DNA from: a virus
DNA: 38,017 nucleotides
Reading direction: 5' to 3' (one strand)
IMG/VR virus record: IMGVR_UViG_3300045988_122921
Part shown: positions 1 through 38,017 of the stretch, one piece after another
Numbering within the stretch: the first letter of the stretch is position 1
Layout of the letters: the number at the start of each line of letters is the position of its first letter
Notes under the pieces: generated by a model
Databases searched by the model: none
Told to the model about the DNA's origin: nothing
What the model saw: only the letters and a program-made list of their open reading frames with translations
Program-made: the position numbers and the translations under genes

Positions 1-21
1 TATTTCTTGTTAAAATACTAA
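1..21. repeat. attL core: 21-bp direct repeat TATTTCTTGTTAAAATACTAA, with an identical copy at 37997-38017
   Basis: Exact 21/21 match at the two window ends. The integrase gene lies just inside the left copy, and TTGAATACCA arm-type motifs lie inside both copies. The repeat may extend beyond the window. Confidence 0.8.
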
Positions 22-61
22 TAAGAAGTACGACTGTTGGTATACATGTTTTTTTGAAATA

Positions 62-86
62 TTGAATACCAAATTGAATACCAAAT
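62..86 (+). promoter_or_regulatory. Tandem TTGAATACCAAA x2 (62-73, 75-86); putative integrase arm-type binding sites
   Basis: Perfect 12-bp tandem copies directly downstream of the int stop. A third copy, TTGAATACCA, lies at 37885-37894 near attR, and a degenerate inverted copy (TTGGTATA) at 37-44. Confidence 0.55.
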
Positions 87-87
87 T

Positions 88-1221
88 TTAAAAATTAGCA
101 TAATTTGACAACTTATCAATTGCTTTTCTTTCAGAAGACTTGGTTACATGAGTGTAAATATCCATCGTGGTATTAACGTTAGTGTGGCCAAGTCTTTTCT
201 GCACATCTTTAATTGTAGCTCCCGATTCGAATAACAAAGAAGCATGAGTATGTCTAAATGAGTGAGGGGATAGAGATGTTTTCATTTCCGATGACAAAAG
301 AAAATTAATGTGTTCTGGATAATGTAAAGTGTTATTCTTTCTATGAAAAATAAGCTGTTTATCATTACTTTTAGTTTTAAAACCATATTTTAACAATTCT
401 TGCTTTTGATGTTTTTTCCAGACAATTAATTCAGATACAGTTGTATCATCAAGGCCTATGGTTCTATTAGAAGCTTTTGTCTTAGGAGTCGATATAATGT
501 ATTCCTTGCCTATTCTTGTAAGTGTTTTATTTACGGTTAATTGTTTGTATGAAATGTTAATATCTTCCCATGTTAAGGCGTATAATTCTCCTTTTCTGAT
601 TCCTGTAAATGCTAAGACACGGAATATTAAATAGTCTTGAAAGTTTAGTGTTTCTTTCGCTTCCGCAAGAAAATCTTTTAGTTCGGATAGTTCTAAAAAC
701 TGTTTCTTTTTTGTTTCATTTGTTTTATCTTTTTTTGGCATTACAACATATTGCATGGGGTTAATATCTATAATATCCTGAGCAACAGCATAGTGTAACA
801 TTTTTTGGGTTATTGATTTTAGTAGATGAAATGCTGAATATTCTTTACTCCATTTATTGACCGCTTTTTGACACATTAGTTTTGTTAATTTATTAATTTT
901 AATGTTGCCAAACTCTGGCAAGATGTGAAGCCTAAACATACGCTCTGTATGGCCTGCTGTGATAGGTTTAACTGTATTTACATATTGGGCATACCAAAGC
1001 TCGTATACGTCTTTAAACGTGCTGTAATTCTGTTTTACGAAACCTTTGGAATCCACTTCAAGTTCTAGCCTAGATAATGCCAACTTTGCTTCTTTCTGTG
1101 TTCTAAAACCACGACGTGTGGTGCGTCTGCTTTTACCCGTTACTGGATCAACACCTAAATACGCGTTGAACATATAGGCTGTTGATCCATCTTTTTTTGT
1201 ATATTTTTTTATTGAAGCCAT
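88..1221 (-). CDS. int: Tyrosine integrase (phage integrase family) with an N-terminal arm-binding-type domain
   Basis: C-terminal HSFRHTHASLL...LGHTNVNTTMDIYTHV gives the R-H-R-Y catalytic pattern. The start is taken at ATG 1221 (MASIKKY...), 9 nt after an AAGGAG RBS. The track ORF begins at 1230. Confidence 0.95.
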   Translation of the reverse strand: MASIKKYTKKDGSTAYMFNAYLGVDPVTGKSRRTTRRGFRTQKEAKLALSRLELEVDSKGFVKQNYSTFKDVYELWYAQYVNTVKPITAGHTERMFRLHILPEFGNIKINKLTKLMCQKAVNKWSKEYSAFHLLKSITQKMLHYAVAQDIIDINPMQYVVMPKKDKTNETKKKQFLELSELKDFLAEAKETLNFQDYLIFRVLAFTGIRKGELYALTWEDINISYKQLTVNKTLTRIGKEYIISTPKTKASNRTIGLDDTTVSELIVWKKHQKQELLKYGFKTKSNDKQLIFHRKNNTLHYPEHINFLLSSEMKTSLSPHSFRHTHASLLFESGATIKDVQKRLGHTNVNTTMDIYTHVTKSSERKAIDKLSNYANF

Positions 1222-1282
1222 ATCTAGCAACTCCTTTATTCAAATTTCATTGTGGAAATATTATCTAAAAATATTTCTAATC

Positions 1283-1450
1283 TTACTCTCCAATATCTTT
1301 TAGTTGTAAAAATAATTTGGCATAGTCGGATTTTAGCTCTTGATACTCTTCTTCAGTGAATCTATAACTTGGACCAGTACGAAGGTTTAAGTGTATATAG
1401 TCAATGTTCAATTCTTCGCATAATCGTTTTTCTACTTCATATTTATTCAT
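1283..1450 (-). CDS. Small hypothetical protein, 55 aa (MNKYEVEKRLCEELNIDYIHLNLRTGPSYRFTEEEYQELKSDYAKLFLQLKDIGE)
   Basis: Below the ORF-track cutoff. ATG at 1450 is preceded by an AGGAGG RBS (rc of 1457-1462) with 6-nt spacing, and the frame is open to TAA at 1283-1285. Confidence 0.55.
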   Translation of the reverse strand: MNKYEVEKRLCEELNIDYIHLNLRTGPSYRFTEEEYQELKSDYAKLFLQLKDIGE

Positions 1451-1489
1451 ATTGATCCTCCTTGGGGAATGTATGTTCTTGTGTGGCTG

Positions 1490-1509
1490 AAAAGAAAAGC
1501 CCGAAGGCT
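1490..1509 (-). terminator. Rho-independent terminator of the 1515-2105 gene
   Basis: On the minus strand: AGCC-UUCG-GGCU tetraloop hairpin followed by UUUUCUUU. The stem is short (4 bp). Confidence 0.5.
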
Positions 1510-1514
1510 AATCT

Positions 1515-2105
1515 TTATACTGTTGCTTTGAATTTTGCAGCTTTTTCAAATGATACAATAGGGCTAAATTGAATTTCTATTTCTCCAGGTTGATTTAACC
1601 CGAAGTGGGCAATACAGTCCATTTCTTTTCCAGAAGCTACCGATCCCATCGTGTTGTCATTCGGATACGTTTCGGCTTTTTTGTTATCAGAGCCGTATAC
1701 TTCAATATCCATACCCACTGGAATATCTTTATCGCCGTTGTTTTTAACAATATATGAAACTTTAACAACCTGTGCAGGTTGTTTTTCAGTAAATTCATTA
1801 CGTTCTTCTGTAAGTTCCACTCCCGTTAGGGTATATTCTGCATTTCCTACTTTGACTGTATCGCCGATATTATAAAATTTATTTTCCTCTTTTTTATCTT
1901 TTGATTTTGAATTTTTGCTTGTTGATGATTGATTAACTTTTTCTCCACCGTTAGAAGAATCTTTTTTGTCATTACCACCAAGCGATCCTCCAATAATTAT
2001 TAAAACAATAACAGCCAATACCCAAAACCAAATTTTTTTATAAAAAGGTTTTTTCTCTTTCATAGTATAAGTTTTACCGTCTTCGCCTATCACTTTTTTT
2101 GCCAT
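1515..2105 (-). CDS. Membrane-anchored protein with a DUF4352-like beta-rich ectodomain; candidate lysogenic-conversion or superinfection-exclusion cargo
   Basis: N-terminal TM helix (IWFWVLAVIVLIIIGGSLGG), a low-complexity linker, then a GDTVKVGNAEYTLTGVEL...VKVSYIVKNNGDKDI pattern typical of DUF4352. Sits between int and the repressor. Confidence 0.7.
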   Translation of the reverse strand: MAKKVIGEDGKTYTMKEKKPFYKKIWFWVLAVIVLIIIGGSLGGNDKKDSSNGGEKVNQSSTSKNSKSKDKKEENKFYNIGDTVKVGNAEYTLTGVELTEERNEFTEKQPAQVVKVSYIVKNNGDKDIPVGMDIEVYGSDNKKAETYPNDNTMGSVASGKEMDCIAHFGLNQPGEIEIQFSPIVSFEKAAKFKATV

Positions 2106-2163
2106 TTTTTCTCCTCTTTCTGATATAATTTTTTTATACTCATAGCTCTCTATAAGAGAAATG

Positions 2164-2181
2164 CCCGTGTTAGCGCACGGG
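2164..2181 (-). terminator. Hairpin CCCGTG-TTAGCG-CACGGG downstream of the repressor gene; possibly bidirectional
   Basis: 6-bp GC-rich stem immediately after the cI-like stop (2187), with T-rich flanks on both strands. Confidence 0.5.
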
Positions 2182-2186
2182 ACTTT

Positions 2187-2915
2187 TTATATAATTACAC
2201 GTCCGATTACATATAGATCATCTAATTCGTCAGCGTAAAAATCAGGATATAATCGATTTCCATCTTCATCTAATTCGGTATTTAGAGACACCAAACGTAG
2301 CCTAGTTCCTTCTAGGTACATTTTTTTAATAAATGCTTCGCCATTTATTTCAATTGCCCCAATCTGTCCATTATAGATATCCATAGTTTCTTTTACAAAA
2401 ACAATTTCACCATCTTGAAAAGTAGGGTACATACTGTCTCCACAAACTTGGAATGCTAAATCATACTGCGAAGGAGCTGAGCCTACTTCAACAATTTCTA
2501 TACAACCTTTGTCATTAAATGCACCTCCACCAGCTGATAATCTGCCTGAAAGTTCTACAGTAGTTGTATTTGTTGGCATGAAAGCAATAACTTTATTATT
2601 AGATGTATTTCTTTTTTGCTCTTCTAATTGATGCTCGGCATACCTACATACTTTTTGCTTTCTTGTAGTATCTAACTTATTATAGATAGCTTCTATCGAA
2701 GAAAAATCATTCGAAGTGTTCCAGCCCATCAATTCTTCGGGAGTTGTTTTTAGAATTTTAGCAATAGTTATCAATCTCTCTGTAGGTAGTTTTTCGATAT
2801 CGCCTTTTTCATATCTAAAAATTGTTGAACGTGATACACCAAGTTCATTAGCGATTTTATCAGCGCTAATATTCAATTCTTTTCTTCTTAATTTCATGCG
2901 TTCGCCTACATTCAT
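2187..2915 (-). CDS. CI-like prophage repressor: XRE-type HTH plus LexA/S24 peptidase domain
   Basis: N-terminus LRRKELNISADKIANELGVSRSTIFRYEKG (HTH_XRE). C-terminus ...VCGDSMYPTFQDGEIVFVK...AFIKKM (S24 Ser/Lys dyad pattern). Start at ATG 2915 after a GGAGGTG RBS. The track extension to 3008 has no RBS. Confidence 0.92.
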   Translation of the reverse strand: MNVGERMKLRRKELNISADKIANELGVSRSTIFRYEKGDIEKLPTERLITIAKILKTTPEELMGWNTSNDFSSIEAIYNKLDTTRKQKVCRYAEHQLEEQKRNTSNNKVIAFMPTNTTTVELSGRLSAGGGAFNDKGCIEIVEVGSAPSQYDLAFQVCGDSMYPTFQDGEIVFVKETMDIYNGQIGAIEINGEAFIKKMYLEGTRLRLVSLNTELDEDGNRLYPDFYADELDDLYVIGRVII

Positions 2916-2934
2916 TTTATCACCTCCAATAATT

Positions 2935-3049
2935 ATTATATATTGCATATTGCATAATTGCAACAAAAATAATTGCATAAATGCAACTTTTTTGTTGACT
3001 GATAACATTCAAGGTGGTATATTACAAATATCAAGTCGCATAAATGCGA
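2935..3049. promoter_or_regulatory. Immunity switch: divergent promoters plus three 14-bp operators
   Basis: Rightward promoter: TTGACT (2995-3000), 17 nt, TATATT (3018-3023). Leftward promoter: TTGCAA (rc 2958-2963), 17 nt, TATAAT (rc 2935-2940). Operators fit T(T/C)GCAT-AA-(A/T)TGC(A/G)A at 2950-2963, 2973-2986 and 3036-3049. Confidence 0.7.
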
Positions 3050-3069
3050 TTTTAGAGAGAGGTGTTATA

Positions 3070-3333
3070 ATGATTAATGTTGCTAAATTAAAAGGCCTAA
3101 TTGTTGAAAGAGGAACGACCCAACAAGCTGTAGCTGATTCTATTGGTATAGACAGAAGTACTTTCTACAGAAAAATGAAAAAAGGTGGAGATTTTTCTAT
3201 AGAAGAGGCAAAAGGCATTAAAGAACAGATTCCGTTATCAGATGCAGAAGCGATAGAAATTTTTTTTGGTAAAGAAGTCGCATTTACGCTACAAAGAAAA
3301 GGTTTAGGGGTGGGAACTGATGACCACGTTTGA
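3070..3333 (+). CDS. Cro-like small HTH regulator (87 aa)
   Basis: MINVAKLKGLIVERGTTQQAVADSIGIDRSTFYRKMK is an HTH. ATG 3070 follows GAGAGAGGTG. Divergent from the repressor. The upstream part of track ORF 2716-3333 is antisense to cI. Confidence 0.85.
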   Translation: MINVAKLKGLIVERGTTQQAVADSIGIDRSTFYRKMKKGGDFSIEEAKGIKEQIPLSDAEAIEIFFGKEVAFTLQRKGLGVGTDDHV

Positions 3334-3616
3334 AGAAGCGCTAAAACCATTGTTTGATCAGTGGTTAGAGGAAGCATTGCCAGAAATAGGGTGTAGGTTT
3401 AGACAGGAGATTGAATTGGAGCTAGATGCTAAAAACCAACAAACATTATTCAATCAAACGGAAATGGCGAAACGGCAAGGTGTTTCTGTAGAAACATTTA
3501 GAAAATGGCGGAAAGCTGGCTTGCAAGCAGAACCTAATCCTACTGGTAAATTGTTATTTGATTTAAATAAAGTTAATAACTGGCGAAAAGATAATGTTGC
3601 TAAGAAAGAACTTTAA
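3320..3616 (+). CDS. Small DNA-binding protein, excisionase/MerR-like HTH (candidate Xis)
   Basis: FNQTEMAKRQGVSVETFRKWRKAGL matches an HTH_17-like motif. Located in the early operon. Confidence 0.55.
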   Translation: MTTFEEALKPLFDQWLEEALPEIGCRFRQEIELELDAKNQQTLFNQTEMAKRQGVSVETFRKWRKAGLQAEPNPTGKLLFDLNKVNNWRKDNVAKKEL

Positions 3617-3635
3617 CTAGATAAGGAGGCAGAAC

Positions 3636-3806
3636 ATGAATAAAAATAATGTAAAGCAAGACTTAACCACTCAAGAAATTGCAAAATTGATTATGGAAAT
3701 CAAACTTGGAATTTTACAACAATTAGAAAAAGCGCTTGACCAGGCTATAAAAGAGAAAAACTCCACAATGGTTGCAGCCATTGCAGAGATTTTGAAAAGT
3801 TATTGA
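3636..3806 (+). CDS. Small hypothetical protein, 56 aa (MNKNNVKQDLTTQEIAKLIMEIKLG...)
   Basis: Not in the track. AAGGAGG RBS 6 nt upstream of ATG 3636, open to TGA at 3804-3806. Confidence 0.6.
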   Translation: MNKNNVKQDLTTQEIAKLIMEIKLGILQQLEKALDQAIKEKNSTMVAAIAEILKSY

Positions 3807-4024
3807 TTTTCATTTGTTAAATTTTCAGGCAATTCGTTATTTGTAATAGTCTTGAAAAAGTCTAGATAGGCTTGAGCAACTTCTTTAGTTGTAACAGGAT
3901 TACCTTTCACAGAAGTTCGGCCAATTTCATTTGATATTTCAGAATTATGTGCTAACCATGCGACTACAAGGTCAACAGCTAATTCGTTTTTTCTTTTATT
4001 AGTCTGTTCCAATATTTTCACCAC
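3800..4024 (-). CDS. Hypothetical protein, 74 aa, transcribed against the early operon
   Basis: Track ORF with a GTG start and a weak RBS. Opposite orientation suggests an inserted moron. Confidence 0.45.
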   Translation of the reverse strand: MVKILEQTNKRKNELAVDLVVAWLAHNSEISNEIGRTSVKGNPVTTKEVAQAYLDFFKTITNNELPENLTNENQ

Positions 4025-4088
4025 CTTATGAATTATTTCAGCAGACCATTTGCTGATAAGAAAATTATACCAGAAAGGAAATAAACAA

Positions 4089-4304
4089 ATGAGTGAATTA
4101 AAACCATACTATGCAGAAATGTCTAAAGAAGAGTTAATCAAAATAATTGAGCATCAACATCAGGAACTTCTAATTATTGATGCGATAAAAAATGAATACA
4201 AAAAGCATTTAGAGCAAGTGATTGTTTATCATTCAGTAGAAAATTATCGTGATACAGTCCGAAAAAATAGAGAAGTAGCTGTAACTACTCCTCAAAAAAA
4301 CTAA
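4089..4304 (+). CDS. Hypothetical protein, 71 aa (MSELKPYYAEMSKEELIKIIEHQ...)
   Basis: ATG 4089 follows GAAAGGAA. It shares the 28-nt leader AATTATACCAGAAAGGAA.TAAAC.AAATG with the Rha gene at 4573. Confidence 0.6.
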   Translation: MSELKPYYAEMSKEELIKIIEHQHQELLIIDAIKNEYKKHLEQVIVYHSVENYRDTVRKNREVAVTTPQKN

Positions 4305-4519
4305 CCGTGATGACAAGGTTTACAACAATAATAACAACCATCGAACTTAAACCCTCTGCCAGCGTTGGCTTCTTCAAGCGACTGAATAGCTGCATGGCAA
4401 GAAGAATATTCGCCCACTACCAATTGTCGTTCTGTAGATGGTAGGTATTTACATGTTGAAACATGCACTTCGTGTAACCCCTTATCGTCTGCTTGTTTGT
4501 TACAAATATAAGTAAACAT
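4301..4519 (-). CDS. Small Cys/His-rich putative metal-binding protein, 72 aa
   Basis: MFTYICNKQ...HEVHVSTCKYLP...CHAAIQSLEEANAGRGFKFDGCYYCCKPCHHG. ATG 4519 follows a GAGGTG RBS. The motif resembles small Ada-Zn-binding-like proteins, from memory only. Confidence 0.6.
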   Translation of the reverse strand: MFTYICNKQADDKGLHEVHVSTCKYLPSTERQLVVGEYSSCHAAIQSLEEANAGRGFKFDGCYYCCKPCHHG

Positions 4520-4572
4520 AATATTTTTCACCTCGCTTTCAAAATAATTATACCAGAAAGGAAGTAAACCAA

Positions 4573-5283
4573 ATGACAAATTTAGTAATTATGAAAAACC
4601 AGCAAGCAGTAACAAGTAGTTTACAAGTTGCAGAAACTTTCGGAAAAGAACACAAAGTTGTTCTAAAAGCCATTGATGAATTAAAAGAGGGGGTGGCACA
4701 AAATTATGCCGACCTATTTTACGAAGATACCTACATTCATCCACAAAACAAACAATCTTATCGCCAAGTTATTATGAATCGCGACGGCTTCACTTTGTTA
4801 GCAATGGGGTTCACTGGTCAAAAAGCTTTGCAATTTAAATTGAAATATATTGAAGCTTTTAATCAAATGGAAAAAGAAATTCAACAGCCTAAACTTCCAA
4901 CCTCGCAAAGACAATTGGCGATGCTTGCTTTATCAGCAAATGAAGAAACAAATGAGCGTGTAGATGTAATTGAAAAAGAAGTAGCCGACTTAAAAGACAA
5001 TCAAAAAATCGGTGCAGATGATTATGGCTACTTATCACGTCGAGTTCATCAACGAGTAGCAGAAGTAGCAAGAGGATTTGGAAAAATCACAAAGGAACAG
5101 CGTGGCAAGCTATACAAAGATATTAATTCAGGTATTAAGCAAATCACAGGCGTGGGGACCCGATCACAATTAAGAGAAAAACATTATCCAATGGTAATTG
5201 AATATATCAATGACTGGGAGCCGTCCACAGCCACAAAAACAGTTGTAAGACAAATGAGTTTTGACTTAAACGACATAGCGTAG
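4573..5283 (+). CDS. Rha-family phage regulatory protein / antirepressor (Rha N-domain plus ORF6C-like C-domain)
   Basis: N-terminus LVIMKNQQAVTSSLQVAETFGKEHKVVLKAIDEL is the Rha signature. The coiled C-terminal domain is typical of antirepressors. Confidence 0.8.
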   Translation: MTNLVIMKNQQAVTSSLQVAETFGKEHKVVLKAIDELKEGVAQNYADLFYEDTYIHPQNKQSYRQVIMNRDGFTLLAMGFTGQKALQFKLKYIEAFNQMEKEIQQPKLPTSQRQLAMLALSANEETNERVDVIEKEVADLKDNQKIGADDYGYLSRRVHQRVAEVARGFGKITKEQRGKLYKDINSGIKQITGVGTRSQLREKHYPMVIEYINDWEPSTATKTVVRQMSFDLNDIA

Positions 5284-5293
5284 GGAGAACATT

Positions 5294-5479
5294 ATGGCTT
5301 ATACAACTGAACAAGAGGCTTGGATACTCAACCAAATCAAAAAAGAGCGGAAACAGCTACAAGATGATAGAGCAGCGCTTAGACAATCAGAACAACTGAC
5401 CGAAGGAAAAGCATATCAAATTGAAAAAGAACTCGAATTTTTAAGATACTTAGAGATTCAAAATAGAATGCATATTTAA
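5294..5479 (+). CDS. Hypothetical coiled-coil protein, 61 aa
   Basis: Track ORF with an AGGGAG RBS 6 nt upstream. Confidence 0.6.
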   Translation: MAYTTEQEAWILNQIKKERKQLQDDRAALRQSEQLTEGKAYQIEKELEFLRYLEIQNRMHI

Positions 5480-5490
5480 GGAGAAATGAA

Positions 5491-5664
5491 ATGAGAAAAA
5501 TTTATAACTTAAGAAGAATTGCAGTATTGCTAATCGTATTCGGACTAGGACTGCTAGTAGGCGGAGATTTTAATCCGATTATCCAAAATGTATATATCGG
5601 CTTATTCATCATTTGGACACTGTTTTATGATCTGGCACTTGAAGATAGAGAGGTAAATAAATGA
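5491..5664 (+). CDS. Small membrane protein, 57 aa (MRKIYNLRRIAVLLIVFGLGLLVGG...)
   Basis: Not in the track. AAGGAG RBS 7 nt upstream, and two hydrophobic segments. Confidence 0.6.
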   Translation: MRKIYNLRRIAVLLIVFGLGLLVGGDFNPIIQNVYIGLFIIWTLFYDLALEDREVNK

Positions 5665-5786
5665 CAAGGAAAGAAAAACTACAGCAAACGAAAAAACTTG
5701 CTGATTTATGGTACCAGCAACAAAAAAATCAAATATACATTATGCAACAAAAAGAGAGAAGGGAATTTAGATGTTTAAAGCAGTAG
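5661..5786 (+). CDS. Small hypothetical protein, 41 aa (MTRKEKLQQTKKLADLWYQQQ...)
   Basis: Not in the track. ATGA overlap with the previous ORF, and a GAGAGG RBS. Confidence 0.45.
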   Translation: MTRKEKLQQTKKLADLWYQQQKNQIYIMQQKERREFRCLKQ

Positions 5787-5926
5787 GAAAAGATAGTTTG
5801 AAAATTTACGTGGTTGAGGATACGAAAGCCCTGGTATTTCAAAAGCTTAAAGAAAAATATCCAGACACTGCGATAAATAAGGCTGTATTTCCAGAAGCGT
5901 TATTTATCCAAGAAACAAAAAAGTGA
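5771..5926 (+). CDS. Small hypothetical protein, 51 aa (MFKAVGKDSLKIYVVEDTKALVF...)
   Basis: Not in the track. AGAAGGG RBS 7 nt upstream. Confidence 0.5.
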   Translation: MFKAVGKDSLKIYVVEDTKALVFQKLKEKYPDTAINKAVFPEALFIQETKK

Positions 5927-5982
5927 CTTCCGCCGGCAAGCAAAAAGTCACAAACAAAATTAATTGATAGGAGAATTATAGC

Positions 5983-6219
5983 ATGAGAGTGGAAGTGGAT
6001 TCAATGCAAAGAATTGTCTTAATTGATAATCATTCACCTTATGGATCACTGATTTTTGAAAAGGATGCTATTAATAATCATGTTGCTGTTTACCAAGATA
6101 GCGAAGATGAAGAAGTTAGAACAGTATTCGAGAGTTTAGATGAAAGTGCTTATTTTAATCAACTTGAATTAATCAAAGGACTTCAAAAAGTTATTTCATT
6201 ACTGAAAGAAGGGGAATAA
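5983..6219 (+). CDS. Hypothetical acidic protein, 78 aa
   Basis: Track ORF with a TAGGAG RBS. Confidence 0.6.
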   Translation: MRVEVDSMQRIVLIDNHSPYGSLIFEKDAINNHVAVYQDSEDEEVRTVFESLDESAYFNQLELIKGLQKVISLLKEGE

Positions 6220-6897
6220 ATGAACGAGAACAGTGAAAATTTAAAAGAATTGTTTGATGGGATGTATAAGCTAAAAAGCAAATTAATTCAACCAAGATTT
6301 GACGCAGAAGTGGCCTACTCAACGAAAAAAGGTCCAATGAATTTCCAATATGCAACTCTAAAAGTGATTGAAGAAGCAATTAGAAAAGCTGCACAAGAAT
6401 CCGAAAGCGGAATTGATTTTCAACAAAATGTCGTCAATGAGAATAATGCGTTAAAAGTCACAACAATTATTACTCATGTTAGCGGTCAATATATAGTTCA
6501 TGGACCTTTTGAATTTCCAAACAGCGGGACAAATCCTCAAGGATTAGGAAGTTTAACGACATATGCAAGACGTTACTCGCTTTCGGCAGCGTTTGGAATT
6601 GCAGCAGATAAAGACGACGATGGCCAAACGGCAGCTGAAAAGAACAATGATACATCGAAAGTTAATTTGATTAGCGGTAAACAGTTAGCCACGTTAAACG
6701 ATCATATCAGACAACTTTCTGAGTTATCGAATTCTGAACTTGACTATGTGCGGAATGAACTAAGTAAAGAATTGAATGTTGATGTCAATGAAAACATGCC
6801 GTCTAGTATGTTCAATAAAGCTGTTGAAGTTCTGAAACAATGGATACAACAATTCCAGCCACAACCAGAAGAAAACATTACATGGGGGCAAAGCTAA
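6220..6897 (+). CDS. erf: ERF-family single-strand annealing recombinase
   Basis: QGLGSLTTYARRYSLSAAFGIAADKDDDGQ is the ERF signature. Located at the head of the recombination/replication module. Confidence 0.85.
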   Translation: MNENSENLKELFDGMYKLKSKLIQPRFDAEVAYSTKKGPMNFQYATLKVIEEAIRKAAQESESGIDFQQNVVNENNALKVTTIITHVSGQYIVHGPFEFPNSGTNPQGLGSLTTYARRYSLSAAFGIAADKDDDGQTAAEKNNDTSKVNLISGKQLATLNDHIRQLSELSNSELDYVRNELSKELNVDVNENMPSSMFNKAVEVLKQWIQQFQPQPEENITWGQS

Positions 6898-7820
6898 TGA
6901 CAAACGAATTAACAACAGAATTGCAGTTTAATGTTGATTTTAAAGCTAGTAAAATCACTATCCAAAATGAAGCACAGTTGGCTGAGATGGTTGAGAGCGC
7001 AGTTAAGCACTATTCAACAATGATTTTCACAGATGAAAACATTCCTGAAGCTAAAAAAGCAAGAGCAGACTTAAATAAAGTTGTAACGTTGCTAGATGAT
7101 CAACGTAAAGAAGTTAAAAATCAATATGATAAGCCGTTAAAAGATTTTGAGGAAAAAATAAAAAAATATACTGAAAAAATAAGTGAAGTTAGTTCAGAAA
7201 TTAACGAAAGCATCAAATCATACGAAGAAGCAGAGAAGCAGAAACGAAGCAAAAAGCTTCAAAAAGTGATTGCTGAAATGTCTGAAAACTACAATGTATC
7301 CATTGACGAAATTGAAATTCCTAGTTCGTGGACTAATAAAACAGCTTTCACAGTTAAAGGTGAACCAAATAAGAAAACTATTGAGGAAATAGCGGCATCG
7401 ATGGTAGCAGTTGCATCTGAAAAAGAACGTATAAAAAACGATAAGCTCATTGTTGAAAATTATGCTAAGGCAGTTGGCCTTGACTCGTTTTCTTGGGTCG
7501 CATTAATCGATAAAGGGTCTACTGCACCAGAACTGATAAAAGAAATTGATTCCGCCGTTGCTTTAAAAAAAGAACAAGAAGAACGTGAAAGAGCAAAAAG
7601 GGAACACGACGAAGCCATTGCTGCTTTGAAAACTGAAACAATCAACAATAAAACGGTTGACACTGCGACAGGTGAAATCATCACGGAAAAAGCGCCAAAA
7701 ACCAGCAAAAAACAACAAGAGAAAACAGTTACGTTAAGACTAACAGCAGAGCATCAAAAGTTAGTTGCTCTAAACAATTTTATTATTAATAACGGGATTC
7801 AAGTGGAAGTGATTGAATGA
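6897..7820 (+). CDS. DUF1351-like coiled-coil protein, accessory to the recombination module
   Basis: TAATG overlap with erf. A Lys/Glu-rich coiled coil at the position and size typical of DUF1351 proteins in Firmicute siphophages. Confidence 0.6.
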   Translation: MTNELTTELQFNVDFKASKITIQNEAQLAEMVESAVKHYSTMIFTDENIPEAKKARADLNKVVTLLDDQRKEVKNQYDKPLKDFEEKIKKYTEKISEVSSEINESIKSYEEAEKQKRSKKLQKVIAEMSENYNVSIDEIEIPSSWTNKTAFTVKGEPNKKTIEEIAASMVAVASEKERIKNDKLIVENYAKAVGLDSFSWVALIDKGSTAPELIKEIDSAVALKKEQEERERAKREHDEAIAALKTETINNKTVDTATGEIITEKAPKTSKKQQEKTVTLRLTAEHQKLVALNNFIINNGIQVEVIE

Positions 7821-8497
7821 ACCTAAACAATGTTTATTCTGCTGTTATTAAGAGTTTGAAAAACAACTCAATAACAGCAGTAATAAACGAAGCAATAAAT
7901 ATTGAACGATTAAAAACCATGTATTTTGATTATACAGGGCCAAGAGAAGTTGAAATAAGATTTATTGATCCGAGAAAATTTAGTGTTGCCCAACGTCGAT
8001 TTATCTTTGCAATGCTAGAGGACATATTCTCTTTCACAGGGCAAGAAACGGAAGTGTTAAAGGAAATGTTCTATCTCAGGTTTGAAGCGTTACAAGGCTA
8101 TGAAATTAGCCTCAGAAACGACTCAACGAACACAATGGACGATGCAACCATTTTAGCGAACATTATCTTGAATTTCATCTTTGAAAATAATATTCCTTTC
8201 AAAAAAGGGTACGACATTTTACCAGCAAATCAAGAATATTACTTTTATAAATGTATCACTAACCGAGTTTGTTGTATTTGTGGCAAAACTGGTGCAGATA
8301 TTGACCATTTCGATAAAGCGCTAGGTCGACGCAAAAGAAAAAGCGTTGACCATACAGAATACACTTACGCTGGTTTATGTCGATGCCATCACACAGAAAA
8401 ACACAACATTGGTATTACAGCATTTAAGAAAAAATATCATGTTAAAGGGATTAAATTAAATCAAGAAACAATAAAGAAATTGCATATTGGAGTTTAA
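7817..8497 (+). CDS. HNH-like Cys/His nuclease-motif protein (DUF968/YajD-like)
   Basis: C-terminal CCICGKTGADIDHF...DHTEYTYAGLCRCHHTEKHN. Confidence 0.6.
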   Translation: MNLNNVYSAVIKSLKNNSITAVINEAINIERLKTMYFDYTGPREVEIRFIDPRKFSVAQRRFIFAMLEDIFSFTGQETEVLKEMFYLRFEALQGYEISLRNDSTNTMDDATILANIILNFIFENNIPFKKGYDILPANQEYYFYKCITNRVCCICGKTGADIDHFDKALGRRKRKSVDHTEYTYAGLCRCHHTEKHNIGITAFKKKYHVKGIKLNQETIKKLHIGV

Positions 8498-9448
8498 ATG
8501 GAAGGAGGGCATACGTTGTCAGATAAACAGAAAAAGCGTTATTACTGGCTTAAATTGAAAGAAAACTTTTTTGAAGAAGACACAATCGAATGGTTAGAAG
8601 AACAACCCAACGGAAAAGAGTACTGCTTAATATACCTAAAATTATGTTTGAAATCTTTAAAAACTGATGGGGTGTTAGTAAGGAACGTTGGCAGCATGTT
8701 AATCCCTTACGATGCCGAGACACTCGCTAGGGTCACAAATTCCACCGTCGACACTGTAAAAGTTGCGATGGATTTATTTAAGAAAATAGGACTAATACAG
8801 TTGCTCGATACTGGTGAAATATATATCAATCAACTTAATGAACTAGTTGGATCTGAGACAGAAGCAGCCAAACAAAAACGCTTGCAAAGGTCAAAGGTGG
8901 ACAATGTCCCTAAATTGTCCTCTGAATGTCCTGAAAATGTCGCCCAGAGTATAGAGTTAGAGTATAGAGATAAGAGTATAGAGAAAGATAATAAAGAAGA
9001 GCCAAAGAAATCTCCTTGTAAATATTCTGACGAACATTTACGTCTTGCTCAAAAATTACAAAATAATTTAATCAATGATTTTCCGAGTGAAATGAAAAGA
9101 GTGAACATTGAAAAGTGGGCTGACACGTTTAGGCTAATCGAAGAACGAGATCAACAAACTATTGCAGCAATTGACTATGTTCTTGATTGGTTACCGACAA
9201 ATTCATTCTGGTTTGGAAACATTAGAAGTGCTTCTAAGCTAAGAGCGCAGTTTGAAAAACTAAAATTTGAAATCAAGAATGAAAAAGAACGGGGCCAACA
9301 ACGAACGACTTACCAACGTCAAAATGTTAGGACTGAAAATTTACCAGGATGGGCAAAAGAATCAAATAACCAGCAAGAAGAAAAGTTATCGCCAGAAGAG
9401 CAAGCGGAACTTGATAGACAAATAAAAGAATTCATGGAGGGGAAATGA
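8498..9448 (+). CDS. Phage replisome organizer (DnaD/phage_rep_org_N type)
   Basis: KRYYWLKLKENFFEEDTIEWLEEQPNGKEYCLIYLKLCL is the replisome-organizer N-domain pattern. An alternative start at TTG 8516 follows a GGAAGGAGGG RBS. Confidence 0.85.
   Translation: MEGGHTLSDKQKKRYYWLKLKENFFEEDTIEWLEEQPNGKEYCLIYLKLCLKSLKTDGVLVRNVGSMLIPYDAETLARVTNSTVDTVKVAMDLFKKIGLIQLLDTGEIYINQLNELVGSETEAAKQKRLQRSKVDNVPKLSSECPENVAQSIELEYRDKSIEKDNKEEPKKSPCKYSDEHLRLAQKLQNNLINDFPSEMKRVNIEKWADTFRLIEERDQQTIAAIDYVLDWLPTNSFWFGNIRSASKLRAQFEKLKFEIKNEKERGQQRTTYQRQNVRTENLPGWAKESNNQQEEKLSPEEQAELDRQIKEFMEGK
8947..8983 (+). repeat. Iterons GAGTATAGAG x3 (8947, 8960, 8974); candidate phage origin inside the organizer gene
   Basis: Three exact 10-bp direct repeats spaced 13-14 bp apart within the inter-domain linker coding region. 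Confidence 0.6.
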
Positions 9449-9747
9449 TGAACGAATTAGTTAAATTAGTAGAAGAATGGGCGAAAGAAAAGCATTTAGA
9501 TAAAGCAGAGCCAGAAAAGCAAATGTTAAAAGTGATTGAGGAAGTCGGAGAAGTTGGCGCTGCATTGGCAAGAAATAATGAAAATGATCTAAGAGATGGT
9601 ATAGGTGATGTGGTTGTGACGTTAATTATTCTCGCTATGCAAAATAACATGGACTTATACGAATGCTTAAATCAAGCATACAGCGAAATTAAAAATCGGC
9701 AAGGGGAAATGGTAAACGGAGTATTCGTCAAAGAATCCGATTTGTAA
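9445..9747 (+). CDS. mazG: MazG-like nucleoside triphosphate pyrophosphohydrolase
   Basis: KVIEEVGEVGAALARNNENDLRDGIGDVVVTLIILA carries the EExGE...D motifs of the all-alpha NTP-PPase fold. Confidence 0.8.
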   Translation: MMNELVKLVEEWAKEKHLDKAEPEKQMLKVIEEVGEVGAALARNNENDLRDGIGDVVVTLIILAMQNNMDLYECLNQAYSEIKNRQGEMVNGVFVKESDL

Positions 9748-9768
9748 GGTTTGGGGTGGAAAGAGATA

Positions 9769-10293
9769 ATGACAAAGTACCCAACACAAGAATTAAAAAA
9801 CAAAAGAAAATTTCATGTGCAATTCATGAGTACAGAGGCAATGAAAAATATTTATGAGCTAGGATATCCCTTTGAATACTTCGAAGATAGTTGCCAATTT
9901 GCGATTGAAACGCCTGTAGGTGTCATTGATTACTTCGGGATAAATGGCACTTGGGTTGTCCGCAAAGGACAAGACCGAGGGAAAGGCATACGAAAATTGA
10001 AGCAGTACATTAAAAACAGAGTAGGTGATCACGTGGAAAAAGTAAAAGTAGTGAAATGTAGTGGATATCTGGATAAAGACGGTAACATCACTAATCAAAT
10101 TAAGCAGGCGATGCATTTTACAGACGATGAATTAGCGAATCTTGCTGCAGAAGTGGCAGGTGGAAAGGTCGTAAACGTTGTAATTCCACCAGAAAAGCCA
10201 AAACAATTACTTGAAAAAGTGAAAGAAGAATCATTTCAAGAAAAACCTAAAAAGAAAACCAAGAGCAATCAATCTTGGATGAAGAAGAAATAA
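9769..10293 (+). CDS. Hypothetical protein with a Lys-rich tail, 174 aa
   Basis: Track ORF. ATG 9769 follows GGTGGAAAGAG. Confidence 0.6.
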   Translation: MTKYPTQELKNKRKFHVQFMSTEAMKNIYELGYPFEYFEDSCQFAIETPVGVIDYFGINGTWVVRKGQDRGKGIRKLKQYIKNRVGDHVEKVKVVKCSGYLDKDGNITNQIKQAMHFTDDELANLAAEVAGGKVVNVVIPPEKPKQLLEKVKEESFQEKPKKKTKSNQSWMKKK

Positions 10294-10418
10294 TTTGTTG
10301 TTTTTTGTAACGTGATTTAACCGTAGCTAGATTTTAAAACTAGTTTAGGGTAATTAATCATAAATGATTTAAAACGCCTTAAATCGAAAAATAAAGCGGT
10401 AAATTGTGAGGTAAAAAA

Positions 10419-10646
10419 ATGAAATTAACTAGTGTGACATTTAAGCCGTCGGCTGAACGTTTTCCGCCAATTGTGGCAATAGATTTAGACCAATTAACAC
10501 CAGAGGAATACGTGACACTTAGAAATTTGGGGTATGACACGCAACTTTCCAAAATTACAAAAAGGACCTTTGAAGAGTTGGAAGGCCATTTGGGAATTCG
10601 AGGAGACGTTGCAAAGAAAAATGGATTTTATGTATTAATCAAATAA
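10419..10646 (+). CDS. Hypothetical protein, 75 aa
   Basis: Track ORF with a GTGAGG RBS. Confidence 0.6.
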   Translation: MKLTSVTFKPSAERFPPIVAIDLDQLTPEEYVTLRNLGYDTQLSKITKRTFEELEGHLGIRGDVAKKNGFYVLIK

Positions 10647-10648
10647 TC

Positions 10649-10700
10649 AGAAAGGAGTGGAGTTTGTGGCCACAGTAAAGAATTCTTTACTCCTTTGAAA
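10649..10700 (+). promoter_or_regulatory. Palindrome-bearing leader element, copy 1 (paralogue at 11446-11497)
   Basis: AGAAAGGAGTGGAGTTTG, then palindrome TGTGGCCACA, then palindrome AAAGAATTCTTT, then ACTCCTTT, which pairs with the AAAGGAGT Shine-Dalgarno. A 4-codon mini-ORF (TTG 10664 to TAA 10678) precedes ATG 10703, which has no RBS. Confidence 0.55.
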
Positions 10701-10702
10701 TT

Positions 10703-11443
10703 ATGATAGTATGGGCACTATTTGATAGTGGGAACGGATGTTATAAGCGTTCTGCACAAAAGTTTGAAGATATAGAAATATACAGCATAGGTTTGGATAT
10801 TGAAAATAAGAATGACCATTTTATTCATCTGAATTTAGCGGACTATTCTTATATGTTTAATGATAATAAATTATTCAAAGTTTTAGACAAATTACCAAAG
10901 CCAGATTTAATCATTGCAAGCCCACCATGTGAAAGCTGGTCAGTAGCTAGTGCAATGAAAAATGGTAATGCTTGTTGGAAAAGAGAAGATGTAACAGATA
11001 ATTTATTTGCACCACAGATATTACCAAGCCCGTTTACTATAAGAACCACAATAGATTACGAAGATACTAATTATGTTTATGAAAGGCAATTTTTAAAAAG
11101 AGTGAATGGAGAGTTAACGGTTTTTAATACTATAAAAATTATAAAAAAGTACCAACCAAAATATTTCATCATTGAGAACCCCGCTAGTGGCAAAATTTGG
11201 GAATATATCGAAGATGTCTTGAATTTTAAACTGCCATTTAAAAATTTAACCAGGTATAACAATTATGATTATCCATTACAGAAGCCCACGAAATTTGCTA
11301 GTAATATCCATTTGGGATTGAAAAATAAAGTTATTAAACAAGAAATTGCTTGGGGGAATTTTTCCAAAAGCTATAATGAACGATCAAATATTCCAGAAAA
11401 ATTAGTGGATGACATATTTAAAAAGGTTCTAGAGAAAAAATAA
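10703..11443 (+). CDS. Compact C5-cytosine DNA methyltransferase-like protein (246 aa)
   Basis: Motif I LFDSGNG, motif IV ASPPCESWS, motif VI IIENP, motif VIII-like YDYPLQKPTKF, motif X-like RSNIPEKL. The target-recognition region is very short. Confidence 0.7.
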   Translation: MIVWALFDSGNGCYKRSAQKFEDIEIYSIGLDIENKNDHFIHLNLADYSYMFNDNKLFKVLDKLPKPDLIIASPPCESWSVASAMKNGNACWKREDVTDNLFAPQILPSPFTIRTTIDYEDTNYVYERQFLKRVNGELTVFNTIKIIKKYQPKYFIIENPASGKIWEYIEDVLNFKLPFKNLTRYNNYDYPLQKPTKFASNIHLGLKNKVIKQEIAWGNFSKSYNERSNIPEKLVDDIFKKVLEKK

Positions 11444-11445
11444 AT

Positions 11446-11497
11446 AGAAAGGAGTGGAGTTTGCGGCCGCATAAAAAGCTTTTTGCTCCTTTAAAAA
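11446..11497 (+). promoter_or_regulatory. Palindrome-bearing leader element, copy 2
   Basis: The first 18 nt match copy 1, followed by palindromes TGCGGCCGCA and AAAAAGCTTTTT. GCTCCTTT pairs with the SD. Here the TTG (11461) opens the long ORF. Confidence 0.55.
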
Positions 11498-12153
11498 CGA
11501 TGAAACTAACAACAGAAAAAATAAATGAATTGCTAGGTGTTGATGATGCCTACAAAGCGCCAGAAGCGCTCATGAATATATTACTAAGTCGCGATAAACG
11601 AGAAATCGTGTTTAACAAATTTTTAGAAATAGAAAAAGATTTAACTTTCGATTGGTTTCACGAATATTTTCAAGACGAACATGCTGATCGGAAAGTTAAG
11701 AAGCAAGATTTTACGCCAAATTCAATTGGGGAAGTGATTGCAAAAATCGTAGGGCCTGGAAGTGGGTTGACACATGAAGTAGCTTCTGGGACAGGTGGAA
11801 TGATCATACAAAAATGGCGAGCAGACAGACTATCTATTGGTTTTTTTGAATATAAACCATCAATGACTTTTTACGATTTAGAGGAGTTATCTGATAGAAC
11901 CATTCCGTTCCTGCTGTTCAATCTTGCTATTCGTGGGATGAATGCCACCGTAGTCCACGGTGATTCGCTAGACAGAAAAATAAAACAGATTTACTTTTTA
12001 CAAAATTCAAAAGATGATTCGTTGGCTTTTAGCGATGTAAATGTTATGCCGCACAGCGATGTGGTCACAAGAGAGTTTCAAGTCAGAGAATGGCTGGAAG
12101 AAGCTATTGATCACATCGAAAGTCCCAGCGTGTTAGGAGGAGAAAACGAATGA
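11461..12153 (+). CDS. N6-adenine MTase-like protein: HsdM/gamma-class N-terminal half, catalytic NPPY/F replaced, truncated
   Basis: KKQDFTPNSIGEVIAKIV (FxTP motif), HEVASGTGGMII (motif I), NLAIRGMNATVVHGDSL. Where (D/N)PP(Y/F) is expected the sequence reads FSDVNVMPHSD, and the protein ends 35 aa later. Start is TTG 11461 or ATG 11500. Confidence 0.65.
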   Translation: MRPHKKLFAPLKTMKLTTEKINELLGVDDAYKAPEALMNILLSRDKREIVFNKFLEIEKDLTFDWFHEYFQDEHADRKVKKQDFTPNSIGEVIAKIVGPGSGLTHEVASGTGGMIIQKWRADRLSIGFFEYKPSMTFYDLEELSDRTIPFLLFNLAIRGMNATVVHGDSLDRKIKQIYFLQNSKDDSLAFSDVNVMPHSDVVTREFQVREWLEEAIDHIESPSVLGGENE

Positions 12154-13094
12154 GCAAACGTCCCAGACTTTTTGCTGGCTATTTTTTAGAATGGATTGAA
12201 ACTTACAAAGTCGGTGCAATTAGAGATATCTCAGTTAGTAAATATTATATAGCCCACAAACACCTTACTGAAATTTGCCCTGATTTAACGATAGATAAAT
12301 TAGATAGAAAGGCTTATCAAAGCATCCTTAATGAATACGCTCTGACACATGAGCGGCAGACAACAATGGATTTTCATCACCAAATTGGCAGCTGTGTAAG
12401 AGATATGTATCACGAAGGACTAATTAAACGTGATCCAACCTACAAAGCGATTATCAAAGGAATACCGCCGAGACCAAAAAAGAAAAAATTCCTGCAAAAA
12501 GGCGAACTACAAAAGCTGTTGAGATCACTAGAACTTGGCGAAGGGATAAATATGGATTGGTTCATTTTACTGGTTGCAAAAACAGGAATGCGCTTTGCGG
12601 AAGCCATTGCGTTAACACCAGCTGATTTTGATTGGACCAGAAATACCGTCAGCATTAATAAAACATTGAACTACAAAAATTCTACAATGTTTTTTCAGGA
12701 TACGAAAAACAAAAGTTCTGTTAGAACGATAAGCATCGATTGGCAAATAGTTGGTCAGTTTAAACCGCTCATTGAAAATTTACCTCAAGATGAATTGATT
12801 TTTGTAAATCGAGATGAAAAGACAGGCAAATATAAACGAATTTTCAATTCAACATACAATTCCCACCTGATCAGAAAATGCAAAGAATCAGGAATCACTG
12901 TCATCACAATGCACGGACTTAGACATACACATGCAAGTATTTTACTCGCTGACGGGGTGTCAACTCATAGCATAGCTAAACGTCTAGGACATTCAAGCGT
13001 GACTACTACTCAAGAAACATATATGCATATCATTGATGAATTACAGAGTAAGGATGATGAAAAGATTCTTGGTGCATTGATGCAACTTTCCTAG
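12150..13094 (+). CDS. Second tyrosine recombinase (XerC/D-sized, no arm-binding domain)
   Basis: AKTGMRFAEAIAL (Arg), HGLRHTHASILL (H-x-x-R), LGHSSVTTTQETYMHI (His, Tyr). ATGA overlap with the preceding MTase-like ORF. Confidence 0.9.
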   Translation: MSKRPRLFAGYFLEWIETYKVGAIRDISVSKYYIAHKHLTEICPDLTIDKLDRKAYQSILNEYALTHERQTTMDFHHQIGSCVRDMYHEGLIKRDPTYKAIIKGIPPRPKKKKFLQKGELQKLLRSLELGEGINMDWFILLVAKTGMRFAEAIALTPADFDWTRNTVSINKTLNYKNSTMFFQDTKNKSSVRTISIDWQIVGQFKPLIENLPQDELIFVNRDEKTGKYKRIFNSTYNSHLIRKCKESGITVITMHGLRHTHASILLADGVSTHSIAKRLGHSSVTTTQETYMHIIDELQSKDDEKILGALMQLS

Positions 13095-13106
13095 TGTGGT
13101 GATTTC

Positions 13107-13679
13107 ATGTATAGAAAATGGACAGAAGACGAACTAGTGTATTTAGAATATTTTGTTTTTGAAAACGATACTCAGCTAATTGAAGCTTCTAAGCACTTAA
13201 ATAGAAGCACCAATGCGATTAGAAAAAAATTGTGCAAAATGCGAAAAGAAGATAATTTTAGATGCTACATGCACCGTCTATGGTCTGAAAAAGAGGATGA
13301 GTTCTTAAAAAAGCACTATTTATCTATGAAAAATAAGTATATAGCTGATAGGTTAAATCGTACAGTTGGAGCTGTTGAGTTTAGGGCTAAAAAATTAGGG
13401 CTGACAAAGCACAAGAAGATTAAAGAGCTAGATACAGAAATCCGACGTTTGATTGACGAAGATTACTACCTCAGCCAAATATGCACAAAATTAAACATTA
13501 AGATGTCGTCTCTAATCGCACATTGCCAACGTGAAAAAATCCCTTATAAAAAAATGCCTAGAACTGAGTATAAAAACTATGGTAACCACGTTTGGAATGT
13601 GCAAGATAAAGTGAGATTCCAAGAATATTTAAGCAAACAAGAGTTGAAAGCGAGTGAAGAAGATGATTCCAAAGTTTAG
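13107..13679 (+). CDS. SANT/Myb-like repeat DNA-binding protein
   Basis: Two W-x-E/D-acidic-x-L repeats (KWTEDELVYLEYF...NAIRKKL and LWSEKEDEFLKKHY...GAVEFRAKKLGL), plus a C-terminal HTH-like segment. Confidence 0.6.
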   Translation: MYRKWTEDELVYLEYFVFENDTQLIEASKHLNRSTNAIRKKLCKMRKEDNFRCYMHRLWSEKEDEFLKKHYLSMKNKYIADRLNRTVGAVEFRAKKLGLTKHKKIKELDTEIRRLIDEDYYLSQICTKLNIKMSSLIAHCQREKIPYKKMPRTEYKNYGNHVWNVQDKVRFQEYLSKQELKASEEDDSKV

Positions 13680-14043
13680 AGCATATTCAGTAAAAGAAAA
13701 CATAATGTATTATCCAGATGAAGATAAAAATGTAGAATGGACTATTGATGATGATACAGGATTTATAGCGCCTCTTATCAATCTAGAAAATGGCATGTGG
13801 GGAATGATTGATAAATATGTTCTCATGCAATCAACAGGGTTGAAAGACAAGAACGGCGTTGAATTTTTTGAGGGTGATATTGGATGGGATGACCATCAAG
13901 AAGTGCACGGACAAGTAATTTTTGAAAATGGTGCATTTAAATACGAGTGGGAAAATATATCTGAGGATTTATTTGAAGCTACCGACGATATTGAGATTGT
14001 TGGGAATATCCATGAAAATCCAGAACTATTGGAGGGAAATTAA
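13663..14043 (+). CDS. YopX-family protein
   Basis: IPKFRAY...LMQSTGLKDKNGVEFFEGDI...EIVGNIHENPELL is the YopX signature. Confidence 0.85.
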   Translation: MIPKFRAYSVKENIMYYPDEDKNVEWTIDDDTGFIAPLINLENGMWGMIDKYVLMQSTGLKDKNGVEFFEGDIGWDDHQEVHGQVIFENGAFKYEWENISEDLFEATDDIEIVGNIHENPELLEGN

Positions 14044-14379
14044 ATGCATGAACTAATAAAAGAAATTGAACGTCAATTAGAAATGGATCGCATTGAAGAA
14101 GGAAATATGTCTGCAGAAGATGTTTTATACATCGTAAAAGGGTTTAAAAGACCATATCTAAACGAAAATCAGCAGATTGTGCTTGATTGGTTGAAAGAAT
14201 CATGCAAATTAAACGGATTACGTGAAGTTATCGAAATTATGGGGTTTCTATCAACTACTGGTGGAAAAATGAAGTATAAGCAAGTAGCTTATGCATATGG
14301 TGACTTAAATGATGATGAATTGAAGCATGTCTTACAAGCGTTTAGCCAGTGGTCTATTGAACAGGAGGAAGCGAAATGA
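14044..14379 (+). CDS. Hypothetical protein, 111 aa
   Basis: Track ORF, tightly packed with its neighbours. Confidence 0.6.
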   Translation: MHELIKEIERQLEMDRIEEGNMSAEDVLYIVKGFKRPYLNENQQIVLDWLKESCKLNGLREVIEIMGFLSTTGGKMKYKQVAYAYGDLNDDELKHVLQAFSQWSIEQEEAK

Positions 14380-14525
14380 GATATTCAAGTGTTAAGCGTT
14401 TGTATGAAGTCTTTAATTTTGAAAATAGAACTTTTAGAGATTTTTGCTGGCACTTATATGAAAACAGAGTTATTACAATTTCTGAATGTGCAAAATTTAT
14501 CAGAATGGAGGAAGCAAATGGCTAA
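14376..14525 (+). CDS. Small hypothetical protein, 49 aa (MRYSSVKRLYEVFNFENRTFRDFCWHLYENRVITISECAKFIRMEEANG)
   Basis: Not in the track. ATGA overlap with the previous ORF, and a GGAGGAAG RBS 7 nt upstream. Confidence 0.5.
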   Translation: MRYSSVKRLYEVFNFENRTFRDFCWHLYENRVITISECAKFIRMEEANG

Positions 14526-14925
14526 GAATGAATTGATTGAGAAGTGGGAAAGCAAGGAAGGTGCGCCCTCATATGAAATAAGCTCCTTTCCAGTTAATCC
14601 ATCTTTAAAAGGAATGTATATTGCAGGTTATGGCGTTGCTCGAAAGGAAATTCTAAACGATTTAAAACAACTAGACGAACCGAAAAAAGTCATATTTTCA
14701 CATGAAGAGAAATTCGTGGCAGATTGGCTTGATGGTTTAAAGGGTAGAATTAGTGATAAAAAACTAAGCTCTGGTGCTGCATTTATGGTATTCGTTGGTC
14801 AACAGTTAGAATGCTTATATTATAACGAATATACATTGATAACTGACGATGTTGAGGGTTGGCTTTTACATCCAGAAAATAAAGTAAAACTATTGAATGC
14901 GATTGATAACGGCTACGAAGTCTAG
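14518..14925 (+). CDS. Hypothetical phage protein, 135 aa (possibly DUF1642-like)
   Basis: ATG 14518 follows a GGAGGA RBS. The upstream part of track ORF 14389-14925 has no RBS. Confidence 0.6.
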   Translation: MAKNELIEKWESKEGAPSYEISSFPVNPSLKGMYIAGYGVARKEILNDLKQLDEPKKVIFSHEEKFVADWLDGLKGRISDKKLSSGAAFMVFVGQQLECLYYNEYTLITDDVEGWLLHPENKVKLLNAIDNGYEV

Positions 14926-14992
14926 AAAGAGCAATTGTACTATGTGAGTTTTGGTTTATGAAAAGAGATTTAATTGAAGTGGAGGATAAGCA

Positions 14993-15163
14993 ATGCTAAG
15001 TTATCCAGAAGTTTATATCTTAGGCCGTCAAGTAGACGGCGTGTATGTTGAGTACCTGCATGGAGCAGAGCAAGCCGATTTATTTTTCGATTATACAATT
15101 GCTCGTGATGAAAGAAATCATATGAATAAAACCAATACAAAAGATGGCGAATGGAGAATTTAA
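14993..15163 (+). CDS. Small hypothetical protein, 56 aa (MLSYPEVYILGRQVDGVYVEYLHGAEQADLFF...)
   Basis: Not in the track. GGAGGA RBS 6 nt upstream. It displaces the antisense track ORF 14970-15179. Confidence 0.55.
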   Translation: MLSYPEVYILGRQVDGVYVEYLHGAEQADLFFDYTIARDERNHMNKTNTKDGEWRI

Positions 15164-15242
15164 AAATACGGGAGGCCAATTACATTGGAGTTTTAACTTA
15201 TTGCAACTTTTTTACAATAACTAGCTGATTTTTTGCAAACAA

Positions 15243-15429
15243 AAAGCCAGCCGACCAATGGCTGACTAATGTGGTAGTTAGCACTTTTCCCAAGTAAAGT
15301 GCTAATAGTGCCAACAAATAAGGTTGACATTGTGTCTCTGGTGGAGACAGGAACTATCGATAACTGTTTTCCGCCAGTTATCATAGAAAAGGAGAAATTT
15401 ATTTCAGAAATAAAATCCCCAAGAAAGTT
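15243..15429 (-). ncRNA. Candidate ~185-nt structured sRNA divergent from arpU
   Basis: Minus-strand extended -10 TGATATAAT (rc 15436-15444). Four hairpins: 15359-15382 (8 bp), 15333-15349 (6 bp), 15278-15305 (10 bp), and 15245-15267 followed by a U-tract as terminator. A single-stranded UUUCUCCUUUUC anti-SD-like tract is present. The only ORF here (15193-15384) has no RBS and runs through the hairpins. Confidence 0.45.
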
Positions 15430-15510
15430 AATATGATTATATCATGAGTAAATGTATTTGAAAATACTATCTCATAGTACGTATTGTAAAAAGTTTATTT
15501 AGTAGAAAAT

Positions 15511-15534
15511 AAAAAAAGCCAGATTGCTCCGGCT
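15511..15534 (-). terminator. Minus-strand terminator-like hairpin upstream of the sRNA promoter
   Basis: rc reads AGCCGGAGCAATCTGGCT followed by TTTTTTT. It could insulate the sRNA unit from antisense transcripts. Confidence 0.35.
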
Positions 15535-15585
15535 GTGAGAAATATTTTCGACATAGTTATTATACCACAAAAGGAGCGATTCCAC

Positions 15586-16002
15586 TTGATTCAATTGCTA
15601 AAAGAAGTAGATTTTCGACAAACAAAAGCGAATGCCAGAAATGTGTTGAAGAATTTTAGACGTTTAGAGCGAATAGCTGGTCGCTCTTTGATAGATTTAA
15701 AATCACCAATTATTACAGATATGCCTAAAAGCCAAAGTCATGGGAACAAAGCAGAAGATGCGCTAGTACAATTAGCAGATGCAGAAGCAGAAAGAGACGC
15801 AATTTTATCTGGGCTTATGGCATTAAGCCTAACTAGCAGACAAATTTTGCACTATAGTTTCTGTGTGCAGGACCATTACTCTAATTACAAGATTGCTAGA
15901 GAAGTCGGCTATTCCGAAAGAAGTATTCAAAGAATGAAATCAGAAGCTTTGATTGAATTCGCAGAAGCTTACCGCAATGGAAAAATAATTGCCTATAAAT
16001 AA
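15586..16002 (+). CDS. arpU: ArpU-family late-gene transcriptional regulator (RinA/LtrC superfamily, sigma region-4-like C-terminus)
   Basis: LTSRQILHYSF...YKIAREVGYSERSIQRMKSEALIEFAEAY. Start taken at TTG 15586, 9 nt after AAGGAG. It sits immediately upstream of the packaging region, as in related Gram-positive phages. Confidence 0.8.
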   Translation: MIQLLKEVDFRQTKANARNVLKNFRRLERIAGRSLIDLKSPIITDMPKSQSHGNKAEDALVQLADAEAERDAILSGLMALSLTSRQILHYSFCVQDHYSNYKIAREVGYSERSIQRMKSEALIEFAEAYRNGKIIAYK

Positions 16003-16006
16003 AATT

Positions 16007-16062
16007 TTGGCGGTTTTTTGGCGGAAAGTTGGCGGTTTTTATACGAATTTGAGTGCTAATAT
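16007..16062 (+). promoter_or_regulatory. Three TTGGCGG repeats at exact 11-bp phasing, plus an extended -10 TGCTAATAT
   Basis: TTGGCGG at 16007, 16018 and 16029. TGCTAATAT at 16054-16062. Starts 5 nt after the arpU stop. Confidence 0.5.
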
Positions 16063-16067
16063 AGTAA

Positions 16068-16216
16068 CATCGAAAGTCAAAGAAATGGACACATTACACA
16101 ACACTTTCTGGTTTAGTCACCGTTTGATTTGACTTTCGATGGTCACTTGCAGACATACGTTCTCAATAAAATGAAGTGAGGTGAATAACCTCCTCTTTTT
16201 TCTACAAGTTTGCAAG
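16068..16216 (+). ncRNA. Structured promoter-proximal RNA element, unit 1
   Basis: A perfect 14-bp helix (16068-16081 with 16128-16141) encloses the GTTTAGTCAC motif. GAGG-7nt-CCTC hairpin plus T6 at 16178-16201. A 9-bp outer helix (16145-16153 with 16208-16216). Paralogous to unit 2. Confidence 0.5.
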
Positions 16217-16275
16217 GGATATATTTGGCGATTGCTAGCATATGCAAAAAAAGACAGACAGAAAGGAAGATTTAT

Positions 16276-16539
16276 ATGTTATTGCAAATTGATAAGTTTA
16301 ATAAAAAAGAATTAGAAGGTAAAGAAGCAGCGAAACTTTTAGTGGACTATATCGGAGGGGTTTCAGGGACTTCTTGTGATAGTGACGCAGTTAAAGTTTT
16401 TAACAATAGTAACCCGATTGTCATTACATTTGGCAAGGAGCAAACAACTGCAATTAACCTGCCATATTACGAAGATTTTAAAATTGTTGCAGTATGGCTC
16501 TTAAATGATGAAGGTAAAACACTTCGTAAATTAATATAA
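16276..16539 (+). CDS. Hypothetical protein, 87 aa (MLLQIDKFNKKELEGKEAAKLLVDYIGG...)
   Basis: ATG 16276 follows GAAAGGAAG. Protein-like composition. It is the only credible CDS inside the RNA island. Confidence 0.55.
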   Translation: MLLQIDKFNKKELEGKEAAKLLVDYIGGVSGTSCDSDAVKVFNNSNPIVITFGKEQTTAINLPYYEDFKIVAVWLLNDEGKTLRKLI

Positions 16540-16598
16540 AATAAGCAGTGTTCAATTTGCTTCGGCACTGGAATTGGTTGCTTTTAAGTAGCCATTTG

Positions 16599-16668
16599 CT
16601 ACACTTTTTATACCTTTTTTATACACTTTATCTACACTTCATATACCTTCTAAACGGGTTATTATGAT
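16599..16668 (+). promoter_or_regulatory. Five phased (C/A)TAC(A)CTT repeats plus a -10-like TATGAT
   Basis: ACACTT or ACCTT cores begin at 16601, 16613, 16623, 16634 and 16645 (spacing 10-12 bp). TATGAT at 16663-16668 aligns with the unit-1 -10 region. Confidence 0.4.
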
Positions 16669-16674
16669 AGTGTC

Positions 16675-16887
16675 AAAAAAATAAGAAATGCGACACACTT
16701 ACACAAATACATTAACGGAACGATTGCCTACTTATTTTTTTGATTTGAGATTACAAGGAAGTAAAAAAATCTACTTTCTTCGTTTAGTCACTTGTGATCT
16801 CATTTAGATTCTCTCGCAAACCACCAATTATAAAACTAAAGAAGTGAGGTGAATTTCCTCTCTCTTTTTTCTACAGGTTTGCGAGAG
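16675..16887 (+). ncRNA. Structured promoter-proximal RNA element, unit 2
   Basis: Shares AAGAAATG(C)GACACA(Y)TTACACAA, CTTTCT..GTTTAGTCAC, and GAAGTGAGGTGAAT..CCTC..TTTTTTCTACA.GTTTGC with unit 1. Extra nested helices at 16746-16754 with 16794-16802, and 16755-16763 with 16772-16780. A 12-bp outer helix (16811-16822 with 16876-16887). Confidence 0.5.
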
Positions 16888-16896
16888 TTAAGTTTA

Positions 16897-17026
16897 GTCA
16901 CTGTGGCGGAATAGGTAGACGCTCGTACGTGAGATTAGACATTGGAACAACGTATAAGTTCGTATGTAGGGCTTTGGCCCATCGGATAAATCTAATCATG
17001 CAAGGTGCAAATCCTTGCCAGTGACA
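16897..17026 (+). ncRNA. 130-nt tRNA-like RNA: Leu-type D-arm and perfect acceptor and T stems, with the anticodon arm replaced by a ~78-nt structured insert
   Basis: Acceptor GTCACTG/CAGTGAC (7 bp). TG, then GCGG-AATAGGTAG-ACGC as in class II tRNA-Leu. T arm GCAAGG-TGCAAAT-CCTTGC, where G occupies the normally U55 position. Central 7-bp helix GATTAGA/TCTAATC encloses hairpins. No canonical anticodon loop. Confidence 0.5.
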
Positions 17027-17146
17027 TAATCATTTTAGCCGTGAAAGTCTGCGAAAGCTACGTCCTGATGGGAAAACATTCTGACGAGAGTGTGTAAAGG
17101 TTAATTTGATTTATTAGCAATTGCTAGAAGGTAGCTCCTTCTGGTA

Positions 17147-17220
17147 TGGCGTGTAGCTCAATTGGTGAGAGCGGTTGATTTTTAATCAAGTACATGCAGG
17201 TTCGACTCCTGTCCCGCCAA
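17147..17220 (+). tRNA. tRNA-Lys (anticodon UUU), divergent phage copy
   Basis: Cloverleaf TGGCGTG-TA-GCTC-AATTGGTGA-GAGC-G-GTTGA-TTTTTAA-TCAAG-TACAT-GCAGG-TTCGACT-CCTGT-CCCGCCA-A. It has a 6:67 U/C mismatch, a 27:43 G/G mismatch, U32, and no encoded CCA. Confidence 0.75.
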
Positions 17221-17280
17221 TAAGTGGCAAAACCACTTAAATAAATTAGGAAACGTCAATAGATGTTTCTTTCCTTCACG

Positions 17281-17311
17281 AGAGGCATCCGCTTGCGGGA
17301 TGTCTCTTTTT
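17281..17311 (+). terminator. Rho-independent terminator closing the tRNA unit
   Basis: 10-bp stem AGAGGCATCC/GGATGTCTCT (one G-U) followed by TTTTT. Confidence 0.7.
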
Positions 17312-17317
17312 ACATAC

Positions 17318-17417
17318 AAAAAAACCACCAGTGAAATTAATCATGGGTGGTTAGGTAGCTAGTACGATATGAGGAATTTCATGTGCAAGAAATTTTCTAA
17401 GGTATGTTGCTACCCGT
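17318..17417 (-). ncRNA. Candidate ~100-nt sRNA A (minus strand)
   Basis: Extended -10 TGCTATAAT (rc 17424-17432). Body closed by GGUAGC/GCUACC. Then UAACC, a hairpin (17323-17352) and U7. Confidence 0.5.
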
Positions 17418-17465
17418 GAATAAATTATAGCAAATCATTCATTAATTGTCTTGTCAGAAGCACAT

Positions 17466-17575
17466 AAAAAACCGCTAGTGGTGACATACTAGCGGTTAGG
17501 TAGCAAATTATGTGTCTTTTCATTGAATTATGAATTACATAAGGTGTTGATTAAAAATAAAAGGAGTTGCTACCT
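17466..17575 (-). ncRNA. Candidate ~110-nt sRNA B (minus strand), paralogue of A
   Basis: Extended -10 TGTTATAAT (rc 17582-17590). A 9-11-bp closing helix (17496-17506 with 17567-17577). A 9-bp terminator stem ACCGCTAGT/ACTAGCGGT (17471-17496) plus a U-run. Contains a CUCCUUUU tract. Confidence 0.5.
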
Positions 17576-17655
17576 AATAAAATTATAACAAATAAGAATG
17601 AAGAATAAAAGAGATTGCCTTGATGGCTTCTTTTTTTGTTTGGAGGGAATGAAGG

Positions 17656-17880
17656 ATGGATAATTATTGGTACATATCTCTGAACCACCATTATCCGAAA
17701 CCCATGAAAAACCAACATAAACGGGTAGTAATGTCGGTGCAGATTAAGAAAGACTATTCCATCATTGAGATGACACGAGAAGCTACACCACAAGAAATTG
17801 ACTATTGCAAGTTGCTATATTGCGGTCATGGGTGTTGGAATGACAAGCATGTACAAGAGAATATAAGTAAATACAGATGA
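17656..17880 (+). CDS. Hypothetical protein, 74 aa, Cys-rich C-terminus
   Basis: Track ORF with a GGAGGG RBS. First ORF of the late operon. Confidence 0.55.
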   Translation: MDNYWYISLNHHYPKPMKNQHKRVVMSVQIKKDYSIIEMTREATPQEIDYCKLLYCGHGCWNDKHVQENISKYR

Positions 17881-17920
17881 ATTACAAAACGAACACAGAT
17901 GGCGAGGTGGTGTAAAATGT

Positions 17921-18685
17921 ATGTCTAGAGCTAGAAATCCAAATAGAGAAAAGGCAAAACATCTTTGGTTAGAATCTGAAGGAACAAAGAAATTAAAAGA
18001 TATCGCAATTGAATTAGGTGTTACAGATTCCACTATTAGAAAATGGAAATCTCAAGATAAGTGGGACACTACAATGAAACGGAGCGCTCCGATTGAAACG
18101 GAACGTTACGATACGCTTAAAGGCAATAAAAATGCCCAAGGGAATAAAGGCGGTTCGCCCCCTAAGGGGAATAAGAACGCAGTTAAACACGGAATTTTTG
18201 CTAAGTGGATGCCGGAAGAGACAATAGAAATAATGGAGACCGTTTCCCAATCAGAACCGGCAGATATTCTTTGGAATAACATTATGATTCAATATACAGC
18301 CATTATCCGATCACAACAGATTATGTACGTCAATGATGTCGGAGATATCTCAAAAGAGGAGTCGGGTTGGTCATCTGGCGAAAGTGGAAGCAGTTCTACT
18401 ATGCAAGTTCAATACGCGTGGGATAAACAAGCTAACTTTTTAGCCGCCCAATCTCGAGCAATGGGAACACTATCAAATTTAATTAAACAATTTGTAGCTA
18501 TCGCAGACGAAGCCGATGAACGAAGAGCAAAATTAAGCTTGATAACTGCGAAGATGGAAAAAACACAAGCAGAAGCGAAAATACTTACGAATCAGGCCGA
18601 TAAGTTAACTGCTGGAGGCAAAGCGAACGAATTGTTAGAAGCTTTGCTCAACGTTAAATCACGAGGTGTGAACAATGACAATTAA
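17921..18685 (+). CDS. terS: Terminase small subunit
   Basis: N-terminal HTH (KLKDIAIELGVTDSTIRKWKSQDKW), located directly upstream of terL and overlapping it. Confidence 0.85.
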   Translation: MSRARNPNREKAKHLWLESEGTKKLKDIAIELGVTDSTIRKWKSQDKWDTTMKRSAPIETERYDTLKGNKNAQGNKGGSPPKGNKNAVKHGIFAKWMPEETIEIMETVSQSEPADILWNNIMIQYTAIIRSQQIMYVNDVGDISKEESGWSSGESGSSSTMQVQYAWDKQANFLAAQSRAMGTLSNLIKQFVAIADEADERRAKLSLITAKMEKTQAEAKILTNQADKLTAGGKANELLEALLNVKSRGVNNDN

Positions 18686-19964
18686 TTTTAGTGATAAGCA
18701 AGCAGCGAATATTAATTTCAACACAAGCAAAGTGACCTTTGAATTAAACGAAGGTACTCCTCGTAGCGGAAAAACCACCAGTGATATATTTAAAATGGCA
18801 GACTTCTATTTACGCTCACCAGACCAGAACCATCTTGTGACTGCTTATAATCAAGAACAAGCTTTCCGAATGTTTATGGACGGTGACGGTTTAGGCTTAA
18901 TGCATATCTTTGATGGTGTTTCAGATATTCGACATGATGAGCATGGGGACCATTTGCTTTTATATGCACCTAACGGAGAAAAAAAGATTTATTACAAAGG
19001 CGGCGGCAAAATCAATTCGGTTGGTGCTATTACGGGTATGTCGTTAGGCTCAGTTACTTTCTTAGAATTTAACTTGCTGCATAAAGATTTCATTAATGAG
19101 TGCTTTAGACGTACTTTTGCTGCAGAATGGCGCTATCATTTAGGCGAACAGAATCCGCCAGCACCGAATCACCCTAATTTAGAATTGTTAGAACGTTTTG
19201 AGAAATCAGGACGTTTTTTATTTCGTCATTGGACACCAGATGATAATCCAATCTTAAGTGAATCAAGAAAGCAGCAGTTATACGATGAGTTATCAAGTAG
19301 CGAATATCTTTTAGAACGTGACTGGTATGGTCATAGAGTGCTACCACAAGGTGTTATTTACTCGATGTTCGGTAAGAACAACAAGGCAACCGAAATAAAA
19401 GGAAACATCATTGAAACGTTTTTTACTGCTGATGGTGGCCAAGCTGATGCAACTACCTGTGCATTTTGGGTTGTCACCTTCTATGCTGGGAAATTTTATC
19501 TGTATCGTTTAGCAAACTACTATCATAGCGGAACGGATACGGGAGAAACAAAAGCGATGTCAATTTATGCAAAAGAGATTAAACAGTTTGTTGAGTGGTG
19601 TTATACAAAATGGAACCATTTGCCACACTGGAATTATTTCTTTGTCGATCCTGCCTGTAAAACGTTACGTTCTGAGCTTGACTTAATAGGGATTATTACA
19701 GATAAAGCTGATAACAATAGCTCCGATAAAGTTTCAAGTAATGGTTTAAAGATAGAGGTTGGAATAGAACGACTACAAAACACCATGATAAGTGGCCAAT
19801 TTATAGTTTTAGAATGTGGAGAAGAATTTGACCACTATAATTTTGAAAAAGAAATCTCTATGTATGTGAGAAATGATAATGGATTGCCCGTAGATAAATA
19901 TAATCATGCACTTGATGAAGCAAGGTATGGTAATAATTACTTTTATAAAACCTATATCGCCTAG
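18675..19964 (+). CDS. terL: Terminase large subunit (PBSX/XtmB-type, headful)
   Basis: Walker A EGTPRSGKTT, a C-terminal nuclease-type acidic motif (HALDEARYG), and 429 aa. Confidence 0.92.
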   Translation: MTINFSDKQAANINFNTSKVTFELNEGTPRSGKTTSDIFKMADFYLRSPDQNHLVTAYNQEQAFRMFMDGDGLGLMHIFDGVSDIRHDEHGDHLLLYAPNGEKKIYYKGGGKINSVGAITGMSLGSVTFLEFNLLHKDFINECFRRTFAAEWRYHLGEQNPPAPNHPNLELLERFEKSGRFLFRHWTPDDNPILSESRKQQLYDELSSSEYLLERDWYGHRVLPQGVIYSMFGKNNKATEIKGNIIETFFTADGGQADATTCAFWVVTFYAGKFYLYRLANYYHSGTDTGETKAMSIYAKEIKQFVEWCYTKWNHLPHWNYFFVDPACKTLRSELDLIGIITDKADNNSSDKVSSNGLKIEVGIERLQNTMISGQFIVLECGEEFDHYNFEKEISMYVRNDNGLPVDKYNHALDEARYGNNYFYKTYIA

Positions 19965-19979
19965 AAAAGAGGTGTTTAC

Positions 19980-21479
19980 ATGTTTGACAAATTAAAAGCG
20001 ATGTTCAGGATTGGAGGTGCAAAAATAGGTATGGTAGAAACACTTAATAGAATTACAGATCATCCAAAAATCGGAGTAAATACTGCTGAAATCGATAGAA
20101 TAATAGACAACAAACGCATATATAAAAATAAGTTTCCTGATGTGAGCTACGTTAATAGTGATGGTATGCGTATGCACAGGGCTTTTCATTCATTAAATGT
20201 ATCAAAAGTAGTTTCTCGCAAATTAGCTAAGCTAGTCTTTAATGACGGGTGTGCGATAAGCATTGATAATGATGAAGCGGACCAGTTTTTACAATCAGTT
20301 TTTAACGATAATAAGTTTCGTAAGAACTTTGGTGAAGAGCTGGAAGCAGGATATGCAATAGGAGGGCTTGTCCTACGTCCCTATGTAGATACAAAGACAA
20401 ACAAAATAAAAATATCCTTTTGCCGAGCTGATACTTTTTACCCTTTACAGTCCAACACTAATGATATATCTGAAGCAGCTATTGCTACGATTACACAACA
20501 GAATGAAGGTAAGAAAAATGTTTATTACACACTTTTAGAATTTCATGAGTGGGAAAATAGCACTTACTATATCAGAAACGAATTGTATCGTTCAGAAGAA
20601 CAATCTCAAACAGGTGTTAGGGTACCATTACCGACATTAGACAAGTACAAGGAACTAAAAGAGGAGACTGCTTTAGTCGGATTTACTCGACCATTATTTG
20701 TCTATATAAAACTAGCTGGAAAAAACAACATAGATATCGATAGTCCATTGAGTTTAGGTATTATTGACAACGCGAAGCGCCAATTGATTGATATTAACGA
20801 AAAATACGATGAATTTATGAATGAAGTTGAAGAAGCGAGAAGAAAAATATTAGCTTCAGATCATTTCTTCAAAGTTAGATATGATGAAAAAGGGAATCCT
20901 ATAAAACGATTTGACAGTAAGACATCTGTATATCAACGGTTGAAATCAGACGATCCTTTTATTAGTGAATTTGTTCCTACGTTACGGTCACAGGAATTTA
21001 TTGAGACAATCAATTTTATTTTACGAATTGTTGAATTACAAACCGGTTTTTCAAGTGGAACATTTAGCTTTGATGGACAATCAGTCAAAACAGCTACGGA
21101 AATCATCAGCGAAAATTCTGAGACTTTTTCTACCCGTTCAGATAATGTCTTAATTGTGGAAGAAGCATTAAAAGAATTAATTACAACTATATTCGAATTG
21201 GCCGCAGCATTTAATCTATTCAAATATTCAAAAGAACTAGGCATTAATATAGATTTTGATGACGGTGTTTTTCAATCTCAAGATGCCAAAGCTGATTATT
21301 ACTCTAAATTAGTTACAGCTGGTCTTTCATCAAAACTAAGCGCTATTCAGAAATTAACGGGTGTGACTGAAAAAGAGGCCAAAAAAATAGTTTACGAGAT
21401 TAGAGCAGAAACGTTAGAAATGGACTACCCAGAACAAGAAAGAATATCGGCGGAAAATGAACTAGGAGATGAGGAATAA
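19980..21479 (+). CDS. Portal protein (SPP1 Gp6-like)
   Basis: 499 aa, positioned after terL and before the Mu F/gp7-like protein. Confidence 0.88.
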   Translation: MFDKLKAMFRIGGAKIGMVETLNRITDHPKIGVNTAEIDRIIDNKRIYKNKFPDVSYVNSDGMRMHRAFHSLNVSKVVSRKLAKLVFNDGCAISIDNDEADQFLQSVFNDNKFRKNFGEELEAGYAIGGLVLRPYVDTKTNKIKISFCRADTFYPLQSNTNDISEAAIATITQQNEGKKNVYYTLLEFHEWENSTYYIRNELYRSEEQSQTGVRVPLPTLDKYKELKEETALVGFTRPLFVYIKLAGKNNIDIDSPLSLGIIDNAKRQLIDINEKYDEFMNEVEEARRKILASDHFFKVRYDEKGNPIKRFDSKTSVYQRLKSDDPFISEFVPTLRSQEFIETINFILRIVELQTGFSSGTFSFDGQSVKTATEIISENSETFSTRSDNVLIVEEALKELITTIFELAAAFNLFKYSKELGINIDFDDGVFQSQDAKADYYSKLVTAGLSSKLSAIQKLTGVTEKEAKKIVYEIRAETLEMDYPEQERISAENELGDEE

Positions 21480-22636
21480 TGATTACGCCTCATCAATTAG
21501 ATTTATGGTCCTCTAATATGTCACACCTCTACCAATCGTTAGAGGGCGAATTAATACGAATCATCGCTAAGCGTTTAAAAAACGGTAACGAGAATATTTT
21601 AGATTGGCAAAGAGAAAAGCTTCAAGAGTTACATTTGTTTAACAAAGAAACCGCAAAAGTCATTTCTCAAGTAACAGGAATTGCTGAATCTGAAATAGAG
21701 CGAATGTTTGAAAGTACCGGGCAAAAAATTGTAAAAGATATTGATAAAGAATTACCTTATGATCCAAAGCCTATGCCAACAGATTTAGACAATATTATGA
21801 AAGCCTATCACGACCAAGTGTGGTCTGATATTAACAACTATGTAAATCAAACGTTGTTATCCACTAACTTCGGTTATGGAACAGCCACCAGCCAAATGTA
21901 CAATGAAATCATTAATAAGACAGTCGCTGCATTTAACAGCGGGTTATTTACATTTGACGAAGCGTTAGAACGTACTATACAAAGTTGGGCACAGAAAGGG
22001 ATTAAGTCAACATTTGTAGATAAAGGCGGTCATACGTGGAGCTTGGAACGTTACGTTCGAACCGTTTTAAAGTCTACATTAGGTAACACCTATGATAAGT
22101 TACGAAAAGACCGTATGAGCGAGTATGACGTTCACACGGTACTGGTCACTAGCCATATGGGGGCTAGAAAAGCTTGTTCTAAGATTCAAGGACACGTTGC
22201 CGATTTACGTGAATCTGTTTCAAGTAATGAAAAGTATAAGAGTATTTACGACCCTTATTGGGGCGCAGAATATGGAACTGCTGGCGGGCATAGAGGGATT
22301 AACTGCAATCATTTACACATTCCTTTTATCCCTGGTATCAATACAAATAATCAACCTAAAATTGATGCAAAGGAAAATGAAAAAGTTGCTGAATTGACGA
22401 AACGTCAACGGCAATTAGAGCGCCAAGTAGTCAAATTTAAAAAGAATCAAATGGTTTCCGAAGCATTAGATCATACTGACAATGCCAAGCAATGGAAACA
22501 GAAAGTAAGAGCAAACCAAGCGAAACTACGAGAACTAGTAGATTCTAATGAGTATTTAGGCAGAAATTATGCCCGTGAAAAAGTTTACACCCCGGTTAAT
22601 ACGTTGCTAAAAGATTTTCGCTATGACGATTTTTAG
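21479..22636 (+). CDS. Minor head / head morphogenesis protein (SPP1 gp7 / Mu F family)
   Basis: Position and size, plus the KGGHTWSLERYVRTVL...HMGARKAC pattern. Confidence 0.8.
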   Translation: MITPHQLDLWSSNMSHLYQSLEGELIRIIAKRLKNGNENILDWQREKLQELHLFNKETAKVISQVTGIAESEIERMFESTGQKIVKDIDKELPYDPKPMPTDLDNIMKAYHDQVWSDINNYVNQTLLSTNFGYGTATSQMYNEIINKTVAAFNSGLFTFDEALERTIQSWAQKGIKSTFVDKGGHTWSLERYVRTVLKSTLGNTYDKLRKDRMSEYDVHTVLVTSHMGARKACSKIQGHVADLRESVSSNEKYKSIYDPYWGAEYGTAGGHRGINCNHLHIPFIPGINTNNQPKIDAKENEKVAELTKRQRQLERQVVKFKKNQMVSEALDHTDNAKQWKQKVRANQAKLRELVDSNEYLGRNYAREKVYTPVNTLLKDFRYDDF

Positions 22637-22687
22637 AGAGAAGAAGTGGGATTTTATGATTTATAAAATAAAAAAAGAGGTGTTTCT

Positions 22688-22876
22688 ATGCTAATAAAAT
22701 TTATCGCCATTGTGATTGGATTGCCAGTCATTGGTTTATCACTAGCAATCACTATCGCTTTTATTAGATATGGGTTTCGCGTGAATATGGAGACAAAGGA
22801 AGATCCTTACGATCGATTAGATGCCGATTACGAAGAATATTTAAAAAGAGAAGAAAACAGGTCTAACTATCGTTAG
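22688..22876 (+). CDS. Small membrane protein, 62 aa
   Basis: An N-terminal TM segment followed by an acidic tail. A terminator hairpin overlaps the stop. Confidence 0.55.
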   Translation: MLIKFIAIVIGLPVIGLSLAITIAFIRYGFRVNMETKEDPYDRLDADYEEYLKREENRSNYR

Positions 22877-22883
22877 GCTTTTT
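22861..22883 (+). terminator. Terminator-like hairpin GTCTAAC-TATC-GTTAGGC plus T5
   Basis: 7-bp stem with one G-U, followed by a T-run. Confidence 0.45.
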
Positions 22884-22971
22884 ATTTTATACCTAGACCT
22901 GCTCGGAAGTCTCAAAAAGACGGCTCACAGTGGGAGTTGCCACTCAAAAAACACTTAGGAGGAACAGATTT

Positions 22972-23526
22972 ATGAAAAAAGAGGATTTAATCGCATTAGG
23001 CATTGAGGAAGAAACAGCGAAGGCTATCATGGCTTTACATGGTAAGACGGTCACGCAACTAAATGCGCAAGTTGCTACTGCAGAGAGTGAACGTGACAGC
23101 GCTAAGCAAGAACTAGAAGCTAACCAAGAAGAATTGACGGCCTTAAAAGAATCAGCACAAGGAAACGATGATTTAACGCAAAAATTAGCTGATTTACAAA
23201 CAAAGTTTGATGAGGCGAAAAATAATTCTGAAAAACAGTTAGCTGAACAACAAAAAGATTTCGCAATTAAATTAGCATTAAAAGAAGCGAATGCGCTTGA
23301 TGAAGAAATCTTACTTGGTCAACTAGATAAAGACACTATTAAAGTTGTCGACGGTAATTTACAAGGTTTTGAAGAACAATTAAAGGGACTACAAGAAAAT
23401 AAAGCCTTTTTGTTTCAAACCGATAAAGACCCAGCTTCAACGCCGCAAATCGTTAACCCTGGAAATCCTAAAAATGATAAAGGAAACACAGACGTGTTTG
23501 CAGCAGCAGTTGAAAAATATATTTAA
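22972..23526 (+). CDS. Scaffolding protein
   Basis: ATG 22972 follows an AGGAGG RBS. Highly alpha-helical, Glu/Lys/Gln-rich, and directly upstream of the capsid gene. Confidence 0.8.
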   Translation: MKKEDLIALGIEEETAKAIMALHGKTVTQLNAQVATAESERDSAKQELEANQEELTALKESAQGNDDLTQKLADLQTKFDEAKNNSEKQLAEQQKDFAIKLALKEANALDEEILLGQLDKDTIKVVDGNLQGFEEQLKGLQENKAFLFQTDKDPASTPQIVNPGNPKNDKGNTDVFAAAVEKYI

Positions 23527-23542
23527 GAAGGAGAAATAAATT

Positions 23543-24409
23543 ATGTCAATCAAATATTACACTAAACAATATGCAGGTATTTTGCCAGAACTGTTTGCTA
23601 AAAAAGCAGTATTTTTACGTGCTTTCGGAGGTACTTTACAGACAAAAGACGGAGTCTCTCAAAACGATACATTTCTAGATTTGAAAGTTACAGATACGGA
23701 CGTTGTTATTCAAGCATATTCGACAGATGAAAATGTAGGATTTGGAACAGGGACAGGCAGCTCAAGCCGTTTTGGTAAACGTAAAGAAGTTAAATCAGTC
23801 AATAAACAAGTTAAATATGAAGCGCCACTTTCAATTCATGAAGGTGTCGATCAGTTTACTGTAAATGATATTCCTGATCAAGTTGTAGCAGAGCGCTTAG
23901 CTTTGCATGCTGTTGCCTGGGCGCAACATGTGGATAACTTGTTAGGCAAAGCATTATCTGACAATGCAAGTGAAGAACTAACCACTACATTAGATGAAGC
24001 TGGTATTACAAAACTATTTTCTAATGCTCATAAGAAATTTGTTAATAACAATGTTTCTCAAAACGTTGCATGGGTTGCCTATGTTAATTCAGACGTTTAC
24101 GACTTATTAATTGATTCAAAACTTGCAACAACTTCTAAAAATTCATCCGCTAATGTTGATGAACAAACTTTATACAAATTTAAAGGGTTTGTTTTAGAAG
24201 AGTTACCAGATGAAAAATTTCAACCAAATGAGGTAGCAATTTTTTCAGCTGATAACGTAGGTGTAGCTGGCGTAGGTATTCAAGTAGCACGTGCTATGGA
24301 TTCAGAAGATTTCGCAGGCACAGCGTTACAAGCGGCAGGTAAGTATGGCAAATATATCCCTGAAAAAAATGCTAAAGCGATTATTAAAGGTGTTGCCCCA
24401 AAAGTGTAG
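23543..24409 (+). CDS. Major capsid protein (0-frame product; a longer form is predicted by -1 frameshift to 24477)
   Basis: Position after the scaffold gene, 288 aa, strong RBS. Confidence 0.85.
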   Translation: MSIKYYTKQYAGILPELFAKKAVFLRAFGGTLQTKDGVSQNDTFLDLKVTDTDVVIQAYSTDENVGFGTGTGSSSRFGKRKEVKSVNKQVKYEAPLSIHEGVDQFTVNDIPDQVVAERLALHAVAWAQHVDNLLGKALSDNASEELTTTLDEAGITKLFSNAHKKFVNNNVSQNVAWVAYVNSDVYDLLIDSKLATTSKNSSANVDEQTLYKFKGFVLEELPDEKFQPNEVAIFSADNVGVAGVGIQVARAMDSEDFAGTALQAAGKYGKYIPEKNAKAIIKGVAPKV

Positions 24410-24477
24410 CCCCGAAAGTTGGTAAACTAACGCCGACAACAAGCGGGGTAGTTATTGAAATGGAAGAAGGAGCTTAG
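24397..24477 (+). other. -1 programmed ribosomal frameshift module at the capsid gene 3' end
   Basis: Slippery C CCA AAA (24397-24403), a 6-nt spacer, and a bulged hairpin at 24410-24448. The -1 frame is open for 24 further codons (SVAPKVGKLTPTTSGVVIEMEEGA) to TAG at 24475-24477. Confidence 0.65.
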
Positions 24478-24492
24478 TCTCCTTCTTTTTTT
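24465..24492 (+). terminator. Rho-independent terminator or attenuator after the capsid gene
   Basis: AGAAGGAG-CTTAGT-CTCCTTCT (8 bp) followed by T7. Confidence 0.65.
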
Positions 24493-24506
24493 AGGAGGAA
24501 TCTAAG

Positions 24507-24911
24507 ATGTCCTATATTGATTTTGAAGAGTTTAAAGAGCTTACAGGCGCCACAGATGAATATAAAGATAACTTTGAAAAATATTTAGTAAAAGCCGCCG
24601 CAGCGATTGATAACGTAACGAATTACTTTTATCAGTTCAATGATATAATGAAAGATTCTAGGCAATTTAGAGTGAAACAGTTTAAACTCGCTCTGTGTGC
24701 ACAAATAATGTATTTTGTCGATGTTGGTGCGGATACGTATGAAAGTATCAACAATGCCCCTCAAAGCTTTTCAGCAGGCCGTACGAGTATTTCTAATGCC
24801 AGTCGCTACAATCCTTCTGGAAATAACGAAAGTAAGTCGTTAACTGCCGAAGACGTTTATTTGTATCTGGAAGGTACAGGTTTGTTATATCGAGGTGTTT
24901 CGTCATGCTAA
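24507..24911 (+). CDS. Head-tail connector (gp6/gp15-like)
   Basis: Position, size, and an AGGAGG RBS. Confidence 0.65.
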   Translation: MSYIDFEEFKELTGATDEYKDNFEKYLVKAAAAIDNVTNYFYQFNDIMKDSRQFRVKQFKLALCAQIMYFVDVGADTYESINNAPQSFSAGRTSISNASRYNPSGNNESKSLTAEDVYLYLEGTGLLYRGVSSC

Positions 24912-25246
24912 TGCCAAAGCCACCCAAAAAATTCTTAGTTGATTCCTTTGAGTATAAAGAGTACTTAGGGGAGGGCGATTGGAACAAGCCAGTATACAAG
25001 GAACCGATCCTTATTGAGTATTGCCGAATTGACAGAGGAAGCCAATATACTTTTTCATCAAGTGGCAAACAATTGCTTTATAACGGATTGATTTTCTGTT
25101 ATCACGAATTGACTACGCCTTTGCCTGAGTTCAAAGAACAATCAGTAGTTATTTACGATGACAAAGAACACGTAATCACTAAAGTTGATACCGTAATTGA
25201 AGCCTATTCGAATGATGTCTACTCGTATGAGATTGAGGTAGTCTGA
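24905..25246 (+). CDS. Head-tail joining / head closure protein
   Basis: Position in the neck module; overlapping starts. Confidence 0.6.
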   Translation: MLMPKPPKKFLVDSFEYKEYLGEGDWNKPVYKEPILIEYCRIDRGSQYTFSSSGKQLLYNGLIFCYHELTTPLPEFKEQSVVIYDDKEHVITKVDTVIEAYSNDVYSYEIEVV

Positions 25247-25572
25247 TGGGGATTAAGGTGAATTTAAGCGGTGTAAGAACCAAAGTAAGCCCTGAGGCAA
25301 TGAGACGAGGCAGATATGCGCTGGGTAATCAAGCGATGGCAGATATGAATCAATTTGTACCACGAAAAAATAATAGTTTAAGGCAAAGCGCTCATTTATC
25401 AAGTGAAGGTGAAAAGATTATTTATGGTACAAAATATGCGAAACGCCAATTTTATCTAAATGGAAAAAAATATACTACGCCTGGGACTGGACCACGGTGG
25501 GATTTAAAAGCAAAAGGTGCTTATATGAATTCGTGGGAACGTGCCTTTTTGAAAGGAGCGGGTATTAAATAA
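25246..25572 (+). CDS. Neck protein (minor capsid protein family of Firmicute siphophages)
   Basis: Position, plus the pattern LGNQAMADMNQFVPRKNNSLRQS. Confidence 0.6.
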   Translation: MGIKVNLSGVRTKVSPEAMRRGRYALGNQAMADMNQFVPRKNNSLRQSAHLSSEGEKIIYGTKYAKRQFYLNGKKYTTPGTGPRWDLKAKGAYMNSWERAFLKGAGIK

Positions 25573-25970
25573 TGGATTTTCTTGATTGTTTAAACGAAAG
25601 GATAAATCAGATTCCAAATTTGCCGTTAAATATCCGGAAAGGATACCTTTCAGCGCTAGAAAGCTTAGTGATTTACCCATTACCGGGCGGTAAGGTAGAA
25701 ACCGAATATTATGACGGAATCAAAGACGAGTTGTTAAACTATGAAATTGCCATGAAATCAAAAGACGGTGCTAAGATAGAGCGGACATTATGGCTACTAT
25801 CGGATGTTTTAGAAAACATTGAAGAACTACCAAGTAAAGATAGCTCTTTTGAGTATAACAATTTAACAATAACGAACAGACCTTTCATCAATGAAGCAGA
25901 TGAACAAGGTTGGTTCGTTTTTTTATTAGATTTTCAAGCAAAATTAACCACATTCAAGGGGGAAAAATAA
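25572..25970 (+). CDS. Tail completion / neck protein
   Basis: Position immediately before the tail-tube gene. Confidence 0.55.
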   Translation: MDFLDCLNERINQIPNLPLNIRKGYLSALESLVIYPLPGGKVETEYYDGIKDELLNYEIAMKSKDGAKIERTLWLLSDVLENIEELPSKDSSFEYNNLTITNRPFINEADEQGWFVFLLDFQAKLTTFKGEK

Positions 25971-26449
25971 TGTTATTAAAAATGGATATCCAAATGTTTG
26001 CACGTGAAAAAAATGCGAAACGTGAACACTATATCGCTGAATATACACCAGGGAAAGAAACAGCTCCTACAGAAGATACGGAATGGTTACGACTAGCTAA
26101 ATATATCTCTACCATTGGTGACGATTCAGACGAAGAAACAGACGACACAGGTTTTTATGACGGTGATGGTACACCTGAAACAACGGTGGTATCAGTATCT
26201 GGTACGTATACACCAGAAGGCATGTACGATGCAGAAGACCCAGCACAACAATTAATTGCAAGTAAAAAATACAAATTAGGTGACGGCCGTAAAATCTGGC
26301 ATAAAGTCGTACAAACCAATGGTGATGTTTATATTGGACGTGCAACAGTTACAGGCATTAAGGCAGGTTCTGGCGATGCGACAGCATACGAAGAATTCGG
26401 CTGCTCAATTAAATTTGACACGTTGCCAGAAATCAGCCCAAAAGCGTAG
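25970..26449 (+). CDS. Major tail (tube) protein (0-frame product; a longer form is predicted by -1 frameshift to 26517)
   Basis: TAATG-coupled start at 25970 after GGGGGAAAAA. Located before the chaperones and tape measure. The track start at 25910 lacks an RBS. Confidence 0.75.
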   Translation: MLLKMDIQMFAREKNAKREHYIAEYTPGKETAPTEDTEWLRLAKYISTIGDDSDEETDDTGFYDGDGTPETTVVSVSGTYTPEGMYDAEDPAQQLIASKKYKLGDGRKIWHKVVQTNGDVYIGRATVTGIKAGSGDATAYEEFGCSIKFDTLPEISPKA

Positions 26450-26517
26450 CCCCAGTAGTCGACAAAATAACGCCGACTACAACTGGGGTCATCATAGATA
26501 TGAAAGAAGGAATCTAA
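26437..26517 (+). other. -1 programmed ribosomal frameshift module at the tail-tube gene 3' end (paralogue of 24397-24477)
   Basis: Same heptamer C CCA AAA (26437-26443), a 6-nt spacer, and a hairpin at 26450-26488 (7 bp, bulge, 5 bp). The -1 extension SVAPVVDKITPTTTGVIIDMKEGI ends at TAA 26515-26517. Confidence 0.65.
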
Positions 26518-26518
26518 C

Positions 26519-26971
26519 ATGGCGAGAGAATATATCGTTTATAAAGGTGAGGAAGTCGTTGTTCCGGCTAGTCCAAGCCCTTTAGAAATTATAGGCATTG
26601 AGCCCAATACGGATGTTCCAGCAGGAACGTACCAAGTAGGGTTTGTAGACGGTGGAGAGAAAGTAGATGTACCGGCATTTAAGACGTTACCGATTGCTGT
26701 AACTGGCTTAGAGTTTTCTCCTAAAACATCAACAGCAGATGCGGGTACTGCAGGTAGCCGACAAATCACAGCAACTGTCTTGCCTGAAAATGCAACCAAC
26801 AAAAAAGCAACCTATGAGATTACGCCTGAAACAGAAGGTCTTGCTGTCTCTGAAACAGGAAATATTACTTGGACAGAAGCGGTACCGGCTGGTGTTTATA
26901 CCACAACAGGAACAACAGAGGATGGTAAAAAAACAGCTCAACACACCTTAACATTGAATAATCAATCATAA
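26519..26971 (+). CDS. Ig-like (Big_2-type) domain protein; candidate virion decoration or adhesion protein
   Basis: ITATVLPENATNKKATYEITPETEGLAVSETGNITWTEAVPAGVYTTTGTTEDGKKTAQHTLTL is a Big_2 pattern. It has its own GAAGGA RBS. Confidence 0.75.
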   Translation: MAREYIVYKGEEVVVPASPSPLEIIGIEPNTDVPAGTYQVGFVDGGEKVDVPAFKTLPIAVTGLEFSPKTSTADAGTAGSRQITATVLPENATNKKATYEITPETEGLAVSETGNITWTEAVPAGVYTTTGTTEDGKKTAQHTLTLNNQS

Positions 26972-26981
26972 ATACGAAAAT

Positions 26982-27010
26982 AAAGGGCAGCTATTTGGCT
27001 GTCCTTTTCT
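26982..27010 (+). terminator. Terminator-like hairpin after the Ig-like gene
   Basis: AAAGGGCAGC-TATTTG-GCTGTCCTTT followed by a T-run. Confidence 0.55.
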
Positions 27011-27025
27011 TATGGAGGTAATTAA

Positions 27026-27433
27026 ATGAAAGCATTAGAAATTAACGTAAAACGCACAGGTTTCCCAGTCATTTTAGCAGGACATGAATTTTTCTTTGAT
27101 AGTTCACCAGAACATTTAATCGAGGTACAAAAAAACTATGAAGCGTTTGAAAAAGAAGTAGATTCGATTGAAGGACCCAATGAAGACGATGCAGATAGCT
27201 TGGACTTAGAGCCGTACAAAGAGTTGTTAGCAAAAGGGTATGACGTCATGTTAGGCGAAGGGACATTCGATACGTTGTATGCGGATATTCCAGACATCAA
27301 CGCATGGCTAAACGCTTTCTTTGATTTATACAACGGGATTGCCGATCAATTGGACGAATTCAAAGAGGAACAAACTAAAAATTCCCAACGCTTAAAACAG
27401 AAGTACTTGAAAAAAGTTAGTAAGAAAGGGTGA
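27026..27433 (+). CDS. Tail assembly chaperone (gpG analogue)
   Basis: An acidic 135-aa protein between the tube and tape-measure genes. Confidence 0.7.
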   Translation: MKALEINVKRTGFPVILAGHEFFFDSSPEHLIEVQKNYEAFEKEVDSIEGPNEDDADSLDLEPYKELLAKGYDVMLGEGTFDTLYADIPDINAWLNAFFDLYNGIADQLDEFKEEQTKNSQRLKQKYLKKVSKKG

Positions 27434-27438
27434 GCGCA

Positions 27439-28008
27439 ATGCGGTTAAACGATCCGCTGCCCTCTTTTTTTGAGTTTGAAGAGAAAGAGTATCCTCTAAA
27501 TCTTGCTTTTGATCGTGTGTTGGATGTTTTCGACGTGCTGTCTGATGACGGGATGAATCTTCCAGACAAGGTAGAGACTTGTATAAAGATTTTAGTTGGT
27601 GATGTAGGACTAGATATTGTATCTCAATTTGAGATGTTCAGAGAACTATACGATACCTATCTCGTCTTTGGTAAAAAATCAGAAGTGGTAACCGATGAAT
27701 TAGGAAATGTTATGCCGATGAAACCAGTCAGTAAAGATATGGACATTGTATTAGATGCAAAATACATTTATGCCTCTTTTCGACAAATAGGTATCAATTT
27801 ATTTGAGGAACAGGGCCGTTTGTCTTGGGAAGAATTTCAAGTATTGCTAGAATCGTTGCCAGATGACACACCTATTCAAAAAATTAAAAGTATCCGTAAC
27901 TGGAAACCGCAAAAAGGAGAAAGTACTGAACACAAGGAACAAATGAGAGAACTTCAAAGGCGTTATGCATTACCAAATTACGTAAGGGAGGAGGAAGAAG
28001 ATGGCTGA
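27439..28008 (+). CDS. Tail assembly chaperone, second ORF (gpT analogue)
   Basis: Lies in the -1 frame relative to the preceding ORF. Has its own ATG 27439 after GAAAGGG. The track start is GTG 27430. Confidence 0.6.
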   Translation: MRLNDPLPSFFEFEEKEYPLNLAFDRVLDVFDVLSDDGMNLPDKVETCIKILVGDVGLDIVSQFEMFRELYDTYLVFGKKSEVVTDELGNVMPMKPVSKDMDIVLDAKYIYASFRQIGINLFEEQGRLSWEEFQVLLESLPDDTPIQKIKSIRNWKPQKGESTEHKEQMRELQRRYALPNYVREEEEDG

Positions 28009-31000
28009 TGGAAGTGTAGTAATTGATGTCGACGTGAATGGGAAGGACGTCACAGGGCTAAATAATCAATTAGACCAATTGGAAGGCAAGTCCGCCAAAG
28101 CAAGTCGAGGCATTGGAGACATGGTCAAAGCGATGGGGCTCGTTAAGTTGGGCAGTGCAGCATTTGATGTTTTAAAAGGCTCAATTGAAGGAGCAGTTAC
28201 ACGTTTTGACAAGTTGAACCAGTTTCCTAAAGTTTTAACAGCTATGGGAGCTAGTACAGATGATGCTACCCGTGCAACGAATAAGTTGAAAGAAGGAATT
28301 GATGGGCTACCAACGAAATTGCAAGATGTGAGTGACACTACGCAACAAATGTATAGTGTTTTTAAAGATGCCGATTTAGCGGCTGACAGTACACTTGCTT
28401 TAAACAATGCTTTACTTGCTAGTGGTTCTAGTGGCGAAAAAGCACAACGTGGGACAGAGCAATACATGAAAATCTTACGTACGGGGAAAGTTGAACTTGA
28501 TTCCTATACGACTTTACAAGAAACCATGGGTTTTGGCTTAGATAAGTTAGCAGAAAAATTTGGCTTTACAGGCAAATCTGCGCAACAAGATTTGTACAAA
28601 GCCTTACAAAGTGGTCAGGTTACCGTTGAACAGTTCAACCAAGGGTTAATTGATATTCAAGATGGCTTAGGCGGAACAAAAGAAGTCGCTCGAAAAACTA
28701 CAGAAGGGATAGCTACCTCTTTTTCAAACTTAAAAAACTCTATAACCAATGGAATGGCAAATGTGTTAACTAAATTTGATGAGATCGTAACGAAAGTTTC
28801 TGGAAAAAGTATTGCAGCTAATCTGAATAGCTTAAAAGGCATTGTAAATAATACATTTTCAGCGATTACAAAATCCATGGACGGCTTAATTCCTGTTATT
28901 GATTCAATAAAAAAAGCTTTTGCTGATAATCAATCAATAATAAAAATCTTTTCTGATACATTCGATCAAGCTTTTAAAATAATAGGATTTATTGTATATG
29001 ACGTAATAAATATTCTTCAACGATTTTGGGGAGAGATATCGAAAAGTAGTGAAAGTTCAAGTTTAATTGATATCTTATCAAATGTGTTTACTACCTTGAA
29101 AGATGTTGTGTTAGATGTATTAGAAAATATTCAATACTTTTTTGATATTCTAGGTTCTGTTGATGTTCCTGAAAAATTAGGAGCTGCATTTAATAATTTA
29201 AAAGATATTTTGTTCGATTCTGTTGAAGCAGTTTCCAATTTCTTTGGTAGTTTTAATCTAGGAGAAACAAGTACTTCTATTACTGAGACTTTGATAGATA
29301 CTGTTCTATTGCTAGTAGATACTTTTTTTAAAGTAACCGAAAAAGCTAAAGATTTTATCAAATGGATTGATAGCGGATCGACTGCATCAGATGTTTTTAA
29401 AGGGGTAATAGTGGCATTAGGTGTCGCTATATCTGGCGTTGTTCTGTATTACAAAGCCTGGCAAACATATATCAATCTAGTAGTTAAAGCTCAGAAAGCT
29501 TGGAACTTAATTACTAAAATTGGAACAGGAATACAAACGGCGTTTAATGCGGTTATGTCTGTTAATCCAATTTTTTTAATAGTAGGAGCCATTGCAGCAT
29601 TAATTGCTGGATTAGTTTATTGGATAACCAAAACTAAGTCTGGTCAAAAAGCATGGAAAGCCTTCACAGACTGGCTTGTAAAGGCTTGGGAAGGTATGGT
29701 CGATTTCTTCAAAGGAGTTTGGGAAGGAATAACAGATATTTTTGATTCTGCAGTTAAAACGGTTAAAGAGCTCTGGAAGGGTACTCTGGATTTTTTCAAA
29801 AAGCTAGGGGAAGATATAACGTCTATCTTTAAATCTAGTATAGAAACAGTGAAAGATTTATGGAGCGGTGTAACAGAATTTTTCCAAAGTTTATTAGATG
29901 GAATTGTTTCGGCATTTAATACGTCTGTTGAATTTTTGAAAGGTATTTGGCAGTCTGCAGTTGATATATTTAACGCTATTTGGGAAACGATAGGGCCAAC
30001 AGTGATGATTATTGTTGATGGCATTGTAGAACTCTGGAATAATTTCACAGAAACAATTACTGGTATATGGGAAGGAATTAAAACGACTGCGGAAGGCGTT
30101 TGGGAATTGATTAAATCTGTAATTATGGGCCCTATACTACTTTTGATTGATTTGATAACTGGTGATTGGGAACAATTAAAGGAAGACTTATCAATGATAT
30201 GGGAAAGTATTAAAGAAGCCGGTAGTATGATCTGGGACGGCATACAACAGATAATTGGTTCATATGTTGAAGGCGTAGTCAATTTTGTAAAAACAGTTTG
30301 GGAAACTGGAAAAAACTTCTTAAGTGATATATGGGAAGGGATTAGCAATATAGCTTCTATTGTATGGGATGCAATTACCAGTACAATTTCAAATTTGGCA
30401 CAAAGTGCGCTTGATGGTGCTAAAAACGCATGGAGTGGAGCGAAACAGTGGGCATCCGATACTTGGGAAAGTGTTAAGCAAACTTCTGCCGAAACATGGG
30501 ACGGAATAAAAACGACAGTATCAGAATCTGCAAAGAACGCTCTAGAATGGGCTAAAAGCGCATGGAGTGGAGCGAAACAGTGGGCATTCGATACTTGGGA
30601 AGGTGTAAAACAAGCCACTGCAGAAAAATGGGAAAATACTAAATCAACAGTAGCCAATCTTGCAGATGCTACATTAAGAGGAATGGAAAGTGCTTGGAGT
30701 ACAGCAAAAAGCATTGCATCAGATATATGGGAAGGTGTAAAAGAAACTGTAAAAGCTGCTATGGATTTTGATCTATTTGCGGCTGGTCGAGCAATTATGG
30801 AAAGTTTCACTGATGGGCTTAAACATGCATGGGAAGCGACGAAAGAGTTTGTCAGTGGTATTGGTGATTGGATACGAGAACATAAAGGGCCTATTAGTTA
30901 CGATAGAAAACTTTTAATTCCAGCTGGTAAAGCGATTATGGGTGGTTTAAATGAAAGTTTACAAGCGAGTTTTAAATCTGTCCAAAAAACAATTAAGCCT

Positions 31001-31270
31001 ATGGCTAATCAAATTGCGGATACACTTTCATTTGACAATGCTTTTTCAAATTTTAACTTTACTAGCCCCGAATTAGCATTAAACACTAATATGATGGGCG
31101 CTGCTAATTTAGGTAGCCAAATTGTAAACAATAGCAACCATGCAAAAACTTATAGTCCTACAATCAATATAAACATTGAACATGCAGATCTTTCTAATGA
31201 AAAATCAATTGAAGAAACTTCTCAACAATTGGCAACACTCACAGAACGACAAACAAGGGGGCGGTTATAA
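28001..31270 (+). CDS. Tape measure protein (1089 aa)
   Basis: Size and position, central TM segments, periodic W/F heptad- and undecad-like repeats, and an internal ~46-nt direct repeat (30428-30473 and 30560-30605). Confidence 0.92.
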   Translation: MADGSVVIDVDVNGKDVTGLNNQLDQLEGKSAKASRGIGDMVKAMGLVKLGSAAFDVLKGSIEGAVTRFDKLNQFPKVLTAMGASTDDATRATNKLKEGIDGLPTKLQDVSDTTQQMYSVFKDADLAADSTLALNNALLASGSSGEKAQRGTEQYMKILRTGKVELDSYTTLQETMGFGLDKLAEKFGFTGKSAQQDLYKALQSGQVTVEQFNQGLIDIQDGLGGTKEVARKTTEGIATSFSNLKNSITNGMANVLTKFDEIVTKVSGKSIAANLNSLKGIVNNTFSAITKSMDGLIPVIDSIKKAFADNQSIIKIFSDTFDQAFKIIGFIVYDVINILQRFWGEISKSSESSSLIDILSNVFTTLKDVVLDVLENIQYFFDILGSVDVPEKLGAAFNNLKDILFDSVEAVSNFFGSFNLGETSTSITETLIDTVLLLVDTFFKVTEKAKDFIKWIDSGSTASDVFKGVIVALGVAISGVVLYYKAWQTYINLVVKAQKAWNLITKIGTGIQTAFNAVMSVNPIFLIVGAIAALIAGLVYWITKTKSGQKAWKAFTDWLVKAWEGMVDFFKGVWEGITDIFDSAVKTVKELWKGTLDFFKKLGEDITSIFKSSIETVKDLWSGVTEFFQSLLDGIVSAFNTSVEFLKGIWQSAVDIFNAIWETIGPTVMIIVDGIVELWNNFTETITGIWEGIKTTAEGVWELIKSVIMGPILLLIDLITGDWEQLKEDLSMIWESIKEAGSMIWDGIQQIIGSYVEGVVNFVKTVWETGKNFLSDIWEGISNIASIVWDAITSTISNLAQSALDGAKNAWSGAKQWASDTWESVKQTSAETWDGIKTTVSESAKNALEWAKSAWSGAKQWAFDTWEGVKQATAEKWENTKSTVANLADATLRGMESAWSTAKSIASDIWEGVKETVKAAMDFDLFAAGRAIMESFTDGLKHAWEATKEFVSGIGDWIREHKGPISYDRKLLIPAGKAIMGGLNESLQASFKSVQKTIKPMANQIADTLSFDNAFSNFNFTSPELALNTNMMGAANLGSQIVNNSNHAKTYSPTININIEHADLSNEKSIEETSQQLATLTERQTRGRL

Positions 31271-32031
31271 TGGATTTAACGAATTATCCATATTTTCAAT
31301 TTAGAGGAAAAAAATCGAATGAATTCTCTATGCGAATAAGAAACGAAATGATGTTTACTATTCCAGAGGCCGCTCTGCAGTTTACAGAAATTGACGGAAG
31401 AAATTCCGATGTCATATACGATAAAGGAAAATATAACGACATTGAGAAAGTCTTTCCGGTAAGACTTTATAAACAACCAGATACAACCATTGCTGCGCAG
31501 TTAAGGGATATAGCTGCGTGGCTTTATTTATCGAAAGATTATGCCCCACTTATTTTTAGTGAATACAGCGAGTACTATTATAAAGCGCTAGGCTACAGCA
31601 AAGTAGATGCAGCAGACAAAACAAGAAGTTGGTTAGATGTTGATTTTGTTTTTAAGTGCCAGCCGTTCGTTTTTCGTCTTGATGGTGATGATGAAAGAGA
31701 TATAAAAAGTGGAGGTGGTATTAGGAATCCAGAAGCTTTTTCTAGTCTGCCAATTATAACTTTCAATAAAACTAGTAGTACACAAGATAGTAATATTTAT
31801 ATTAATGGCCAACAATTCAGGATTGCAAAAGAAGCTGGAACAGGAAAAATTACGCTAGATTGCGAAGAAGGCATTGCTTATAAAGATGGTGGCCTTAATA
31901 TCACAAAATATTGCTTTTTAAATACAGATGGTTATAACCCAATCACTCTGCCCCCAGGCGAAAGCATTATCAATTATACCTATATCACTGATTTTAAAAT
32001 TAAGCCAAAATGGAGGACTTTAGCCGTATGA
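31270..32031 (+). CDS. Distal tail protein (Dit)
   Basis: 253 aa, immediately after the tape measure gene with a TAATG overlap. Confidence 0.75.
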   Translation: MDLTNYPYFQFRGKKSNEFSMRIRNEMMFTIPEAALQFTEIDGRNSDVIYDKGKYNDIEKVFPVRLYKQPDTTIAAQLRDIAAWLYLSKDYAPLIFSEYSEYYYKALGYSKVDAADKTRSWLDVDFVFKCQPFVFRLDGDDERDIKSGGGIRNPEAFSSLPIITFNKTSSTQDSNIYINGQQFRIAKEAGTGKITLDCEEGIAYKDGGLNITKYCFLNTDGYNPITLPPGESIINYTYITDFKIKPKWRTLAV

Positions 32032-34295
32032 GCACGATTATTTTACATGATAAGAAAAATAACAATTGGAACTCCCTAGGCATAGGTCCTTTACAAGATG
32101 CAATAAATCCTCTTTCTACAAGGGAACGTAATGGTATTTATGATATGACATTCCAGTATCCAGTGGTAGGGAATTTGTTTCATGAGCTGAAAGTAGGAAG
32201 ATGGATAGTCGCTGACGCTGGACCGACATTGGTCGCTAAAAGTCAACGGTTTGAAATTGCACAAATTACAAAACCAATCAAAGGGATTGTCACTGTTTAC
32301 TGTGAGCATTATCGCTATAAATTGTTGCGCACAATGGTAAAAATCGGTTCCAAATATTCTAATATTTCGGCACAAACAGCATTGAATCAATTAAGAAGTC
32401 AGATGGAGCCTAAAAGTGATTTTACTTTTTACAGTGATGTGGGGACTACATCTTCAATTGATTTTACAGACCCCGCAAAATATAAAAATGCGCAAGAAGT
32501 TTTAGGCGGTGTCGCTGGTTCAATTTTAGATAATTTCGGTGGGGAATATCTTTTTAATAATAATCAAGTTCGCTTGTTAGCAAAAGCCGGTACCGATACG
32601 AATGTAGTCATTGCCTACGGTAAAAATTTAACAGATATTAATCAAGAGGAATCCATTGAAAATACGTATACTTCAATATATGGCTGGGCTAAAATCGGTA
32701 ATGGCGATGATGAAAAAGTAATCACTCTACCAGAAATATATATTGATAGTGACTATGTCAGTAATTATACGGAACGTAGAATACAAATGGTTGATTTTAG
32801 TGATAAAGAGCCAAAAGATGTTGAAGCTTTACGCGGCATGGTTAAATCGTTTATTAAGTCTAATAATGTGGGGATTCCTCGTGTGAGTATAAAAGCTAGT
32901 TATGTAGACTTAGCGAGTTCCGTCTCAGATGAACAACTTAAAAGCCTTGAGGTTGTAGATTTATGTGATTGGGTAACGGTTGCGTTTAATCAATTAAACA
33001 TTAATACAACGGCACAAATTGTAAAAACTGTGTGGAATATTTCTTTAGATCAATATGAGTCAATCGAATTAGGTGAAGCGAGAACTGATTTTGCTAAAGT
33101 AATTGAAGACTCAAAAGAAAATATTAATGATTTGTCAGACAAAATAGATTGGCTTGAACAAGCGCAAAAAGAAGCATCTGATATTATCAAAAATCCAGGA
33201 AAAGGTCATGTGCTCATATATCCGTCGCTTGCAGATCCTCAAGAACTATTAATTATGGATACGACAAGAATAAATACTGCTAGAAAAGTCTGGCGATGGA
33301 ATGTTGGAGGGCTGGGATTTAGCTCAACTGGATATAACGGTAACTATGAGTTAGCAATGACAAATAATGGGCTAATTGTTGCAGACAGGATGGCTACAGG
33401 AACATTGAGAGCTATTAACATTATAGGTGTGACAATTACAGGTAGTGACATTACAAGTGAAAGTGGCTATAACAAAATTATAATGTCAAAGGGAGCTATC
33501 AAGAACTACAATAATAATGTTTTAAAATCAACAATGGATGCTAACAAATTTTCAATATATGATTCTAGAGAAATTGAATTGATGCAACTAAACTCTGATG
33601 GTGTGCGATTTAACAAAGAAGGCACTTTAAATAAGTTAGGAGGTCTGGGTAGAGCATTTTCTACTTCTTTAGGCAAAGAAGAAATCCATATTTATTCTGA
33701 ACCAGGAGTGTTAGCAAGTGTCGGAGCAAAAAAAGTCTCAGGGAACGATGTTGAGAGACACTTTACAGTTTTTGACGCAGGGGTTCAAATATCAAATTTA
33801 AACATGGGTGGAAGTTATGTTGGAGGGTCTGGAGAAATAAAAAATTCAACATTGGTAAATACTAGTGTTAGTACAAAATTTACAGTGAATAACAATGTTA
33901 ACTTAGGATTTTACTCTAATTTAAACATGAATGGTTTTTCAATTCTAAATCAATCAGATGTTCGGCTAAAGGAGAATATAACAGATACGAAGATTGATGG
34001 TATCAAAGAAACCAAAAAGTTAAACTTTGTGGAATTTGATAGAAAGCAAAACTATAAAAGTAATAATCCAATAGAACAGCCTTCTAATAAAAGAGAACTT
34101 GGGCTAATTGCTCAATATTCACCATTTTTAAGTGTTAAACATAATGAAGACCACTATTTAAGTTTAGATATGAATAAACAAGTGATGCTTAACAGTTTAA
34201 CTAATAAACAGCTTATTGAAAAAATTGAACAATTAGAAAAAAAAATAAACAAGCCTAACAAGAATAGAAGAAAATATCATAGAGGAGGGATTTGA
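32028..34295 (+). CDS. Tail-associated protein (Tal, prophage-tail endopeptidase-type N-domain) with a C-terminal intramolecular-chaperone (S74-like) domain
   Basis: Position after Dit. ATGA-coupled start after GGAGGA. SDVRLKENI...ELGLIAQ motif from 33954 onward. Confidence 0.8.
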   Translation: MSTIILHDKKNNNWNSLGIGPLQDAINPLSTRERNGIYDMTFQYPVVGNLFHELKVGRWIVADAGPTLVAKSQRFEIAQITKPIKGIVTVYCEHYRYKLLRTMVKIGSKYSNISAQTALNQLRSQMEPKSDFTFYSDVGTTSSIDFTDPAKYKNAQEVLGGVAGSILDNFGGEYLFNNNQVRLLAKAGTDTNVVIAYGKNLTDINQEESIENTYTSIYGWAKIGNGDDEKVITLPEIYIDSDYVSNYTERRIQMVDFSDKEPKDVEALRGMVKSFIKSNNVGIPRVSIKASYVDLASSVSDEQLKSLEVVDLCDWVTVAFNQLNINTTAQIVKTVWNISLDQYESIELGEARTDFAKVIEDSKENINDLSDKIDWLEQAQKEASDIIKNPGKGHVLIYPSLADPQELLIMDTTRINTARKVWRWNVGGLGFSSTGYNGNYELAMTNNGLIVADRMATGTLRAINIIGVTITGSDITSESGYNKIIMSKGAIKNYNNNVLKSTMDANKFSIYDSREIELMQLNSDGVRFNKEGTLNKLGGLGRAFSTSLGKEEIHIYSEPGVLASVGAKKVSGNDVERHFTVFDAGVQISNLNMGGSYVGGSGEIKNSTLVNTSVSTKFTVNNNVNLGFYSNLNMNGFSILNQSDVRLKENITDTKIDGIKETKKLNFVEFDRKQNYKSNNPIEQPSNKRELGLIAQYSPFLSVKHNEDHYLSLDMNKQVMLNSLTNKQLIEKIEQLEKKINKPNKNRRKYHRGGI

Positions 34296-35767
34296 TGGCG
34301 AATAAGATATTAAATCTCGATTTTTCAAAGGATCCAATCATGCCACCGATTATTTATGGACGCGTCGGCGATGAAAAAATGCAAACAATTACTGTGAAAA
34401 TTTCTCGACGAGATGAGATACCAGATTTATCGGGTGGAATCATTACCTTTGAGGGAGAACCTGCAGGCGGAAAAGTGAAAGTTTTTGATTCTGAAAACGT
34501 CTCTTCTAATAACGCTGAATTGCAAAAAGGAACATTTGAATACACGTTTCCTAGTGCAGCGTTTAGCGTAGAAGGGACGTACAAAAGGGCATATTTTTCG
34601 TTTCAAAAAGATGGGAAAAGAGATACTACGGGAGACTTTAAAATCATTGTTAAAGGAAATGCTGACATTGATGCCGGAGAAGCTGAAACAATTATTACTG
34701 AATACAATAAACTTGTAAAAGCTTTGAATGAAGCATATCAAGCTGCACTAAATAAAATGAATACTGATTATGATGATGTTGAAAAACGTATTGAAGCGAT
34801 CAAGGTAGATTTAAATACGCTAAAAAAACAAATAACAGATATATTGGTGGATGCAGAAGGTCGCATTTCAGCCATTGGGAAGTCAGTAACAGATGAAGTT
34901 GATGCAGCACTTGAAAAGTTTAAAGAGGGAAACTTCTATACGAAACAGGAAGCTGATAATAGATTTTTAAGTAAAACGGAAAACCTTGACATTCAAAATA
35001 AAAAGTTAACTAATGATGATGGTTCAGGTCTACCTTTGCCAAAGGGAGTAACTTCATTTAAAGAATTATCAGGTTATGCTGGTTTTTATTATCTAGATGC
35101 TACAGTTGCGGGAACAATGACTGACAAAGCAGATTTGCCACCTGAATTTAAATATTCTGCTCTATATGTTTATCAACATGCCATTGCGGGCACTGCAGGA
35201 TCTATGTATCAAGAAATTAGAATGAATTCGTTAGCAACACCTTTAATTGCATTTAGAACGACTTCTCCTAATTCTTCTCAAAATAGTCCGTTCAAAGTTT
35301 TGGCTACTACAGATAGTGTTGTTAATTTATCGAATAATCAAGAAATCGCAGGTGTAAAGAATTTTTCAGACGGACTACAAATATCAGGTAAGAATTTAAC
35401 CGATTCTTTAATGGAAATGTTATTAAACGTAGGGAAAAAAATCTGGGAAGGCGCAGCCTATCTAAATGAGACTCAGTCTGTGAAACCAAGTATACCTTTA
35501 GACAAATGTTTTACAGGTTGGGTCGCATTGTACCAACCCTATGATAGTAATACGGGAAAAGCGCAGCCATGGGATTTGAATTATATGTTTATTCCCAAAA
35601 CTCATGCGGTGGATTATTCGGGTGTGGCTATTGTTCATCATTTGGAGACTTTAAATGGTGCGAAATTCAATAAGTATATTTATGTAACAAATACAGAAAT
35701 TAAAGGACATAAGAATAATGGAACTGCAGCGAAAGATTATGTGATTACAAAACTTTATTCTGTGTAA
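34292..35767 (+). CDS. BppU-family baseplate upper / receptor-binding protein
   Basis: N-terminus LNLDFSKDPIMPPIIYGRVGDEKMQTITVKI matches the BppU_N pattern, followed by a coiled-coil and a C-terminal head domain. Confidence 0.75.
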   Translation: MMANKILNLDFSKDPIMPPIIYGRVGDEKMQTITVKISRRDEIPDLSGGIITFEGEPAGGKVKVFDSENVSSNNAELQKGTFEYTFPSAAFSVEGTYKRAYFSFQKDGKRDTTGDFKIIVKGNADIDAGEAETIITEYNKLVKALNEAYQAALNKMNTDYDDVEKRIEAIKVDLNTLKKQITDILVDAEGRISAIGKSVTDEVDAALEKFKEGNFYTKQEADNRFLSKTENLDIQNKKLTNDDGSGLPLPKGVTSFKELSGYAGFYYLDATVAGTMTDKADLPPEFKYSALYVYQHAIAGTAGSMYQEIRMNSLATPLIAFRTTSPNSSQNSPFKVLATTDSVVNLSNNQEIAGVKNFSDGLQISGKNLTDSLMEMLLNVGKKIWEGAAYLNETQSVKPSIPLDKCFTGWVALYQPYDSNTGKAQPWDLNYMFIPKTHAVDYSGVAIVHHLETLNGAKFNKYIYVTNTEIKGHKNNGTAAKDYVITKLYSV

Positions 35768-35783
35768 TAAGAATATGAATAAG

Positions 35784-35810
35784 CCGTTTAGCGAAAGCTA
35801 GGCGGTTTTT
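35784..35810 (+). terminator. Terminator-like hairpin with a GAAA tetraloop, plus T5
   Basis: CCGTTTAGC-GAAA-GCTAGGCGG (9 bp, two G-U pairs) followed by TTTTT. Confidence 0.6.
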
Positions 35811-35830
35811 ATTATTGGAAGGTGGAACTT

Positions 35831-36229
35831 ATGACGATGTTTGATTACTTTAGACATTTTTTAGAAACAGAAGACACGAAAATTTTATTCATTTTAGCAT
35901 TAATTTGCACGGCGATGGTCATTGACTTTTTTACAGGAACCTTTGCGGCAAAAATCAACCCAGATATTGAATTTAAATCAAAAATAGGCATTAACGGCAT
36001 TTTACGAAAACTAACGAGTATTTTCCTACTCGTATTTTTTATTCCATTGTCGGTTATTGTGCCCGGGGGTGCAGGAGTTGCTTTATTATACACGCTTTAC
36101 CTTGGTTACTTATTAATGGAAATAAAATCCATCATGGAAAACTACCAAAAGATAGGCGGAAAAACGGATTTATTTCAGCGGTTTATTGACAGTTTTAAAC
36201 CATCAGATAGAGAGGACGATGACAAATGA
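35831..36229 (+). CDS. Holin (Phage_holin_4 / TcdE-like family)
   Basis: Three TM segments, the DFFTG...KSKIGINGILRK pattern, and a position before the lysin. Met codons at 35831 and 35837. The track start is GTG 35822. Confidence 0.85.
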   Translation: MTMFDYFRHFLETEDTKILFILALICTAMVIDFFTGTFAAKINPDIEFKSKIGINGILRKLTSIFLLVFFIPLSVIVPGGAGVALLYTLYLGYLLMEIKSIMENYQKIGGKTDLFQRFIDSFKPSDREDDDK

Positions 36230-36408
36230 CACTAACAGAAAAAGCGCAAGAGATCGTTTTGGTGTTAGAAAAAGAAGATCTTTCAAATCAAACAAAAAAA
36301 AGAATGGCTGTCGCAAAAATGAATGAGTGGGCATTGGCTACAAAAACAGAAGTAACAAATGAAGAAATCGAAAAAGAGATAGAAGGTGCTTACAATGGGC
36401 TTAAATAA
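36226..36408 (+). CDS. Small hypothetical protein, 60 aa, between holin and lysin
   Basis: Track ORF overlapping both neighbours. Confidence 0.55.
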   Translation: MTLTEKAQEIVLVLEKEDLSNQTKKRMAVAKMNEWALATKTEVTNEEIEKEIEGAYNGLK

Positions 36409-37222
36409 TCAATTGAGTGTGGAATGGTTCTTAGAGAGAGTCGGAAAAATAACCTATTCTATGGTTGGTTCTCGTAATGGAGCTGATGGAACAGCGGATT
36501 GTTCAGGATCAATGACGCAGTCTATTAAAGATTCTGGAGGAGTAAACTATGACTACTTGTATTCAACGGTAACACTAGGAAACTATTTAGATAAAAACGG
36601 GTATCAACGTATTTCGGTGAATCAAGATTGGCACGCACAAAAAGGAGATGTTGTTCTCATGAGTTGGGGAGCTGATATGTCTTCAAGCGGCGGAGCTGGC
36701 GGCCACGTTGGTGTCATGATGAACGCTACTGATTTTATTAGTTGTGATTATTGGACCGGAGGACAACCAGGAACAGCGATTACTCAGCATAATTGGGATG
36801 AGTATTATGCGGCTACCAAGCCAAATTACATTGAGGTTTGGCGATTTCAGAACAATCAACCCACTCCACCAGTTCCTCCAGCACCTAAGCCAACTAAGCG
36901 ACGTTATGGATACCGAGTAGATGACTTACAGTTCGTGAACGGACTTTGGCAAGTAAGAAATGATGTGTTGGGACAGCCAGATTTTGACTGGACAGAAAAC
37001 GGGATTAACGTTGCCTATATTGATAAAATCAATCCAGCAACAGGAGAGAATACACCGGATCAAGAATTAAAAGTCGGCGACTACTTTTCTTTTCAACCGT
37101 CATCCGTAGGGATTATTACCGAACAACACTCTTTGAATGGAAAAACAATTTCACATGTGCAATTCCCTGACGAGTTTATTTGGTTGTACACAGAAAGTGT
37201 TGAAAAATTAATTTATGGATAA
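36395..37222 (+). CDS. Endolysin: Amidase_5-type catalytic domain plus a C-terminal cell-wall-binding domain
   Basis: VGSRNGADGTADCSGSMTQSIKDSGG and GGHVGVMM give a Cys/His pattern. A PTPPVPPAPKPT linker precedes an SH3b/TRD-like C-terminus. ATG 36395 follows GAAGGTG. Confidence 0.88.
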   Translation: MGLNNQLSVEWFLERVGKITYSMVGSRNGADGTADCSGSMTQSIKDSGGVNYDYLYSTVTLGNYLDKNGYQRISVNQDWHAQKGDVVLMSWGADMSSSGGAGGHVGVMMNATDFISCDYWTGGQPGTAITQHNWDEYYAATKPNYIEVWRFQNNQPTPPVPPAPKPTKRRYGYRVDDLQFVNGLWQVRNDVLGQPDFDWTENGINVAYIDKINPATGENTPDQELKVGDYFSFQPSSVGIITEQHSLNGKTISHVQFPDEFIWLYTESVEKLIYG

Positions 37223-37288
37223 AAAATTCTTGTCTGAAAGTAAAAATAATAGTATATTAGACCTACAATAAAGGAGTCATTCACTTAA

Positions 37289-37319
37289 ACCGTCCTTGCC
37301 AAGGGACGGTTTTTGTTTT
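37289..37319 (+). terminator. Late-operon terminator
   Basis: ACCGTCC-TTGCCAAG-GGACGGT followed by TTTTGTTTT. Confidence 0.7.
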
Positions 37320-37434
37320 ACAGAAAAAATCCTATATAGTATGATTTATTCAGTGATGACATTCACTATTGAATCTCAATTAATGGCAAAATCTCCCACC
37401 ATCATACGACAGATTGTGGGCGATTTTGTTTTCA

Positions 37435-37508
37435 GGACCATTAGCTCAGTTGGTTAGAGCCAATCGCTCATAACGGTTAGGCCACAGGTTCGAGTCCTGT
37501 ATGGTCCA
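37435..37508 (+). tRNA. tRNA with CAU anticodon (elongator Met, or Ile2 if lysidine-modified)
   Basis: GGACCAT-TA-GCTC-AGTTGGTTA-GAGC-C-AATCG-CTCATAA-CGGTT-AGGCC-ACAGG-TTCGAGT-CCTGT-ATGGTCC-A is a canonical cloverleaf. It is not initiator-like (1:72 is paired, and there is no GGG/CCC anticodon stem). Confidence 0.9.
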
Positions 37509-37514
37509 TAACGA

Positions 37515-37551
37515 AAGCCTCGCTCCTAGATAAGAGTGAGGCTTATTTTTT
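37515..37551. terminator. Bidirectional terminator between the tRNA and the convergent small ORF
   Basis: 11-bp stem AAGCCTCGCTC/GAGTGAGGCTT followed by ATTTTTT on the plus strand. A-rich 5' flank. Confidence 0.65.
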
Positions 37552-37798
37552 ATGCATTTACTAAAGATTTTCTTACAAGCATTTTATCAATTACAAGTTG
37601 ATTTCTTTTATTCAAATGACCATAGACAGCTAGTTCAGATTGTTCAGGTAACATTAGTAGCGTATTTGCCAGTTCGTATTTGGAGACGATACAGTTTATA
37701 GTTTCGTCCTGTGTTACTAATGAGAATCGAACTAGCATTTTTGGGTGCATACTTAACATTCTAATCTTTTCAACTACTCCTACATAATTAGTTTTCAT
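37550..37798 (-). CDS. Small cargo protein, 82 aa, possibly an OB-fold
   Basis: AGGAGG RBS (rc 37807-37812). The pattern VGVVEKIR...VRFSLVTQDETINCIV...AVYGHLNKRNQLVIDKM resembles small OB-fold domains; this call is weak. Confidence 0.6.
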   Translation of the reverse strand: MKTNYVGVVEKIRMLSMHPKMLVRFSLVTQDETINCIVSKYELANTLLMLPEQSELAVYGHLNKRNQLVIDKMLVRKSLVNA

Positions 37799-37821
37799 GA
37801 TATCGTCCTCCTATTGATCTT

Positions 37822-37851
37822 ATTATACCGAATGTATGTTCTTATTGTCTA
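37822..37851 (-). promoter_or_regulatory. Promoter of the 37550-37798 gene with a Cheo-box-like element in the spacer
   Basis: On the minus strand: TAGACA, 18 nt, TATAAT. The spacer contains GAAC-ATAC-ATTC (plus-strand GAATGTATGTTC, 37830-37841). Confidence 0.55.
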
Positions 37852-37996
37852 TCATTTTACAAAACTGTAATATTTGACTACCATTTGAATACCATAATGG
37901 TGTGAAAAGTTGTGGAACATTTGTAGTTGAATAAAACATAAACGGCTTTGTATCAGCGTTTATTTGTGTTTTAGTGAGTAATTTGTACTTGTGATT

Positions 37997-38017
37997 TATT
38001 TCTTGTTAAAATACTAA
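37997..38017. repeat. attR core: second copy of the 21-bp direct repeat
   Basis: Identical to 1-21. Confidence 0.8.

What the first reader, a model, noticed from the sequence alone, without database searches (positions are those of the whole stretch)
16003..17655. A 1.65-kb RNA island between the late regulator and terS; possible large ornate ncRNA (ROOL/GOLLD class) or a new phage RNA locus
From the arpU stop (16002) to the first late ORF (17656) there is only one credible small CDS (16276-16539). The rest is dense in RNA-type signals:
- two paralogous structured elements just downstream of promoter-like sequences
- a 130-nt tRNA-like RNA
- a tRNA-Lys
- several hairpins and a terminator
- two convergent minus-strand sRNA units.

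The very large structured RNAs GOLLD and ROOL were described largely in Lactobacillales prophages and metagenomes. They typically sit next to tRNA genes or enclose them, and GOLLD rises with lytic induction. This genomic context fits. I cannot recall their consensus well enough to assign or exclude membership, so the island may also be an undescribed RNA system.
Basis: partly seen in the sequence, partly recalled or inferred. Interest (0 to 1): 0.85.

Follow-up and report, generated by a model that had tools for sequence, protein, structure and literature searches.

The report
Phage late-operon leader packed with small RNAs
The 1.65-kb stretch is not one giant RNA but the leader of an Enterococcus prophage's late operon, made of swappable small-RNA modules, one of which is an apparently undescribed tRNA-shaped RNA that carries a different insert in different phages.

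Summary
The RNA-dense island is real, but it is not a ROOL or GOLLD RNA. Rfam 15 finds only tRNA-Lys here, even at E<=10.

The window is an E. faecalis Phifelvirus-like prophage. The island is mosaic:
- three TTGGCGG ArpU boxes, a late promoter and structured leader A
- a small accessory gene (phrog_9473)
- element B, a relic of a second ArpU-type gene end with its own repeats, promoter and leader
- a 130-nt tRNA-like RNA (TLS)
- tRNA-Lys(UUU) and a terminator
- two antisense sRNA genes.

In sister phages with 95-97% identical ArpU, the same slot holds a true ROOL (263 bits), about 10 nt upstream of a TLS.

The most interesting part is the TLS. Its core resembles tRNA-Leu: a 7-bp acceptor stem, a 6-bp T stem, and the bases that form the tertiary contacts of the tRNA core conserved. 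It has no anticodon arm. At least 12 unrelated inserts of 0-230 nt occupy it across Enterococcus, Listeria, Facklamia and Clostridia-type contigs. Covariation is strong, and no Rfam family matches it.

The function is inferred: late-expressed RNAs released by tRNA-processing enzymes, possibly for counter-defence.

The parts
15586..16002 (+). arpU late activator gene (context; lies just upstream of the island)
   Evidence: phrog_248 'transcriptional activator', E 9e-46. The arpU region is about 96% identical in DNA to phiFL2A, covering gp33. phiFL2A ArpU is required for late gene expression (PMC3753634).
16007..16035 (+). Three TTGGCGG direct repeats with 11-bp spacing: the ArpU binding boxes
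   Evidence: Exact matches at 16007, 16018 and 16029. The identical repeats in phiFL2A (L001) were shown to be required for ArpU-dependent terS transcription and to bind ArpU in EMSA (PMC3753634).
16038..16065 (+). Predicted ArpU-dependent late promoter core (TTTATA-16-TATAGT, overlapping TGcTAATAT). Predicted start at about 16069-16072.
   Evidence: Promoter-like site. Its position directly after the boxes is read. The transcription start is inferred, not mapped.
16068..16141 (+). Leader A hairpin P1 (perfect 14-bp stem), carrying the conserved CUUUCU..GUUUAGUCAC motif
   Evidence: Inverted repeat I5, 16068-16081 with 16128-16141, 100% complementary. Fold. GTTTAGTCAC occurs exactly three times, all inside the island. 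The motif is also present in B-type and A'-type leaders.
16142..16220 (+). Leader A 3' module. An outer helix (16142-16154 with 16208-16220) encloses an SD-like hairpin, GAGGUGAAUAACCUC (16178-16192), followed by a U-run.
   Evidence: Terminator-like site. Covariation of the outer helix across 12 leader variants: 93% of cells paired against 38-52% when slid, and 4 pairs with changes on both sides.
16276..16539 (+). 87-aa accessory gene of unknown function
   Evidence: phrog_9473, E 3e-43. Present only in the window, L008, L013 and L028 among the related loci.
16550..16591 (+). Relic: the last 13 codons plus stop of a second, divergent arpU-family gene
   Evidence: tblastn gives 100% identity to residues 160-172 of the 172-aa L117 4430-4948 protein (phrog_248, E 7e-29). 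No other part of that gene is in the window.
16592..16665 (+). Direct repeats (CTACAC/TATACC, about 11-bp spacing) and a promoter-like site (TTCATA-16-TATTAT) belonging to the lost regulator. Probably an orphan promoter.
   Evidence: Sequence. Promoter-like site at 16638-16665. The arrangement directly after the intact regulator gene in L117 is the same.
16672..16888 (+). Leader B. Two long hairpins, then a 3' module whose outer helix (16811-16822 with 16876-16887) encloses the SD-like hairpin and U-run. Paralogue of leader A.
   Evidence: Fold z -5.0. Repeat families D1 and D2. 97-98% identical copies in L008, L094, L110, L117, L125, L126 and L138. Covariation.
16897..17026 (+). TLS, a tRNA-like scaffold RNA. 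Layout: acceptor GUCACUG/CAGUGAC, tRNA-Leu-like D arm, a 75-nt branched insert where the anticodon and variable arms would be, a 6-bp T stem, T loop UGCAAAU, discriminator A, and no encoded CCA.
   Evidence: Fold. Not called by ARAGORN or Rfam. The same scaffold carries at least 12 different inserts in other phages and bacteria. Scaffold covariation: 98.3% of cells paired, 10 of 16 pairs with changes on both sides, 28-43% paired when slid. Acceptor pairing reappears without being required.
17027..17146 (+). Conserved spacer (pre-tRNA leader) ending in a 10-bp hairpin just before the tRNA
   Evidence: Fold z -3.2. 97-100% identical in many sister loci, always between a TLS and a tRNA.
17147..17220 (+). 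tRNA-Lys(UUU)
   Evidence: ARAGORN. Rfam tRNA, 58.3 bits. In other phages this slot holds Arg(ACG), Arg(UCG), Glu(UUC), Ile, Asp or Ser tRNAs.
17221..17313 (+). Three hairpins. The last one (about 17280-17308) is an 11-bp stem followed by a U-run: an intrinsic-terminator-like end of the RNA array.
   Evidence: Fold z -6.2. Conserved as the 'tail' module after the tRNA in most sister loci.
17322..17452 (-). Antisense sRNA unit 1. Promoter AAGACA-17-TATAAT with an upstream TG (17452-17424). The RNA, about 17417-17322, has a GGUAGC/GCUACC closing stem and a terminator.
   Evidence: Promoter scan. Fold z -5.1. Family members.
17465..17590 (-). Antisense sRNA unit 2. Extended -10 TGTTATAAT (17590-17582). 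The RNA, about 17577-17465, has a 10-bp closing stem, a CUCCUU single-stranded stretch and a terminator.
   Evidence: Terminator at 17497-17470. Fold z -5.9. 39 sequence variants of the family were found; in ArpU-oriented loci they are on the minus strand only, in 38 of 60 loci.
17656..17880 (+). First late ORF (74 aa, unknown function), followed by terS at 17921
   Evidence: phrog_1202, E 2e-41. terS matches PF10668, E 7.5e-23. No promoter-like site was found on the + strand between 16666 and 17950.

Best explanation
The interval is the transcribed 5' leader and accessory-RNA slot of the ArpU-dependent late operon of an Enterococcus faecalis Phifelvirus-type prophage. It is a string of independent, exchangeable modules, not one large RNA.

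**Proposed sequence of events**
1. On induction, ArpU binds the three TTGGCGG boxes directly after its own stop codon. This step is shown experimentally for phiFL2A, whose arpU-box region is about 96% identical in DNA.
2. ArpU fires a promoter whose transcript starts at about 16069-16072 (inferred).
3. That transcript runs through structured leader A, the small accessory gene, the orphan promoter-leader relic B, the tRNA-like RNA, tRNA-Lys and terminator-like hairpins, then on to orf74 and terS.
4. RNase P and RNase Z cut at the tRNA-shaped elements. This releases the TLS and the tRNA and creates the 5' end of the late mRNA (inferred; it fits the published 5' end).
5. The two minus-strand sRNA genes are transcribed against this leader. 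In the lysogen they would oppose leaky late transcription or pair with the leader (inferred).

**The TLS.** It has a tRNA-Leu-like L-shaped core with the anticodon arm replaced by a variable insert. It most likely acts as a stable, processable carrier for that insert. Together with the variable tRNA next to it, it would form a late-expressed accessory or counter-defence RNA set (speculative).
For: **No large-RNA family match**
- Rfam finds no ROOL, GOLLD or other family apart from tRNA.

**Mosaic structure across 80 ArpU loci**
- Leader A is almost always directly after arpU.
- After it come, in different combinations: ROOL, a TLS of different sizes, the spacer, a tRNA, the tail, minus-strand sRNAs and orf74-terS.
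- The window-specific accessory gene plus B is an insertion between leader A and the TLS. L008 carries the same accessory-gene-plus-B insertion.

**Late promoter next to the ArpU boxes**
- TTGGCGG occurs three times with 11-bp spacing.
- In phiFL2A the three repeats are essential for ArpU-dependent terS expression and bind ArpU.
- RinA or LtrC boxes fused to the phiFL2A intergenic region also drive terS (PMC3753634).
- No other promoter-like site lies on the + strand between 16666 and terS.

**Processing at the tRNA**
- The only mapped phiFL2A terS 5' end is a G 118 bp upstream of the ATG. That is L001:3030, 3 nt after the 3' end of the island tRNA (L001 2955-3027). This is what tRNA 3' processing of a long leader would give.

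**B is a relic**
- It keeps the last 13 codons of a second phrog_248 gene, followed by that gene's repeats and leader.

**The TLS is a real structured family**
- It shows strong covariation, and the bases that make the tertiary contacts of the tRNA core (U8, A14, U54, C56, A58) are invariant. G18 and G19 are kept in all but the reduced D-arm forms.
- It appears in temperate phages and in virulent Schiekvirus phages. There it sits inside tRNA clusters, 2 nt after a tmRNA or tRNA.

**The adjacent tRNA is itself a cassette**
- Its anticodon identity changes between near-identical phages.
Against: - No transcript data were available for this phage. The start site, co-transcription and processing are all inferred.
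- Several terminator-like hairpins lie between the proposed promoter and terS (16178-16192, 16847-16861 and about 17280-17308), as do two opposing sRNA genes. How late transcription gets through is unexplained. The published 5' end could instead be a true start activated from a distance.
- The T stem has 6 bp, giving a 13-bp acceptor/T stack, and position 55 is G rather than U. Handling by RNase P or Z, the CCA-adding enzyme or LeuRS is therefore not guaranteed.
- The commonest TLS form in this phage group is a 52-nt version without insert and with a reduced D loop (14 of 25 TLS-bearing ArpU loci). That form could be a decaying remnant.
- No target or partner was identified for the insert or for the sRNAs.
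Confidence: 0.7

Rival explanations
1. The whole interval, or most of it, is one large ornate RNA of the ROOL/GOLLD class or a new class of that kind.
For: - The genomic context is right: a prophage, next to tRNAs, at the head of the late operon. ROOL and GOLLD are described as lying near tRNA islands in phages.
- Sister phages have ROOL in exactly this slot.
- Folding z-scores are high throughout the island.
Against: - No ROOL or GOLLD match even at E<=10.
- The interval contains a conserved protein gene, a gene relic, terminator-like hairpins and promoter-like sites, and two genes on the opposite strand.
- Its parts occur separately and in other combinations in related phages.
Confidence: 0.03
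2. The TLS is only a decaying class II tRNA pseudogene or a recombination scar, and the inserts are junk that accumulated at a recombination hot spot. The island has no RNA function beyond the tRNA and the late promoter.
For: - The commonest local form is a 52-nt stump with a shortened D loop.
- 35 of 60 fully sampled ArpU loci have no TLS at all.
- The window itself shows recombination debris in the form of relic B.
- Folding z-scores of the inserts on their own are mostly unremarkable.
Against: - The scaffold is kept with compensatory changes in 6 of 7 acceptor pairs and 3 of 6 T-stem pairs. These are seen across Enterococcus, Facklamia, Listeria, Ructibacterium and other contigs.
- The bases that make the tertiary contacts of the tRNA core are invariant.
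- The same 130-nt TLS, insert included, is 98-99% identical in otherwise unrelated temperate phages and 150-kb virulent phages.
- Related inserts show compensatory changes, for example GAGC/GCUC against GGGC/GCCC between the 115-nt and 116-nt forms.
Confidence: 0.15
3. The RNA array (leader B, TLS, tRNA, terminator) is a separate ncRNA operon with its own promoter. orf74/terS has a distinct ArpU-responsive start close to terS, so the island is not part of the late mRNA leader.
For: - There is a promoter-like site at 16638-16665.
- A strong terminator-like hairpin at about 17280-17308 meets the convergent terminator of sRNA1 at 17322.
- The phiFL2A authors read the -118 end as a transcription start. 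They also found that Pcad read-through does not reach terS.
Against: - The B promoter sits behind repeats that belong to a regulator the window lacks.
- No promoter-like site was found on the + strand between 16666 and 17950.
- In phiFL2A the ArpU boxes that are essential for terS expression lie about 760 nt upstream of the mapped end, while that end lies 3 nt after a tRNA.
- Foreign Ltr boxes placed at the far end of the phiFL2A intergenic region still activate terS.
Confidence: 0.15

Closest known systems
ROOL RNA (Rfam RF03087) and GOLLD RNA loci in phages and prophages
   Same: - Same kind of place: a prophage, co-oriented with and adjacent to tRNA genes, at the start of the late region.
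- In sister phages ROOL occupies this very slot, about 10 nt upstream of a TLS.
- The literature describes both RNAs as lying near tRNA islands, and GOLLD as induced during lysis.
   Different: - The window has no ROOL or GOLLD sequence or structure.
- Its RNAs are several small units (about 95-220 nt) rather than one multi-junction RNA of 580-800 nt.
Ltr (RinA/ArpU/LtrC) late promoters of Gram-positive temperate phages; phiFL2A ArpU (Quiles-Puchalt et al. 2013, PMC3753634)
   Same: - Three 7-nt direct repeats directly after the activator gene, identical to those of phiFL2A.
- The same activator family.
- The same order: arpU, intergenic region, terS.
   Different: - The intergenic region was treated there as 'terminator plus terS promoter'. 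Here it is resolved into leader, TLS, tRNA and tail.
- The published start site coincides with the tRNA 3' end.
- The window's region is twice as long, because of the accessory gene, relic B and the two antisense sRNA genes.
tRNA-like ncRNAs released by tRNA-processing enzymes: mascRNA from MALAT1, engineered 'tRNA scaffolds', and the T4 stable RNAs C and D in its tRNA cluster (recalled from general knowledge, not tested here)
   Same: - An acceptor/T-arm minihelix with an elbow and no decoding function.
- It sits directly downstream of another RNA (leader, ROOL, tmRNA or tRNA). RNase P cleavage at its 5' end would therefore also define the upstream RNA's 3' end.
- The insert sits where engineered scaffolds place their cargo.
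   Different: - A natural bacterial-virus family with a class II (tRNA-Leu-like) D arm, a 6-bp T stem, T loop UGCAAAU and a hypervariable insert.
- Processing has not been shown.
Canonical tRNA-Leu and other class II tRNAs
   Same: - D arm UGGCGGAAUAGGUAGACGC, U8, A14, G18G19, C56, A58 and discriminator A73.
- LeuRS identity rests on A73 and the tertiary core, and the anticodon arm is dispensable for charging (PMC2377443).
   Different: - No anticodon arm.
- A 13-bp rather than 12-bp acceptor/T stack.
- G55 instead of U55.
- It is not detected by ARAGORN. Only one variant reaches the Rfam tRNA threshold (L098, 29.8 bits).
Phage promoter-proximal antitermination systems: lambda Q with pR'-6S RNA-tR', and HK022 put RNA (general knowledge)
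   Same: - The late regulator gene is directly followed by the late promoter.
- A conserved structured leader and a terminator-like hairpin come before the late genes.
- Read-through from upstream is blocked, while activator-driven transcription reaches terS.
   Different: - There is no evidence that ArpU or the leader modifies RNA polymerase.
- ArpU is described as a DNA-binding activator.
- The leader has no sequence relation to put or qut.
Phage-encoded tRNAs used against tRNA-targeting defence, for example tRNA-Lys variants against anticodon nucleases or PARIS (general knowledge)
   Same: - A single tRNA (Lys-UUU here) in a small temperate phage.
- The identity of the tRNA in this slot changes between near-identical phages: Lys, Glu, Arg, Asp, Ile or Ser. 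Some copies have odd 6-nt anticodon loops.
   Different: - No defence system or cleavage was examined.
- The TLS has no anticodon loop to be cleaved or to replace a cleaved tRNA.

Membership tests
ROOL RNA (RF03087) | Covariance-model score at or above the gathering threshold (99.1 bits) | tested here: not met
   No ROOL match in the window at the gathering threshold or at E<=10 over 15100-17750. The same search finds ROOL at 263-264 bits in sister loci L037, L072 and L116, so the method works on this phage group.
ROOL RNA (RF03087) | One contiguous RNA of about 580 nt with multistem junctions and pseudoknots | tested here: not met
   The interval splits into independently occurring modules and contains a CDS and opposite-strand genes.
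ROOL/GOLLD | Genomic context: phage or prophage, next to tRNA genes | tested here: met
   tRNA-Lys at 17147-17220. The window is a Phifelvirus-like prophage. ROOL occupies the orthologous slot in sister phages.
GOLLD RNA (RF01998) | Covariance-model match | tested here: not met
   No match at E<=10 in the window. None in 33 related loci scanned.
tRNA (RF00005), applied to the 130-nt element | Covariance-model score of at least 29 bits, or an ARAGORN call | tested here: not met
   No tRNA hit over 16897-17026 at E<=10. ARAGORN fails with relaxed scores and with introns allowed. One variant with a different insert just reaches 29.8 bits (L098).
tRNA (RF00005), applied to the 130-nt element | 7-bp acceptor stem, D arm and T arm, with the tertiary-core bases U8, A14, G18, G19, U54, C56 and A58 | tested here: met
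   Alignment A1 has T8, A14, T35 (=U54), C37 (=C56) and A39 (=A58) invariant. G18/G19 are present in all but the reduced D-arm forms. 98.3% of cells are paired and 10 of 16 pairs covary.
tRNA (RF00005), applied to the 130-nt element | Anticodon arm (5-bp stem, 7-nt loop) and a 12-bp acceptor/T stack | tested here: not met
   In its place are a roughly 10-nt linker and a branched 65-nt domain. The T stem has 6 bp, supported by G-C/A-U and C-G/U-A exchanges. Minimal 52-nt members have nothing at this position.
tRNA (RF00005), applied to 17147-17220 | Covariance-model and ARAGORN call with an anticodon | tested here: met
   58.3 bits; ARAGORN calls tRNA-Lys(ttt).
Ltr/ArpU-dependent late promoter | [quoted passage not shown] | tested here: met
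   TTGGCGG at 16007, 16018 and 16029, starting 5 nt after the arpU stop. Identical to phiFL2A.
Ltr/ArpU-dependent late promoter | Activator binding, and activator-dependent terS transcription | not testable with these tools
   Shown for phiFL2A by EMSA, repeat replacement and reporter fusions (PMC3753634). Inferred here from the near-identical sequence.
YrlA / Y RNA-like (RF02553) and tmRNA | Covariance-model match | tested here: not met
   The YrlA match is 18.8 bits against a gathering score of 69, and it lies over the tRNA-Lys, not the TLS. ARAGORN tmRNA mode finds nothing.
Type I toxin-antitoxin RNA pair, considered for the minus-strand units | A small hydrophobic toxin ORF opposite or overlapping the antisense RNA; a match to a known family | tested here: not met
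   No ORF of 30 aa or more on the + strand in 17320-17655. No Rfam match. Sister loci do carry rli28/RatA-type pairs elsewhere in the slot.

The most novel reading that the evidence does not exclude
The TLS may be a natural 'tRNA scaffold'. Its conserved tRNA-Leu-like L-shaped core would be recognised and trimmed by tRNA-processing enzymes, and perhaps charged by LeuRS.
- Firmicute phages would use this core to express, stabilise and exchange unrelated structured RNA inserts of 0-230 nt as late-phase effectors. These could be decoys or inhibitors of host defence or of tRNA-targeting enzymes.
- It often sits beside ROOL and next to a variable tRNA.

A second new reading that the evidence does not exclude: late transcription from Ltr/ArpU promoters is terminator-resistant, through the conserved leader RNA or the activator. 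That would explain how it crosses several terminators and two opposing sRNA genes.
Probability: 0.3. Interest if true: 0.8.

Novelty: new variant of a known kind. Interest (0 to 1): 0.6.

Why it matters
**A possible lead on ROOL and GOLLD.**
- ROOL and GOLLD are abundant, structurally solved phage RNAs with no known function.
- In Enterococcus phages, ROOL occupies an exchangeable slot at the very start of the ArpU-dependent late transcript. It lies about 10 nt upstream of a tRNA-shaped element.
- That gives a concrete, genetically tractable model (phiFL2A-type prophages) for how these RNAs are made and what they are exchanged with. The proposal is co-transcription with late genes, with 3' ends set by RNase P.

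**A candidate new RNA class.** The TLS family has a conserved tRNA core and a hypervariable insert, and it spans temperate and virulent phages of several Firmicute genera.

**A re-reading of published data.** The published late 'start site' of phiFL2A appears to be a tRNA-processing end. This raises the question of how late transcription passes several terminators.

Tried and rejected
- **Rfam, all 4227 families.** I scanned the window (gathering and E<=10) and 33 related loci. Nothing matched the TLS, leaders A and B, the spacer or the antisense sRNAs. Weak matches (Ref1C, YrlA, FMN, CRISPR-DR38, EF3314_EF3315) are all far below their thresholds.
- **tRNA with an intron.** ARAGORN with introns allowed and relaxed scores does not call the TLS. 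Inserts of 190-230 nt are not group I introns by Rfam. The 52-nt members have no anticodon arm at all, so splicing could not yield a tRNA.
- **Hammerhead-like CUGAUGA/GAAA motifs in the spacer.** No ribozyme family matched.
- **Small ORFs starting at the GUG inside the SD-like hairpins of A and B.** The similarity of the peptides follows from the nucleotide repeat, and there is no proper SD-to-start spacing. Not pursued.
- **Trans targets.** I ran RNAduplex of sRNA1, sRNA2 and the insert against 61 translation-initiation regions. Only long, bulged duplexes resulted, with one apparent outlier at 3321-3405. Judged unconvincing.
- **GenBank phage BLAST of the minus-strand units.** No match. Relatives were found only by a pattern search in IMG/VR.
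- **Genome-wide pattern scan.** The pattern was too degenerate, and most of the 95 hits are chance. Only the hits that also had the D-arm motif were kept.
- **Literature searches.** No described tRNA-like RNA of Enterococcus phages turned up.

Full report
**What the window is.** The region around the finding is about 96% identical to Enterococcus faecalis temperate phages phiFL2A, phiFL2B and phiFL1A over arpU and the sequence just after it. The gene ending at 16002 belongs to the ArpU late-activator family (phrog_248, E 9e-46). The gene at 17921 is a small terminase subunit (PF10668). The interval 16003-17655 is therefore the arpU-terS intergenic region of a Phifelvirus-like prophage. It is about twice as long as in phiFL2A, where it spans 794 nt.

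**Check of the observation.** All the listed features are there.
- The only ORF of 60 aa or more is 16210/16276-16539. It is a genuine phage protein family of unknown function (phrog_9473).
- The two paralogous elements are linked by repeat families D1 and D2. They fold much better than shuffled controls (z -3.9 and -5.0).
- The tRNA-like element is at 16897-17026.
- tRNA-Lys(UUU) is at 17147-17220.
- Three hairpins, the last with a U-run, fill 17221-17313 (z -6.2).
- Two minus-strand units with TGnTATAAT promoters and hairpin-plus-U-run ends lie at 17322-17452 and 17465-17590.

**ROOL and GOLLD.** cmscan against all 4227 Rfam 15 families finds only the two tRNAs of the window at the gathering threshold. 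At E<=10 over 15100-17750 nothing but tRNA-Lys is significant, and there is no partial ROOL or GOLLD match. The same search works on this phage group. In L037, whose ArpU is 97% identical in protein, ROOL scores 263 bits (E 5e-59) at 3810-4388. It is also found in L072 and in the large-phage contig L116, and by BLAST in L041, L043 and L044. In L037 the order is:
- arpU 3001-3417
- boxes and leader, to about 3800
- ROOL 3810-4388
- tRNA-like element 4399-4683
- tRNA 4738-4808
- tail, then a minus-strand sRNA, then orf74.

ROOL therefore sits in exactly the slot that the accessory gene and element B fill in the window. L072 has both ROOL and a tRNA-like element with the window's insert. It matches the published description of ROOL and GOLLD as phage RNAs near tRNA islands. 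The window, however, does not contain such an RNA.

**The interval is mosaic.** I BLASTed the window's modules against 80 IMG/VR loci that encode close ArpU relatives.
- Leader A, or a longer A' variant, follows arpU in nearly all of them.
- After it, modules combine freely: ROOL in 5 loci; the tRNA-like element in 25 of 60 fully sampled loci, or a plain tRNA directly after the leader; then spacer, tRNA, tail, minus-strand sRNAs (38 of 60) and orf74-terS.
- The accessory gene occurs in only L008, L013, L028 and the window.
- This pattern, together with an internal CDS and opposite-strand genes, rules out a single large RNA.

**Element A is the late promoter and its leader.**
- TTGGCGG occurs three times at 16007, 16018 and 16029, starting 5 nt after the arpU stop. 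The sequence is the same in phiFL2A.
- For phiFL2A, Quiles-Puchalt et al. (PMC3753634) showed three things. Deleting arpU abolishes late gene expression. Replacing the three repeats abolishes ArpU-dependent terS transcription. ArpU binds the repeat region.
- A promoter-like site with an extended -10 follows at 16038-16065 (sequence). This predicts a start at about 16069-16072, at the foot of a perfect 14-bp hairpin (16068-16141).
- The leader ends in a module that is conserved in every leader type. A 12-13-bp outer helix encloses an invariant Shine-Dalgarno-like hairpin (GAGGUGA...CCUC) followed by a U-run.
- Across 12 variants the outer helix is 91% paired, with compensatory U-A/C-G and G-C/A-U exchanges. 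Slid controls give 38-52% paired for the whole structure.
- A second conserved motif, CUUUCU..GUUUAGUC, sits in an upstream hairpin of the A, B and A' leaders.
- The role of the leader is not established. It could be a leaky terminator that insulates late genes, a 5' stabiliser, a processing site, or part of an antitermination device.

**Element B is a relic of a second late promoter.**
- In L117 a 97% identical copy of B follows a 172-aa protein of the same activator family (phrog_248, E 7e-29). That protein is only 25% identical to the window's ArpU.
- The window keeps just the last 13 codons of that gene (16550-16588). Then come that regulator's own direct repeats (CTACAC/TATACC, about 11-bp spacing), a promoter-like site (16638-16665) and leader B. 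The rest of the gene is absent.
- The 'two paralogous structured elements downstream of promoter-like sequences' are therefore two late promoter-leader cassettes. One is served by the resident ArpU. The other was orphaned by recombination.

**The late transcript probably runs through the whole island.**
- No promoter-like site lies on the + strand between 16666 and terS.
- In phiFL2A the boxes essential for terS expression lie about 760 nt upstream of the only mapped 5' end of terS mRNA, a G 118 bp before the ATG.
- That G is L001:3030, 3 nt after the 3' end of the island tRNA (L001 2955-3027). This suggests a tRNA-processing end rather than a primary start.
- RinA or LtrC boxes fused to the phiFL2A intergenic region also give activator-dependent expression in S. 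aureus. This places the core promoter next to the boxes.
- The same paper reports that read-through from an upstream Pcad promoter does not reach terS without the activator.
- Together with the terminator-like hairpins in the island, this leaves open how late transcription passes them. Terminator-resistant transcription is one possibility, but I could not test it.

**The tRNA-like element (TLS).**
- *Where it occurs.* BLAST shows the 130-nt element, insert included, at 98-99% identity in 150-kb virulent Schiekvirus phages. There it sits inside tRNA clusters, 2 nt after a phage tmRNA or a tRNA. Other phages match only its two ends.
- *Variable insert.* Collecting all copies gives one scaffold with at least 12 unrelated inserts of 0, 25, 37, 43, 51, 57, 60, 66, 69, 72, 75, 83, 103, 105, 150, 194 and 222-230 nt.
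- *Host range.* Copies come from Enterococcus phages and prophages and from Facklamia, Listeria fleischmannii, E. villorum, E. columbae, Ructibacterium (two in tandem), Caccosoma and one misassigned-looking MAG.
- *Covariation.* With the inserts removed, 26 distinct scaffolds align over 55 columns. A cloverleaf without anticodon arm is 98.3% paired, against 28-43% when slid. Ten of 16 pairs change on both sides, including 6 of 7 acceptor pairs and 3 of 6 T-stem pairs. My first collection required acceptor complementarity. A second pass that required only the D-arm and T-loop motifs still found 7/7 acceptor pairing in 13 of 15 distinct combinations.
- *Scaffold features.* The D arm (UGGCGGAAUAGGUAGACGC) is of the tRNA-Leu type. 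U8, A14, G18G19, U54, C56 and A58 are conserved, and the discriminator is mostly A. Three features depart from a tRNA. The T stem has 6 bp, giving a 13-bp acceptor/T stack. Position 55 is G. There is no anticodon arm.
- *Insert geometry.* A linker of about 10 nt is followed by a helix whose 3' strand ends 2 nt before the T stem. The insert therefore sits where a class II variable arm would be.
- *Not detected by standard tools.* ARAGORN and Rfam do not detect the family, apart from one variant at 29.8 bits. I found no description of it in the searchable literature.
- *Possible charging.* LeuRS identity rests on A73 and the tertiary core, and does not need the anticodon arm (PMC2377443). Charging is therefore conceivable, but the G55 change touches one of those contacts.

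**The neighbouring tRNA and the antisense sRNAs.**
- The tRNA after the TLS is Lys(UUU) here. In otherwise near-identical phages it is Arg(ACG), Arg(UCG), Glu(UUC), Ile, Asp or Ser. Some copies have 6-nt anticodon loops. The tRNA is thus a cassette too.
- The two minus-strand units belong to a family of at least 39 sequence variants. Their layout is a promoter, 5' GGUAGCAAC(UCCUU), a variable AU-rich middle, GCUACCUARCC, and a terminator.
- In ArpU-oriented loci the family is found only on the strand opposite to the late operon, between the tRNA tail and orf74. The RNAs are fully complementary to the late leader.
- Their conserved single-stranded CUCCUU resembles an anti-Shine-Dalgarno seed. 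No convincing trans target was found.

**Most likely mechanism.**
1. *Shown for phiFL2A:* ArpU binds the boxes and switches on late transcription.
2. *Inferred:* the transcript starts next to the boxes and carries the leader, the accessory gene, relic B, the TLS, the tRNA and the tail ahead of orf74/terS.
3. *Inferred:* RNase P and RNase Z excise the two tRNA-shaped RNAs. This also trims the RNAs upstream (ROOL, tmRNA or tRNA in other phages) and downstream (the late mRNA).
4. *Inferred:* the antisense sRNA genes and the terminators keep late genes silent in the lysogen.
5. *Speculative:* the TLS insert and the variable tRNA are late-phase accessory RNAs, plausibly directed at host tRNA-targeting or other defence functions. 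The grounds are that they vary between near-identical phages and spread between unrelated ones.

**Verdict.**
- ROOL/GOLLD membership is rejected for this window, but the slot is a genuine ROOL slot in sister phages.
- The island contains at least two recurrent RNA families that no Rfam model detects: the TLS and the antisense sRNAs. It also contains a conserved late leader.
- It is best classed as a new variant of a known kind, namely phage tRNA/ncRNA islands and tRNA-like RNAs. Interest is moderate to high, mainly because of the tRNA-shaped scaffold with exchangeable inserts and its tight linkage to ROOL and to the late promoter.

Noticed in passing
L001 (phiFL2A) 2955-3030; corresponds to window 17147-17224: The published 5'-RACE 'transcription start' of phiFL2A terS is a G 118 bp upstream of the ATG (PMC3753634). 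It falls 3 nt after the 3' end of the island tRNA, so it looks like a tRNA-processing end rather than a primary start.
   Followed up: partly
L003 2653-3132; L004 53-607; L119: Virulent Schiekvirus phages encode a tmRNA (Rfam 145 bits; tag AKNEELLAVA in L003). The tRNA-like element starts 2 nt after its 3' end, inside a cluster of more than 10 tRNAs.
   Followed up: partly
L057 4320-4629; L090 10643-10957: Sister loci carry type I toxin-antitoxin-like RNAs (Rfam rli28 143-148 bits, RatA 50-55 bits, BsrG-like). In L057 they lie in the same arpU-terS slot.
   Followed up: no
L110 2136-2210 (also L094, L129, L138); L121 2737-2808: The tRNA after the TLS in these phages has a 6-nt anticodon loop. 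ARAGORN calls it 'tRNA-?(Lys|Lys)(tt)' or 'tRNA-?(Ser|Phe)(ga)'. It may be a decoding-defective or nuclease-evading variant.
   Followed up: no
L229 3251-3407; L217 (two copies); L208: One TLS insert contains an internal hairpin that looks like a GGTTCGAATCC T arm. Two genomes carry two TLS in tandem.
   Followed up: no
window 15193-15534, minus strand: Upstream of arpU lies a 63-aa minus-strand ORF (phrog_18457) with two minus-strand terminator-like sites (15245-15267 and 15517-15534). There is also a weak Ref1C-like match (23 bits against a gathering score of 90). L037 has two Ref1C-like matches of 39-41 bits in the same area.
   Followed up: no
window 37435-37508: A second tRNA gene (tRNA-Met CAU, 65.7 bits) lies near the end of the window. 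It could mark the prophage boundary or attachment site.
   Followed up: no
window 17380-17420 (+ strand): Opposite sRNA1, the + strand has a good Shine-Dalgarno sequence (GAGGA) 6 nt before an ATG that opens a 12-codon ORF (MCKKFSKVCCYP). sRNA1 would cover this site. It may be coincidental.
   Followed up: no

What the first reader, a model, noticed from the sequence alone, without database searches (positions are those of the whole stretch)
16054..16887. Two paralogous promoter-proximal structured RNA elements whose helices differ by compensatory changes
Unit 1 (16054-16216) and unit 2 (16660-16887) share several blocks:
- a -10 region (TGCTAATATAGTA versus TATGATAGTG)
- AAGAAATG(C)GACACA(Y)TTACACAA
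- CTTTCT..GTTTAGTCAC
- GAAGTGAGGTGAAT..CCTC..TTTTTTCTACA.GTTTGC.

In both units a helix brackets the hairpin and U-tract. In unit 1 it is CTTGCAGAC/GTTTGCAAG; in unit 2 it is CTCTCGCAAACC/GGTTTGCGAGAG. One pair changes U-A to C-G, and one changes G-U to A-U, both of which preserve pairing.

The small peptides readable in each unit fall in different frames relative to the conserved nucleotides. Conservation is therefore at the RNA or DNA level, not the protein level. Unit 2 carries a ~65-nt insertion that forms two nested 9-bp helices of its own.
Basis: seen in the sequence. Interest (0 to 1): 0.75.

Follow-up and report, generated by a model that had tools for sequence, protein, structure and literature searches.

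The report
Structured leader RNAs of phage late operon
The two look-alike elements are two versions of the folded, non-coding RNA leader that begins the late (packaging and lysis) transcript of Enterococcus temperate phages, placed in tandem here by recombination; this RNA family is conserved and undescribed, and what it does is still unproven.

Summary
The window is a phiFL2A-like Enterococcus faecalis prophage.

Unit 1 (16054-16220) starts at the ArpU-dependent late promoter. It lies directly after three TTGGCGG boxes that have been shown experimentally to bind ArpU in phiFL2A.

Unit 2 (16660-16887) is a second allele of the same leader. It normally follows a different ArpU-family regulator. 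Here only the last 13 codons of that gene survive (16550-16588).

Across 263 related loci there are three leader types (t1, t2, t3). Tandem copies occur only in this lineage.

A published dRNA-seq start site in strain V583 falls on the base just before TCGAAAG in the t3 allele. That is where the 5' stem begins.

The 3' helix ("stem B") has four pairs with changes on both sides, and 97% of cells are paired. The small hairpin inside it varies only through G.U wobble pairs. Prophages of at least seven other Enterococcus species keep the same architecture with unrelated stem sequences.

Rfam has no matching family.

Function is inferred. Most likely this is a cis-acting RNA that controls elongation into the late operon, acting as an attenuator or gate. 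Strong terminators lie further downstream. Rival readings are an antiterminator RNA, a 5' stabiliser, or a released small RNA.

The parts
15535..16002 (+). arpU, the late transcriptional regulator (Ltr family I) and last early gene
   Evidence: Matches phrog_248 'transcriptional activator' at E 4.9e-46. It is 100% identical by tblastn to the phiFL2A gene region, whose ArpU (gp33) was characterised experimentally.
16007..16035 (+). three TTGGCGG direct repeats at 11-bp spacing (16007, 16018, 16029), the ArpU binding boxes
   Evidence: The identical repeats in phiFL2A are required for ArpU binding in gel-shift assays and for reporter activation (PMC3753634).
16054..16069 (+). late promoter of unit 1: extended -10 TGcTAATAT (16054-16062), inferred start at A16069
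   Evidence: Sequence. The start is inferred by analogy with the V583 dRNA-seq start site, which falls on the base before TCGAAAG in the t3 allele.
16069..16140 (+). unit 1 5' domain: 13-14-bp stem A (16069-16081 with 16128-16140), with block I (16080-16101) and block II (16104-16120) in its loop
   Evidence: (I6).
16142..16220 (+). unit 1 3' domain: stem B (16146-16154 with 16208-16216) enclosing hairpin GAGGU/ACCUC (16178-16192) and a U6 tract (16196-16201)
   Evidence: (covariance-model score 88.1 bits).
16276..16539 (+). 87-aa ORF of unknown function (phrog_9473). It is one of the alternative cargo cassettes found downstream of leaders
   Evidence: The same cassette follows t1 or t2 leaders in 11 loci.
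16550..16591 (+). remnant of a second ArpU-family regulator gene: the last 13 codons plus the stop codon
   Evidence: tblastn gives 13/13 identical residues (143-155) and finds no other copy in the window. The full 155-aa gene is present in t2-only phages such as L012 and also matches phrog_248.
16595..16672 (+). unit 2 promoter: four or five repeats with an 11-bp period (16595-16649), -10 TATTAT (16660-16665), inferred start at G16672
   Evidence: D1. The segment TTATTATGATAGTG differs at one base from the V583 t3 promoter TTATTATGGTAGTG, whose last G is the mapped start site.
16673..16801 (+). unit 2 5' domain: stem A (16673-16685 with 16731-16743; block I 16683-16706 in its loop) and stem C (16747-16757 with 16791-16801; block II 16774-16791 in its loop)
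   Evidence: (I8).
16807..16889 (+). unit 2 3' domain: stem B (16811-16822 with 16876-16887) enclosing hairpin GAGG/CCUC (16846-16860) and a U6 tract (16865-16870)
   Evidence: I13; 107.3 bits.
16897..17220 (+). rest of the late leader: tRNA-like element (16897-17025), a conserved ~115-nt element, and tRNA-Lys(UUU) at 17147-17220
17280..17311 (+). strong intrinsic terminator inside the late leader, upstream of the first late genes
   Evidence: -17.3 kcal/mol followed by U5. Equivalent terminators occur in phiFL2A, IME197, L144, L300, L301 and L304.
17921..18685 (+). terS (small terminase), at the start of the packaging module
   Evidence: Pfam PF10668 at 7.5e-23 and phrog_509 at 3.2e-84.

Best explanation
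Identity (high confidence). Each unit is the promoter plus the first 150-215 nt of the untranslated, highly structured 5' leader of the late transcript. That transcript covers packaging, morphogenesis and lysis genes and is activated by an ArpU/Ltr-family regulator.

Unit 1 is the phage's own late promoter and leader (allele t1). Unit 2 is allele t2. It was brought in, together with the tail of its own regulator gene, by recombination in the variable cargo region downstream of the leader. It now sits inside the transcript that starts at unit 1.

Mechanism (inferred, moderate to low confidence). The leader acts in cis as RNA at the entrance to the late operon.
- A 13-14-bp stem forms from the first transcribed bases.
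- The conserved loops (blocks I and II) are held single-stranded.
- A final helix, stem B, encloses a purine-rich Shine-Dalgarno-like strand paired to a CCUC strand. In E. faecalis phages an invariant U6-CUACA follows.

I read the hairpin plus U6 as a promoter-proximal weak terminator or pause. Together with the strong terminator further down the leader (17280-17311), it would gate and insulate the lethal late genes. There is no terminator between arpU and the late promoter, so early read-through and basal transcription would be stopped here. Only the burst of initiation driven by ArpU, possibly helped by the leader RNA itself, would put polymerases into terS.

The leader is later cut away from the mRNA by processing of the tRNA or tRNA-like cargo.
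For: Shown:
- The ArpU boxes are identical to those required for binding and activation in phiFL2A.
- The V583 dRNA-seq primary start site is the last G of ...TTATTATGGTAGTG, directly before TCGAAAG.
- The t1, t2 and t3 leaders follow three different regulators with different box sequences: TTGGCGG, TTAGGGT and TACAC-type repeats. The leader is therefore independent of activator specificity.
- Stem B: on 50 distinct sequences, 97.4% of cells are paired against 34-54% when the partner is slid. Four pairs have changes on both sides, and no shuffle in 500 reaches the observed covariation score.
- All variants in the inner hairpin stem are G.U wobbles, which fit only an RNA read from the + strand.
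- E. hirae, lactis/faecium, gallinarum, thailandicus, mundtii and pallens, an unnamed Enterococcus species (AZ172) and a phage record labelled Listeria (organism unverified) keep boxes, an extended -10 and a structured leader. In these the outer helix has an unrelated sequence and encloses an A-rich tract, an AAAGGAAGUG-like strand and a CUCC strand. Covariance-model hits lie exactly there, with E from 0.0015 to 3.7 and four of the eight at or below 0.14. The enclosing helix is more stable than at least 479 of 500 shuffles (z at or below -1.9) in 10 of 11 cases.
- All leaders fold with z from -2.2 to -6.5.
- A hairpin followed by U6 is the only terminator-like motif the scan finds on the + strand between arpU and terS in phiFL2A. 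A stronger imperfect hairpin seen by eye lies 30-60 nt before terS; it folds at -16.9 kcal/mol.
- The published control found no read-through from Pcad without ArpU, so there are functional terminators in this intergenic region.
- The published 5' RACE end (a G 118 nt upstream of terS) falls 2-3 nt after the 3' end of the leader tRNA. This means the leader is processed off, and the mRNA runs through the strong terminator.

Inferred: the gating role itself.
Against: - The hairpin alone is weak, at -3.7 to -7.6 kcal/mol.
- The U6 tract is not conserved outside E. faecalis.
- In E. hirae, E. faecium and E. mundtii no strong terminator follows the leader. The universally conserved parts, namely the 5' stem and stem B with its Shine-Dalgarno-like hairpin, therefore cannot be explained by termination alone.
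- Sequence is invariant beyond the U tract (CUACAGGUUUG). This suggests specific recognition rather than a generic terminator.
- Common t1 variants carry uncompensated U.U or U.C mismatches in stem A.
- No 3'-end mapping data were available.
- The evidence comes from few independent lineages: three alleles plus about five species-level stem families.
Confidence: 0.45

Rival explanations
1. Cis-acting processive antiterminator RNA, like HK022 put, the Bacillus EAR element or plasmid conAn2. The folded leader would modify the polymerase that made it, so that the polymerase reads through the leader's own U6 site and the strong terminators and moron terminators lying between the late promoter and terS.
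For: - Strong terminators (-13 to -17 kcal/mol, U5-U7) lie between the late promoter and the first late gene in the window, phiFL2A, IME197, L144, L300, L301 and L304. In S. suis, S. pneumoniae and L. paracasei ArpU phages they sit immediately before the first ribosome-binding site, leaving no room for another promoter.
- The phiFL2A terS mRNA 5' end lies upstream of such a terminator, so read-through happens in vivo.
- The phiFL2A leader still allows reporter expression when driven by RinA or LtrC boxes in S. aureus. No Enterococcus-specific protein is therefore needed.
- The element is promoter-proximal, exists as paralogous copies, and has helices that covary. This is the same signature that defined putL and putR.
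Against: - Transcripts reading in from Pcad also contain the leader, yet gave no reporter activity without ArpU. A promoter-independent RNA antiterminator should have rescued them.
- The arpU deletion abolishes late expression, although early transcripts run into the leader.
- tRNA processing would cut the tether between the leader and the polymerase.
- There is no Rfam match to any known antiterminator RNA.
- Some species have the leader but no downstream terminator.
Confidence: 0.2
2. A 5' mRNA stabiliser or processing module. A stem-loop starting at +1/+2, together with a Shine-Dalgarno-like polypurine sequence that has no start codon (STAB-SD type), would protect the late RNA from RNase J1 or RNase Y and define processing sites.
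For: - The stem starts at the mapped or inferred first bases in all alleles.
- A motif like AAAGGAAGUG or GAAGUGAGGUGA is conserved across species and has no usable start codon downstream.
- This is the only feature set shared by all species, including those without terminators.
- These features are established determinants of RNA stability in Bacillus (aprE leader, cryIIIA STAB-SD; from general knowledge).
Against: - In most E. faecalis loci a tRNA starts within about 5-10 nt of stem B (142 of 263). The mature terS mRNA begins after the tRNA, so the stabiliser would be severed from the mRNA it should protect.
- The Shine-Dalgarno-like strand is base-paired.
- This model does not explain the invariant U6-CUACA.
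Confidence: 0.15
3. A trans-acting small RNA. The leader would be released, either by termination at U6 or by RNase P cleavage at the downstream tRNA, as an abundant structured RNA of 135-215 nt. It would then act on host or phage targets, as the PR'-derived 6S and StxS RNAs of lambdoid phages do.
For: - Both ends are closed by stems, and conserved single-stranded loops (blocks I and II) are displayed. Block II (CUUUCU..GUUUAGUC) is shared by t1, t2 and t3.
- Cleavage from the mRNA is implied.
- There is precedent in StxS (PMC7547250, seen).
Against: - No target or partner was identified.
- The loop blocks are not conserved outside E. faecalis.
- The V583 start site was not flagged as a small RNA and has a low step height of 35 in uninduced cells.
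Confidence: 0.12
4. DNA-level element or neutral duplicate: a pac/terminase site, a protein-binding inverted repeat, a dispersed repeat (MITE-like), or a recent duplication with no function.
For: - Long perfect inverted repeats with 45-55-nt spacers could be protein sites on DNA.
- The 3' arm of stem B coincides with the recombination junction to the variable cargo.
Against: - The same t1 leader precedes unrelated small terminases: window versus phiFL2A gives only 13/40 identities in the helix-turn-helix region, E 0.011.
- G.U pairs and wobble-only variation are asymmetric to the + strand.
- There are only two copies in the window, none dispersed, and always at the same place after the regulator.
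- The two units are about 60% identical outside the blocks and occur separately in more than 200 phages, so this is not a recent duplication.
Confidence: 0.05

Closest known systems
ArpU-dependent terS promoter region of Enterococcus phage phiFL2A (Ltr superfamily; Quiles-Puchalt et al. 2013, PMC3753634)
   Same: This is the same locus in a close relative. ArpU is 100% identical by tblastn, the three TTGGCGG boxes are identical, and the t1 leader is nearly identical.
   Different: That work defined the boxes and a 5' RACE end 118 nt before terS. It did not describe the leader. Here the start site is placed about 730 nt further upstream, next to the boxes, and this is supported by V583 dRNA-seq. 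The RACE end is reinterpreted as a tRNA-processing end. The window also carries a second, orphan promoter and leader allele.
Lambdoid late leader: PR'-qut-tR' (6S RNA; StxS in Stx phages)
   Same: Both are short structured RNAs made from the late promoter, with terminator(s) between the promoter and the packaging and lysis genes. In both, the regulator gene lies immediately upstream.
   Different: PR' is constitutive and Q is an antiterminator. Here the promoter is activator-dependent, ArpU is a DNA-binding Ltr protein, the first terminator-like site is weak, and no antitermination factor is known.
HK022 putL/putR, Bacillus EAR and plasmid conAn2 processive antiterminator RNAs
   Same: All are promoter-proximal and non-coding, built from multiple stem-loops, with paralogous copies whose helices covary. 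conAn2 is likewise a leader of about 280 nt bracketed by a long inverted repeat with inner stem-loops.
   Different: There is no sequence or Rfam relationship. Antitermination activity has not been shown. The Pcad control argues against promoter-independent action.
Firmicute 5' stabilisers (aprE/ermC 5'-terminal stem-loops; cryIIIA STAB-SD; SP82 polypurine stabiliser)
   Same: Both have a stem beginning at +1/+2 and a Shine-Dalgarno-like polypurine tract without a start codon in a 5' UTR.
   Different: Here the polypurine strand is paired and enclosed in a helix, and the leader is cut off from the mRNA in most E. faecalis phages.

Membership tests
Ltr/ArpU-dependent late promoter (as defined in phiFL2A) | [quoted passage not shown] | tested here: met
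   Unit 1 starts 52 nt after the arpU stop codon, and terS is at 17921. Unit 2 follows only a 13-codon remnant of its regulator gene.
Ltr/ArpU-dependent late promoter (as defined in phiFL2A) | Three or more 7-nt direct repeats that the regulator binds | tested here: met
   Unit 1 has TTGGCGG three times at 11-bp spacing, identical to phiFL2A. Unit 2 has a different set of four or five repeats with an 11-bp period (D1). Binding itself was not tested here.
Ltr/ArpU-dependent late promoter (as defined in phiFL2A) | Transcription start adjacent to the repeats | tested here: inconclusive
   A V583 dRNA-seq start site lies 7 nt after the -10 in the t3 allele. For this window's t1 and t2 alleles the start is inferred by alignment only.
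Intrinsic (Rho-independent) terminator | Stable GC-rich hairpin immediately followed by a U tract | tested here: inconclusive
   A U6 tract is present 3-4 nt after the hairpin, but the stem has only 4-5 bp and folds at -3.7 to -7.6 kcal/mol. It passes the simple scan. No 3'-end data were available.
put / EAR / conAn2 processive antiterminator RNAs | Sequence and structure membership in the described families | tested here: not met
   No Rfam 15 match at gathering score or at E up to 5 in the window, and none at E up to 0.1 or 1 in the related loci. conAn2 features, such as the GC-rich box, were not seen.
put / EAR / conAn2 processive antiterminator RNAs | Confers read-through of downstream terminators in cis | not testable with these tools
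   Only indirect evidence exists. Terminators are present downstream, and the mRNA spans one of them. The Pcad control argues against this.
Lambdoid PR'-tR' late leader | Constitutive late promoter plus a Q-family antiterminator gene upstream | tested here: not met
   The upstream gene is ArpU (phrog_248), not Q. The promoter depends on ArpU and is weak in uninduced V583, with a step height of 35.
STAB-SD / 5'-terminal stem stabiliser | Shine-Dalgarno-like polypurine sequence without a start codon, and a stem within about 4 nt of the 5' end | tested here: met
   GAAGUGAGGUGA is present and no ATG, GTG or TTG lies at a usable spacing. The stem starts at +1/+2. An effect on stability was not tested.
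Protein-coding small ORF | Conserved reading frame between copies | tested here: not met
   Indels in blocks I and III shift the frame. The ORFs that overlap the units (16181-16315; 16688-16807) are unrelated to each other.

The most novel reading that the evidence does not exclude
The leader is the cis-acting RNA component of a previously unrecognised antitermination system for late genes in ArpU/Ltr phages of Lactobacillales. It would work only when it forms at the very 5' end of a transcript started at the late promoter. It would let RNA polymerase pass the weak U6 site and the strong terminators and moron terminators that, in Enterococcus, Streptococcus and Lacticaseibacillus phages, sit between the promoter and the first late gene.

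A corollary for this window is that the tandem t1 and t2 promoters give the late operon two inputs: its own ArpU, and the regulator of a co-resident t2 prophage.
Probability: 0.2. Interest if true: 0.85.

Novelty: new variant of a known kind. Interest (0 to 1): 0.6.

Why it matters
Late-gene control in temperate phages of Gram-positive bacteria is currently described as simple activation by Ltr proteins (RinA, ArpU and relatives) at a promoter just upstream of terS.

These data change that picture for Enterococcus phages. The start site lies next to the ArpU boxes. It is 700-1900 nt upstream of terS in phiFL2A and in this window, and 250-1000 nt upstream of the first late gene in the other Enterococcus prophages examined.

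The transcript begins with a conserved, covarying RNA that is absent from Rfam. The leader also carries tRNAs, tRNA-like RNAs, morons and often strong terminators.

This makes a concrete question testable: how do late transcripts get through the terminators, and what is the leader for? The answer bears on control of lysis timing, on phage-mediated gene transfer, and on mobilisation of satellites in E. faecalis. It would also provide a new RNA family for annotating prophages.

Tried and rejected
- Rfam: no family covers the units, at gathering score or at permissive E-values, in the window or in seven related loci. The only hit there was a spurious MIR172 match to the long hairpin.
- Genome-collection scan: a 19-base pattern against one genome per species gave only four chance hits in unrelated metagenome-assembled genomes.
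- Protein coding: rejected.
- pac site or terminase binding: rejected, because the same leader precedes unrelated TerS proteins.
- Dispersed repeat or MITE: rejected. There are only two copies in the window, and the position is fixed.
- Retrieval of distant loci through the ArpU alignment in IMG/VR returned only relatives at or above 94% identity. This did reveal allele t3. Distant leaders were obtained instead through a protein search plus contig look-ups.
- The covariance-model alignment of cross-species hits (A4) was contaminated by minus-strand and spurious hits. I did not use it for pair counting and ran a shuffle test of the enclosing helix instead.
- I looked by eye for pairing between block II and the hairpin, and between the 5' arm of stem B and the hairpin (an antiterminator-type alternative fold). 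The registers differ between alleles and nothing covaries, so I dropped the idea.
- L157, where the late promoter is fused to a short hairpin, first looked like a natural leaderless phage. It lacks terS and terL and runs straight into a portal-like ORF. It is probably a defective prophage and is not informative.
- The inner helix predicted within stem A of unit 1 (16083-16088 with 16120-16125) is not maintained in common t1 variants.
Full report
**What the window is**

The region matches Enterococcus faecalis temperate phages of the phiFL1/phiFL2/phiEf11 group at 85-99% identity.
- The ORF at 15535-16002 is an ArpU-family late regulator. It matches phrog_248 at E 4.9e-46 and is 100% identical by tblastn to the phiFL2A gene.
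- terS and terL follow at 17921 and 18675.
- The finding therefore lies in the 1.9-kb non-coding and cargo region between the last early gene and the packaging genes.

**Check of the observation**

- The two patterns that match both units each occur exactly twice in the window, against 0.00 expected in shuffles.
- Both units fold far better than shuffled controls, with z about -5.
- The bracketing helices and the two differences between them (U-A to C-G; G.U to A-U) are as described.
- No reading frame is shared.

One detail is wrong. The extra ~65 nt of unit 2 is not a self-contained pair of nested helices. It provides the 3' arm of a 13-bp stem that starts at the 5' end (16673-16685 with 16731-16743). 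It also provides the 5' arm of a second stem (16747-16757 with 16791-16801).

As a result, the single long hairpin of unit 1 (16069-16081 with 16128-16140), which holds blocks I and II in its loop, corresponds to two hairpins in unit 2. Each of those presents one block.

**What the units are**

Directly after the arpU stop codon lie three TTGGCGG repeats at 11-bp spacing (16007, 16018, 16029). An extended -10, TGcTAATAT, follows.

Quiles-Puchalt et al. (PMC3753634) worked on these repeats in phiFL2A:
- The three 7-nt repeats distal to arpU are absolutely required for ArpU-dependent activation of a terS reporter.
- ArpU binding was lost when two or more repeats were mutated.
- Deleting arpU abolishes late transcription and phage production.

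A scan of IMG/VR for the hairpin block returned more than 114 loci. These leaders fall into two types:
- Type t1 always follows an ArpU homologue. This includes a 37%-identical ArpU that has its own TTAGGGT repeats.
- Type t2 follows a different 155-aa regulator, also phrog_248, that has its own repeats with an 11-bp period.

Fetching loci through the regulators revealed a third type, t3. It is 311 nt long and follows the same ArpU and TTGGCGG boxes, but with another -10 and another set of stems.

In total, 263 fetched loci carry a leader. Counting distinct 400-nt contexts gives 46 for t1, 58 for t2 and 24 for t3.

Besides the window, only three loci have two leaders in tandem, and two of those come from one contig. 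All show the window's arrangement.

In the window, unit 2 is preceded by only the last 13 codons of the t2 regulator gene (16550-16588). No full copy exists elsewhere in the window.

The tandem state is therefore a mosaic junction. Its layout is: t1 leader, an 87-aa ORF cassette, the tail of the t2 regulator gene, the t2 promoter and the t2 leader.

**Start site**

The V583 dRNA-seq table (Michaux et al. 2020, PMC7724050) lists an enriched start site at 1952358 on the minus strand. Its 51-nt sequence, TGGCGGAAAGTTGGCGGTTTTTATCAATATTTAGATGTTATTATGGTAGTG, ends on the start base.
- This sequence is the ArpU boxes plus the t3 promoter. The start is the G immediately before TCGAAAG, where the t3 5' stem begins.
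- The unit 2 promoter differs at one base in the last 14 (TTATTATGATAGTG|TCAAAAA), which places its start at G16672.
- Unit 1 has TAATAT followed by 6 nt and then ATCGAAAG, which places its start at A16069.
- The last ArpU box is then centred near -37, as expected for an activator that replaces the -35 contact (inference).

The published 5' RACE end for phiFL2A is a G 118 nt before the terS ATG. That is position 3680 of L001, 2-3 nt after the 3' end of a tRNA-Arg at 3604-3678. I therefore read it as a processing end, not a start site. It follows that the leader is removed from the mature terS mRNA.

**Structure evidence**

I aligned 50 distinct 3' domains of t1, t2 and t3. The results are:
- The 12-bp stem B plus the 4-bp hairpin are paired in 97.4% of cells, against 34-54% when the partners are slid.
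- Four stem B pairs show changes on both sides: AU/UA, CG/UA, GC/AU and CG/UA.
- No shuffle in 500 reaches the observed covariation score.

Every variant in the hairpin stem is a G.U wobble (A-U to G.U; G-C to G.U, twice). These fit only an RNA read from the + strand.

Natural t1/t2 recombinants break one pair or convert it to a wobble.

These counts reflect only a few independent events, because the sequences fall into three clades.

Independent support comes from other species. ArpU homologues at 61-81% identity were traced to prophages of E. hirae, E. lactis/faecium, E. gallinarum, E. thailandicus, E. mundtii, E. pallens, Enterococcus spp. and Tetragenococcus.
- All have 3-5 direct repeats, an extended -10 and a leader usually starting TCGAAAG or TATCAA.
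- All but Tetragenococcus also have a final helix of 8-15 bp. Its sequence is unrelated between lineages (for example AUAGACAGCAGCGG/CCGUUGCUGUCUAU, GGCGGCAC/GUGCCGCC, AAGACGGC/GCCGUCUU).
- That helix encloses an A-rich tract, a strand like AAAGGAAGUG, a loop (often UGAAU) and a CUCC strand.
- The E. faecalis covariance model hits exactly these places, with E from 0.0015 to 3.7; four of the eight are at or below 0.14.
- The enclosing helix is more stable than at least 479 of 500 shuffles (z at or below -1.9) in 10 of 11 cases.

For the 5' stem the evidence is weaker. Its position is constant, starting at +1/+2, and its sequence is completely different in t1, t2 and t3. However, common t1 variants carry an uncompensated mismatch.

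**What follows the leader**

Sequence diverges immediately after the 3' arm of stem B. What follows is a tRNA gene in 142 of 263 loci, a tRNA-like element, a ~230-nt element, or the 87-aa ORF cassette.

Further downstream there is a strong intrinsic terminator before the first late genes.
- It is seen in the window (17280-17311, -17.3 kcal/mol), phiFL2A, IME197, L144, L300, L301 and L304.
- In ArpU phages of S. suis, S. pneumoniae and L. paracasei it lies directly before the first ribosome-binding site.
- It is not universal. E. hirae, E. faecium and E. mundtii prophages lack it.

**Mechanism**

What is shown: the promoter context, the start site (for the t3 allele), the RNA-level constraint on stem B and the hairpin, independence from activator type and from TerS type, and removal of the leader from the mature mRNA.

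What is inferred: I favour a cis-acting role in elongation control at the entrance to the late operon.
- There is no terminator between arpU and the late promoter, so early transcripts run into the leader.
- The published control showed that Pcad read-through does not reach terS without ArpU, so terminators in this region work.
- The invariant hairpin plus U6 in E. faecalis is the first such signal, although it is weak.
- The parsimonious reading is a gate or attenuator that only the ArpU-driven burst overcomes.

A put-like or conAn2-like antiterminator RNA is the most interesting alternative.
- In its favour: terminators lie before the late genes, the mRNA spans one of them, and the leader works with RinA or LtrC boxes in S. 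aureus.
- Against it: the Pcad control, and the fact that tRNA processing would cut the tether to the polymerase.

A 5' stabiliser role fits the universally conserved features, namely the 5'-terminal stem and the Shine-Dalgarno-like strand. It conflicts with the leader being cut off the mRNA. A released small RNA remains possible.

**Novelty**

The ArpU boxes and the activator are already known. Three things are not described in the papers I read or in Rfam 15:
- the leader RNA family, with its alleles and its covarying helix;
- the relocation of the start site;
- the leader's multi-element grammar.

I rate it a new variant of a known kind, namely promoter-proximal cis-acting leader RNAs of phage late operons.

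Noticed in passing
window 16897-17025 (+); also L001 3436-3493, L002 ~3378-3577, L295 ~3155-3245, L306 1201-1336: An unannotated tRNA-like RNA. It has a 7-bp acceptor-like stem (GUCACUG/CAGUGAC), a T-arm (GCAAGG-UGCAAAU-CCUUGC) and a D-arm-like segment. The anticodon arm is replaced by an insertion whose length varies from 0 to about 140 nt between phages. ARAGORN and Rfam do not call it. A 136-nt stretch of it is 98-99% identical in 150-kb lytic Schiekvirus phages, where it sits inside the tRNA gene cluster.
   Followed up: partly
window 17030-17145 (+): A conserved non-coding element of about 115 nt (TAATCATTTTAGCCGTGAAAGTCTGCGAAAGCTACGTCCTGATGGG...). It lies between the tRNA-like RNA and tRNA-Lys and is shared with phiFL2A, VEsP-1, IME197 and L302. 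The only nearby Rfam hit is a weak YrlA match at 17102-17206 (E 1.1), which mostly overlaps the tRNA.
   Followed up: no
L001 (phiFL2A) 3604-3680: The published 'transcription start' of phiFL2A terS, a G 118 nt upstream of the ATG, lies 2-3 nt after the 3' end of a leader tRNA-Arg. It looks like a tRNA-processing end, not a promoter start.
   Followed up: yes
window 17280-17311 (+) and equivalent sites in L001, L003, L144, L300, L301, L304, L308-L310: A strong intrinsic terminator lies between the ArpU-dependent promoter and the first late gene in many ArpU phages of Enterococcus, Streptococcus and Lacticaseibacillus. It is often immediately before the first ribosome-binding site, which implies that late transcription must read through it.
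   Followed up: partly
window 17316-17650: Repeated GGTAGC/GCTACC inverted motifs, a good sigma-70-like promoter on the minus strand (17452-17424, with TG) and a minus-strand terminator (17497-17470). This suggests a small minus-strand transcript or moron inside the late leader.
   Followed up: no
window 17656-17880 (+); L144 2784-3014; L304 2326-2550: A conserved 74-76-aa ORF (N-terminus M..YWYVSL) is the first late ORF, ahead of terS, in several phages. Its function is unknown.
   Followed up: no
window 16276-16539 (+): An 87-aa ORF (phrog_9473, unknown function) sits between the two units. The same cassette follows t1 or t2 leaders in other phages, so it behaves as exchangeable cargo.
   Followed up: partly
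L157 1951-2100: A prophage in which the ArpU promoter and the first 10 nt of the leader are fused to a short hairpin and a portal-like ORF, with no terS or terL. It is probably a deletion derivative.
   Followed up: partly
V583 chromosome 1951741 and 1951822 (-), from PMC7724050 Table S1: Two further start sites lie about 540-620 nt downstream of the pp4 late promoter, upstream of EF2022. One has a canonical TTGACC-17-TATAAT promoter. This points to a moron in the leader cargo region that is expressed in the lysogen.
   Followed up: no
L302/L303 ~2000-2290: The first ~27 nt of the t1 leader are fused to a different structured RNA of about 200 nt. That RNA ends in the same T-arm and acceptor 3' half (GGUUCGAAUCCUUGCCAGUGACA). 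There is no Rfam match.
   Followed up: no
window 37435-37508 (+): A tRNA-Met gene near the end of the window. It may mark the prophage boundary or attachment site.
   Followed up: no

What the first reader, a model, noticed from the sequence alone, without database searches (positions are those of the whole stretch)
16178..17311. Stacked terminator-like signals between the late regulator and the late operon suggest a lambda Q / put-like processive antitermination circuit
A transcript starting at either candidate promoter (about 16069 or 16675) must pass hairpin-plus-U-tract signals at 16178-16201, 16846-16870 and 17281-17311 before reaching terS. I could not find a convincing sigma-A promoter directly upstream of 17656.

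The layout copies lambda: a regulator gene, then a promoter with regulator-site repeats, then a short terminated RNA, then the late genes (Q, PR', 6S RNA/tR'). It also recalls HK022 putL and putR, two paralogous promoter-proximal RNAs. ArpU/RinA-family proteins are normally described as late activators, so an antitermination component would be new.

Caveat: the GAGG/CCTC stems are only 4 bp, so their strength as terminators is uncertain.
Basis: inference. Interest (0 to 1): 0.7.

Follow-up and report, generated by a model that had tools for sequence, protein, structure and literature searches.

The report
Structured leader of phage late operon
The interval is the long, mostly non-coding, highly structured start of an Enterococcus phage's late-gene transcript. 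RNA polymerase starting at the ArpU-controlled promoter must cross two conserved RNA domains, a tRNA and one strong terminator before the packaging genes, so an antitermination step is plausible but unproven.

Summary
All three hairpin-plus-U signals exist at the stated coordinates, but they are not equivalent.

- **16178-16201 and 16846-16870** are weak 4-5 bp GAGG/CCUC hairpins (-8.6 and -7.7 kcal/mol). Each is the invariant core of a conserved RNA domain closed by a long-range helix (P2) that covaries across Enterococcus phages.
- **17281-17311** is a genuine strong terminator (-17.3 kcal/mol) after tRNA-Lys.

The window is a phiFL2A-like Enterococcus faecalis phage. Its three TTGGCGG boxes (16007-16035) match the experimentally proven ArpU binding sites of phiFL2A and occur only once in the window.

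The second copy is not a put-like paralogue. It is an orphan late-promoter cassette with different boxes, preceded by the last 14 codons of another ArpU-family gene.

The published phiFL2A "late transcription start" lies 2 nt past a tRNA, so it is most likely a processing end. That RNA spans the strong terminator, so the terminator is read through in vivo.

A terminator between the boxes/promoter and terS recurs in Enterococcus, Streptococcus and Listeria phages. In Listeria the equivalent leader is the known sRNA rliG.

Antitermination coupled to the late promoter is the best reading (about 0.45). Passive leakage is the main rival. An autonomous put-like RNA is disfavoured by published controls.

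The parts
15586..16002 (+). arpU (late regulator, ArpU/Ltr family). A longer GTG-start ORF begins at 15535.
   Evidence: TIGR01637 phage_arpU, 132 bits against a cut-off of 43. Weak sigma-70 ECF region-4-like similarity, E 0.005. phrog_248 transcriptional activator. The region is 95% identical to phiFL2A.
16007..16035 (+). Three TTGGCGG boxes spaced 11 nt apart: the ArpU binding site.
   Evidence: Repeats found. Unique in the window, with 0.02 matches expected by chance. The equivalent 7-nt repeats of phiFL2A bind ArpU in EMSA and are required for terS::blaZ expression (PMC3753634).
16054..16065 (+). Core late promoter P_A: extended -10 TGcTAATAT, with an alternative TATAGT. The predicted start is about 16068-16072.
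   Evidence: Sequence and promoter scan. The same -10 plus TCGAAAG start region follows the boxes in all related leaders.
16068..16141 (+). Leader A helix P1: a 5'-terminal 14-bp perfect stem (16068-81 with 16128-41). Its loop carries AUUACACAA and GUUUAGUCAC.
   Evidence: Inverted repeat I9, 100% complementary. Present in the minimum-free-energy fold, z -4.9 for the whole leader. Copy B has a different but equally perfect stem (I12), which is a compensatory difference.
16146..16216 (+). Leader A P2 domain: a long-range helix (16146-54 with 16208-16) enclosing an A-rich stretch, the GAGG hairpin and the U tract.
   Evidence: Folds. In alignment A4 the helices are 91% paired against 41-57% in slid registers, and 4 P2 pairs have changes on both sides.
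16178..16201 (+). Signal (a): GAGGT/ACCTC hairpin plus CUCUUUUUU. The 5' strand is Shine-Dalgarno-like and the 3' strand is anti-Shine-Dalgarno-like.
   Evidence: Energy -8.6 kcal/mol, z -2.5. The stem is invariant, showing only A-U to G-U changes. It is not coding, because copies A and B are in different frames (and the sequence).
16276..16539 (+). ORF87, inserted cargo gene of unknown function.
   Evidence: phrog_9473, E 3e-43. Present in only 3 of the related loci. Homologues occur in 37-85 kb Enterococcus phages such as phiSHEF4.
16547..16591 (+). Remnant of another ArpU-family gene: its last 14 codons plus the stop codon (SVQFASALELVAFK*).
   Evidence: 78% DNA match to the 3' end of EH-TP1 gp38 plus its downstream boxes. 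gp38 scores 44.7 bits on TIGR01637.
16595..16649 (+). At least four 11-nt repeats of the TATACAC/CTACAC type: boxes for a different, absent ArpU-family activator.
   Evidence: Repeat family D1. The same boxes follow gp38 in EH-TP1.
16660..16665 (+). Orphan promoter P_B: -10 TATTAT. The predicted start is about 16672.
   Evidence: Promoter scan. GTTATTATGATAGTGTC is almost identical to the -10 and start region of other box-dependent leaders.
16672..16803 (+). Leader B P1 (16672-85 with 16731-44) and an extra 12-bp hairpin (16746-57 with 16791-802).
   Evidence: Inverted repeat I12. Fold with z -5.7.
16811..16887 (+). Leader B P2 domain: a 12-bp perfect helix (16811-22 with 16876-87) enclosing signal (b).
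   Evidence: Inverted repeat I18, 100% complementary. Fold. Covariation with copy A and 13 other variants.
16846..16870 (+). Signal (b): GAGG/CCTC hairpin plus UCUCUCUUUUUU.
   Evidence: Energy -7.7 kcal/mol, z -0.8. It is meaningful only through its conservation.
16897..17026 (+). tRNA-like element: a 7-bp acceptor stem GUCACUG/CAGUGAC, a class-II-like D arm, a T arm and a 77-nt variable insert.
   Evidence: Fold. The T stem covaries and the acceptor stem is nearly invariant (one substitution on one side in each of three relatives) across 9 relatives. 98-99% identical to a stretch of about 150-kb lytic Enterococcus phages; in phiSHEF16, the one examined, it lies inside the tRNA cluster. Not called by ARAGORN or Rfam.
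17147..17220 (+). tRNA-Lys (UUU).
   Evidence: ARAGORN. Rfam tRNA, 58 bits.
17281..17311 (+). Signal (c): strong intrinsic terminator after the tRNA cargo.
   Evidence: Energy -17.3 kcal/mol, z -3.85. The equivalent hairpin in phiFL2A lies between the mapped RNA 5' end and terS, so it is read through in vivo. A compact terminator lies up to about 170 nt (mostly 30-80 nt) upstream of the first late ORF in 11 or more loci.
17312..17600 (-). Two paralogous units of about 147 nt. Each has a minus-strand terminator (17319-17350; 17470-17497), and minus-strand promoter-like sites lie in the region. Transcription would converge on the late leader.
   Evidence: -12.5 and -14.7 kcal/mol. No match in the phage collection. 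Present in 4 related loci.
17656..18685 (+). First late genes: ORF74 (17656-17880) and terS (17921-18685).
   Evidence: phrog_1202 and phrog_509. Pfam Phage_terminase, PF10668.

Best explanation
The interval 16007-17655 is the promoter plus a roughly 1.6-kb, mostly untranslated, mosaic leader of the phage's single ArpU-dependent late operon.

**Shown or well supported**
1. ArpU binds the three TTGGCGG boxes directly after its own gene. Transcription starts about 16070, next to an extended -10.
2. The nascent RNA folds into a 5'-terminal hairpin (P1) and a P2 domain. The invariant core of P2 is the GAGG/CCUC hairpin plus U tract, which is signal (a).
3. The transcript then crosses, in order:
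   - a cargo ORF;
   - an orphan second promoter-leader cassette, which contains signal (b);
   - a tRNA-like element;
   - tRNA-Lys;
   - the strong terminator, signal (c).
4. RNase P/Z-type processing at the tRNA(-like) units probably cuts the leader away from the late mRNA.

**Inferred**
A strong terminator sits between the only ArpU-dependent promoter and the late genes. Upstream transcripts do not get through it, yet ArpU-dependent ones do. The most likely mechanism is therefore antitermination coupled to the promoter. Polymerase that starts at the box-controlled promoter would become terminator-resistant. The modifying agent would be ArpU (lambda-Q logic), the 5' leader RNA, or both acting co-transcriptionally.
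For: **Identity of the promoter**
- The region is 95% identical to phiFL2A over the aligned parts. In phiFL2A the three 7-nt repeats bind ArpU and are essential for terS expression.
- The boxes occur only once in the window.
- There is no + strand promoter between 17312 and 17655.

**Read-through happens in vivo**
- The phiFL2A 5'-RACE end is a G 118 bp upstream of terS. That corresponds to L001:4180, 2 nt after tRNA-Arg 4104-4178.
- It lies upstream of the terminator at about 4238-4264.

**The terminator works on other transcripts**
- No Pcad read-through was seen when arpU is mutated. The same was found for RinA.

**Conserved architecture**
- The order boxes/promoter, then structured leader, then compact terminator, then first late gene holds in 11 or more Enterococcus loci.
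- It also holds in S. thermophilus TP-J34 and Listeria A118.

**The leader is a real RNA structure**
- Fold z-scores are -4.9 and -5.7.
- P2 shows compensatory changes.
- About nine unrelated P2 stem sequences occur across 24 leaders.
- The enclosing helix exceeds shuffles in most cases.

**Other points**
- The Listeria equivalent, rliG, is expressed in lysogeny while late genes are off. This resembles the lambda 6S RNA.
- The late operon contains further intergenic terminator-like hairpins at 22859-22880 and 35781-35808.
- tRNA processing would sever the leader from the mRNA, so any cis role must be co-transcriptional (inference).
Against: - No experiment separates activation of initiation from antitermination.
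- A very strong late promoter combined with leaky terminators would give the same reporter results.
- Signals (a) and (b) are weak, and (b) is no better than shuffles.
- ArpU shows only sigma region-4-like similarity and no relation to Q proteins.
- Chimeras carrying RinA or LtrC boxes on the phiFL2A intergenic region also work. Read-through is therefore not specific to ArpU.
- For staphylococcal phage 80alpha, a 5' end resistant to monophosphate-specific exonuclease maps downstream of the terminator. If real, that points to a promoter there.
- Deleting rliG in Listeria does not impair virion production.
Confidence: 0.45

Rival explanations
1. Passive read-through. ArpU is only an initiation activator of a very strong promoter. 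Hairpins (a) and (b) and terminator (c) are leaky attenuators or insulators. They keep late genes silent in lysogens, terminate the tRNA and small-RNA cargo, and let a fixed fraction of transcripts through. There is no dedicated antitermination.
For: - (a) and (b) are weak, 4-5 bp.
- The reporter data do not quantify promoter strengths.
- ArpU is a sigma-4-like DNA binder bound just upstream of the -35 position, like a class II activator.
- Deletion of rliG is tolerated in Listeria.
Against: - (c) and its analogues are strong, compact terminators placed just before the first late gene in many unrelated leader types.
- They block upstream transcripts to undetectable levels.
- Losing most late transcripts at each of several terminators across a 21-kb operon would be costly.
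Confidence: 0.35
2. Autonomous RNA antiterminator, like HK022 put, EAR or conAn2. The P1-P2 leader RNA alone binds the elongating polymerase and makes it terminator-resistant, without ArpU.
For: - The leader is conserved, covarying and promoter-proximal.
- It must act co-transcriptionally because tRNA processing detaches it.
- Chimeras that keep the phiFL2A leader still work with foreign activators.
- Leaders commonly carry two such domains in tandem.
Against: - Transcripts from the upstream Pcad promoter also contain the leader, yet gave no read-through.
- There is no sequence or structure match to any Rfam family.
- Some relatives have P1 only (L098) or no leader (L003).
- rliG is dispensable in Listeria.
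Confidence: 0.12
3. Nus-factor (ribosomal-operon-like) antitermination. Pyrimidine-rich boxA-like tracts following hairpins recruit NusB/NusE and partners. This would protect a long untranslated, tRNA-containing transcript from Rho and from pausing.
For: - Related leaders carry UUCUUCUUUGAC(A)A. This resembles the low-GC Gram-positive boxA GUUCUUUGAAAAC, a sequence I recall from memory; the literature search confirmed only that the string occurs in mycoplasma-detection papers.
- A hairpin with a conserved loop (YUACUCACAA) precedes it.
- The leader contains tRNAs, as ribosomal operons do.
Against: - The window's own copies have only CUCUUUUUUCUACA, a poor boxA match.
- Pyrimidine tracts carry little information.
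- No E. faecalis ribosomal leader was available for comparison.
- Nus complexes act mainly on Rho-dependent termination, whereas (c) is an intrinsic terminator.
Confidence: 0.06
4. The leaders are free-standing small RNAs like Listeria rliG. They would end at (a) or (b) and act in trans. Their position upstream of the late genes would be incidental, or would only reflect a hot spot for non-coding cargo.
For: - rliG occupies the same position in Listeria A118 and is expressed in lysogeny in the related prophage phi10403S.
- The arpU-terS gap elsewhere holds GOLLD, and rli28 plus RatA.
- Tandem and orphan cassettes suggest modular cargo.
Against: - P2's 3' arm lies downstream of the U tract and still covaries. 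The read-through form is therefore under selection.
- The leader always sits between the only late promoter and the late genes.
Confidence: 0.15

Closest known systems
Ltr (ArpU/RinA/LtrC) late-activator system of Gram-positive temperate phages (Quiles-Puchalt 2013, PMC3753634; Ferrer 2011, PMC3152322)
   Same: - An ArpU-family gene is followed at once by three 7-nt direct repeats, upstream of terS.
- Over the aligned parts it is 95% identical to the phiFL2A locus used in those experiments.
   Different: - The published model places the late promoter near terS (-118 in phiFL2A). Here that end coincides with a tRNA 3' end.
- The real promoter appears to abut the boxes, about 1.6 kb upstream of the late genes in this window.
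- The structured leader and the need to cross terminators are not part of the published model.
Lambda Q - PR' - 6S RNA - tR' late antitermination
   Same: - The order is regulator gene, regulator site at the promoter, short structured RNA ending in a terminator-like signal, then a long late operon.
- In the related Listeria system the short RNA is made in lysogeny while late genes are off.
   Different: - ArpU is unrelated to the Q families and looks sigma region-4-like.
- The boxes lie upstream of the -35 position, not between -35 and -10.
- No -10-like pause element is evident in the initially transcribed region.
- The leader is far longer and carries tRNAs.
HK022 putL/putR RNA antiterminators
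   Same: There are two paralogous, promoter-proximal, multi-hairpin RNAs with covarying stems.
   Different: - The copies lie in tandem on one transcript, and the second is an orphan cassette.
- They are larger, 150-215 nt.
- Published controls argue against protein-independent action.
Listeria sRNA rliG (Rfam RF02415) and rli62
   Same: - It lies immediately downstream of an ArpU-family gene and its 11-nt-spaced boxes.
- It starts with a long 5' hairpin presenting an AUUACA-type loop and ends in a terminator before the late genes.
   Different: There is no Rfam match in the window, even at E up to 10. The sequences are unrelated apart from these short motifs. The function of rliG is unknown.
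conAn (pLS20) and EAR RNA-based processive antitermination in Firmicutes
   Same: A leader RNA of a long operon in a mobile element of Gram-positive bacteria precedes multiple terminators.
   Different: - There is no ConAn1-like gene.
- There is no sequence similarity.
- conAn2 works from a heterologous promoter, whereas this leader apparently does not.
GOLLD/ROOL-type large phage RNAs next to tRNAs
   Same: The genomic niche is the same. GOLLD is annotated between the ArpU-like gene and terS of a pneumococcal phage. This leader also carries tRNA and tRNA-like units.
   Different: No GOLLD or ROOL match was found here.

Membership tests
Ltr/ArpU-controlled late promoter | ArpU-family regulator gene | tested here: met
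   TIGR01637, 132 bits against a cut-off of 43; phrog_248.
Ltr/ArpU-controlled late promoter | Direct 7-nt repeats immediately distal to the regulator gene, upstream of terS | tested here: met
   TTGGCGG x3 at 16007-16035, 11-nt spacing. The same repeats occur in phiFL2A, where binding was shown.
Ltr/ArpU-controlled late promoter | ArpU binding and ArpU-dependent terS transcription | not testable with these tools
   Shown experimentally only for the 95%-identical phiFL2A locus.
Lambda Q-type antitermination | Regulator homologous to a Q family | tested here: not met
   No Pfam family. No PDB sequence relative. Only ArpU and weak sigma-4 similarity.
Lambda Q-type antitermination | Terminator between promoter and late genes that is passed only when the regulator is present | tested here: inconclusive
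   The terminator is present. It is read through in vivo in phiFL2A. Upstream transcripts are blocked without ArpU. Promoter strength is not controlled for.
Lambda Q-type antitermination | Promoter-proximal sigma-dependent pause element (-10-like sequence in the early transcribed region) | tested here: inconclusive
   No clear TAnnnT element by eye in 16068-16095. The start region TCGAAAG(A/T) is conserved, for an unknown reason.
Lambda Q-type antitermination | Constitutive promoter that makes a short terminated RNA without the regulator | not testable with these tools
   Only an indirect parallel exists: Listeria rliG is expressed in lysogeny.
HK022 put RNA | Protein-independent action in cis from any promoter | tested here: not met
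   No computation here could test this; the judgement rests on a published control. Pcad transcripts that contain the leader did not read through. It is a qualitative control only.
HK022 put RNA | Two copies, each serving a separate operon | tested here: not met
   The copies are in tandem. Copy B is an orphan cassette with foreign boxes and a gene remnant.
Intrinsic terminator | Stable GC-rich hairpin immediately followed by a U tract | tested here: met
   This applies to (c): -17.3 kcal/mol with an 11-bp stem. A 9-bp version of the stem is followed by UUUUU.
Intrinsic terminator | The same criterion applied to (a) and (b) | tested here: inconclusive
   The stems are 5 bp and 4 bp, at -8.6 and -7.7 kcal/mol, and (b) equals shuffles. 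The U6 tract is conserved in E. faecalis phages but not in distant leaders.
Listeria rliG (RF02415) | Match to the Rfam covariance model | tested here: not met
   No hit in window 15900-17700 at E up to 10. A118 scores 274 bits.
Nus/boxA antitermination leader | boxA consensus following a hairpin | tested here: inconclusive
   boxA-like UUCUUCUUUGAC occurs in relatives. The match in the window is poor. The consensus was recalled from memory.

The most novel reading that the evidence does not exclude
What has been called 'activation' by the whole ArpU/RinA/LtrC superfamily may be, wholly or partly, promoter-coupled antitermination. A largely constitutive promoter next to the boxes would make a short structured leader RNA (rliG in Listeria, the P1-P2 RNA here). 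The regulator, alone or together with that RNA, would convert the polymerase into a terminator-resistant form that reads 20 kb of late genes. This would also explain the long-standing puzzle that RinA and ArpU bind 155-650 bp upstream of the mapped terS 5' ends.
Probability: 0.22. Interest if true: 0.85.

Novelty: new variant of a known kind. Interest (0 to 1): 0.6.

Why it matters
ArpU/RinA-family regulators switch on packaging and lysis in most temperate phages of staphylococci, enterococci, streptococci, listeriae and lactobacilli. Through this they drive transduction and the mobilisation of pathogenicity islands.

The published model cannot explain two things: why these proteins bind far upstream of the mapped late RNA ends, and why a terminator sits in between. 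This locus offers a concrete, testable explanation:
- the promoter lies at the boxes;
- the mapped end is a tRNA-processing site;
- late expression requires crossing a conserved structured leader and a strong terminator.

The analysis also defines a conserved leader-RNA family that is absent from Rfam, and links it to the orphan Listeria sRNA rliG.

Tried and rejected
- **Rfam.** Gathering thresholds on the whole window, and E up to 10 on 15900-17700, gave only tRNAs plus chance hits to MIR172, YrlA, rliE and FMN. About 30 related loci gave tRNAs, a group II intron, rli28 and RatA, but nothing on the leader.
- **Coding potential of the conserved GTGAGGTGAAT motif.** Rejected. The ORFs from the GTG are 44 aa and 21 aa, in different frames in A and B, with no start codon at Shine-Dalgarno distance.
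- **ArpU against Pfam and PDB sequences.** Nothing was found.
- **One MAFFT alignment of all 23 P2 domains.** The stems were out of register and unusable for pair counts. I replaced it with an alignment of the closely related E. faecalis domains and per-sequence folds.
- **First terminator-census script.** It timed out. The second is permissive and noisy, so only compact hairpins were used from it.
- **Long-range partner (UGUGAGU) for the ACUCACA loop motif.** None was found consistently.
- **A terminator between arpU and the boxes.** Only a 4-6 bp interrupted pairing exists, which I judged ineffective (inspection).
- **Literature searches.** Searches on ArpU alone, on RinA plus antitermination, and on boxA gave nothing that settles the mechanism.
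- **T-box, conAn2 and GOLLD/ROOL membership.** Considered and rejected for lack of any match.
Full report
**What the window is.** The region around the finding belongs to a phiFL2A-like temperate phage of Enterococcus faecalis. The stretch 15500-17700 matches phiFL2A at 95% identity over arpU and the sequence just downstream. The gene at 15586-16002 is an ArpU-family regulator: TIGR01637 scores 132 bits against a cut-off of 43, and there is weak similarity to sigma-70 region 4. Downstream lie ORF74 (17656-17880), terS (17921-18685), terL and the portal gene.

**Checking the observation.** All three signals are present.

| Signal | Coordinates | Stem | Energy (kcal/mol) | z against shuffles |
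|---|---|---|---|---|
| (a) | 16178-16201 | GAGGT/ACCTC, then CTCTTTTTT | -8.6 | -2.5 |
| (b) | 16846-16870 | GAGG/CCTC, then TCTCTCTTTTTT | -7.7 | -0.8 |
| (c) | 17281-17311 | 11 bp | -17.3 | -3.85 |

By energy alone, (b) is indistinguishable from shuffled sequence. The simple scan lists only (a). It finds no + strand promoter-like site between 17312 and 17655, only minus-strand ones.

**The promoter.** Directly after the arpU stop codon lie three TTGGCGG boxes spaced 11 nt apart (16007-16035). An extended -10, TGcTAATAT (16054-16062), follows. This box set occurs only once in the 38-kb window, against 0.02 expected by chance. In phiFL2A the three 7-nt repeats at this position have been tested experimentally:
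- They bind purified ArpU.
- They are essential for terS::blaZ expression.
- ArpU is the only phage protein needed.
- Box blocks from RinA or LtrC phages can replace them (PMC3753634).

[quoted passage not shown] In the phiFL2A sequence this is position L001:4180. It lies 2 nt after tRNA-Arg (4104-4178). The bases immediately upstream are the tRNA's T arm and acceptor stem, with no -10 element. The mapped end is therefore most likely a tRNA 3'-processing product.

It also lies upstream of the strong terminator at about L001:4238-4264. An RNA detected with a terS primer must then have read through that terminator.

The authors further report no read-through from an upstream Pcad promoter when arpU is mutated. 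From this they infer a terminator in the intergenic region. The same was reported for RinA. There the boxes lie more than 155 bp from the mapped end, and the authors call the mechanism 'more complex'.

**What signals (a) and (b) really are.** Each sits inside a larger RNA structure.

- *Copy A:* a perfect 14-bp helix P1 (16068-81 with 16128-41) starts at the predicted 5' end. A helix P2 (16146-54 with 16208-16) encloses an A-rich stretch, the GAGG hairpin and the U tract. The fold has z = -4.9.
- *Copy B:* P1 is 16672-85 with 16731-44. There is an extra 12-bp hairpin. P2 is a perfect 12-bp helix, 16811-22 with 16876-87. The fold has z = -5.7.

The stems differ in sequence between A and B, while the loops and the core are conserved. 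In 15 distinct E. faecalis phage variants of the P2 domain:
- The two modelled helices together are 91% paired, against 41-57% in slid registers.
- Four P2 pairs carry compensatory changes on both sides.
- No shuffle reaches the observed covariation score.
- The inner GAGG/CCUC stem is invariant, apart from A-U to G-U changes.

Across 24 leaders from many Enterococcus species, P2 is closed by about nine unrelated stem sequences. The enclosing helix usually exceeds shuffled flanks. In these distant relatives the U run after the inner hairpin is lost, but a U run often follows the 3' arm of P2 instead.

The conserved purine strand resembles a strong Shine-Dalgarno sequence, and the pyrimidine strand resembles its complement. 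No conserved ORF follows. Nothing in Rfam matches this leader.

**Why there are two copies.** Copy B is not a second functional paralogue of the putL/putR kind.
- Bases 16547-16591 encode the last 14 residues and the stop codon of a different ArpU-family gene. It resembles gp38 of E. hirae phage EH-TP1.
- That gene's own TATACAC-type boxes follow at 16595-16649, then a -10 at 16660-65 and a leader.
- No cognate activator gene is present in the window.

Copy B is thus an orphan late-promoter cassette, recombined in together with the cargo gene ORF87. Tandem domains are nevertheless common. Phages with a different first leader ('type 2') carry a second, copy-A-like P2 domain downstream.

**The rest of the interval.** The stretch 16897-17026 is a tRNA-like element.
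- It has a 7-bp acceptor stem that is nearly invariant, a class-II-like D arm, a T arm whose stem covaries, and a variable insert.
- It is 98-99% identical to a stretch of about 150-kb lytic Enterococcus phages. In phiSHEF16, the one I examined, it lies inside the tRNA cluster.

tRNA-Lys follows at 17147-17220, then terminator (c). RNase P/Z processing at these units would detach the leader from the late mRNA. Any cis function of the leader would then have to be exerted during transcription. This step is inference.

**Comparative architecture.**
- A compact, strong terminator lies up to about 170 nt (mostly 30-80 nt) upstream of the first late ORF in 11 or more Enterococcus loci.
- In S. thermophilus TP-J34 the -10 and start region are followed at once by an annotated terminator and then terS.
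- In Listeria A118 the known sRNA rliG (274 bits) and rli62 lie immediately downstream of the ArpU-family gp66. The layout there is two 11-nt-spaced boxes, an extended -10, a 5' hairpin with an AUUACA-type loop, then a terminator.
- rliG is expressed in lysogeny while late genes are silent. Its deletion does not impair virion production (PMC7397523).
- A pneumococcal phage has GOLLD annotated in the same gap.
- The window's late operon also contains intergenic terminator-like hairpins at 22859-22880 and 35781-35808.

**Mechanism.**

*Established.* This is the ArpU-dependent late promoter and its structured leader. The late genes depend on transcription that crosses (a), (b) and (c).

*Not established.* Whether crossing is actively promoted.

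I favour promoter-coupled antitermination at about 0.45, for three reasons:
1. The terminators are strong and conserved in position.
2. They block upstream transcripts.
3. They are nevertheless passed by ArpU-dependent transcripts.

Within that reading, an activator-dependent (lambda-Q-like) mechanism fits the published Pcad control better than an autonomous put-like RNA. The Pcad transcripts also contain the leader, yet did not read through.

The main rival is passive leakage from a very strong promoter, at about 0.35. None of the published experiments excludes it. A Nus/boxA-type mechanism and a purely trans-acting sRNA role are minor alternatives.

**Novelty.** No searchable paper connects ArpU or RinA with antitermination. 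The leader family is absent from Rfam. The logic (regulator, promoter, short structured RNA, terminator, late operon) is that of lambda Q, built from unrelated parts. I therefore rate it a new variant of a known kind. Interest is moderate to high because it makes a long-standing puzzle in Gram-positive phage late regulation directly testable.

Noticed in passing
window 16897-17026: A tRNA-like RNA with a nearly invariant acceptor stem GUCACUG/CAGUGAC, a tRNA-Leu-like D arm, a covarying T arm and a variable 0-77-nt insert. It is 98-99% identical to a stretch of about 150-kb lytic Enterococcus phages; in phiSHEF16, the one examined, it lies in the tRNA cluster. ARAGORN and Rfam do not call it. 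It may be a processing signal or a non-canonical tRNA.
   Followed up: partly
window 17312-17600: Two paralogous units of about 147 nt. Each has a minus-strand intrinsic terminator (17319-17350; 17470-17497), and minus-strand promoter-like sites lie in the region. They are candidate antisense small RNAs converging on the late leader. There is no match in the phage collection, but they are present in 4 related IMG/VR loci.
   Followed up: partly
L001 (phiFL2A) 4104-4180: The published phiFL2A late 'transcription start' (a G at -118 from terS) lies 2 nt after tRNA-Arg and has no -10 element. It is probably an RNase-processed end, not a start.
   Followed up: yes
window 16547-16649: A 14-codon remnant of a second ArpU-family gene with its own TATACAC-type boxes. 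This is an orphan late promoter that might respond to the activator of a co-resident prophage.
   Followed up: partly
L084 against L086/L087, ArpU genes: These ArpU proteins have near-identical N-terminal halves but different C-terminal 45 residues, and are followed by different boxes (TTGGCGG against TGTAGGG). This fits the published conclusion that the C-terminus sets box specificity. Other box types seen were ATGTGG, TAGGG, TGGCAC and TATACAC.
   Followed up: partly
L118 2705-3098; L101 3476-3789; L088 4506-4798: The gap between the late activator and terS is a hot spot for non-coding cargo. It holds an annotated GOLLD RNA in a pneumococcal phage, rli28 plus a RatA antitoxin RNA in an E. 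gallinarum prophage, and a group II intron in another.
   Followed up: no
L092, L093, L095, L096, L101, L103, L085, L094, L107 leaders; window 16090-16105 and 16695-16710: A hairpin with a conserved loop, YUACUCACAA (AUUACACAA in the window, AUUACAAAA in Listeria rliG), closed by stems that covary between phages. It looks like a specific recognition loop. No partner was found.
   Followed up: partly
window 22859-22880 and 35781-35808: Intergenic terminator-like hairpins inside the late operon. One lies before the scaffold-region genes. The other, with a 12-bp stem, lies between the ORFs 34292-35767 and 35822-36229, near the end of the late operon.
   Followed up: no
window 17027-17146: A spacer of about 120 nt between the tRNA-like element and tRNA-Lys. 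It is conserved in 20 related loci and predicted to be structured. Its function is unknown.
   Followed up: no
window 37435-37544: tRNA-Met (CAT) followed by a strong terminator, just past the end of the late operon. It may be phage cargo or the host attachment region.
   Followed up: no

Follow-up and report, generated by a model that had tools for sequence, protein, structure and literature searches.

The locus and its neighbourhood

The window, that is the whole stretch of 38,017 nucleotides analysed here (IMG/VR record IMGVR_UViG_3300045988_122921), is the genome of an Enterococcus temperate phage or a prophage, and the DNA around the element described below matches only Enterococcus phages. 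An ArpU-family late regulator gene (arpU) ends at position 16539 and the terminase small-subunit gene (terS) starts at 17921. Between them, the plus strand carries a long hairpin with a 12-bp outer helix TCTCTCGCAAACC/GGTTTGCGAGAG (16811-16887; fold z = -4.2), directly upstream of the element (16897-17026), then a structured spacer (17027-17146; fold z = -3.2) and a tRNA-Lys(UUU) gene (17147-17220), the downstream partner gene of the module, which is called by ARAGORN and scores 58.3 bits with the Rfam tRNA model. The spacer has a fixed length in many temperate phages and finishes, just 5' of the tRNA, with a hairpin CTAGAAGG-TAGC-TCCTTCTGG that covaries. Beyond the tRNA, positions 17221-17312 fold (-35.1 kcal/mol, z = -7.1) into two hairpins and a third that resembles an intrinsic terminator, a strong hairpin followed by a U-run at about 17280-17312. 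Hairpins comparable to the one upstream also precede the element in phage EG-TP1 and in the 'empty' versions described below.

An earlier model-made reading of the letters (the first-pass annotation) had taken the position of the element in the same transcription unit as the tRNA-Lys as an argument that it is expressed. This co-transcription is plausible, since both lie on the same strand and neither the terminator scan nor the fold of the spacer gives a terminator-like signal between them. In this sense, the element and the tRNA may be regarded as part of a putative RNA operon closed by the terminator-like hairpin. No ORF of 40 or more amino acids overlaps the element, and the proteins adjoining it belong to no common or informative family (DUF5406, PHROGs of unknown function). 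A search for antisense targets within the window gave a longest complementary run of 18, against 15-19 in shuffled sequences. The spacer was also considered as a hammerhead-like ribozyme, a candidate that Rfam did not support.

Anatomy and fold of the element

Every feature that the first-pass annotation had listed for the element was found in the sequence where it had been placed. The 5' strand of the acceptor stem, GTCACTG (16897-16903), pairs perfectly with CAGTGAC (17019-17025), and the stem is also present in the minimum free energy (MFE) fold; the discriminator A follows at 17026, as read from the sequence, and CCA is not encoded at the 3' end. A U8-G9 connector (16904-16905), likewise a sequence reading, leads to a D arm of tRNA-Leu type, GCGG-AATAGGTAG-ACGC (16906-16922), with G18 G19 and with its stem in the MFE fold. 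The resemblance to tRNA-Leu that had been claimed for this arm can be put in numbers: 15 of its 17 bases are those of the D arm GCGGAATTGGTATACGC of a Schiekvirus tRNA-Leu(UAA). The T arm (17000-17018), which the MFE fold reproduces as well, has a 6-bp stem, GCAAGG/CCTTGC, and a UGCAAAU loop (U54, G55, C56, A58), which contains the G at position 55 that had been noted before. As the T stem abuts the 7-bp acceptor stem, both make up a coaxial helix of 13 bp instead of the canonical 12 bp. All these parts lie on the plus strand.

Between the D and T arms, where an anticodon arm and a variable arm would be expected, there is a central domain of 77 nt (16923-16999) that replaces both and to which we refer as cargo; the gap had been estimated at about 78 nt. 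It begins with a 10-nt linker, followed by a closing 7-bp helix GATTAGA/TCTAATC (16933-16939/16991-16997). This helix, described in the first-pass annotation as enclosing further small hairpins, appears in both the MFE and the alignment folds, whereas on the enclosed hairpins the MFE and consensus folds disagree. The loss of the anticodon arm was borne out by a hairpin search, which found in the central domain no 5-bp stem closing a 7-nt loop with U33 and R37. The element folds with an MFE of -40.9 kcal/mol (z = -2.9 against shuffles), and its structure, taken together with the helix covariation given below, is far beyond chance. As judged from its sequence, the stretch is a conserved tRNA look-alike in which the top half of a tRNA-Leu is kept and a structured insert takes the place of the anticodon arm.

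Comparison with known RNA classes

ARAGORN was run in default, intron (-i), tmRNA and lowered-threshold modes, and Rfam was searched both at gathering scores and at E<=10. In the whole window ARAGORN calls only the tRNA-Lys and one tRNA-Met. On the element it makes no call in the default or intron modes, so that we are not dealing with a standard or intron-containing tRNA that had been mis-folded; at an 80% threshold an inconsistent call begins at element base 24, and the relaxed calls contradict each other. Rfam leaves the element unmatched even at E<=10, a search that covered tRNA, tmRNA, YrlA, GOLLD, introns and ribozymes. The element does not reach the gathering threshold of the canonical tRNA model (RF00005, 29 bits), which its tRNA-Lys neighbour exceeds. 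When Rfam was applied to the element, nine related loci and the plasmid module, no family was assigned, with the exception of the 114-nt class of relatives, which scores 29.8 bits on the tRNA model, barely above threshold. The features of a tRNA that are present in the element comprise the 7-bp acceptor stem, U8, the D arm with G18 G19 and the U54, C56 and A58 of the T loop; the canonical 7+5 helix and U54-U55-C56 loop are replaced by a 7+6 helix and U54-G55-C56. ARAGORN, Rfam and the hairpin search thus agree with a tRNA-like RNA gene whose top half is kept and whose anticodon arm is gone.

Among other tRNA-like RNAs, tmRNA was discarded because pair 3:70 is C-G, the tmRNA mode of ARAGORN is negative even at a relaxed threshold and the Rfam tmRNA model is unmatched. 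For YrlA (RF02553), a single weak match was obtained nearby; it scores 18.8 bits, where the gathering score is 69, and lies off the element, at 17102-17206, on the spacer and tRNA-Lys. A tRNA nested in a larger non-coding RNA, as reported for GOLLD, had been offered as one reading of the locus. It does not hold, since the whole window has no Rfam match to GOLLD or ROOL and there are related phages that have the element but neither the spacer nor the tRNA. In summary, the core reading of the first-pass annotation was right, and its 'GOLLD-like' and 'degenerate' readings, the latter taken up below, were wrong.

A family with a constant chassis and an exchangeable centre

A sensitive BLAST search against phages found the 5' end (26 nt) and the 3' end (27 nt) of the element in many Enterococcus phages, with wholly different middles. 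Scans with the 3' motif matched 52 viral and 25 metagenome stretches, while the same scan of species-representative genomes gave one chance-like match, so that the element is no core-genome gene. We extracted 80 instances of the phage-type chassis, GTCACTG-TG-GCGGAATAGGTAGACGC...(C)AT-GCAAGG-TGCAAAT-CCTTGC-CAGTGAC. A scan with the D-arm motif added 70 further stretches, 54 of which have the architecture of the family with other acceptor stems (TAGGCTG, TCATCTG, GTCGCTG, ATCGCTG) and other T stems (GTGAGG, GTCGGG, GAGTGG and others). All 54 have the 7+6 helix, the TGC loop and no ARAGORN call. The same motif also caught seven real tRNA-Leu genes, all of them called by ARAGORN and provided with a TTCGAT loop and an anticodon (the 7+5 helix was explicitly scored in 6 of these 7). 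This draws a sharp line between the family and its parent tRNA.

In total, 134 further instances (80 + 54) share the features of the family with the window copy, which carries all of them: a 7-bp acceptor stem, T8, the GCGG...ACGC D arm, a variable centre, a 6-bp T stem directly next to the acceptor stem and a UGCRAWY loop. Position 8 is T in every extracted member, as the extraction rules demanded. Furthermore, both search motifs fixed parts of the chassis, namely acceptor pairs 5-7 plus part of the T arm or D arm, so that part of the constancy seen in those acceptor pairs and in the D arm is due to ascertainment. Of 80 relatives, 74 have A as the discriminator and 6 have U or G, and the base after it is always T. 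At least part of the module is found on 227 Enterococcus plasmids.

At least 17 classes of central domain, unrelated to one another, can be told apart, and their lengths range from 3 to about 225 nt. The corresponding elements measure 51-53 ('empty'), 87, 91, 95, 103, 108, 114/115, 117-122, 123, 128, 129 (two kinds, whose cargos are unrelated to each other), 137, 147, 158, 159, 204 and 276 nt; the members found through the D-arm motif contribute the extra classes with elements of 87, 103, 122, 147 and 158 nt. The 'empty' version, in which 3-5 nt replace the insert and a shortened D loop lacks G18 G19, accounts for 36 of the 80 instances and is the commonest form in temperate Enterococcus phages. 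When 14 cargo classes were compared, three 7-mers were shared (each in three classes) and no 8-mer, and nine cargo classes, that of the window included, had no match in the phage collection beyond their own loci.

Covariation and selection

Covariation was evaluated in the acceptor stem and T arm, for 21 distinct variants. Standard pairs are formed in 98.2% of cells, 8 of the 13 pairs are changed on both sides (45 cells), and none of 500 column shuffles reaches any of these measures; as a control, sliding the partner by 1-3 columns makes pairing fall to 28-47%. The acceptor pairs that covary are 1:72, 2:71, 3:70 and 4:69, together with 4 of the 6 pairs of the T stem, whereas the UGC of the loop is invariant over the 21 variants. 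Several G.U intermediates were found, such as GCGAGG/CCTTGC, GTAAGG/CCTTGC and the hybrid acceptor GTTGCTG/CAGTGAC in one copy. They are consistent with an RNA that is read from this strand and tell against a site in the DNA.

Within the cargo, the 114- and 115-nt classes differ at many positions and keep two helices by compensatory changes (ATACC/GGTAT to ATATC/GATAT and GAGC/GCTC to GGGC/GCCC), and between the two 137-nt variants there are 8 differences, of which 4 make up two compensatory pairs in the closing helix. With 2-3 sequences per class the statistics are weak, and equally good values are reached by 50 of 500 and 108 of 500 shuffles. The 114- and 115-nt classes also have in common a conserved single-stranded stretch of 14 nt, CAAATTAGGGTAGN (N = G/A). 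In the cargo class of the window, variation is confined to one small hairpin and is uninformative. The high identity within cargo classes may reflect recent transfer rather than selection.

Occurrence in phages and plasmids

Elements of the window type are 98-99% identical in lytic Herelleviridae (Schiekvirus vB_Edu_21C1, phage 113, phiSHEF16 and ZJGS2), and one with 97.7% identity lies on the conjugative E. faecalis plasmid NZ_CP138650. Among the window, vB_Edu_21C1 and NZ_CP138650, identity is confined to the 129-nt element and the flanks are unrelated: in an alignment with 40-nt flanks it starts at most 2 nt from G1 and stops at most 4 nt from the discriminator. The copy of NZ_CP138650 holds the D arm, cargo and T arm of the window in a different acceptor stem, ATCGCTG/CAGCGAT (two compensatory pairs), which is also the stem of a different family member located 77 nt upstream on the same plasmid. 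This copy has retained a stem of its own, which points to recombination within the conserved chassis as the route of exchange. The 204-nt class, in turn, is common to lytic EFDG1-type phages and the temperate phage VEsP-1. As far as these sequences tell, one chassis is common to temperate phages, lytic phages and conjugative plasmids.

The contexts of the element differ among these carriers. Lytic phages have it within a tRNA array; it starts 2 nt after a phage tmRNA gene in the Schiekvirus phages EFDG1 and vB_Edu_21C1, and 1-2 nt after a weak tRNA-like gene (37.6 bits) in EFP01. In two metagenomic contigs it starts 1-2 nt after a tRNA-Tyr or tRNA-Ser, and uncultured viral contigs of 42-61 kb, for which GenBank has no close relative, carry the 158-nt class within a tRNA cluster. 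In temperate phages the element belongs to a small putative RNA operon with a tRNA at a fixed distance of 121-122 nt downstream. The acceptor stem of this partner tRNA, TGGCGTG/CACGCCA, is constant, whereas its body and anticodon vary among phages, being Lys(UUU), Glu(UUC) or Arg-like; in some phages the spacer and tRNA are missing exactly.

On pAD1/pTEF-like pheromone plasmids the whole module occupies one of two sites. The first, within the pheromone-induced operon, has the surface-exclusion gene sea1 on one side and the DUF5406-asa1 genes on the other, and the second is downstream of traE, adjoining Lar-type restriction-alleviation genes. A link to PrgU and the 'IGR' of pCF10 was considered and set aside, since PrgU has its target between prgQ and prgR, and a look through the first 20 kb of this plasmid, up to and including prgB-prgC, turned up no copy. 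The size of the family, its swappable centre, the 13-bp helix and the sharing between phages and plasmids had all been absent from the first-pass annotation.

Discussion

We propose that the element encodes a stable, non-decoding RNA that descends from a class II (leucine-type) tRNA, would use the tRNA maturation of the host and would carry a swappable cargo; we give this reading a probability of about 0.6. The RNA structure is conserved, the members form a family, cargo is swapped and the features needed for decoding are absent; the processing, stability and biological role of the RNA are what we infer from the sequences. In a tRNA, it is the acceptor/T helix and the elbow, not the anticodon arm, that are recognised by RNase P, RNase Z and the CCA-adding enzyme. 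Since the parts read by these enzymes are kept, CCA is not encoded (as in the neighbouring tRNA) and a U follows the discriminator, the RNA should mature like a tRNA and be stable. It would be transcribed together with the neighbouring tRNA and excised by the tRNA-maturation enzymes of the host, with CCA probably added, and it would be excluded from translation by the lack of an anticodon, G55 and the 13-bp instead of 12-bp acceptor/T helix. The central domain, the tRNA-like top half or both might then be presented to host factors, while cargo domains would be traded among phages and plasmids through recombination within the chassis.

Regarding the role, the likeliest direction would be the manipulation of, or protection from, host factors directed at tRNA during infection or transfer. 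The hypervariable cargo, the spread over phages and plasmids and the neighbouring tRNAs and anti-restriction genes suggest a conflict between element and host. On the other hand, the fact that the 'empty' version is the commonest in temperate Enterococcus phages indicates that the cargo is not essential to the task of the chassis.

Whether the RNA could be charged was considered from its identity elements. LeuRS does not need the anticodon or the variable arm, and the leucine identity rules, which are those of E. coli, comprise A73, A15-U48, G18 G19, U54:A58 and G19-C56 (PMC9976931). All of these are readable in the window copy, in which G55 nevertheless breaks the G18:U55 tertiary pair. G55, the non-A discriminator in 6 of 80 relatives and the 'empty' forms without G18 G19 make leucylation doubtful; it appears possible for the window copy and not a trait of the family. 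With respect to the T loop, TGC or TGT in place of TTC marks the staphylococcal tRNAGly species that are kept out of translation, which have no pseudouridine 55 (PMC7826273), and in this the element resembles them. Unlike the element, these tRNAs are encoded by the chromosome, function in cell-wall synthesis and retain a 7+5 helix as well as a normal anticodon arm. A tRNA-Tyr-like gene of decoding type in the lytic phages that carry the element has a UGC loop as well, which weakens the value of this loop as a mark of non-decoding RNAs.

A broader proposal would be that of a tRNA-scaffold cassette system in mobile elements of enterococci and related gut bacteria, whose chassis hijacks RNase P, RNase Z, CCA addition and possibly LeuRS, and whose traded effector domains take part in an arms race of counter-defence or host takeover. 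We consider it a tentative extension with the odds against it. A more modest role is that of tRNA punctuation, where the top half merely brings RNase P and RNase Z to fixed cleavage sites in the long transcripts of a phage or plasmid, or in the adjoining spacer and tRNA, and the centre is neutral filler. The limitation of conservation to the parts read by both enzymes, with centres of 3 to about 225 nt, fits such a role, as do the frequent 'empty' versions, the U that always stands 3' of the discriminator and the location of the copies within the pheromone-induced operon (sea1/DUF5406-asa1) and between arpU and terS. But lytic phages place the element inside arrays of real tRNAs that already provide these cuts, cargo helices show compensatory changes, cargo loops are conserved and particular cargos have spread across unrelated elements, and we hold punctuation to be unlikely. 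The top half could also work as a decoy or sponge that titrates a tRNA-binding protein of the host, such as a tRNA-targeting defence nuclease, a nucleotidyltransferase toxin or LeuRS, and so protects the translation of the element's own genes. Both phages and plasmids carry the element, plasmid copies adjoin Lar-type genes and the window copy keeps A73 and a Leu-type D loop, all in line with a decoy; moreover, the identities among which the partner tRNA varies at fixed spacing are typical targets of anticodon nucleases. Yet no cargo holds a mimic of an anticodon loop, which makes it unlikely that classical anticodon nucleases are the target. Moreover, a defence or partner protein linked to the element was not identified, and the association with anti-restriction genes is restricted to a few plasmids. 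This leaves a decoy function decidedly unlikely in our estimate.

The remaining explanations deny the element a function as a non-decoding RNA. A functionless, degenerate tRNA pseudogene, as the first-pass annotation had also considered, would account for the missing anticodon arm and for the silence of the tRNA finder and the Rfam models. A decaying relic would hardly be conserved at 98-99% over three unrelated backbones with unrelated flanks, show strong covariation of its acceptor and T helices and keep a 13-bp helix and a UGC loop consistently over more than 130 instances, and we regard this reading, already disfavoured, as very improbable. It is scarcely credible, likewise, that the element is a decoding tRNA with an intron or an unusual anticodon domain: some relatives have inserts of 150-225 nt, near the size of small group I introns, and there is the score of the 114-nt class on the tRNA model, but the intron mode of ARAGORN is negative for all classes, Rfam introns are unmatched, the inserts are not flanked by halves of an anticodon stem and the 'empty' relatives have 3-5 nt at the insert site. 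Finally, a site acting at the DNA level (attachment, packaging or recombination) is suggested by the position upstream of terS, close to the ends of the records in several phage genomes, and by the fact that the element marks mosaic junctions. G.U wobble intermediates preserve pairing on this strand only, however, the spacing of the half-sites ranges from 37 to 262 bp and the element is also found within tRNA arrays and plasmid operons, all of which makes a DNA site extremely improbable.

Returning to a non-decoding, tRNA-derived RNA, the element can be placed beside several known systems. With class II tRNA-Leu it has in common the 7-bp acceptor stem, U8, the discriminator A, U54/C56/A58 and a near-identical D arm with G18 G19, and the absence of an encoded CCA is shared with the neighbouring tRNA; it departs from tRNA-Leu in the missing anticodon and variable arms, the 7+6 instead of 7+5 helix and G55 instead of U55. 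Like tmRNA (SsrA), it combines a tRNA-like top half with a large insert in place of the anticodon arm, but it has no G3.U70, tag reading frame or series of pseudoknots, and its Leu-type D stem is intact. YrlA and other bacterial Y RNAs are also non-coding, contain a module that mimics tRNA and occur in phage tRNA clusters; weak YrlA-like matches were found elsewhere in the same Schiekvirus tRNA clusters. The ends of YrlA, however, form the Ro-binding stem, with the acceptor-like stem closed, whereas those of the element form the acceptor stem. Parts of a tRNA that are read in maturation carry another RNA in the engineered tRNA scaffold, which is man-made, and in the tRNA-linked small RNAs of herpesviruses, which are eukaryotic. 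The design principle is similar, with a cargo in or beside a tRNA that is processed and stable. A natural bacterial family with exchangeable inserts at the position of the anticodon was found neither in Rfam 15 nor in the literature searched, and the full texts searched contain no description of the present family, for which Rfam 15 has no model. It apparently constitutes a hitherto undescribed RNA family that is common to Enterococcus phages and conjugative plasmids.

Non-coding RNAs that resemble tRNA are known already, and their functions in phages are mostly open. The present family is compact and readily recognised by clear defining features, and a near-identical element occurs in temperate phages, lytic Enterococcus phages of the therapeutic type and pheromone-responsive conjugative plasmids. 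Its interchangeable central domain provides a ready experimental handle. If the cargos were effectors, the engineered tRNA scaffold would have its equivalent in nature, and the conflicts between mobile elements and their hosts would involve an RNA weapon of a new class. Even as a mere processing signal, it bears on the annotation of phage tRNA clusters and plasmid operons; in nearly all of the matched GenBank phage records the locus is unannotated, and in one of them a hypothetical protein lies under the match.

Variable tRNA bodies on a constant acceptor stem

The partner tRNA of the module lies at positions 17147-17220 of the window, and in loci L006-L083 (phage and metagenome sequences carrying members of the family) it is found about 121 or 122 nt past the tRNA-like element. 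We found that its acceptor stem is constant in the window and in these loci (TGGCGTG/CACGCCA plus A), while the body and the anticodon vary between otherwise similar phages. The forms observed are Lys(UUU); Glu(UUC), which has the body of the Lys(UUU) form with two base changes; 'Arg(UCG/ACG)' forms whose anticodon stem is badly paired; a variant with an 8-nt loop (GATTTTTTAATC); Ile(AAU); and forms in which the anticodon arm is absent altogether, for example in locus L016 and in plasmids. The partner tRNA gene may constitute a second cassette locus besides the element itself.

Directly 5' of the partner tRNA we also found a hairpin, CTAGAAGG-TAGC-TCCTTCTGG, at window positions 17124-17143 and at the equivalent positions of other loci. 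Phage and plasmid copies show covariation in the stem (GGAGG..CCTCC, AGAGGG..CCCTC); the loop stays U-N-G-C. Alternative spacers occur as well, with a helix GAGATTG...CAATCTC and variable content.

On the other side of the element, loci with 'empty' elements, the versions of 51-53 nt that carry no cargo, contain TTGCTGGTG about 21 nt 5' of G1, the first base of the element (e.g. L006 6307-6327). This sequence is similar to the 5' strand of the plasmid-type acceptor (GTTGCTGTGG), and it could pair with the 3' strand with a one-base shift, G.U pairs included. It may be the leftover of an earlier recombination.

Other tRNA-like genes and neighbouring RNAs

In the lytic Enterococcus phages EFDG1 and vB_Edu_21C1 (Schiekvirus; loci L002 and L004), a full tmRNA (2653-3000 in both, Rfam 140.6 bits) encoding the tag AKNEELLAVA ends 2 nt upstream of the tRNA-like element. 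An 81-nt class II tRNA-Tyr(GUA)-like gene is present at L002 5530-5610, L003 4889-4969 and L014 3550-3630; its T loop is UGCAAYU, with G55, its Rfam score of 27.7 bits is slightly below threshold, and ARAGORN made no call for it in these three loci. Weak matches to the Y RNA-like YrlA (L002 6005-6112 and 4576-4676, L003 4723-4823), which at 28-34 bits fall below the Rfam gathering score, suggest that the Schiekvirus tRNA clusters hold more tRNA-like non-coding RNAs.

In the uncultured phage group with the 158-nt class of element (L099), the element is adjoined by unusually long genes that ARAGORN calls 'tRNA-Ile(UAU)' (90 nt, 1718-1807) and 'tRNA-Arg(ACG)' (89 nt, 2255-2343), which may be additional atypical tRNA-like genes. 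The window itself has a second tRNA gene close to its end, tRNA-Met(CAU) (37435-37508, Rfam 65.7 bits).

In viral contig L008 the module is followed, some 235 nt further downstream, by a strong Rfam match to the Listeria sRNA rli28 (10778-10957, minus strand, 143 bits), and RatA/BsrG-type matches lie close to it. Conjugative plasmids of E. faecalis carry restriction-alleviation genes of the Lar family (L090 1421-1888, L091 1771-2292) a few hundred nucleotides upstream of their own copies of the element, and a DUF5406 gene is regularly found downstream of the module.

Follow-up and report, generated by a model that had tools for sequence, protein, structure and literature searches.

The window analysed here, the whole 38,017-nt stretch of viral DNA, very probably contains two functional genes, A and B, for non-coding small RNAs (sRNAs) of about 100 and 110 nt, respectively, members of a family found in Phifelvirus-like temperate phages of Enterococcus faecalis. 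In the best reading, to which we would give slightly less than an even chance (about 0.45), the two are sibling RNAs expressed in the lysogen that pair with the leader of the late transcript and interfere with it. As the initial annotation had proposed, both lie on the minus strand, pointing toward the tRNA unit and away from terS (Table 1). Each element that it had described in them, the two extended −10 promoters and the two terminators included, was found where it had been placed.

Consensus scans independently flag the promoter of A (AAGACA-17-TATAAT with TG, 10 of 12 matches) and the terminator of B. The terminator hairpins are strong and each is followed by six or seven U; such U-runs after the GC-rich hairpins of A and B occur on the minus strand only. 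The sequence GCUACCUAACC is seen in both units, as is a UAACC linker, and in both the body is closed by GGUAGC and GCUACC, but the ‘(AA)...(UU)’ extension of this helix, also claimed for the pair, is present only in B. The predicted transcripts would measure some 95–99 nt for A and 105–110 nt for B, whose predicted start, at 17573–17575, is the base of the closing helix. Folding is much more stable than in shuffled sequences, with z = −6.2 for B and −5.2 for A and none of 200 shuffles equally good. The units are indeed paralogous, sharing 76% column identity in their alignment, with compensatory changes between their terminator stems. The anti-Shine-Dalgarno-like sequence said to be exposed in sRNA B is predicted to be unpaired. 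A match noted between sRNA A and the hairpin preceding tRNA-Lys (AGCUACCU/AGGUAGCU) is a real complementarity but gives no support to a specific interaction, since it consists of the GGUAGC arm motif found throughout the family and is buried in the closing helix.

Table 1. Features of the sRNA locus and its surroundings, with positions in the window.
Feature	Position	Strand	Remarks
Three TTGGCGG ArpU boxes	16007..16035	+	Directly after the arpU stop codon; sequence read
Phage tRNA-Lys(UUU)	17147..17220	+	Within the late leader, convergent with unit A; ARAGORN and Rfam
Terminator-like hairpin and U-run	17280..17311	+	Ends the tRNA unit, faces the unit A terminator; sequence read
Unit A sRNA gene (probable)	17416..17318	-	Promoter, 5′ helix, linker, terminator
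Unit A promoter	17424..17452	-	AAGACA, 17-nt spacer, TG-n-TATAAT; extended −10 TGCTATAAT at 17432..17424
Unit A closing helix	17409-17415 with 17353-17359	-	GGGUAGC/GCUACCU, 7 bp
Unit A terminator	17323-17352, then U-run	-	
Unit B sRNA gene (probable)	17576..17465	-	Promoter, 5′ helix, linker, terminator
Unit B extended −10 promoter TGTTATAAT	17590..17582	-	Sequence read
Unit B 5′ arm of closing helix UAGGUAGCAA	17567..17576	-	Pairs with 17497-17506 (10 bp, UAGGUAGCAA/UUUGCUACCUA); MFE structure and covariation across paralogues
Unit B exposed CU-rich motif CUCCUUUU	17559..17566	-	Anti-Shine-Dalgarno-like; predicted unpaired with probability of about 0.9 or higher
Unit B 3′ arm UUUGCUACCUA, then linker	17497..17506	-	MFE structure and covariation
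Unit B intrinsic terminator	17465..17496	-	Stem-loop 17471-17496, U-run 17465-17470; terminator scan; stem covaries
First late genes: 74-aa ORF (phrog_1202) and terS	17656..18685	+	Divergent from unit B

Neither unit holds an ORF preceded by a ribosome-binding site (RBS), in agreement with the initial annotation. The sole ORF, of 32 aa (17523..17425), has no Shine-Dalgarno sequence and runs through the terminator, and unit A would encode 7 aa. It is scarcely credible that the units harbour type I toxin-antitoxin or small-peptide genes, even if the 5′-3′ closing helix recalls the way in which type I toxin mRNAs are locked by folding back and ATGAAA occurs in both bodies: the L007 variant of A and other types lack the ATG, no partner transcript overlaps the units, and no small hydrophobic toxin ORF is found on either strand across 17318–17590. 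A type III (ToxI-like) system was rejected as well. The units lie about 150 bp apart, are only 76% identical and each possess a promoter and a terminator of their own, and downstream of them in the window there is no protein gene on the same strand. Equally, a tRNA-like origin was rejected, with ARAGORN and Rfam negative for the units and no T- or D-arm sequences in them.

The claim that finding this architecture twice exceeds chance is strengthened by covariance models. The R2 model, built only from the paralogue types of other phages and containing no A or B sequences, ranks B (73.1 bits, E = 1.3e-14) and A (36.6 bits, E = 2.8e-6) as the two best matches in the window; the third best on either strand of the 38 kb reaches 16 bits. 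With the R1 model the scores are 105.6 bits for B and 66.1 bits for A. Both helices, terminator stems included, show covariation: in an alignment that had been fitted to the model, nine of 17 pairs vary in both partners and pairing holds in 95.9% of cells, values reached by none of 500 shuffles, while slid controls are 25–51% paired. RNAalifold is consistent with this covariation. The closing helix GGUAGC/GCUACC is replaced by GGCAG/CUGCC in type C and by GACAGC/GCUGUC in type G.

Paralogues were reached by pattern scans, by way of the neighbouring 74-aa ORF, and with the covariance models. At E < 1e-7 the R1 search found 62 units, spread over 27 loci and the window, and further units occur in V583-type contigs and in the GenBank phages phiFL1A-C, SEsuP-1, IME197 and Efs 1-1-1. 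Together with V583 pp4 and more than 20 IMG/VR contigs, these E. faecalis Phifelvirus-like phages and prophages carry about ten paralogue types in arrays of one to four. Every array found lies in the same slot, after the tRNA block of the phage and ahead of the first late genes, antiparallel to late transcription. The promoter and terminator pairs are kept in related prophages wherever units occur, so that the refuting condition named in the initial annotation, their absence from such prophages, does not apply. In A, in B and in each of the 17 paralogues for which upstream DNA is available, TGnTATAAT precedes the GG of the 5′ arm by 6–9 nt; in those 17 the extended −10, TGnTAnAAT or TGnTAnACT, ends 4–7 nt before model position 1. 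Each gene makes up a self-contained cassette, whose sigma-A extended −10 promoter very probably starts the RNA at the first base of the 5′-terminal GGUAGC helix; the helix closes on GCUACC immediately ahead of the UA(N)CC linker and the intrinsic terminator. The conserved parts are promoter, 5′ helix and terminator, and the bodies between the arms are variable. At the start of the body most paralogues have the motif (A)ACUCCUU, predicted to be unpaired in nearly all types and kept in six of the approximately ten (B, C′, D, E, F1 and G), their bodies having otherwise diverged past alignment.

The array is optional. It is lacking in phiFL2A, L012 and L014, in the last two of which the 74-aa ORF is nevertheless 96–99% identical, and in other relatives the same slot holds protein-coding cargo, among which Pfam recognises DUF1508 only. 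The array therefore behaves like an accessory ‘moron’ cassette and not like a core regulatory element. A blastn search with 17300–17660 retrieved nothing from INPHARED phages or PLSDB plasmids, and the other paralogue types match, among Enterococcus phages, only homologous units in six GenBank phages and nothing elsewhere in a phage genome. An exact-pattern scan of species-representative genomes gave no matches, and no unit was found with the relatives of the 74-aa ORF in E. mundtii, E. lactis and E. thailandicus. A hairpin beside a tRNA in L144 (17.9 bits) was rejected as a unit, having neither promoter nor terminator. In Rfam 15 only the two tRNAs of the window pass the gathering threshold; at E ≤ 10 the best families overlapping the units are EF3314_EF3315, at 14.4 bits against a threshold of 100, and MicX, at 12.1 bits against one of 75.

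Relatives of A and B are transcribed in a lysogen. Differential RNA-seq (dRNA-seq) of V583 lists orphan primary transcription start sites (TSSs) at 1949783, 1949936 and 1950111, with step heights of 840, 10458 and 442 and enrichment of 62 to more than 100 (PMC7724050, Table S1). By their 51-mers these three sites match L093, where the TSSs fall at 5561 (unit G), 5714 (unit H) and 5889 (unit E), in each case on the first base of the unit. All three V583 pp4 units have their mapped primary 5′ end exactly where the helix begins, and the step height of H is comparable to that of the TSS of rpsF (ribosomal protein S6). One opposite-strand TSS lies inside unit H, at V583 1949984. The pp4 units are absent from the sRNA list of the same study. 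The promoter of unit B, from −45 to +16, is by eye about 93% identical to that of pp4 unit E, one of those with a TSS mapped by dRNA-seq. A and B themselves are presumably transcribed too.

These starts bear on whether the units are genes at all. It is very improbable that they are repeats acting at the DNA level (packaging or terminase sites near terS, recombination boundaries or a miniature inverted-repeat element), with the promoter and terminator features incidental. Inverted GGTAGC/GCTACC arms do flank each unit, just upstream of terS, and the arrays do behave as swappable cassettes. Nevertheless, primary TSSs map to the predicted first base in three homologous units, strand-specific U-runs and TGn-10 boxes are kept in every paralogue, and the covariation, extending to the terminator stems, is of the RNA type. 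Moreover, no dispersed copies exist elsewhere in the window or outside the slot among 2.9 million viral contigs. The TSSs and the strand-specific features led us to reject the miniature inverted-repeat and packaging-site versions.

The units are without annotation in every carrier phage, those in GenBank included, and in V583 they are known only as ‘orphan’ TSSs, one of which belongs to the stronger primary TSSs in the lysogen. E. faecalis is a leading hospital pathogen whose prophages shape its fitness and gene transfer. To our knowledge, regulatory RNAs encoded by phages are almost unstudied in enterococci, and in temperate phages of Gram-positive bacteria generally; the family offers a concrete test case.

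The TTGGCGG boxes are needed for ArpU binding and for ArpU-dependent terS expression in phiFL2A (PMC3753634). In the window a late TSS is predicted near 16069, just downstream of the boxes; the ArpU-dependent late promoter adjoins arpU, about 1.85 kb upstream of terS. The homologous TSS in V583, 1952358, lies 33 nt past the last box; at 35, its step height is 12- to 300-fold lower than those of the sRNA TSSs. RACE puts the processed late 5′ end of phiFL2A 118 nt ahead of terS, just 2 nt beyond tRNA-Arg and before a terminator hairpin, and so the late mRNA must originate further upstream and read through that hairpin. This hairpin, which lies inside the mapped late 5′ UTR of phiFL2A, is the one that stands at 17280..17311 in the window. 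With the late promoter upstream of it, the array would have to be crossed by the leader of the late mRNA and would be antisense within this leader. For 17318–17590 itself we infer such read-through from phiFL2A and V583. On this evidence the ArpU-dependent late operon appears to have a kilobase-scale leader that is processed at a tRNA and doubles as a cargo slot. With the promoter in this position, the roles suggested in the initial annotation, a lysogeny-expressed regulator of late transcripts or a roadblock to read-through toward terS, are both compatible with the layout. The V583 lysogen also shows antisense TSSs at arpU itself.

A mechanism of interference in cis can be outlined, which we hold tentatively and at rather less than even odds; its regulatory consequences are all inferred. 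The 5′-terminal helix and the terminator would stabilise the RNA against 5′ and 3′ exonucleases, respectively. The sRNAs would be perfectly complementary to about 270 nt of the late leader, and in the lysogen they would be far more abundant than the leaky late transcript. Polymerases passing the terminator of the tRNA unit would collide with those from the convergent sRNA promoters, and sRNA-leader duplexes would be RNase III substrates, whose cleavage would separate the late coding part from the 5′ end. Overall, leaky expression of the terminase, morphogenesis and lysis genes would be damped, and a threshold or a delay would be set for it. If the sRNAs do restrain late genes in this way, they would add an extra layer to the lysis-lysogeny decision, and spontaneous induction and packaging-dependent gene transfer could be affected.

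The combination of a conserved promoter, 5′ helix and terminator with freely varying bodies is the pattern that a cis-antisense or interference role predicts. Against the mechanism, the array is optional, and a plus-strand terminator already separates the tRNA unit from it. Nor does a role exclusively in cis explain the near-invariant arm sequence, the conserved exposed CUCCUU or the existence of several divergent siblings.

In the main rival the units are trans-acting ‘moron’ sRNAs, cargo for lysogenic conversion, whose (A)ACUCCUU motif and variable body occlude the RBSs of host or rival-phage mRNAs, the late leader being merely a permissive cargo slot. We consider this a real possibility, though on balance a doubtful one. 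The predicted accessibility of the motif and its retention in six of some ten types despite diverged bodies speak for it, as does the resemblance to Firmicute trans-acting sRNAs such as LhrC, csRNA and RsaE, of which multi-copy siblings with CU-rich seeds are typical. The patchy distribution, the variable copy number, the protein-coding accessory genes in the same slot of relatives and the high expression of unit H in the lysogen point the same way. However, the seed is generic, no target was found among the phage-internal RBSs searched, and duplex energies against all RBSs of the window are no better than those of shuffled sRNAs. The integrase RBS (1225–1237), the best match within the phage, with 13 nt exactly complementary to the 5′ end of the family, was rejected as a general target, matches of at least 13 nt arising in 23% of dinucleotide shuffles. 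Among the int homologues fetched, this match is confined to an integrase type with 95–99% identity, and none of the int-bearing contigs fetched is a unit-bearing contig. In phiFL1A, which carries units G and H, there is no comparable match at the translation-initiation regions of int or cI. Should the sRNAs act in trans after all, they would be lysogenic-conversion factors made of RNA.

The constancy of the cassette ends could also mean that they are bound by a protein. Here the invariant helix (GGUAGC/GCUACC), the linker (UA(N)CC) and the terminator would together be recognised by a protein, of the host or of the phage, with an RNase, a defence-system sensor and an RNA chaperone as candidates; the array would titrate or programme that protein. 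Arms and linker are indeed conserved across types in sequence and not in structure alone. GGTAGC is over-represented in the window, with 16 copies against 6.2 expected and none of 100 shuffles reaching 16, and the GGUAGC hairpin motif recurs in late-sense RNA next to phage tRNAs. The compensatory replacement of the arms in types C and G, however, favours structure over sequence, no partner protein is encoded beside the arrays, and the conserved ends are explained equally well by recombination or gene conversion between cassettes. We regard a protein-binding or decoy function as quite unlikely.

Hardly less unlikely is a more speculative view of the contrast between a constant scaffold (5′ helix, anti-Shine-Dalgarno seed, linker and terminator) and a hypervariable 40–65-nt body, in which the array is a diversifying, cassette-like RNA weapon, a protein-free analogue of a guide array with one promoter per unit. 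Prophages would shuffle and stack such cassettes to silence different mRNAs of the host or of rival phages, or else a defence factor would be titrated. Conserved ends, unalignable bodies and variable copy number may be taken in its favour. It draws no support from the searches among Enterococcus phages, in which the A/B region has no match and the other types match only homologous units. With regard to RNA anti-CRISPRs and solitary CRISPR-repeat units, no likeness was noticed to the E. faecalis type II-A repeat, which is a hint at most.

Among characterised systems, Listeria LhrC1-5 and the streptococcal csRNA/ccn genes are similar in being short, paralogous and often tandem, each with its own promoter and terminator, and in having exposed CU-rich, anti-Shine-Dalgarno-like single strands and no coding capacity. 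Those families are, however, chromosomal and driven by LisRK and CiaRH, whereas the present units are phage-borne, have constitutive-looking extended −10 promoters and possess a 5′-3′ closing helix that LhrC and csRNA lack. With regard to antisense position, the units would resemble OOP and paQ of lambda, sar of P22 and c4 of P1/P7, short prophage RNAs opposite to the lytic or late transcript that they overlap, and as for these, duplex formation and convergent transcription would be expected. Unlike them, the units would overlap not the coding sequence or RBS of a regulator but an untranslated leader, a long way upstream of the first late gene; they come in one to four divergent copies and are optional among close relatives.

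As accessory prophage sRNAs expressed in lysogens from cargo hot spots, the units may also be compared with AgvB, AsxR and StxS of EHEC, DicF of E. coli and SprD of Staphylococcus aureus; in Stx phages the hot spot is likewise a late-leader region with phage tRNAs. Those RNAs differ in having known targets and, in many cases, in depending on Hfq, which E. faecalis does not have, and there is no sequence relationship. Finally, a helix that starts at the 5′ end or within 1–2 nt of it, as the mapping of the V583 units shows, is shared with the ermC and aprE leaders and the stabiliser of phage SP82; the same GGUAGC hairpin is found where the late mRNA of phiFL2A has its processed 5′ end. This is a feature, not a family, and the units may owe to it protection from RNase J.

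The 38-kb window is a temperate phage of the phiFL2A/Phifelvirus type from Enterococcus faecalis. Units A and B, which lie on its minus strand, had been read in the initial annotation as two paralogous sRNA genes. This reading is supported by the family to which they belong, by covariation, by promoters and by transcription start sites (TSSs) of homologues, and we put the probability that A and B are lysogen-expressed sibling sRNA genes at about 0.9.

When the minus strand is read, every element of the proposed four-part architecture is present in both units where it had been placed. Unit B runs from its -10 through 7 bases, GGUAGCAAC, a 60-nt body and UUUGCUACC-UAACC to a 9-10-bp hairpin and U6. 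The promoter of unit A, AAGACA-17-TG-C-TATAAT, scores 10/12 matches in a promoter scan and is followed by GGGUAGCAAC, a 47-nt body, GCUACC-UAACC, a hairpin and U7. Both units fold far better than dinucleotide shuffles (z = -6.2 and -5.2); their opposite strands also fold well, necessarily as complements, and the minus strand is assigned because of the U-runs and -10 boxes, not the folding. Paralogy is borne out by 76% column identity and by compensatory changes between the terminator stems and, as had been claimed, no ORF preceded by a Shine-Dalgarno (SD) sequence exists in either unit.

Features of the window, and TSSs mapped in prophage pp4 of E. faecalis V583 (V583 coordinates)
Feature	Position	Strand	Remarks
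ArpU-family late activator	15535/15585-16002	+	phrog_248
Three TTGGCGG repeats (ArpU boxes)	16007-16035	+	directly after arpU stop; read from the sequence
109-aa ORF	between arpU and tRNA-like element	+	
tRNA-like element	16897-17027	+	before tRNA-Lys
tRNA-Lys(UUU)	17147-17220	+	ARAGORN and Rfam
Terminator-like hairpin	17280-17311	+	after tRNA-Lys, before unit A
Unit A	17416..17318	-	
Unit B	17576..17465	-	
Unit B promoter, extended -10 TGTTATAAT	17590..17582	-	
74-aa ORF (ORF74)	17656-17880	+	phrog_1202; beyond the sRNA units
terS	17921-18685	+	PF10668, phrog_509
terL	after terS	+	
V583 TSS	1949783	+	step height 840, enrichment 66 (PMC7724050)
V583 TSS	1949936	+	step height 10458, enrichment 62 (PMC7724050)
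V583 TSS	1950111	+	step height 442, enrichment >100 (PMC7724050)

Plain blastn with the A/B region found nothing similar among GenBank phages or plasmids, and the units match no Rfam family; relatives were reached through an IMG/VR pattern scan and the neighbouring 74-aa ORF. A covariance model of the family, R1, finds 62 units at 27 loci plus the window (E<1e-7); its further matches are units in phage IME197 (two), phiFL1A (two) and V583-type contigs (three). Blastn with types other than A and B located units in phiFL1A/B/C, SEsuP-1, IME197 and Efs 1-1-1, unannotated in all. About ten paralogue types were counted (A, A', B, C, D, E, F1, F2, G and H). A second model, R2, was built with all A and B sequences left out, and its two best matches in the whole window are B (73.1 bits, E=1.3e-14) and A (36.6 bits, E=2.8e-6), the third-best reaching 16 bits. 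A and B are therefore family members on independent evidence. The hosts of unit-bearing phages are E. faecalis in every case found, and a scan of species-representative genomes gave zero units.

Structure is conserved across types. In an alignment of 23 distinct sequences, fitted to the model, standard base pairing holds in 95.9% of the cells of the two helices, and both sides have changed in 9 of the 17 pairs. None of 500 shuffles reached these values, sliding the partners dropped pairing to 25-51%, and the helices came out the same with RNAalifold on an ordinary MAFFT alignment. In most types the closing helix reads GGUAGC/GCUACC; type C has GGCAG/CUGCC instead, and type G GACAGC/GCUGUC. In all 17 units with upstream DNA, 4-7 nt separate the end of a TG-extended -10 from model position 1. 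Bodies cannot be aligned between types; (A)ACUCCUU, directly 3' of the 5' arm, is retained in six of them and predicted to be unpaired.

Transcription of homologues is visible in published data. Michaux et al. 2020 report, in Table S1, three plus-strand primary TSSs in V583 pp4, labelled 'orphan' and absent from the same paper's sRNA list (PMC7724050). Their 51-mers match exactly in the V583-type locus L093 and put the TSSs at 5561, 5714 and 5889, on the opening one or two bases of the closing helix in units G, H and E; the TSS spacings of 153 and 175 nt agree with those of the units. The homologues are therefore made in the lysogen during ordinary growth, starting where the model predicts. 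The promoter regions of unit B in the window and unit E in V583 are almost identical. A late-sense 'TSS' inside unit H (V583 1949984, L093 5762, minus strand; step height 788, enrichment >100), 48 nt from the unit start and with no good -10, may be either an artefact of the very high sRNA abundance or a genuine promoter within the unit.

The arrays found all point opposite to the late genes. Some contigs have B, A, C and D in tandem, others B, a divergent A and C, and still others a lone unit E. In phiFL2A the slot is empty; in one relative (L014) it holds a small plus-strand ORF, though ORF74 there is 96% identical, and in others minus-strand protein genes with no assigned function. The slot is polymorphic and the array an optional cassette.

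The TTGGCGG repeats of phiFL2A are bound by ArpU and needed for terS activation (PMC3753634). In the window a late promoter is predicted just downstream of the boxes, with a TSS near 16069; the mapped homologous V583 TSS, 1952358, is weak (step height 35) and lies 33 nt past the last box. A late promoter beside arpU implies a late-operon leader of ~1.85 kb, holding an ORF, the tRNA-like RNA, tRNA-Lys and several terminator-like hairpins.

The sole late 5' end of phiFL2A found by RACE, published as the 'terS transcription start', is a G 118 nt upstream of terS. It maps 2 nt after tRNA-Arg (L001, the phiFL2A locus, 3012), upstream of a terminator hairpin common to the window, and is the first G of a GGUAGC-AUA-GCUAC hairpin (L001 3010-3025), a feature also seen in 14 other loci. 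This is probably not a promoter start but a processed end that tRNA 3' maturation leaves and the hairpin protects. Taken with the V583 TSS and the ArpU boxes, it argues that late mRNA starts beside arpU, that its long leader includes the tRNAs and that it extends past the hairpin by read-through. In the window such a leader must cross A and B antisense before ORF74 and terS.

We tentatively rank first a role in which A and B would act as antisense controllers of this leader: their complementarity to it is guaranteed by position, and their promoters face late transcription. A kept promoter, 5' helix and terminator with a free body is the pattern this role predicts. In V583 the sRNA TSSs exceed the late TSS 12- to 300-fold in strength, and antisense TSSs occur at arpU too. 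Action in trans as anti-SD sRNAs, possible but placed second and compatible with the first, best explains the conserved exposed CUCCUU, the several siblings and the moron-like distribution, but none of the examined phage sites gave a target and duplex predictions against the phage's own genes were unremarkable. The integrase ribosome-binding site (1225-1237, minus strand; UAAAGGAGUUGCUAGAUAUG) holds 13 contiguous nt complementary to the conserved family 5' end UAGCAACUCCUUU, a match at chance level; among fetched int homologues the site occurs only in the 95-99%-identical type, and the int and cI starts of phiFL1A, which bears units G and H, showed no comparable match. Roles as a protein decoy, a DNA-repeat or a toxin-antitoxin we consider lower still.

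This is a new and hitherto unannotated family, but its kind is well known. By analogy, the units may work similarly to Firmicute sibling sRNAs (LhrC, csRNAs) and to phage antisense RNAs (lambda OOP and paQ, P22 sar), and their genomic logic recalls Stx phages, whose late-leader region carries sRNAs and tRNAs as cargo.

Several smaller elements lie nearby. A candidate minus-strand mini-gene (15510-15567), antisense to the arpU 5' UTR, has an extended -10 (TGGTATAAT, 15567..15559) and a predicted ~40-nt RNA with a terminator hairpin (15534-15517) and U-run to 15510; at the equivalent place V583 has antisense TSS 1952877, with a strong orphan TSS, 1953002, nearby. In the leader, a segment duplicated at 16166-16215 and 16845-16885 (plus strand; gtgaggtgaat..cctc..ttttttctacaggtttgc), with a terminator-like hairpin in each copy, brackets the 109-aa ORF cassette; this looks inserted, since phiFL2A has one copy and lacks the ORF. 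Four head-to-tail 11-nt copies (TTTTATACMYT-like) follow the ORF at 16595-16649 (plus strand).

The window contains 16 copies of GGTAGC where 6.2 would be expected (0/100 shuffles reach 16), five of them within 450 bp at 17130-17574; one of these five is in the hairpin AGAAGGUAGCUCCUUCU just before tRNA-Lys, which shares its sense motif (GGUAGC..UCCUU) with the 5' ends of the sRNAs. A 15-nt exact direct repeat, AAAAACCACCAGTGA (plus strand), links the unit A terminator (17320-17334) with the inside of terL (18770-18784); only 5/500 shuffles reach that length, and the repeat may be the scar of a recombination event or a chance occurrence.

Close relatives differ in the phage tRNA that they carry at this position: Lys-UUU in the window, Arg-ACG in phiFL2A (L001 2936-3010) and Trp-CCA in V583 pp4 (L093 7753-7824), where the array also neighbours a tRNA 3' fragment. 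Phage tRNA-Lys can counter anticodon-nuclease defences. The tRNA-like RNA has a 7-bp acceptor stem (GUCACUG/CAGUGAC), a D-arm-like GCGG..CGC, a T-arm (GCAAGG-UGCAAAU-CCUUGC) and, in the predicted fold, a ~65-nt branched arm in place of the anticodon arm. It is called neither by ARAGORN, also in intron mode, nor by Rfam. Over 136 nt it is 98-99% identical to unannotated DNA in 150-kb lytic Enterococcus phages, and its ends recur in other loci with different inserts.

Follow-up and report, generated by a model that had tools for sequence, protein, structure and literature searches.

The closest precedent for the locus described here is Lactobacillus phage A2, which according to a review requires -1 frameshifting in both head and tail genes. 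Its major head (gp5A/gp5B) and major tail (gp10A/gp10B) genes carry an identical heptamer in an identical context, C CCA AAA GCG TAA/TAG. Listeria phage PSA uses a +1 shift at both genes; in phages A118 and A500 the shift is -1 for cps and +1 for tsh. For ORF10 of Enterococcus phage phiEf11, a -1 shift at A AAA AAA adding a 21-aa extension has been proposed, in a paper that itself calls the shift speculative; the capsid protein of this phage gives two gel bands a few kDa apart, and mass spectrometry found no peptides from the extension. More generally, structural proteins of phages carry added Ig-like domains, in many cases through frameshifting (Fraser et al. 2006).

We analysed a stretch of viral DNA of 38,017 nucleotides (the window), from an Enterococcus prophage, in which the genes of the major capsid and the major tail-tube proteins share the ending C CCA AAA GYG TAG followed by a hairpin (Table 1). 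The capsid gene ends in GCC CCA AAA GTG TAG, the tail-tube gene in AGC CCA AAA GCG TAG. Together the modules make up a direct repeat of 75 nt, with 77% identity and a distance of 2040 nt, and the window has exactly two copies of the 17-mer CCCAAAAGYGTAGCCCC, where 100 shuffles gave an expectation of none. The capsid protein shares 80% identity with those of Lactococcus phage ul36 and S. thermophilus phages 9871-9874; a megablast of the region against phage genomes gave no near-identical phage. The tail-tube gene starts with the ATG at 25970, with the RBS AAGGGGGA upstream. Compared with an A2-type site, the window has the heptamer, a predicted downstream structure and the open -1 frame, and lacks the complete Big_2 extension. 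An earlier note, made from the letters of this DNA, had described the capsid heptamer and its stop, a -1 frame open for 24 codons at both sites, and 6 synonymous differences and 8 replacements between the two copies. The heptamer and stop lie where it placed them, translation confirmed both open frames, and a codon-by-codon recount gave the same numbers. The bulged hairpin that it placed after the heptamer also folds as described, as a prediction. The capsid -1 stop (24475-24477) sits in the loop of a second, terminator-like hairpin.

Table 1. Features of the two candidate recoding sites and of the neighbouring gene (positions in the window)
Feature	Position	Strand	Evidence
Major capsid gene, 0 frame, 288 aa	23543..24409	+	phrog_840 major head protein, E 1.5e-135
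Slippery heptamer C CCA AAA, X XXY YYZ register, capsid site	24397..24403	+	Sequence; matches A2 gp5/gp10 heptamer and context
Capsid -1 extension, 24 codons (PK, then SVAPKVGKLTPTTSGVVIEMEEGA) and TAG; predicted FN3 strands A-B	24403..24477	+	-1 translation; tag-family conservation; hhalign to canonical FN3 A-B strands of L206
0-frame stop TAG, capsid site, one sense codon 3' of heptamer	24407..24409	+	Sequence; arrangement common to all cassette loci
Capsid-site bulged hairpin, likely frameshift stimulator (predicted)	24409..24449	+	MFE -17.4 kcal/mol, z -2.5
Terminator-like hairpin, GAAGGAG-CTTAGT-CTCCTTC and T7 (putative role)	24466..24492	+	Seen in sequence; not called by the scan
Major tail (tube) gene, 0 frame, 159 aa	25970..26449	+	phrog_820 major tail protein, E 1e-60
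Slippery heptamer C CCA AAA, tail site	26437..26443	+	Sequence
Tail -1 extension, 24 codons (PK, then SVAPVVDKITPTTTGVIIDMKEGI) and TAA; predicted FN3 strands A-B	26443..26517	+	-1 translation; tag-family profile; hhalign to L206
0-frame stop TAG, tail site	26447..26449	+	Sequence
Tail-site bulged hairpin (predicted)	26449..26489	+	MFE -19.4 kcal/mol, z -4.8
150-aa protein: residues 1-58 FN3 half-domain (strands C-G), ~59-147 Big_2 Ig-like domain	26519..26971	+	phrog_341, Big_2, profile alignment

On the capsid and tail-tube mRNAs some ribosomes would move one base backwards at C CCA AAA, tRNA-Pro and tRNA-Lys re-pairing on CCC AAA; the prophage also has a tRNA-Lys(UUU) gene, at 17147-17220. 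Stalling would be caused by a hairpin 5-6 nt downstream of the heptamer, a spacing found at both sites, perhaps aided by the 0-frame stop close by. The slipped ribosomes would bypass the stop and append 24 residues, giving a virion with two capsid forms (288 and 311 aa) and two tail-tube forms (159 and 182 aa). The predicted capsid hairpin has an outer stem GCCCCG/CGGGGU and an inner stem GUUGGU/GCCGAC (z -2.0 against synonymous recodings), and the tail hairpin an outer stem GCCCCAG/CUGGGGU, an inner stem UAGUCG/CGACUA and a 3-nt bulge (recoding z -1.7). The outer stems of the two copies differ by a compensatory change (CCCCG/CGGGG at the capsid site, CCCCA/TGGGG at the tail site). Tryptic peptides expected from the extensions are LTPTTSGVVIEMEEGA (capsid) and SVAPVVDK / ITPTTTGVIIDMK (tail); the junction peptide that the earlier note would look for is unsuited to a tryptic digest because trypsin cuts after K.

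The tail tag is followed by the gene of the 150-aa protein, whose ATG lies 1 nt past the tag stop and is preceded by the RBS GAAGGA. Over residues 1-149 this protein matches phrog_341 ('major tail protein', a small Ig-like virion protein) with an E-value of 5.4e-47, and its 71 homologues are named 'phage tail protein' or 'Ig domain-containing protein'. Its AF2 model has a pLDDT of 94.3 and contains a stretch, equivalent to FN3 strand E, that is left without a partner strand. Foldseek searches with the full model retrieved Big_2 domains of phage proteins, which dominated the results, and nothing specific on the half-domain.

An FN3 domain split between the tag and this neighbouring protein is supported by comparison with relatives. 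When the tag and half-domain of the related locus L206 were joined, they matched the Pfam profile fn3 (PF00041) with 46.2 bits (cut-off 25) over positions 2-82 of 84. The L206 half-domain alone spans positions 29-82 and the tag about 2-28, and together they therefore make one collinear domain; position 29 of the profile is also where homologues of the 150-aa protein begin. A profile including the window's own tag and half-domain aligned with the L206 pair across the junction (probability 97.2%, E 4.7e-11); searched against the PDB, nearly all its matches were FN3 domains, some over the full span. The window's own pair gave no Pfam match, and its FN3 assignment is made by this profile comparison with relatives. 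With hhalign against single FN3 sequences only the E-F strand region aligned, and neither the two structural proteins, capsid and tail tube, nor the half-domain had a match in a PDB sequence search. Single-sequence AF2 of the window tag joined to the 26519-26971 protein gave an unreliable model (pLDDT 34). On the profile comparison the 24-residue tail would be FN3 strands A and B, and residues 1-58 of the neighbouring protein strands C to G, followed by Big_2.

The explanation that we favour combines a frameshifted tag, a split FN3 domain and docking, and we put its probability as a whole at roughly 0.6. The lattice-borne tail would pair with the half-domain that the soluble protein carries, completing one FN3 fold between two chains. 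From the sequence comparisons we infer that the Big_2 domain is thereby tethered, non-covalently, to the tail-bearing subunits of both head and tail tube, and the frequency of frameshifting would set the decoration density of the particle. A single decoration gene serving both lattices would explain the shared, co-evolving tails. By analogy with the published interpretation of Ig-like domains that other phages fuse directly to these proteins, Big_2 presumably gives weak adhesion to cell-surface carbohydrate. Two other ways of joining tag and protein are unlikely. Fusion of the tag to ORF 26519 by a second recoding event or by stop readthrough fits poorly because lineages differ in frame offset (+1, +2 or 0) and every ORF is served by an RBS of its own. 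A covalent isopeptide link of the tag/catcher kind (Lys, Asp/Asn and catalytic Glu triad) fits poorly because the aligned tag columns hold no invariant reactive residue.

Comparison with relatives supports frameshifting at both sites, as the earlier note had proposed in describing twin -1 modules. The 17-mer was found in 108 viral contigs, as the exact end (PK, then A or V, then stop) of many different structural genes and in the same frame, in a search that demanded an intact heptamer and 5' arm, which decayed cassettes escape; in addition, A2 has the same heptamer and stop context. Among the relatives the tag is reached in several ways. The five -1 slip heptamers are C CCA AAA, G GGA AAG, G GGA AAA, G GGA AAC and A AAA AAA, and in a further -1 mode the slip takes place on G GGG in the P site of the ribosome. 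A +1 shift at CCC-stop adds the tag in Staphylococcus phages and at the loci L206 and L207, whereas in phiEf11 ORF15, the SN10 tail protein and phage K ORF95 it is in frame and needs no shift. Within lineages, tag length is constant. Judged from these sequences, the tag is a conserved system rather than a remnant: the recoding mode is interchangeable among lineages and the peptide is kept.

Exactly two tags were found in 96 of the 109 tag-bearing locus strands, about 2.0-2.5 kb apart in siphophage loci. Hence the placing of one shared tag on head and tail, which the earlier note had singled out in the window, appears to be the rule in the group. A half-domain gene like that at 26519-26971 lies behind exactly one of the two tags, with the exception of three Kayvirus loci, where the tags are about 535 nt apart and, in two of the three, both precede a half-domain gene. 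Among cassette loci with at least 3.5 kb of downstream sequence, a half-domain gene was present in all 11 with an FN3-type tag and in none of the 25 with an Ig-type extension. Conversely, all 38 unique junctions upstream of half-domain homologues carry a tag. Head and tail tags were more alike within than between genomes (permutation p < 5e-5 overall; p = 0.008 in the Enterococcus/Listeria-type subset alone). Shared descent together with gene conversion would equally produce this co-occurrence and concerted evolution.

These data bear on a reading in which the frameshift is real and the tag acts alone, as a surface hairpin stabilising the lattice, or is what remains of an FN3/Ig extension, the half-domain protein attaching otherwise, if at all. 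We regard it as unlikely. AF2 folds the half-domain confidently without the tag, so the half-domain may not need completing; moreover, four short-tag cassette loci have no detectable half-domain gene, and other short tags precede collagen-like or unrelated small ORFs. Yet the tag adjoins the half-domain gene with near-perfect co-occurrence, the two make up one collinear FN3 domain, and a remnant would not hold its peptide constant between genera whose recoding signals differ.

Selection on the peptide itself is suggested by the substitution pattern of the tags. In the tag frame pN/pS was 0.63, whereas the two remaining frames had values of 1.01 and 1.11, and variability was about 17 at first and second codon positions and 28.5 at third positions. 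All four synonymous codons are in use for the invariant P, and likewise for the T-P-T motif. Such amino-acid-level selection counts against the frameshift serving chiefly for expression, with slipped ribosomes ending at the RBS or start of the next gene, the translation of that gene coupled to the frameshift rate and the peptide incidental. The spacing of the genes lends this account some appeal: the tail-site -1 stop lies 1 nt from the ATG of the 26519 gene, the corresponding gap in locus L103 is 2 nt, the -1 stop overlaps the RBS of the next gene in many short-tag loci, and the capsid-site -1 stop falls in the loop of the terminator-like hairpin. At the capsid site, however, the next start codon is 30 nt past the -1 stop, beyond the T-run; downstream genes have their own RBS, and in-frame tags occur without any frameshift. 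As the main purpose of the shift we consider coupling quite improbable, but translational coupling and docking can coexist and are not mutually exclusive.

The hairpin is also constrained as RNA. When the same peptides were recoded synonymously, the native hairpin was the more stable for every one of the 28 unique tags (mean z -2.1). Across relatives, 76.8% of the cells of the named structure were paired, against 31-54% with slid pairing, and changes on both sides of a pair occurred in 18 cells, against 8.7 +/- 2.3 expected. An RNAalifold consensus over all lineages was weak (only 6 pairs, -2.1 kcal/mol) because the stems sit in different registers in different lineages; RNA selection was therefore judged by the named structure and by synonymous recoding. 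In the tag, SVAP and G15 are dictated by the two hairpin arms, so part of the peptide likeness is forced by the RNA. The earlier note had seen in the likeness of the two copies purifying selection on the shifted frame on top of the RNA structure; the pN/pS of 0.63 and the 28 hairpins speak for both layers. That there is no frameshifting, and that the 75-nt repeat acts at the RNA or DNA level (as a stabiliser, processing site or recombination junction) with the open -1 frame as a by-product, is hardly credible: the cassette does mark mosaic junctions, the identical tag and downstream gene standing behind two different capsid gene ends, and no Rfam family speaks to its role, but the heptamer at the gene ends of the 17-mer cassette loci is always in the X XXY YYZ register, conservation is specific to codon position, -1 signals are swapped for +1 or in-frame fusion yielding the same peptide, and phage A2 is an experimental precedent.

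Taken beyond the window, our favoured reading would make the tail a natural docking tag, part of an FN3 domain split between genes, by which a single soluble decoration protein would load onto capsid and tail tube alike, with an occupancy set by recoding efficiency. The system would be common to Enterococcus, Listeria and Staphylococcus phages, both siphophages and Kayvirus myophages, the latter apparently chaining three proteins, and its recoding mode (-1, +1 or none) would be interchangeable. We see about even odds for this wider claim. If true, it would account for the puzzling frameshift extensions, very short ones, that capsid and tail proteins of Gram-positive phages carry, such as the 21 aa of phiEf11, and for the constant presence beside them of a small Ig-like gene that is routinely mis-annotated as 'major tail protein'. 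One protein would decorate two different lattices, its copy number set by a ribosomal frameshift, and the hairpin region would be one sequence under two constraints, RNA stem and conserved peptide. The pair would also be a natural split-domain 'tag and catcher', usable for cargo display on phage particles, and would provide a simple annotation rule for recoded genes in the very common Enterococcus, Listeria and Staphylococcus prophages. A literature search covering few subscription journals returned no prior account of a split FN3 domain or docking tag in phages, and the structure paper on Brochothrix phage NF5 mentions neither frameshift nor decoration.

In pilus donor-strand complementation and in the engineered SpyTag/SpyCatcher pair, one or more short strands of one chain complete the incomplete Ig-like fold of another. 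The arrangement proposed for the window resembles these, and differs from SpyTag/SpyCatcher-type pairs in that no conserved isopeptide-forming residues are seen in the tags. The Ig-like additions of other phages, gp17.1* of SPP1 and the C-terminal domain of lambda gpV likewise place Ig-superfamily domains on head and tail lattices, at sub-stoichiometric levels set by recoding. There, however, the domain is a covalent part of the structural protein, whereas in the window the fold is apparently split between two polypeptides.

Listeria phages had been offered by the earlier note as the documented precedent. This holds for the site of recoding: in A118, A500 and PSA, as proposed for the window, recoding at the 3' ends of cps and tsh gives long and short forms of the capsid and tail-tube proteins. 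It does not hold for the direction of the shift, which is +1 at both genes of PSA and in tsh of A118 and A500, nor for the domains of A118, where the ORF after the capsid gene encodes an HeH domain, the ORF overlapping the tail gene is Ig-like and, unlike in the window, no tag is shared. The PSA-type +1 slip of tRNA-Pro on CCC, with a stop codon or pseudoknot, is absent at the window's sites, which have -1 heptamers, but a +1 shift at CCC-stop occurs in relatives of the window. Phage phiEf11 has the same tag family (IEAPKVESVIPTTDGASIVLS), the same gene order and a half-domain/Big_2 gene, ORF16, after the tail gene; it differs in its heptamer and in the tag of its tail protein ORF15, which is in frame. 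The phiEf11 paper does not note the ORF15 tag or link the tags to ORF16. As the 21-aa extension belongs to the tag family of the window, the phiEf11 capsid doublet is an indirect hint, by analogy, at two capsid forms. Finally, A2 resembles the window in having its sites at the 3' ends, one head and one tail site per genome, and a -1 frame that begins PKSV; A2, however, adds a complete Big_2 Ig-like domain in the same chain, whereas the window would add 24 residues and carry the Ig-like domain on a separate protein.

The capsid and tail-tube genes of the window end alike (table below). At both gene ends C CCA AAA lies in the X XXY YYZ register, with one sense codon between heptamer and stop, and translation of the -1 frame gives SVAPKVGKLTPTTSGVVIEMEEGA at the capsid site and SVAPVVDKITPTTTGVIIDMKEGI at the tail site, each followed by a stop. 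The earlier note had described this heptamer register, stop, -1 frame and hairpin for the capsid site, and the same features were borne out at both ends; an independent tally also returned its 6 synonymous changes and 8 replacements between the two peptides. The predicted hairpins start 5-6 nt past the heptamer (capsid site, -17.4 kcal/mol, z -2.5; tail site, -19.4 kcal/mol, z -4.8), and a compensatory change distinguishes their outer stems. Over a repeat of 75 nt, the two modules are 77% identical. The 17-mer CCCAAAAGYGTAGCCCC, which spans heptamer, stop and 5' hairpin arm, occurs twice in the window against 0 expected. Sequence and comparison show two predicted A2-type -1 frameshift sites. 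Portal (SPP1-type), minor capsid and scaffold genes belong to the same module as the head and tail genes. Homologues of the small gene carry names of Enterococcus faecalis proteins, and a prophage of this species is the most likely identity of the window.

Coordinates of the features in the window
Feature	Position	Strand	Description
ORF of 380 aa	88-1230	-	left end; candidate integrase
tRNA-Lys(UUU) gene	17147-17220	+	prophage-borne
Capsid gene	23543-24409	+	major head protein, phrog_840; end GCC CCA AAA GTG TAG
Terminator-like hairpin	24466-24492	+	GAAGGAG/CTCCTTC then T7; directly 3' of capsid tag
AGGAGGAATCTAAGATG	24493-24509	+	ahead of connector gene
Tail-tube gene	25970-26449	+	major tail protein, phrog_820; end AGC CCA AAA GCG TAG
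AGAAGGAATCTAACATG	26505-26521	+	end of tail tag and start of small gene
Small gene	26519-26971		half-FN3 and Big_2
ORF	27026-27433		between tail-tube and tape-measure genes
ORF	27430-28008		same interval; Phage_Gp15 family
tRNA-Met(CAU) gene	37435-37508	+	close to right end

The conserved tag peptide has a probable counterpart in the FN3 domain. Several homologues of the small protein open with textbook FN3 sequence beginning at strand C. In a relative with canonical FN3 pieces (L206), the capsid gene ends in ACC CCC TAA and the +1 frame encodes PNKPVNVDASNVTETSVTLAWD and a stop, a textbook FN3 A-B hairpin. Joined to the N-terminus of the next protein, this tag gave a Pfam fn3 score of 46.2 bits, above the cut-off of 25, with profile positions 2-82 of 84 covered; without the tag, the N-terminus covered positions 29-82, and the pieces in reversed order gave separate matching stretches. 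A profile built from 26 pairs of tag and N-terminus, headed by the window's own pair, aligned collinearly with the L206 pair through the junction (probability 97.2%, E 4.7e-11). Its PDB matches were almost only FN3 domains, some over the whole span. The window's own tag plus N-terminus had no Pfam match, and its FN3 assignment is therefore by homology; in hhalign comparisons with individual FN3 sequences, the aligned part was limited to strands E-F. Sequence and comparison with relatives support a correspondence of the tag to FN3 strands A-B, beside a protein starting at strand C. The AF2 model of the 150-residue protein (pLDDT 94.3, 44-sequence alignment) has a C-terminal Big_2 fold that resembles the Big_2 domains carried by structural proteins of phi29, T5, lambda and Douge. 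In its N-terminal part, residues 20-31 (FN3 strand E) have no partner strand in the model, which fits strand B being the missing one. In the mechanism that we propose from this wholly computational analysis, tag and half-domain would complete one FN3 fold across two chains, and the completed fold would anchor the Big_2 protein on both head and tail. Less likely rivals are a tag that acts on its own, a frameshift whose role is to couple translation of the following gene, and the absence of any frameshift.

The tag is found with the small gene under many recoding modes. Among 80 relatives of the small gene, down to 42% identity, all 37 unique upstream junctions consisted of a gene end with slip site, stop and short tag, then an RBS and the small-gene start. 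The slip sites varied between lineages: C CCA AAA, G GGA AAG, G GAA AAG, G GGA AAA, G GGA AAC, a GGGG run or A AAA AAA, and +1 sites at CCC AGC TAA or CCC TCG TAA (Staphylococcus siphophages), CCC TCG TGA (Enterococcus hirae phage EH93P1) and CCC TAA (two metagenomic relatives). The tag is in frame in the tail proteins of phiEf11 and SN10 and in ORF95 of phage K. The tag peptide retained the consensus P-x-[VI]-x-x-[VI]-T-P-T-x-x-G-[AV]-x-I-x-[LM], and the short tag is, by its sequence, a conserved system.

In cassette loci whose downstream sequence was long enough, 11/11 FN3-type tags and 17/21 other short tags came with the small gene, which was absent with Ig-type (0/25) and HeH (0/3) extensions. 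Scoring with an HMM of the tags gave exactly two hits in 96 of the 109 locus strands that bear tags. In siphophage loci the twin tags lie ~2.0-2.5 kb apart at the ends of the capsid and tail-tube genes. The small gene stands behind exactly one of the two tags, in siphophage loci as a rule the tail one and in some the capsid one. The exception is three Kayvirus loci with tags ~535 nt apart, two of which have it after both. Head and tail tags are more alike within than between genomes (p < 5e-5; 0.008 in the closer subset). This is concerted evolution, for which a shared partner or gene conversion could account.

Selection bears on both peptide and RNA, as the earlier note had proposed from the window. 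Over 35 unique tag sequences, pN/pS was 0.63 in the tag frame versus 1.01 and 1.11 in the other two, and summed column entropy was 17.5/16.8/28.5 at codon positions 1/2/3; all four codons were used for the invariant Pro and for the T-P-T residues. The native hairpin was more stable than random synonymous recodings in 28/28 unique tags (mean z -2.1), with the weakest excess in lineages slipping on the GGGG run. Cells paired on a common register at 76.8% versus 31-54% in slid controls, and changes were two-sided in 18 cells versus 8.7 +/- 2.3 in shuffles. A single consensus fold over all lineages was weak.

Other features surround the two sites. The segment ahead of the connector gene is 88% identical to that at the small-gene start. 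As a repeat, the module seems to extend over the stop-RBS-ATG junction, and the resemblance suggests that the cassette was copied along with a gene start. The terminator-like hairpin was not called by a consensus scan; its loop holds the capsid-site -1 stop codon, and its 5' arm would therefore be met by frameshifted ribosomes. No canonical slippery heptamer was seen at the junction of the two ORFs before the tape-measure gene (27400-27440, plus strand), and the second probably starts translation independently. The AAA codon of both heptamers is read by tRNA-Lys(UUU), which may bear on frameshift efficiency or simply supply the AAA-rich late region. The left-end ORF could be an integrase gene; for the tRNA-Met(CAU) gene, a marker of the attachment site and a piece of host flank are both possible.

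The window's signal is the cassette of Lactobacillus phage A2. The A2 head and tail genes end in ACC CCA AAA GCG TAA and GCC CCA AAA GCG TAG, with the same heptamer, and both -1 frames read PKSV and then on into a Big_2 domain. According to a review, A2 depends on -1 frameshifting in its head and tail genes alike, and the added part is Ig-like. The 17-mer was found in 108 viral contigs, a count that leaves decayed cassettes invisible and, with many loci closely related, does not represent independent events. In nearly all it sits at the exact structural gene end, as PKA or PKV and a stop, on many unrelated kinds of gene end. The -1 frame beyond encodes a Big_2 domain, a HeH-like domain or a peptide only 18-24 residues long. 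Heptamer, 5-nt spacer, GCCCC...GGGG outer stem and variable inner stem make up an RNA layout common to all. The 5' arm encodes SVAP and the 3' arm a conserved G, so the RNA itself imposes some of the likeness between the peptides.

The cassette was also seen in other arrangements. Eight loci (L020, L029, L042, L070, L071, L088, L091, L097) carry the window's 24-aa tag and connector gene after a different capsid end, DYYDAIVFDNAKKAIYVSYVPKA and a stop, a capsid type with a complete Big_2 extension in other contigs, which places the cassette at a mosaic recombination junction. A second twin-tag lineage on CCCAAAA (L004, L021, L024, L034, L043, L050, L059, L064, L086) has SVAPQSVKSEGIKGGVKLTAK and SVAPQSVKTIAKQGGELTIIAN 2284 nt apart; after the capsid tag comes a small ORF whose N-terminal domain is weakly related. 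One member, L034, has a capsid-type tag at the tail site, which looks like gene conversion. Other short tags (L085/L105, L089/L094, L093; e.g., SVAPEVGKAKAGETKVAK and a stop) precede differing small ORFs, one with collagen-like GXX repeats. They could be additional docking pairs or have no relation to docking. In Lactococcus phage ul36 (L001, 5340-5620) the capsid gene is 80% identical to the window's and is followed by an unannotated 270-nt gap whose -1 frame encodes a Big_2 domain; non-canonical A ACA AAG is the only candidate slip site. In S. thermophilus phage 9871 (L002, 5430-5621) the annotation makes the matching stretch a 64-aa 'major head protein' of its own.

Neither a split FN3 nor a docking tag was described in the phage literature searched. 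In Kayvirus myophages (phage K, L200, 831-2220; Romulus, L202; 812h1, L198) three consecutive proteins look chained: ORF95 with its in-frame terminal tag, ORF96 with a half-FN3 start, Big_2 and a second terminal tag, and a 70-aa ORF with half-FN3 only. A stop codon interrupts the ORF96 homologue of 812h1. The phiEf11 paper observed two capsid bands and speculated on a -1 shift on AAAAAAA adding 21 residues, which mass spectrometry did not find. It left unexplained the migration of ORF15 at 28-30 kDa instead of 21.5 kDa. By sequence comparison the proposed extension belongs to the tag family and ORF16 is the half-domain protein; the ORF15 tag (L205, 5100-5230) is in frame because of one A more than in its frameshifting relatives. 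Listeria phage A118 differs, with a HeH domain in the ORF after the capsid gene and an Ig-like domain in an ORF overlapping the tail gene.
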